Virus record (IMG/VR): IMGVR_UViG_3300005882_000371
Reading direction: 5' to 3' (one strand)
From: a virus
Length of the DNA: 8,170 bases
The notes below the pieces were generated by a model. The model ran no database searches and was not told the DNA's origin. It saw only the letters and a list, made by a program, of their open reading frames with translations. A program made the position numbers and the translations under genes. Below are positions 1-8,170 of the stretch, piece by piece. Positions within the stretch are counted from its first letter, which is position 1. Each line of letters opens with the position of its first letter.

Positions 1-99
1 GGAACTTCAGGATCACCGGCCACACCCGACCAAGGTTCATTTTCACCAGGTTCACGCGCAGTACCTGAAGAAACAAAATTCTGATACCTAAAACAAGCA
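1..99. repeat. Left copy of the exact 99-nt terminal overlap (identical to 8072..8170)
   Basis: Base-by-base comparison: ggaacttcaggatcaccggccacacccgaccaaggttcattttcaccaggttcacgcgcagtacctgaagaaacaaaattctgatacctaaaacaagca occurs at both ends. Confidence 0.97.
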
Positions 100-722
100 C
101 CAGAAGACTTTGAGCATTTAACCTGGGAATTAAGATCAGTACCGTGACCCGCTGCGCCTGGTTGCAACATAGTCGGGCTGACATATTCGCAACCGCCAGC
201 AGATACAACACCACCCAACTGAAAACCACCCTCTGGTAAATCTTCAGTAAAAACACCGTTCTCGTAAGTGCCTGTTACAGCAGTACCAACCCTTTTAACC
301 GTGCCAGTATCAGGGCAATCAGGGCCAACCGGACCACAAACCTCTGGATGCTGTTCAAGCCAAGTTGAAGTCTGAACCGAACATTCTTTTTTCTTAATCG
401 CAACGCCTCCCTGAGAACCTGAAGACGTTTCATAAATACCGTAATTAAGAGACTGAAGAGAACAATTAAACGCACCACTATAAGACGAACACCATGCACT
501 AAGAGCATCTGAACTTTTGTCACCGTACCCACCAATACTAAACGCCCATACAGAATAGAAATACCCCTCTTCACCGCTAGTATCCTCAATAGCAAATACG
601 GAACCAGCCCCAAAAAACGCCCCCAAAAACACCAACACAACAGCAATCTGATTCCCTGGATACCGCCAATTAAAGCCAGGTCTTAACCAGGGCTTTACCT
701 GGGAAAATAGAGATCTTTTCAT
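1..722 (-). CDS. 5' part (about codons 1-240) of a 515-aa pIII-like minor coat / adsorption protein; the gene continues across the circular junction into 8071..7246
   Basis: Missing from the ORF track because it runs off the left edge. ATG at 722..720 has GAGG 8 nt upstream. My translation: MKRSLFSQVKPWLRPGFNWRYPGNQIAVVLVFLGAFFGAGSVFA/IEDTSGEEGYFYSVWAFSIGGYGDKSSDALSAWCSSYSGAFNCSLQ...QVKCSKSSGACFRYQNFVSSGTAREPGENEPWSGVAGDPEV. It is in the same frame as the 282-aa ORF, whose first codon at 8094 equals nt 23 (722-23=699). The N-terminus looks like a signal peptide, followed by 8 Cys in about 190 aa. It sits directly after the major coat gene and terminator, as gIII does in Ff and orfU in CTXphi. 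Confidence 0.8.
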   Translation of the reverse strand, partial: MKRSLFSQVKPWLRPGFNWRYPGNQIAVVLVFLGAFFGAGSVFAIEDTSGEEGYFYSVWAFSIGGYGDKSSDALSAWCSSYSGAFNCSLQSLNYGIYETSSGSQGGVAIKKKECSVQTSTWLEQHPEVCGPVGPDCPDTGTVKRVGTAVTGTYENGVFTEDLPEGGFQLGGVVSAGGCEYVSPTMLQPGAAGHGTDLNSQVKCSKSSGACFRYQNFVSSGTAREPGENEPWSGVAGDPEV

Positions 723-736
723 CCTGAATACCTCAT

Positions 737-760
737 AAAAAAAGGGAGCCGAAGCCCCCT
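737..760 (-). terminator. Rho-independent terminator downstream of the major coat gene
   Basis: The minus strand reads AGGGGGC-TTCG-GCTCCCT followed by six more T (seven consecutive T in all). This is a 7-bp stem with one G-U pair, a C(UUCG)G tetraloop and a T-run. It lies between the coat gene and the pIII-like gene, as the gVIII terminator does in Ff phages. Confidence 0.8.
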
Positions 761-768
761 ATTTCTTA

Positions 769-846
769 CTAACTCATCCTGCCCGAGTGATACCCGATCA
801 CCACCACCAGGACGGACACCGATGCGAGTATCACCGTAACGAGCAT
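769..846 (-). CDS. Possible 25-aa hydrophobic micro-ORF abutting the coat gene stop (TAAATG)
   Basis: My translation is MLVTVILASVSVLVVVIGYHSGRMS. It has a single hydrophobic helix and a basic tail and ends just before the terminator. There is no SD, so expression would need coupling to coat translation. Below the ORF-track size cutoff. Confidence 0.3.
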   Translation of the reverse strand: MLVTVILASVSVLVVVIGYHSGRMS

Positions 847-1095
847 TTAGCGGTTGAGGAGCTTCAACATGATACCCAGACCAGTGATGACCAGGGCGAT
901 AGCGAAGATACCTGCAACGATCACTTCAGTAGAACCCTTGTTTGCATCAAGCGCCGCCTGAACCGCCGTATCATCAACCGCCCAAGTATTGGAGCTGACA
1001 ACCGCAGCACCCACCGTAATAGACGCAGTAGAAGCCTTAGATTTAACGGACTGGAATGCCTGAGCTGCACGAGCCTGGAAGCCTTTCAATTTCAT
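847..1095 (-). CDS. Major coat protein (pVIII / Cep-like), 82-aa precursor
   Basis: SD AAGGAA lies 9 nt upstream of the ATG. A leader ends ...SSNTWA. The predicted mature ~43-aa peptide is VDDTAVQAALDANKGSTEVIVAGIFAIALVITGLGIMLKLLNR, with an acidic N-terminus, hydrophobic core and basic C-terminus, the classic inovirus coat layout. A strong terminator follows. Confidence 0.85.
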   Translation of the reverse strand: MKLKGFQARAAQAFQSVKSKASTASITVGAAVVSSNTWAVDDTAVQAALDANKGSTEVIVAGIFAIALVITGLGIMLKLLNR

Positions 1096-1112
1096 GATTT
1101 GTATTTCCTTAT

Positions 1113-1430
1113 TTATTGACGAGACAAAGTTTTAACGCCGATTCCTGCACCCCACGACATTACAAACAGCAACAACATGCCGCTGGTAATAATCCCGTAA
1201 AGAGCCGGATCAAACGTAAGCCAACGATCCAAAGCAGCCAGCCAATTGTCTATCTGCGTTGGGTCGAGAGATTGGGTTGGTGAAGTTGGTTCAGTTGGTG
1301 AAATCGCTCCACTTGCTTCCAGCAGAGCGACCATTTCAGCCTCTGAACGATCTACAAAACCAGAATCACAGTGCCACCAGTTACCTGATGAATCTTTTCT
1401 GATTGAGCCTGCGCAAGTATGGATAGACAT
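1113..1430 (-). CDS. Hypothetical 105-aa protein with a C-terminal transmembrane helix (possible minor virion or assembly protein)
   Basis: The ORF fills the gap between the micro-ORF and the coat gene on the coding strand. The C-terminus LYGIITSGMLLLFVMSWGAGIGVKTLSRQ is a TM helix plus a basic tail. The middle is Pro/Thr/Ser-rich. I recognise no family. Confidence 0.6.
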   Translation of the reverse strand: MSIHTCAGSIRKDSSGNWWHCDSGFVDRSEAEMVALLEASGAISPTEPTSPTQSLDPTQIDNWLAALDRWLTFDPALYGIITSGMLLLFVMSWGAGIGVKTLSRQ

Positions 1431-1437
1431 TAAATTC

Positions 1438-1569
1438 TTAACCTAAAATCAGACAGCCAGTACAACCGCAAGAGCTGCAAAGCGTGGGCGTTGTGCGGCG
1501 ATCACCATTTTCATGGTAAGCACCGCGACCGCGACAAACTGGACAGATAACCGCGTACTGGACTGACAT
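1438..1569 (-). CDS. 43-aa Cys-rich (zinc-ribbon-like) micro-protein, translationally coupled to the ssDNA-binding protein gene
   Basis: Not in the ORF track because it is under 60 aa. The ATG overlaps the upstream TAA by 1 nt (TAATG). My translation is MSVQYAVICPVCRGRGAYHENGDRRTTPTLCSSCGCTGCLILG, with CxxCxGxG, an 18-residue spacer, then CxxCxCxxC. It ends 7 nt before the next ATG, so it exactly fills the gap between two confident genes. Confidence 0.55.
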   Translation of the reverse strand: MSVQYAVICPVCRGRGAYHENGDRRTTPTLCSSCGCTGCLILG

Positions 1570-1934
1570 TAAGAAGCCTTAGCCGGAGCAGGCTTTTTAA
1601 CCTGAGAAGCGAGATAGGAATCAAGCTGACCAACCTCACACACTTTCTTCATAGAAGCGGCGATTTTGCGATCATCAAGACCCAGACCCTTGTAACGATC
1701 CACTTGCATAAGATCAGACGGATCAAGAGCGTAAACACCTTCCAACATAGCAACGGGAGCACCTGAAACCGGATCAGATGGAGGCGTGAAAACAAACTCA
1801 GTCGGATACGGAGAAGAAGGAAAACGCACCCAACCTGTTTGCTCATGCATCGTGTACGGCTTGCCTGTTTTCTGACTTACACCAGAGCGGGTATCGATAA
1901 CGCTTGCATGAATTTCAATAACTAACTTTGCCAT
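1569..1934 (-). CDS. ssDNA-binding protein, gene V protein (G5P) family
   Basis: 121 aa. VIDTRSGVSQKTGKPYTMHEQTGWV closely parallels the Ff gene V protein segment TTRSGVSRQGKPYSLNEQLCYV (recalled from memory). It sits immediately after Rep and overlaps Rep's end by 13 nt. SD AAGGGG lies upstream. Confidence 0.88.
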   Translation of the reverse strand: MAKLVIEIHASVIDTRSGVSQKTGKPYTMHEQTGWVRFPSSPYPTEFVFTPPSDPVSGAPVAMLEGVYALDPSDLMQVDRYKGLGLDDRKIAASMKKVCEVGQLDSYLASQVKKPAPAKAS

Positions 1935-3073
1935 GATGAGGCCCCTTGATTGTTAACGTCTGGAGCCGACCAAGGTCCAGAATCAGTGATAGGTAAAGAT
2001 GCCCCGACAGCTTTTTCTAAGCGACGAGGGACAGCGAATTCATTACGAGAAATAAGAGCTTCGACGATCTGAGAATCAGTCATACCCTTGGATTGACGCA
2101 TAACGTTAATCAAAGGCCCGTAGCTTTCACGAGCACTCGATTCCATACGTTCATAACCAATTTTCACCTTGGTTTTGCGTTCTGTTTTGATAAGCCTAGG
2201 CTCAACATCTTTGTGCTTCTGAATCTCCTCTCTGAAGACCTCAAAAGCAGGATACGAACCCAAGAAATAGGAAGCCGGATCAGTCAGGATAAAGAGCGGT
2301 ATCTCCCGATCTTTTGAGTGTATTTCTACCTCCCATCGCGTCCAGCGACTGGAAGGATCACCCTGCTGTTTACCCTTTTCGTAAATCCGGCAAAGCTTGC
2401 CACTTTTACGACTGCCGACCTGAAAAGTCCGACCGCCTGTGTATTCGATATCGCGTTCAATTCCATATTCGTTTTTGACCAACTTACCGCCAGACTTGAA
2501 CCAATCATGATTAGGATTCACACCGCCTTTACGCATCTTGAATGCGCCCAGCATCCACTGCTCAAAGGCATAATCGCAGCTGTAACGACCCTCGTGATCG
2601 TCATACGCGAGATCGACACGGGTGATCTTGATCAGAGGCAAATACTTGATCTGGGAAAGCAGCTTTTCAGGATCAATCAACGCTGTACCTTCACCTGAAA
2701 ACGAGATGTAACAACCACCGTTTTTAGCCCCAGAAGCAGCAATACCAATGTGCGTACCGTTCAAGTACAAATCCCAGCTAGAGCGATAGCCAAACATCCC
2801 ACGACCACGTTCATACATCGTAAAAACTTCAGACCAAGTGTCGTAAGTCGTCCATTCCTGACCTGCAAAGAAATCCTTAGTGATCATCTGACAAAACGTA
2901 GTGACATTTTCCCGACAAGACTGATCTAAGAAATCAATATCAATAGCTGGCTGTGATGCGTCCCGATTCTTCAGGAACTGAGCAAAAGACTGTTTACCAG
3001 CAGCAGCCAAACGGCGGATGGGCTCAAGATCATCGGGGCAGAAAGTGAAGGAAATGTAATCAATGATCACCAT
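1922..3073 (-). CDS. Rolling-circle replication initiator, Rep_trans family (RstA of CTXphi / RepC of pT181 type)
   Basis: 383 aa. Recognisable Rep_trans-type blocks: N-terminal IDYISFTF, RVDLAYDD, GGRTFQVGSRKSGKLCRIYEKG and TRWEVEIH. A GGGGG SD lies about 6 nt upstream of the ATG. It heads the operon that is divergent from the repressor gene. Confidence 0.88.
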   Translation of the reverse strand: MVIIDYISFTFCPDDLEPIRRLAAAGKQSFAQFLKNRDASQPAIDIDFLDQSCRENVTTFCQMITKDFFAGQEWTTYDTWSEVFTMYERGRGMFGYRSSWDLYLNGTHIGIAASGAKNGGCYISFSGEGTALIDPEKLLSQIKYLPLIKITRVDLAYDDHEGRYSCDYAFEQWMLGAFKMRKGGVNPNHDWFKSGGKLVKNEYGIERDIEYTGGRTFQVGSRKSGKLCRIYEKGKQQGDPSSRWTRWEVEIHSKDREIPLFILTDPASYFLGSYPAFEVFREEIQKHKDVEPRLIKTERKTKVKIGYERMESSARESYGPLINVMRQSKGMTDSQIVEALISRNEFAVPRRLEKAVGASLPITDSGPWSAPDVNNQGASSWQS

Positions 3074-3281
3074 TGAACACCCCCGCTTCGTAGAGATCGT
3101 TCCAGTTTTCTGAAGTGACTTCGATCAGGAGTGCAGACGGCGGGACGTAGGAAAGCATGGAGTTGTAAGAGCGGAAAAACTCAATACCACCACACGGCTC
3201 CATGAGATGAAAACATCCATGCTCCCGTTCGTAGTAGTAAGTTTCGCCGTTGCGTTCCATGAAAATAATCCGTGTAACCAT
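3060..3281 (-). CDS. Hypothetical 73-aa acidic protein, first ORF of the replication operon
   Basis: The ORF overlaps the rep start by 14 nt. There is no SD, and the ATG lies only about 8 nt downstream of the predicted transcription start, so the mRNA would be near-leaderless. I recognise no family. Confidence 0.5.
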   Translation of the reverse strand: MVTRIIFMERNGETYYYEREHGCFHLMEPCGGIEFFRSYNSMLSYVPPSALLIEVTSENWNDLYEAGVFNGDH

Positions 3282-3356
3282 GCTTAGTTACAGCGATCCT
3301 AGAACCAGTTTTGGTTACTGTCAACCGATATTGTTACGTTAACAAAGGTGGTTACG
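3274..3356. promoter_or_regulatory. Divergent control region between the repressor gene and the replication operon, with a sigma70-like promoter for rep and iterated TGGTTAC motifs
   Basis: Minus strand: TTGACA (3324..3319), a 17-nt spacer, then TAGGAT (3301..3296). GTTAC occurs 4 times in direct orientation (3287, 3314, 3333, 3351) and once inverted (3274-3278). The full 7-mer TGGTTAC is at 3312-3318 and 3349-3355, and inverted at 3274-3280. The outer copies overlap the two divergent start codons. A small palindrome AACCA-N4-TGGTT lies at 3303-3316. Confidence 0.6.
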
Positions 3357-3704
3357 ATGAACTACGATATAAAAACACTACTTTCACAACTAAAAAAGGC
3401 CATAAATTCAATGAGATGGTTCGATAGCTACGTGGACGAACTCAAGGACAGGCTAAATTTGGAATCGGATTACCAAGTCGCTAAGTATCTGGAGGTATCA
3501 CGCCAATACTTAACAAAAGTGCGGAATGGACAGCCGCTAGGAAGGCAGCATTGCATACGGATAGCCAGAGCCTTGAGAAGAGACCCATTAGAAATCATTG
3601 CAACAGCAGAAGCCCAGAGAGAAAAAGACCCGGACCTAAAAGCCATATGGGTAAAACTGGCCAAAGAAAAGGGGAATACAGATAAGTGGCAATCGGTACA
3701 CTAA
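3357..3704 (+). CDS. HTH transcriptional repressor (RstR-like position and orientation), 115 aa from the ATG at 3357
   Basis: SD AGGTGG lies 6 nt upstream of the ATG at 3357. The track's start at 3348 is a GTG inside that SD region. The helix-turn-helix segment is DYQVAKYLEVSRQYLTKVRNGQ. It is transcribed divergently from rep, as rstR is in CTXphi. Confidence 0.8.
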   Translation: MNYDIKTLLSQLKKAINSMRWFDSYVDELKDRLNLESDYQVAKYLEVSRQYLTKVRNGQPLGRQHCIRIARALRRDPLEIIATAEAQREKDPDLKAIWVKLAKEKGNTDKWQSVH

Positions 3705-3805
3705 GACGAGTTTCAAGCGCGGGGGTTTGGAGCTTCGTAGACCCAGCAATACAGCGGGTTTCAAGGGAGTGGCAACCAATAGCCAGCACATAGCGTAATT
3801 TAAGT

Positions 3806-3833
3806 TTCCCCCCCTATTAGTACATGGGGGGAA
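3806..3833 (-). other. C6/G7 stem-loop; candidate plus-strand replication origin (nick-site hairpin)
   Basis: The minus strand reads TTCCCCCC-ATGTACTAATA-GGGGGG(G)AA, an 8-bp stem. The loop carries ACT-AATAG, resembling the f1 gpII site CTTT/AATAG and the pT181 RepC site ACTCT/AATAG, which also sits in a GC-rich hairpin loop. The structure is certain; the function is inferred. Confidence 0.45.
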
Positions 3834-4227
3834 CACCCCTCCCGAACCCCGTCAGACCGACACACAAAACACGTGACCTACGGCCACTTGCCGATCCCTG
3901 CGCACAACTTGCCCGACCGCTACGCGCCCGCCCCGCCCTAACGGGTAGGCTACGCCTATTGCTTACAATCGCTCTGCGACCGCCGAGAGCTACGGAATAA
4001 AACAACTGACCAACGGAACAAGGCCAAAAGGACGATAAAAGATGGCTTATCAGGGTCGGAGTTGGAGCAGAGCAAGAAAGGACTTCAGTGCGAACGCGGT
4101 ACTAGTGAAAACGTGGTACTGGGTGCGACGAGATAGAGAAGCCAAGGACAAGGTTACGGCCAATCAGCATAGAGCACCGATCAGCCGTGAGGTGTGGCCT
4201 ATCAACGGCTACGCCGCTAAAAACCCG

Positions 4228-4374
4228 CTATCTCCCACCGCATAAAGACAACGACTGAAAAACAAGATCATCATACTGACTAAACCTAGCCATCATATAA
4301 AAGACCATAACGATAGCAGTGGAACCGGCACCCATCGCAAACGGGGCTATAAACATCATACTTTTTTCAAACAT
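4228..4374 (-). CDS. Possible 48-aa membrane micro-protein, last ORF of the accessory operon
   Basis: SD AAGGAA lies 5 nt upstream of the ATG at 4374. My translation is MFEKSMMFIAPFAMGAGSTAIVMVFYMMARFSQYDDLVFQSLSLCGGR, with one hydrophobic helix. Below the ORF-track cutoff. Confidence 0.45.
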   Translation of the reverse strand: MFEKSMMFIAPFAMGAGSTAIVMVFYMMARFSQYDDLVFQSLSLCGGR

Positions 4375-4412
4375 AACAATTCCTTTTTTGTGACTGTCAC
4401 GTCTAGTGCGTA

Positions 4413-4529
4413 CTAATGAAACCGGATCATAACCTCATCAACCCAAACATAGCCTCTACGCCATGAATTATAATCAGACACCCTTTCAGCCATGATGACA
4501 AAAATATCAATCTTATCCGAACGACTCAT
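4413..4529 (-). CDS. Possible 38-aa micro-ORF coupled (ATGA overlap) to the XRE gene
   Basis: The ATG at 4529..4527 overlaps the XRE TGA stop at 4528..4526. My translation is MSRSDKIDIFVIMAERVSDYNSWRRGYVWVDEVMIRFH. I recognise no family. Confidence 0.4.
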   Translation of the reverse strand: MSRSDKIDIFVIMAERVSDYNSWRRGYVWVDEVMIRFH

Positions 4530-4744
4530 AAGTCAAATTCCTTTTGATCCTCATACGGTAGCTCTACAGACCACCCCTTAAGGCAAAGCCACCGGATCGC
4601 AAGCTCTGTGCGCTTCTCAATCGGCGATTCTCCCCGCTCCATCAAGCTGACCAGCTGGCGCGTTACTCCCAGATCCCGTGCAAATTCAGTTTGTGAAAGA
4701 CCCAAAATATCCTTTCGAGCCTTTTTCATGACAGCAGGAGTCAC
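4526..4744 (-). CDS. XRE-family helix-turn-helix protein, 72 aa (67 aa if it starts at the internal ATG at 4729)
   Basis: The classic XRE HTH is LSQTEFARDLGVTRQLVSLMERGE. The GTG start overlaps the upstream stop (GTGA), with GGTG 6 nt upstream. Confidence 0.85.
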   Translation of the reverse strand: MTPAVMKKARKDILGLSQTEFARDLGVTRQLVSLMERGESPIEKRTELAIRWLCLKGWSVELPYEDQKEFDL

Positions 4745-5031
4745 TTAACACACCGTGAATATTTCAATTTATTAAAACGATAACCGCCGAACGAAGACCA
4801 TTTATAAACGCTTCTCTTAAAATCACGCCCGCTGAACAAAAACCGATAAACAACAAGCCAGTAATCAGGGCTACAATCATCATCAAAAATCTCTGCATAC
4901 TCCGAAGGCATCAAACCCTTAGACTTAACACGCAACGCACGATACAGACGTTTCCATTTACTTTTTGCACTGAAATCCAACTCTAATTGCGTCATTTCCC
5001 TAATCCCTGTTCCGTTATTTGATGAAACCAT
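4741..5031 (-). CDS. Hypothetical basic protein, 96 aa (84 aa if it starts at the ATG at 4995), first gene of the accessory operon
   Basis: Lys/Arg-rich, with no family I recognise. The predicted -10 element overlaps the ATG at 5031. The second in-frame ATG at 4995 has GGGA 8 nt upstream and may be the true start. It is translationally coupled to the downstream XRE gene. Confidence 0.6.
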   Translation of the reverse strand: MVSSNNGTGIREMTQLELDFSAKSKWKRLYRALRVKSKGLMPSEYAEIFDDDCSPDYWLVVYRFLFSGRDFKRSVYKWSSFGGYRFNKLKYSRCVK

Positions 5032-5100
5032 TATGACAAACTATTGGTCATTTGTACACGCTTTTTGACTAATTATTTGTCATTGGTTTATGAATAATTC
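5025..5100. promoter_or_regulatory. Second control region: imperfect inverted repeat around candidate divergent promoters
   Basis: AAACCAttATGACAAA (5025-5040) is an inverted match to TTTGTCATTGGTTT (5076-5089), 14 nt with a 2-nt insertion. A third GGTCAT copy lies at about 5046-5051. Minus-strand promoter candidate: TGTACA (5058..5053), 17 nt, CATAAT (5035..5030). Plus-strand candidate: TTGACT (5065-5070), 18 nt, TATGAA (5089-5094). Confidence 0.4.
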
Positions 5101-5145
5101 GACTGCAGTGGAAATGAAAAAGACAAGAAATTCAAACAAGACTGG

Positions 5146-5253
5146 ATTACGAATAATGCATTTATGTAAAAGAAAAAGCCCGTACTATCAATAGGTTACG
5201 GGCTTCTTTTTACGTTGGGTCGGGGACCTACATAAACGCACATTATACGTAAT
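5146..5253. repeat. Imperfect 108-nt inverted repeat whose arms are dif-like (XerC/XerD-type) motifs; candidate ssDNA-folded attP and/or packaging signal
   Basis: Arm A, plus strand 5146-5172: ATTACGAATAA-TGCAT-TTATGTAAAAG. Arm B, minus strand 5253..5225: ATTACGTATAA-TGTGCGT-TTATGTAGGTC. The arms pair as 6+6+8 bp with one mismatch and an internal bubble exactly at the central region. Compared with E. coli dif (GGTGCGCATAA-TGTATA-TTATGTTAAAT), arm A matches 7/11 and 9/11 and arm B matches 7/11 and 6/11. Confidence 0.6.
5168..5212. terminator. Bidirectional rho-independent terminator at the end of the morphogenesis operon
   Basis: A 9-bp GC-cored stem pairs AAGCCCGTA (5176-5184) with TACGGGCTT (5197-5205), with further pairing possible in the loop (CTAT/ATAG). 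It is followed by CTTTTT on the plus strand and TTTCTTTT on the minus strand. Confidence 0.75.
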
Positions 5254-5295
5254 TTGATATTCACGAAAACAAAGGGCTCTCAGGTATGTAAGCAA

Positions 5296-5406
5296 CTACG
5301 AACCGGAAAACGAAAAAACAAAAGCACAAAGACAAGCCCATACAACGAGACCGAAATCAGCAAACAAAACAAGCTCTAACACTTCTATAAATTCTTGCTC
5401 AGACAT
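5296..5406 (-). CDS. Possible 36-aa hydrophobic micro-ORF downstream of zot
   Basis: SD GGAGAA lies 7 nt upstream of the ATG at 5406. My translation is MSEQEFIEVLELVLFADFGLVVWACLCAFVFSFSGS, with an acidic N-terminus and one TM helix. It lies between zot and the terminator. Below the ORF-track cutoff. Confidence 0.45.
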   Translation of the reverse strand: MSEQEFIEVLELVLFADFGLVVWACLCAFVFSFSGS

Positions 5407-5499
5407 CTAAACATTCTCCAAACAGTTAACGGGCAAAGCCCGTACCCAGACCGCATACCATCCCCAAAATCGTTATGACAATTTGTGCCGAGGAATTAA

Positions 5500-6921
5500 C
5501 TACATGAACTTGTTAGCAGGATTACCAGGTAAAGGTTTAACGTCCGACACTGTGACTGTGGGCGCGGGTATCGCCCCAGGCTTCCCCCCGCGTCCTCGTC
5601 TCAGTTCCTGGGCGTGAAGATGACGGACCATGACGGACCAATCACCTTTGTAGAGCAATAAACCCGATGGTGAGTAATGTTCCTGAAAACCATAAGAACG
5701 TACTTCATCCTGGAAGAATCGCGTTACCAGGGAACCGCCCTGGTAAACGTTGATTGAATACTTAACCTCGCCGCTGTTACTCATAATCAGAGCCGCACCT
5801 AAACGAACCAGGTAACCAGGATCAGTGAAATATGCCTGGAAGTGATCAGCCGGTGATTTCATATATGACGCCAACGGTTGAGGTTCTACGTTACCAGGAA
5901 CGTAAGCAACGTTACTCGGCCCCGCCGATCCTGGTGGTGTTAAGGTGTTAAATTCCCCAGCAAGGTCAGTCTTAGCAATCCGGACACGATCAACATTCCG
6001 AGAATTATCAGGGGAACCCTGATCAGGATTTTTAGGGTCTTCTTTAGAACTGGAGCCAACCATCCCAGCAATACCCGCATCGGACTCAATAACTTTCGAA
6101 AGACTGTTTGCAAAGAACCCAAGCGTTGCCAGTAGGAGGACTCCATACATCGCCAAACGAGGGTCTCGCCATAAAGAGCGAGTTTCTGACGTACCTTTAG
6201 CTTTTCCGGTTTTGGTCGATTGGTAGCAGTCGAAGACGCGGGTGTCCGCCTTGTATTTCTTGGGTGAACCGAGATAGTGCGATGCAGACTTGCCGTTGTT
6301 TTCTGGGTCATGAGAGAACTCCTTCCAGGATGTAGCCCAGGACTTGAGAAAAGCCCCAAGTCCGCGATGACGGTATGCAACCTCTACAACCTGGCGAATT
6401 TCGGGATGGATTTTAGCGATGTTCGGCGTACACAGGTAAATATCCCAGTTGTAGTGCCGGTGCATGTCAAAAGCTTCCTCTACGGTCTCAGGGCGTTCGG
6501 TACTACCATCCCACCACTGATACCGTGTATCGGCCTCTCTCGACTGCTGAAGCTGCTCTGAGGGCAATGGATCACCCTCAGCGTCAGTAAGGGTTAAATC
6601 CAGTTTAGAGAGGTCTCTAAACCGGGTCTTGTTGTACACCTTCTGTGCTTCATCAATGATGATGAGCGCACCCGGTGGGGCCCAATGAAAAAACCGGGCT
6701 ATCGTTTCGAAGCCGGCCTTTTTATCAGGCTCGATATACATAATCTGTGCATCATCCGGTAACCGAATGTCCATCGCCTCCTCTATCTTTCTAGGATCGT
6801 TAAAGCCGCGGATATTGGTTACAACGGTACGTCCTTTCTCGAGCGCTGGAATCGCTACACGCTCCAGGACACCGAAAGACTTAAAAGACCCTGGCGGGCC
6901 GTGATGAATACAACCTGTCAT
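5500..6921 (-). CDS. zot: Zot / pI-family inovirus assembly ATPase, 473 aa
   Basis: IHHGPPGSFKS is a Walker A with an aromatic residue, as in V. cholerae Zot IHHGAPGSYKT. Other matches are ITNIRGFN, LIIIDEAQ (Walker B) and AFDMHRHYNWDIYLCTPNIAKIH (compare Zot AFDMHRHHGWDICLTTPNIAKVH, from memory). One TM helix lies at about aa 256-274, followed by a ~200-aa C-terminal domain. SD GGGAGA lies 6 nt upstream of the ATG. Confidence 0.95.
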   Translation of the reverse strand: MTGCIHHGPPGSFKSFGVLERVAIPALEKGRTVVTNIRGFNDPRKIEEAMDIRLPDDAQIMYIEPDKKAGFETIARFFHWAPPGALIIIDEAQKVYNKTRFRDLSKLDLTLTDAEGDPLPSEQLQQSREADTRYQWWDGSTERPETVEEAFDMHRHYNWDIYLCTPNIAKIHPEIRQVVEVAYRHRGLGAFLKSWATSWKEFSHDPENNGKSASHYLGSPKKYKADTRVFDCYQSTKTGKAKGTSETRSLWRDPRLAMYGVLLLATLGFFANSLSKVIESDAGIAGMVGSSSKEDPKNPDQGSPDNSRNVDRVRIAKTDLAGEFNTLTPPGSAGPSNVAYVPGNVEPQPLASYMKSPADHFQAYFTDPGYLVRLGAALIMSNSGEVKYSINVYQGGSLVTRFFQDEVRSYGFQEHYSPSGLLLYKGDWSVMVRHLHAQELRRGRGGKPGAIPAPTVTVSDVKPLPGNPANKFM

Positions 6922-6932
6922 GAGGTATCTCC

Positions 6933-7253
6933 CTATACCATGTCGAGAATGAAGCGAGTAACAAAGGCGTTAAGCAGTATGTTGATGGCTTCAGGAAAGT
7001 TGTACCGAGTGGCAACCCCTAAAAGATTGGAGTCAAGACTCCCCCACGCCTGGTTAATTACATCGGAGATATTCAGCTGATCGATCATTGCCTGGGCCAC
7101 GCCCCAAGCAAAGCCAATCGCCGCGATCTTCAACTTAAACCACCAGGTGACAACCCATACCATCATCGATGCAAACATCTCATGGATGAAGTTGTAAGAC
7201 TCAGTTGTCATGAAGTCATAAACCCCTTGGATAGCTTCTAAAATCTCACCCAC
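6933..7253 (-). CDS. pVI / Ace-like minor coat protein, 106 aa
   Basis: The GTG start has AGGAGGG 7 nt upstream and overlaps the pIII-like stop by 8 nt. A hydrophobic core reads MMVWVVTWWFKLKIAAIGFAWGVA. The C-terminal LLNAFVTRFILDMV resembles the end of CTXphi Ace (LQALMTRFALRAL, from memory). It occupies the canonical slot between pIII and pI. Confidence 0.8.
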   Translation of the reverse strand: MGEILEAIQGVYDFMTTESYNFIHEMFASMMVWVVTWWFKLKIAAIGFAWGVAQAMIDQLNISDVINQAWGSLDSNLLGVATRYNFPEAINILLNAFVTRFILDMV

Positions 7254-8170
7254 GAGACGACCCTCCTAACACAATATAAGCCGCCAAAATCCCAGCAACA
7301 GCCAGGACAAGCGCACCAAAATTAAACTGATCTAAATACGGAACCCATTTACTGAAACCAATATCACCGGAAACCCCTTTAAGCGTAATCTCATTACTCT
7401 GAATTGTGCCGCCACCATTAACACCGAAATTAAACTTCTGTTTAACCTGGTCTTTAATGTCGTCAAACAGTTCCTGGTACTCGTCTCGGGCTTCATTCAT
7501 TTCGGTCATACCTGACGCGAATTCACCGCCGTCACCCTTATCAAATTCACCGATACACCGATCCATCAAAGGATTCGTATCACAGGTTTCCTCTTCCTGT
7601 TCTTCCCTGGCGTTATCGTCTCCCTGGACCGGTCCTTCTTCCCTGGTCTCGCCGGTCTTGGTTCCGTCCGAAGAAAAATCTTCGACAGTCCTGGTCTGTT
7701 GGGTAGATGTACCACCACCCGTAGCCGTGACAGTCACGCGATTATTACTACGGTCGATGTTGTAGACAGTCTGGGGATGCTGGGTATAGGAAATATTGTT
7801 GGTAGTCTCGACAGTTTTCGAACCATCAGCATTAGTTGTAGTGACTGTTGTTTGGGTATCCGTACGAGTTATGCCGTCCGATCGGGTGACCGTAGTGACA
7901 TCATCCTGGGATTGAACAACAGAACCATCCCCCCGCGTTTCCGTCGTGGTTGTGGTTTGTGTGGTTTGAGTAGTATCACCGACTTGTTCTGTAATGGGAT
8001 CGGTAGAAGTAGTAGATGTACGGCTTTCGCGTGTGTCGGTCGATGCTTCTGTAGATTCATTCGGAACCTCTGGAACTTCAGGATCACCGGCCACACCCGA
8101 CCAAGGTTCATTTTCACCAGGTTCACGCGCAGTACCTGAAGAAACAAAATTCTGATACCTAAAACAAGCA
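7246..8170 (-). CDS. 3' part of the 515-aa pIII-like adsorption protein (the frame stays open to the right window edge; 8072..8170 duplicates 1..99)
   Basis: The track's 282-aa ORF begins at an internal GTG (8094), but the frame has no stop up to 8170 and continues into 1..722 after wrapping. A Thr/Asp/Gln-rich low-complexity region of about 155 aa comes first. A C-terminal domain follows (CDTNPLMDRCIGEF...) and ends in the membrane anchor ALVLAVAGILAAYIVLGG plus SSRG. Confidence 0.85.
   Translation of the reverse strand, partial: ACFRYQNFVSSGTAREPGENEPWSGVAGDPEVPEVPNESTEASTDTRESRTSTTSTDPITEQVGDTTQTTQTTTTTETRGDGSVVQSQDDVTTVTRSDGITRTDTQTTVTTTNADGSKTVETTNNISYTQHPQTVYNIDRSNNRVTVTATGGGTSTQQTRTVEDFSSDGTKTGETREEGPVQGDDNAREEQEEETCDTNPLMDRCIGEFDKGDGGEFASGMTEMNEARDEYQELFDDIKDQVKQKFNFGVNGGGTIQSNEITLKGVSGDIGFSKWVPYLDQFNFGALVLAVAGILAAYIVLGGSSRG
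8072..8170. repeat. Right copy of the exact 99-nt terminal overlap (identical to 1..99)
   Basis: Same comparison as the left copy. The overlap lies inside an open reading frame, which fits a circularisation artefact rather than a biological terminal repeat. Confidence 0.97.

Follow-up and report, generated by a model that had tools for sequence, protein, structure and literature searches.

A predicted plus-strand origin nick hairpin of the Rep_trans type in an uncultivated inovirus genome

Introduction

Closest among the described systems to the locus analysed here are the origins of the pT181 plasmid family, of the Ff phages (M13/f1) and of the filamentous phage CTXphi. In the pT181 family the nick consensus is CT/AATAGC, and the nick region of an S. 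mutans Rep_trans plasmid reads ACTACTAATAGC (PMC3547324). The pT181 origin is located inside the rep coding region and continues into a defined binding repeat, ICRIII (PMC5703833; PMC4797284). The M13 protein nicks at TT/AA (PMC11765958). RstA of CTXphi cuts at a G/T step in the apical loop of the ori(+) hairpin; this nicking depends on HU, and the origin contains several hairpins in about 167 bp (PMC4439123). The intergenic region ig-1 and RstA together suffice for the formation of rolling-circle products in E. coli (PMC8265649).

The hairpins themselves were read from public records. That of pT181 (NC_001393) is AACCGGC-TACTCTAATA-GCCGGTT, with the nick shown as TACTCT/AATA, and that of M13 is GAGTCCAC-GTTCTTTAATA-GTGGACTC, with the nick shown as GTTCTTT/AATA. 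The CTXphi hairpin, ACCCCC-GTCTAGTATTAC-GGGGGT, is found 84 nt past the rstR stop codon and its nick is shown as GTCTAG/TATTAC.

From the letters of an environmental viral sequence, a GC hairpin had been proposed as the nick site of a plus-strand origin and likened to the sites cut by f1/M13 gpII and pT181 RepC, a likeness that checks out against the records. Comparison with relatives now makes it highly probable that this hairpin, at 3806-3833 on the minus (viral) strand, is the plus-strand origin nick site of a circular inovirus of about 8.07 kb.

Results and Discussion

Genome context and initiator

The window, by which the whole 8,170-nt stretch analysed is meant, carries a 99-nt repeat at both ends and contains a unit of about 8071 nt, a circularly permuted inovirus genome. 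The minus strand is taken to be the viral (+) strand, because nearly every gene of the window is on it (Table 1). The nick motif is on this same strand, which carries the structural genes, as originally predicted, and is also the Rep strand. The hairpin is 733 nt upstream of rep, with the repressor gene in between, and lies 101 nt 3' of the repressor stop codon. A location 3' of a divergent repressor and upstream of the rep module on the viral strand is that of a CTXphi-type ori(+), and the analogy with ig-1 that had been drawn is borne out by the similar distances of 101 nt here and 84 nt in CTXphi.

The 383-aa Rep matches PHROG 453 (replication initiation protein, E = 1e-74) and PF02486 (Rep_trans, E = 2e-23), and its alignment to RepSTK1 (PDB entry 4cij) spans the catalytic motifs RxD, YxK and WxRxE, as defined in PMC5714925. 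They are present as R152-x-D154, Y231 within RIYEKGKQ and W244-x-R246-x-E248. The earlier assignment to the Rep_trans family is thereby upheld by both the Pfam match and the motifs, and the replicon has what is expected of one with a Rep_trans origin, a cognate initiator with intact catalytic motifs. A match of this protein to Phage_CRI (the gpII family, PF05144) was not found, Rep_trans alone being detected.

At the DNA level, megablast of the whole window against phage records gave no relevant relative, and blastn of a 91-nt region against the phage collection gave only spurious G-rich matches to Gordonia phages. At the protein level, initial scans of viral and genome contigs with Rep yielded distant relatives only (28-34% identity) and were uninformative. 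The closest metagenomic Rep proteins are 42-55% identical to that of the window, and among named phages it is Vibrio phage VCY that has the most similar Rep (36% identity).

Table 1. Positions and strands of the hairpin, its parts and the surrounding genes in the window
Feature	Position	Strand	Basis
Nick-site hairpin, predicted plus-strand origin	3806..3833	-	perfect 8-bp inverted repeat, fold, relatives, covariation
Hairpin 5' arm, TTCCCCCC	3833-3826	-	
Hairpin loop, ATGTACTAATAG, 12 nt, with predicted cleavage site	3825-3814	-	
Hairpin 3' arm, GGGGGGAA	3813-3806	-	
Upstream G runs, GGGG TTC GGG A GGGG TGTT, able to pair with part of the C run	3828..3850	-	sequence
Sequence just 3' of the hairpin, ACTTAAATTACGCTATGTGCTGGCTATTG; candidate Rep-binding/specificity element	3777..3805	-	inferred from conservation pattern
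Rep_trans initiator, 383 aa; candidate hairpin cutter	1922..3073	-	Pfam Rep_trans E = 2e-23
HTH repressor-like gene, divergent	3348..3704	+	HTH_3 E = 1e-4; PHROG transcriptional regulator families
ssDNA-binding protein	1934..1569	-	
Coat-like ORFs		-	
DUF2523/pVI-like protein	7253..6933	-	
Zot/pI-like protein	6921..5500	-	

Sequence and structure of the hairpin

From 3850 to 3806 the minus strand reads GGGG TTC GGG A GGGG TGTT CCCCCC ATGTACTAATA GGGGGGG AA, letter for letter as first given. The repeat finder returns a perfect 8-nt inverted repeat (3806-3813 and 3826-3833) with 12 nt between its arms, so that the C-tract/G-tract hairpin is real, with an 8-bp stem (TTCCCCCC/GGGGGGAA) and ATGTACTAATAG as its loop. 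It dominates the DNA fold ensemble, at -8.1 kcal/mol and with a mean pair probability of 0.90. The loop contains CTAATAG, matching the pT181-family consensus CT/AATAG(C). Its core TACTAATAG is present as a single copy in the window, on the minus strand only; AATAG occurs 12 times. Other AATAG copies, such as the one at 3960 on the minus strand (AAGCAATAGGCG), were considered as nick sites and rejected for want of conservation in any relative.

By itself, the hairpin is neither thermodynamically nor statistically exceptional, and structure alone proves nothing. DNA folding gives z-scores of -0.78 locally and -0.38 for the intergenic region as a whole, where the flanking structure is not significant; with these values, folding energy was dropped as evidence. 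Perfect hairpins of at least 8 bp number four, compared to 1.2 +/- 0.9 expected per shuffled window. The significance of the hairpin comes from its conservation in relatives. The 17-mer CCCATRTACTAATAGGG, for which the expectation is 0.03 per window even at 3 mismatches, is found again on the Rep strand of relatives whose DNA is otherwise dissimilar in this region. No Rfam family was found for the hairpin. A XerCD attP/dif-like site was also considered and rejected: there is no 28-bp dif-like match at 3806-3850, and the best dif-like sequence of the window is near 5146-5173, away from the hairpin.

Conservation among relatives found through Rep

Six circular or near-complete genomes were chosen by Rep identity alone (42-55%; L005, L006, L007, L009, L010 and L013). 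All six contain a C run, ATRTACTAATAG and a G run, in this order and on the Rep strand, with a loop of the form AT(A/G)TACTAATAG between the runs. In L005-L010 the hairpin ends 23-79 nt past the 3' end of a leftward regulator gene, while in L013 the hairpin and the called end of a leftward gene overlap. The same C-run/G-run architecture, again on the Rep strand, is present in each of four more Rep relatives (34-44% identity) used as an out-of-sample set. The loop of L066 is identical to that of the window and the loop of L064 (ATATATACTAATAG) has a 2-nt insertion. L065, a Neptuniibacter prophage, and L067, from Aeromonas, have the loops GCATAGTAATAC and GTGTAGTAATAC, both belonging to a variant G(C/T)(A/G)TAGTAATAC. 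Taken together, the hairpin is found in 10/10 relatives derived through Rep (34-55% identity), eight of them with TACTAATAG as loop core and two with TAGTAATAC. Among those with the window loop type, the loop is invariant except for a purine (R) at position 3. With the repressor coding sequence set aside, the roughly 760 nt of intergenic sequence contain no conserved DNA island other than the hairpin.

The flanks behave differently from the loop. The 60-nt block 3836..3777 is 86.7% identical to L006, though the Rep proteins are only 53% identical, and the 3' flank differs by subgroup, reading ..TAAAGTCTC.. in L010, L013, L048 and VCY. A conserved nick region with flanks that differ between subgroups is what is seen in Rep_trans origins. 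Since the stretch 3777..3805 is close to that of L006 and yet varies between subgroups, the pattern expected of a binding locus, it is a candidate for one. Within 3777-3805 the repeat finder returned no inverted or direct repeat of any kind, and no counterpart of the ICRIII binding site was identified.

Pattern scans, strand linkage and covariation

A pattern scan of viral contigs gave 12 matches, seven of which have a Rep_trans gene on the same strand (33-35% identical); the remaining five, with poor stems and without a Rep gene, are probably due to chance. L014/L024, L016 and L020/L025 were set aside as probable chance matches, with stems of 2-4 bp and no Rep_trans gene. A stricter pattern gave 30 metagenome matches. 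In all 28 loci that have both the motif and a Rep_trans gene, that of the window among them, motif and gene share a strand; a nick sequence in the loop of an inverted repeat on the Rep-coding (viral) strand is the arrangement of a Rep_trans origin. Matches lacking a Rep gene or a good stem (L014, L016, L020, L030, L032, L047 and L049) are roughly as many as chance would give in such collections, by our own rough estimate. For loci found by pattern, the invariance of the loop is there by construction, so only the loci derived through Rep and the outer stem count as independent evidence.

In L031, L039, L040, L051 and L054 the end of the loop is followed, after 10-40 nt, by the reading frame of a distant Rep_trans gene, and Rol_Rep_N is also present in L031, L039 and L054. 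L054 encodes a tyrosine integrase, an SSB and a GH25-LysM lysin, and L039 a LysM protein; inovirus morphogenesis genes were not seen in either of these two. As the hairpin is there together with Rep_trans in spite of this, it travels with the initiator and not with packaging genes.

For the analysis of covariation, 28 distinct hairpins were aligned without gaps; the search pattern dictated the four inner C:G pairs but not the outer ones. It is these outer pairs that covary: at 9:32, 12 sequences have CG and 11 have AU; at 10:31, 20 have CG, three AU and two UA; at 8:33, 20 have UA, two AU and two CG; and at 7:34, 12 have UA and five CG. Double-sided stem changes number 36, compared to 17.2 +/- 3.0 in shuffled alignments (0/500 reach 36), and the covariation score is 0.312, compared to at most 0.179 in slid registers. 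This covariation, the recurrence in all ten relatives derived through Rep, the linkage to the Rep strand and the agreement with the nick consensus strongly support the originally predicted role as nick site of the plus-strand origin.

Proposed cleavage and mechanism

The analogies with known systems differ by 1 nt on where the loop would be cut. A cut between T3819 and A3818 (ACT/AATAG, the register of pT181, M13 and S. mutans) is modestly favoured. The cut may possibly be one base 5' of this, between C3820 and T3819 (TAC/TAATAG, the register of CTXphi), as obtained when the 12-nt segments between the runs of CTXphi, VCY and the window are aligned. A one-base offset in primer extension could, speculatively, reconcile the two registers.

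With pT181 RepC/RepD, Ff gpII and CTXphi RstA as models, the following steps may be proposed. In the supercoiled replicative form, the inverted repeat would extrude as a hairpin or cruciform, exposing ATGTACTAATAG as a single-stranded loop. This would be attacked by Y231, the predicted catalytic tyrosine of the Rep_trans protein, with cleavage at T3819/A3818 or one base 5'. Rep would become covalently joined to the 5' phosphate, and the 3'-OH, left free, would be extended round the circle by a host polymerase. At the regenerated hairpin Rep would cut again and religate, releasing the circular viral strand. The conserved loop may be a catalytic substrate common to many Rep_trans proteins, while the variable flanks, above all 3777-3805, would probably provide Rep-specific binding.

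Alternative explanations

Among other explanations, the one that survives best, although improbable, is that the hairpin serves as a different viral-strand signal, either for packaging or as a minus-strand (single-strand) origin, and is not nicked by Rep. The hairpin is on the packaged strand, and the packaging signals and minus-strand origins of Ff phages are likewise strand-specific hairpins in inovirus intergenic regions. The Ff elements are, however, much longer and imperfect hairpins, and the loop found here equals the Rep_trans nick consensus. The element also accompanies Rep_trans genes where inovirus morphogenesis genes are absent, and its architecture and position match those of the mapped nick hairpin of CTXphi.

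Even less likely is a terminator or an RNA-stabilising stem-loop, for the repressor mRNA on the plus strand or for convergent transcripts from the structural operon. The GC-rich stem and the location, with the repressor stop codon 101 nt away and convergent transcription units on either side, would suit such a role, but there is no T run after the stem on either strand and the terminator scan does not call the hairpin. The 12-nt loop is not the short loop of an intrinsic terminator, which together with a T tail is missing at the hairpin, and a loop of invariant sequence across Rep proteins of 34-55% identity would be unexpected in a terminator. In other elements the hairpin is directly upstream of rep genes, and Rfam contains no match.

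Comparably unlikely is an addition to the nick-site reading, namely that the hairpin is regulated by a switch in which a second hairpin, GGGG-TGTT-CCCC, takes up part of the C arm and so conceals the nick site. Of this part of the original prediction, the pairing stands: GGGG (3839-3836), TGTT and CCCC (3831-3828) are present in the sequence. The switch itself is unsupported, the energy being negligible and the element not conserved. The alternative hairpin has -3.7 kcal/mol and an ensemble pair probability of 0.001, versus -8.1 kcal/mol and 0.90 for the main hairpin. A G4 run at most 25 nt upstream is found in 5/26 distinct motif-bearing loci, somewhat above a background of about 0.05 per 25-nt window (range 0.01-0.20), and VCY, L044, L047 and L051 have extra downstream C/G runs that are potential competitors for an arm. 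Against the switch, the upstream run is missing from 21/26 loci and its geometry differs between those that have it; in L066 only TT separates the G run from the C run, so no loop is possible. No comparably tight GGGG-loop-CCCC hairpin was found at any other of the 26 loci, and GAGGGGTG or a GGTGGGG-like element recurs only in L007, L055 and L066. That an inverted repeat and an AATAG loop came together by chance and are without function can be practically dismissed: the unremarkable local fold, the one or so hairpin of at least 8 bp expected per window and the 12 copies of AATAG would allow it, but not the recurrence in 10/10 relatives, the covariation and the strand linkage to Rep.

Implications

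With the hairpin read as the plus-strand nick site, the point where replication probably starts in this uncultivated inovirus lineage is narrowed to within one nucleotide. The chief value is practical: a C run followed by ATRTACTAATAG or GYRTAGTAATAC and then a G run makes a simple signature that can be searched for, and it locates ori(+) in many filamentous phages and prophages of the Rep_trans type whose origin is not annotated. Also defined are the minimal element for replication assays or phagemid-type vectors and the boundaries at which Rep would cut viral ssDNA out of tandem prophages. The T/AATAG nick core links Gram-positive pT181-type plasmids, Ff phages and marine or environmental inoviruses, a link that would fit a shared ancestry of Rep_trans and gpII origins.

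The same 12-nt nick loop occurs with Rep_trans proteins that are 25-55% identical and in non-inovirus elements (with integrase, SSB and lysin). One might imagine, as a rather unlikely extension, that the common loop is a kind of currency, by which co-resident elements are nicked and mobilised by each other's Rep, with the variable flanks alone setting specificity. If this were true, Rep-less satellites carrying only the hairpin (candidates are L030/L041) would be mobilised by the Rep of others, and the loop alleles TACTAATAG and TAGTAATAC would mark cross-incompatible nicking groups. A separate and equally unlikely idea is that the additional G/C runs about the hairpin amount to a structural switch confined to certain clades.

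Comparison with known systems

A simple filter for hairpins with a GC stem and a loop of AATA or TATTA type turned up no convincing analogue in RSS1, Cf2, VGJphi or inovirus D_HF3_10; not all Rep_trans inoviruses therefore share the motif.

Like the window, the Ff phages (M13/f1) are inoviruses with a viral-strand hairpin of 8 bp that is nicked in its loop, and their loop GTTCTTT/AATA(G) has T/AATAG in common with that of the window. The stem sequences are unrelated, gpII is a Phage_CRI protein (PF05144) where the window has a Rep_trans initiator, and the Ff origin is directly upstream of gene II, with no repressor gene between.

The pT181 family (ICRII, RepC/RepD; also pUA140/pDC09) shares with the window a PF02486 initiator with the same catalytic motifs and a leading-strand, GC-rich inverted repeat whose loop exposes the nick sequence, with the core CT/AATAG. 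The nick region of the S. mutans plasmid has 9/9 bases (TACTAATAG) in common with the window loop. The differences are in the setting: in pT181 the origin is inside rep and followed by ICRIII, while the window hairpin is far upstream of its rep and without an ICRIII-like repeat. The window stem is homopolymeric C/G, and a Gram-positive plasmid is compared here with an inovirus of Gram-negative type.

In Vibrio phage VCY, the hairpin TCACCCC-GTATAGTAATAC-GGGGTGA is also on the Rep strand, 64 nt past the 3' end of a leftward gene. There are likewise 12 nt between its C and G runs, and 8/12 loop positions match the window. It is followed by AAGTCTC, as in L010, L013 and L048. Its loop belongs to the TAGTAATAC variant and is intermediate between those of the window and CTXphi.

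When compared with the mapped RstA-type origin, as the original prediction had suggested, the hairpin is seen to resemble the CTXphi ori(+) hairpin in both position and build. Both are from filamentous phages with a Rep_trans initiator, both are in the non-coding region 3' of a divergent repressor gene, and both have a C run and a G run (C5/G5 in CTXphi) separated by 12 nt and followed by (T)AAA. They differ in the loop, where 7/12 positions match (GTCTAGTATTAC versus ATGTACTAATAG); in place of the CTXphi nick-loop sequence CTAG/TATT, the hairpin of the window has a loop of the TACTAATAG type. Pairing of the two outer bases shortens the CTXphi loop to 8 nt, and the reported G/T cut falls one base 5' of where the pT181 register would put it. 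Identity between RstA and the Rep of the window is about 26%. On these comparisons, there is strong support for reading the hairpin as the nick hairpin of a Rep_trans double-strand origin, an already known type, arranged as in ig-1 of CTXphi.

Genome ends and flanking genes

The first and last 99 nucleotides of the window are identical (residues 1-99 and 8072-8170); the genome is therefore circular, with a length of about 8071 nucleotides, and the terminal overlap is left over from assembly. The ends cut through the coat-to-pIII region, which continues across both.

The minus-strand region 4526-5031, between zot, the Zot/pI-like gene, and the origin, holds a second small helix-turn-helix gene (see table) and, upstream of this gene, a 96-amino-acid reading frame. 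No family match was obtained for that frame, nor any match for an intergenic reading frame of 67 amino acids (4042-4245, plus strand). The Aeromonas contig contains two inovirus-like modules in opposite orientation (69-5662 and 10001-15333), one with a Phage_CRI/G2P-type initiator and the other with Rep_trans.

Coordinates of the features described
Feature	Locus	Coordinates	Strand	Sequence or position
9-bp hairpin, then T run	window	5176-5205	minus (viral)	AAGCCCGTA-acctattgatag-TACGGGCTT TTTCTTTT; just 3' of zot
dif-like sequence	window	5146-5173	plus	ATTACGAATAATGCATTTATGTAAAAGA; directly after the 9-bp hairpin
Second small HTH gene	window	4744..4526	minus	between zot and origin
G-rich element	window	3836-3850		immediately 5' of C arm
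Nick hairpin	L065 (Neptuniibacter prophage)	16450-16490
Nick hairpin	L067 (Aeromonas contig)	16495-16535
Nick hairpin	L026 (Vibrio phage VCY)	6147-6172
Nick hairpin	L028 (CTXphi)	801-824
Nick hairpin, 2-nt loop insertion	L064	10325-10360		ATATATACTAATAG
Nick-hairpin copy, 6-bp stem	L030	2690-2701		same sequence in L041
Loop and distant Rep_trans	L054	1816-2916
Loop and distant Rep_trans	L039	273-1353
Loop and distant Rep_trans	L031	997-2140
Loop and distant Rep_trans	L040	584-1453
Loop and distant Rep_trans	L051	15-1024

Hairpin and dif-like site adjacent to zot

The 9-bp hairpin with its T run looks like a terminator. The site that follows has 16 of 28 positions in common with a Xanthomonas-type dif sequence and, judged by eye only, it also resembles the dif of E. 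coli. Three related loci (L006, L007 and L010) share this hairpin and carry ACATAAnnnnnATTATGCGAAG-type sites after it; in a fourth (L009) the hairpin is inverted. The dif-like site is probably a XerCD attP.

Predicted nick hairpin in other elements

In five loci the identical hairpin loop ends 10-40 nucleotides before a distant Rep_trans reading frame. Three of these (L031, L039 and L054) additionally contain Rol_Rep_N; L054 further encodes a tyrosine integrase, a single-stranded DNA-binding protein and a GH25-LysM lysin, and L039 a LysM protein. Apparently, none of the five is a filamentous phage. The copy shared by the metagenome contigs L030 and L041 adjoins a gene for a cold-shock/Excalibur-domain protein, with no Rep_trans gene within 7.3 kb in either contig; chance could account for this copy, or it may be a remnant or the origin of a Rep-less satellite.

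Predicted nick-loop alleles

Immediately 5' of the C arm, the 5' stem arm of the nick hairpin, a G-rich element (GAGGGGTG or GGTGGGG) is found in the window, L007, L055 and L066. It is limited to a minority of the relatives and may belong to a clade-specific binding site.

The nick hairpins of the relatives share one architecture, a C run, 12 nucleotides and a G run, with two loop alleles. The window carries the first, ATRTACTAATAG; the second, G(T/C)(A/G)TAGTAATAC, occurs in VCY as well as in the prophages of Neptuniibacter and Aeromonas. The two-nucleotide loop insertion in L064, whose Rep is 43% identical, suggests that a change in length would be tolerated in the 5' half of the loop, but not in TACTAATAG. 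The CTXphi loop, GTCTAGTATTAC, is near the second allele, the VCY/Neptuniibacter/Aeromonas type.

Follow-up and report, generated by a model that had tools for sequence, protein, structure and literature searches.

A candidate CTXphi-like Xer attachment site downstream of zot in the complete genome of an integrase-less inovirus

Described Xer-dependent systems and the phage genome

CTXphi enters the chromosome through a pair of dif-like sequences, attP1 with a 12-bp centre and attP2 with a 5-7 bp centre, which lie 90 bp apart (PMC3442271, PMC4246890). The site folds in the (+) single-stranded DNA, with XerC as the sole strand-exchanging recombinase and the resulting junction left to replication to resolve (PMC3442271; PMC4246890), the forked hairpin of attP(+) being that of Val et al. 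2005 in the form in which PMC3442271 and PMC4246890 relay it. When we scanned the RS1-CTX prophage in NC_015209, the coding strand read AGTGCGTATTA (AGTGCG(C/T)ATTA), 12 nt and TTATGTTGAGG, followed after an 89-nt gap by the inverted AATGCGTATTA, 7 nt and TTATGTTACGG, with a right prophage junction of AGTGCGTATTA/TGTATG TTATGTTAAAT (here and below, a slash marks the junction); these results agree with the published description of attP1 and attP2 (PMC3442271, PMC4246890). VGJphi uses a single 29-bp double-stranded attP with a 7-bp centre, recombined by XerC only (PMC4246890), and the host Xer recombinases are also used by TLCphi and XafT-dependent IMEXs and at 17-bp arm-only dif-like attP sites (PMC6744903, PMC12715192).

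The window analysed here, the whole 8,170-nt stretch of IMG/VR record IMGVR_UViG_3300005882_000371, is a circularly closed contig whose first 99 nt are repeated at its end (1-99 = 8072-8170), that is, a complete circular inovirus genome of ~8071 nt. In inoviruses, coding-strand orientation and T-richness are used to infer the packaged (+) strand. All morphogenesis and replication genes of this genome lie on the minus strand, and because that strand is T-rich and carries all the morphogenesis genes we take it to be the packaged one. The genes, with orf73, an ssDNA-binding protein gene, orf105 and a coat-like gene also on the minus strand, are as follows.

722..1 joined to 8071..7246, minus strand: pIII-like gene, 515 aa, split across the contig ends by linearisation
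7253..6933, minus strand: DUF2523/pVI-like gene
5500..6921, minus strand: zot, encoding the pI-like assembly ATPase, last large gene of the morphogenesis operon (Pfam Zot, E = 6.5e-38)
5031..4526, minus strand: orf96 together with the gene for a 72-aa HTH protein
4741-5031, minus strand: orf96 itself, first gene downstream of the candidate attP
3348..3704, plus strand: HTH repressor-like gene (rstR analogue), divergent, beside the replication module (HTH_3; phrog_4441 E = 1e-18, phrog_638 E = 1e-15)
1922..3073, minus strand: Rep_trans rolling-circle initiator (RstA analogue; E = 2.1e-23)

The listed 282-aa ORF at 7246-8094 is merely the C-terminal part of the pIII-like gene. A Pontibacterium granulatum prophage encodes a pIII with 65% identity to this part of the protein, and on such sequence grounds the host is probably a marine Oceanospirillales-like bacterium and not a Vibrio. 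The Rep_trans protein is 36% identical to the replication protein of Vibrio phage VCY, and the divergent rstR-like gene suggests a temperate lifestyle. Annotation of the complete circle bore out the statement of the first-pass annotation that no recombinase is encoded: no recombinase or integrase domain was found in the whole circle, in which no long ORF was left unassigned, and the genome holds no toxin genes.

Neither whole-window megablast nor intergenic blastn produced a meaningful DNA match among 50,697 phage records, exact-protein look-ups for Zot and Rep returned nothing on record, and a single-protein Zot scan of genome contigs retrieved no close relative; the nearest proteins in the searched collections are 48% (Zot) and 55% (Rep) identical. 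orf96 has no Pfam or PHROG match and found itself alone among 5.8 billion proteins, so that the module neighbouring the candidate attP offers no route to integrated copies.

Several other features of the regulatory region were recorded. Immediately upstream of the start of orf96, an 18-nt imperfect palindrome (5033-5050/5066-5083, ATGACAAACTATTGGTCA / TGACTAATTATTTGTCAT) shares bases with a promoter-like site, and ATGACAA-type boxes occur three times (4490-4502, 5028-5040 and 5467-5481); one of the two HTH proteins may use palindrome and boxes as its operators. The 820-nt stretch that separates the 72-aa HTH gene from the rstR-like gene (3705-4525) has a higher G+C (0.53-0.55), lacks a long ORF, holds only small ones (for example a hydrophobic 48-aa ORF at 4228-4374) and gave nothing in Rfam. 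The plus-strand origin may lie within it.

Sequence and predicted fold of the dif-like element

The element under study occupies 108 nt (5146-5253) in the 468-nt intergenic region that follows zot, 247 nt downstream of that gene, and consists of two inverted dif-like arms around a 52-nt loop. Its parts are given below.

5146..5172, plus strand: bottom arm (A), made of ATTACGAATAA (XerC-like), the 5-nt centre TGCAT and TTATGTAAAAG (XerD-like)
5243..5253, minus strand: XerC-like half of the top arm (B), ATTACGTATAA, 7/11 to E. coli dif
5236..5242, minus strand: central (overlap) region of the top arm, TGTGCGT, 7 nt
5225..5235, minus strand: XerD-like half of the top arm, TTATGTAGGTC, 6/11 to E. 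coli dif
5218..5228, no strand assigned: side hairpin GGTC-GGG-GACC, which makes the fork in minimum-energy folds and overlaps the outer part of the top XerD-like arm
5170..5211, no strand assigned: tip hairpin, with a 9-bp GC-rich stem (5176-5184/5197-5205), a 12-nt loop and flanking A-runs and T-runs

Both arms, 5146-5172 on the plus strand and 5253..5225 on the minus strand, read exactly as the first-pass annotation had given them, and its counts of agreement with E. coli dif were reproduced, including 7/11 for the XerC-like and 9/11 for the XerD-like half of arm A, E. coli being a reference from which the host's own dif may differ. Direct reading also confirmed the spacer lengths that had been entered there as a caveat: at 7 and 5 nt, neither arm is a canonical 6-bp-spaced site as double strand. 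Since a 7-bp spacer is tolerated in VGJphi, non-6-nt spacing is a weaker criterion for the window than for CTXphi. The first three bases of TGTGCGT are the TGT with which the canonical TGTATA dif centre begins, a type of centre seen beside relatives. The XerD side (bottom strand ATGCA) has no match to the TGTATA centres beside relatives, from which the host's own centre may differ.

Folded as single-stranded DNA with DNA parameters, the check that had been proposed for it, the minus strand of 5135-5265 gave a forked hairpin of -24.1 kcal/mol against -8.5 +/- 2.3 for shuffled sequences (z = -6.9), and none of 200 shuffles was as stable; the plus strand reached -22.6 kcal/mol (z = -4.8). Arm A supplies the complementary strand of the stem on the packaged strand. 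In the predicted fold the XerC-like arms form the stem base with 10 of 11 positions paired, ATTACG and ATAA enclosing one T.T mismatch, while the XerD-like arms pair at their inner bases only (TTTATGT / TTATGTA) and leave the outer four positions unpaired. Beyond them the stem divides into the small GGTC/GACC hairpin and the 9-bp GC-rich tip hairpin, and an equivalent side hairpin appears in the folds of three related loci (L098, L051 and L052). An asymmetric central bubble had been claimed for this structure. Its 7-over-5 asymmetry is real, but most of the centre pairs in the minimum-energy fold, where TGCGT lies opposite ATGCA with one G.T among the pairs; all that remains of the bubble is a 2-nt bulge (TG) on the coding strand, adjoining the XerC-like arm. 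The modelled stem of the packaged strand would rebuild a XerC arm, at its base, and a XerD arm on either side of an imperfect centre.

The 9-bp tip hairpin at 5176-5205 is present as originally described and is terminator-like in both directions. As RNA it folds at -19.3 kcal/mol and is followed on the coding strand by UUUUUCUUUU, a U-run; a consensus terminator scan passed over it, its 12-nt loop being longer than 8 nt. Equivalent GC-rich hairpins with T-runs lie inside the loops of L098, L051 and L034. The earlier caveat that the hairpin doubles as a terminator is thus probably right: on the modelled RNA energy and the U-run, the tip hairpin is probably also the intrinsic terminator of the zot operon, which is compatible with an attP role and raises no conflict with it.

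Ff phages place their packaging-signal hairpin in the intergenic region, after the morphogenesis genes, which is also the position of the element described here. Together with the terminator-like tip hairpin, and with Xer binding to the element being a prediction, this position would suit a reading in which the element is a structural signal only, be it zot-operon terminator, packaging signal or minus-strand origin, and its resemblance to dif is fortuitous. We consider that very improbable. A terminator or packaging hairpin needs no CG.ATAA ... TTATGT cores, yet the pattern CG.ATAA-N5-12-TTATGT, for which a first-order Markov model predicts 0.0145 occurrences per window with both strands counted, is present as an inverted pair that arose in 0 of 1450 simulated windows. 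Relatives with different loops carry these cores in their hairpins too, and in two relatives the cores are the actual dif crossover points (next section). A genome-wide scan found no other dif-like sequence elsewhere in the genome, and Rfam gave no match. To our knowledge, the Ff packaging signal carries no dif-like cores and Ff phages never integrate.

Relatives with hairpin pairs, dif junctions and other lysogeny modules

Alignment of Zot against viral and genome collections yielded 93 related loci, and at least 17 distinct Zot-relative loci have a near-canonical dif next to them. A single regular expression recovers both CTXphi attP1/attP2 and the pair in the window; the inverted dif-like pair that it describes was matched only in the window, L051, L052/L005, L032/L034/L079, L096, L098, CTXphi and one doubtful further case. 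XerC-like arms stand at the stem base in all the real cases, and the top-arm spacers of the relatives measure 8-13 nt, with the inverted partner kept.

The closest Rep relative (55% identity), L098, is a circular contig of 6929 nt. Just after zot it reads ACTTCGCATAA TAACGTT TTATGTTAGGG and then, inverted, ACTTCGCATAA TGTAATT TTATGTGTAAA, and its loop contains motifs homologous to those of the window (CCGACC, AGAAGYCCGT and ACGGGCTT). It folds into the same fork at -25.7 kcal/mol (z = -6.6).

Two relatives give the crossover position. L051, in a Motiliproteus MAG, encodes a full-length Zot 44% identical to that of the window and consists of two identical tandem prophage copies with a period of 6989 nt. 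The intact site between the copies reads ACTGCGCATAA TTGAACCGCA TTATGGTATCG, a terminator-like hairpin and the inverted ACTACGCATAA CGCCCA TTATGGATAAA, the end of the array is ACTGCGCATAA/TGTATA TTATGTTAAAT, a canonical dif, and identity between the two registers breaks after ACTGCGCATAAT. L079 is a prophage of Methylovulum miyakonense HT12. On the left the prophage starts with GACTTCGCATAA/TTACCCGT, beyond which come a hairpin and the inverted arm; on the right, after zot, it finishes with GACTTCGCATAA/TGCATA TTATGTAAAAT. Two contigs of free phage, L034 and L032, hold the uncut site, which equals the right-end flank of L079 plus its left-end interior. Both prophages have the CTX-type integration topology, with the crossover at the border between XerC arm and centre of the coding-strand arm. 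Two findings had been named in the first-pass annotation as speaking against its CTXphi-style reading, namely junctions that map elsewhere and relatives devoid of dif-adjacent prophages, and neither was encountered.

The junctions of L051 and L079 are equally compatible with double-stranded recombination of the coding-strand arm. For the window this would mean that the 29-bp coding-strand arm alone (ATTACGTATAA TGTGCGT TTATGTAGGTC, 11+7+11) is the attP in the double-stranded replicative form, as in VGJphi, with XerC performing the sole strand exchange and the second arm just forming the terminator or hairpin. Arm B indeed matches the VGJphi 11+7+11 format exactly (PMC4246890). Its XerD half is, however, poor at 6/11, the better half (9/11) lies on arm A, and only the folded stem unites the two; a single ~29-bp double-stranded site with good XerC and XerD arms is not what the window contains. 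Relatives also keep the inverted partner though their top spacers are too long for a double-stranded site, and their XerC-like arms always stand at the stem base, as in CTXphi. We therefore regard a VGJphi-type route as unlikely and favour the folded, CTXphi-like site.

Additional sequences were seen at both loci. At the inter-copy junction of L051 (6246-6575), a second terminator-like hairpin and a bottom-arm-like ACCTATAATCTGCGTTATGCGAAGTT follow a small lysine-rich ORF and could be a half-site that was duplicated or captured. In L079, the DNA immediately beyond the left prophage end (4080-4164) resembles the zot-distal end of the free phage L034. This similarity suggests that the left flank is the remnant of an earlier element and that the array at that dif is one of heterologous IMEXs.

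Exchange of whole lysogeny modules is also visible among these phages. The structural-gene relatives closest to the window carry tyrosine integrases and lack the dif-like pair, the integrase loci being as follows.

928-1911 in L003 (Pontibacterium)
12701-13750 in L004 (Marinobacterium)
1275-2243 in L100
4368-5366 in L190

smpB lies in the same locus as the integrase in L003, L004 and L100, and the L190 integrase lies by different host genes. No dif-like pair was found in the closest Zot relatives L002, L003, L004, L049, L189 and L190, several of which have integrases. As integrase-bearing relatives lack the pair that the window has, the lysogeny module is exchangeable, with the window carrying its Xer version; such exchange has already been described for Vibrio inoviruses (PMC12715192).

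A third arrangement is found in L052, a Neptuniibacter pectenicola prophage whose Zot and Rep are both 44% identical to those of the window. Here the inverted pair is intact after zot, inside the prophage, and the borders read ATTTAACATAA TATATA/TTGCTCTGTTC, with a full dif 2.4 kb further on in opposite orientation. The border site is a 17-bp dif-like sequence, of XerD arm and centre only and likewise in opposite orientation (coordinates noted in L052: 5093-5124, 11412-11540, 13389-13841 and 13988-14015). The reading that suits these sequences best is a single phage that entered through a separate, 17-bp arm-only dif-like site. Interpretations of L052 as two tandem elements and as a XerD-side crossover at the hairpin were both rejected, each misfitting the junctions. 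The dif-adjacent terminal ORF of L052 has a homologue beside dif in L099 (coordinates noted: 10370-10729 and 10893-10920) and a faint match to DUF3653, the XafT family (E = 0.044). The window has no homologue of this L052/L099 ORF, and neither orf96 nor the 72-aa HTH protein matched DUF3653 even at E <= 10. Possibly L052 has two sites related to Xer, or can integrate in two ways.

Because the L052 pair is intact within an integrated prophage, carrying a pair is no proof of its use. This gives some footing to the view that the attP of the window is decayed or unused, the phage now being episomal or entering by an unrecognised route, as do the recovery of the free circular form alone and the arms of the window, which lie further from consensus than those of L098 and L051 (C to T/A in the XerC arm; 6/11 in the XerD arm). 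Against decay, the genome offers neither a recombinase nor another dif-like site to use instead, the stem is well preserved (XerC arms 10/11, z = -6.9), and the XerC arm of CTXphi shows the same C-to-T deviation, yet is functional. Moreover, a dif-like site with exactly ATTACGTATAA occurs elsewhere, the viral contig L141 bearing the perfect dif-like site ATTACGTATAA TGTATA TTATGTTAAAT. Decay of the site is accordingly improbable in our judgement, and we retain the folded Xer attP as the preferred reading.

The L141 site spans 1932-1959 of a 4.5-kb IMG/VR contig with a Rep_trans relative. Perfect XerD arms together with XerC arms of the form ATTACG[C/T]ATAA occur in L141, L173 (5741-5768), L184/L186 and L123/L137/L145/L180. 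The XerD arm was 11/11 in 16 of the 76 pattern matches, for which the pattern demanded just 6 of 11 bases.

Proposed integration mechanism and comparison with known systems

We propose that the element is a CTXphi-like attP that folds in the single strand and is integrated at dif by host XerC/XerD, a reading to which we assign a probability of about 0.72; that it is an Xer-dependent attP of some form is highly probable. The CTXphi-style XerCD interpretation made in the first-pass annotation is supported by the shared layout with CTXphi, by the homologous L098 hairpin and by the dif junctions of L051 and L079. Architecture, homology and relatives' junctions back it at the level of sequence, and for the window phage itself it is a prediction.

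On this CTXphi-like mechanism, the packaged strand, the minus strand of the window, would fold its two inverted dif-like arms into the forked hairpin, with the stem ordered from the XerC-like arms at the base through the 7-over-5-nt centre and the inner XerD-like TTATGTA to the fork. XerC and XerD would bind the folded stem as though it were dif. XerC would then cut directly 3' of ATTACGTATAA, between 5243 and 5242 on the minus strand, and swap this strand with dif; the position is placed there because the crossover lies at the XerC-arm/centre border in L051 and L079. The TGT after the cut would match the canonical TGTATA centre, the second exchange would be blocked because there is no homology on the XerD side, and replication would turn the junction into a prophage. 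At attL, the host XerC arm would be followed by TGTGCGT TTATGTAGGTC, the hairpin and the remaining phage, so that the sequence after the host arm is predicted to read TGTGCGTTTATGTAGGTCCCCGACC. At attR, just after zot, GAATATCAA ATTACGTATAA would be joined to the host centre and host XerD arm, giving the predicted phage end CGTGAATATCAAATTACGTATAA, then a 6-nt centre and TTATGTTAAAT-like bases.

The phage, viral, genome and metagenome collections searched contained neither an integrated copy nor a close relative of the window phage. The loop motif TTATGT..CGACC..AGAAGYCCGT had 0 matches in viral contigs and 10 chance matches in metagenome contigs, none in a dif-like context.

The analysis puts forward a lysogeny mechanism for an uncultured, integrase-less filamentous phage of marine type, with exact predicted prophage junctions. 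It adds sequence-level evidence for the two-arm hairpin attP design outside Vibrio, with crossovers mapped in Motiliproteus and Methylovulum prophages, and shows that phages sharing structural genes swap their means of lysogeny, be it a hairpin attP, an arm-only dif site or an smpB-located integrase, which is of use in drawing prophage borders and finding IMEX arrays. More speculatively, and as a conjecture that we consider less likely than not, the hairpin Xer attP could be no peculiarity of the cholera phage but an old and widely shared module of gammaproteobacterial inoviruses (Oceanospirillales-like and Methylococcales hosts) that keeps the operon terminator within its loop, the window perhaps being a minimal form (52-nt loop, near-paired 7/5 centre) that could work both as ssDNA and as dsDNA.

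Compared with the described systems, the window is like Ff phages (M13/f1) in having a long imperfect hairpin right after the morphogenesis genes on the packaged strand. With TLCphi and the XafT-dependent IMEXs it shares the exploitation of host Xer at dif, as predicted for the window, and elements of that kind occur among its relatives (L052, L099); its site differs in having both arms, duplicated and inverted. The likeness to VGJphi lies in the 11+7+11 format of arm B and in a XerC-dependent dif integration that would leave identical prophage ends, whereas arm B of the window has a weak XerD half (6/11) and a second site, in inverted orientation, with which it pairs.

The closest correspondence is with CTXphi. 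Both are integrase-less inoviruses with an inverted dif-like pair after the last late gene and before the regulatory/replication module, in which the XerC-like arms stand at the stem base and the coding-strand arm, in the order XerC-centre-XerD, comes first. They further share non-6-nt spacers in both arms, a forked hairpin, a C-to-T change in the XerC arm and dif homology confined to the bases by the XerC side (TGT), the last on the assumption that the dif of the window's host is TGTATA-like. Unlike CTXphi, the window is compact, with a 52-nt loop in place of 89-90 nt and spacers of 7 and 5 in place of 12 and 7 nt, its centre is almost fully paired where CTXphi has a large bubble, and its loop holds a terminator-like hairpin and the genome lacks toxin genes. 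Its proteins are distant (Zot about 37%, Rep about 26%), its probable host is a marine Oceanospirillales and not Vibrio, and it is known from sequence alone. The known mechanism is left unchanged by these differences, and the window would represent a CTX-type IMEX attP set apart by being compact, non-Vibrio and inclusive of an operon terminator.
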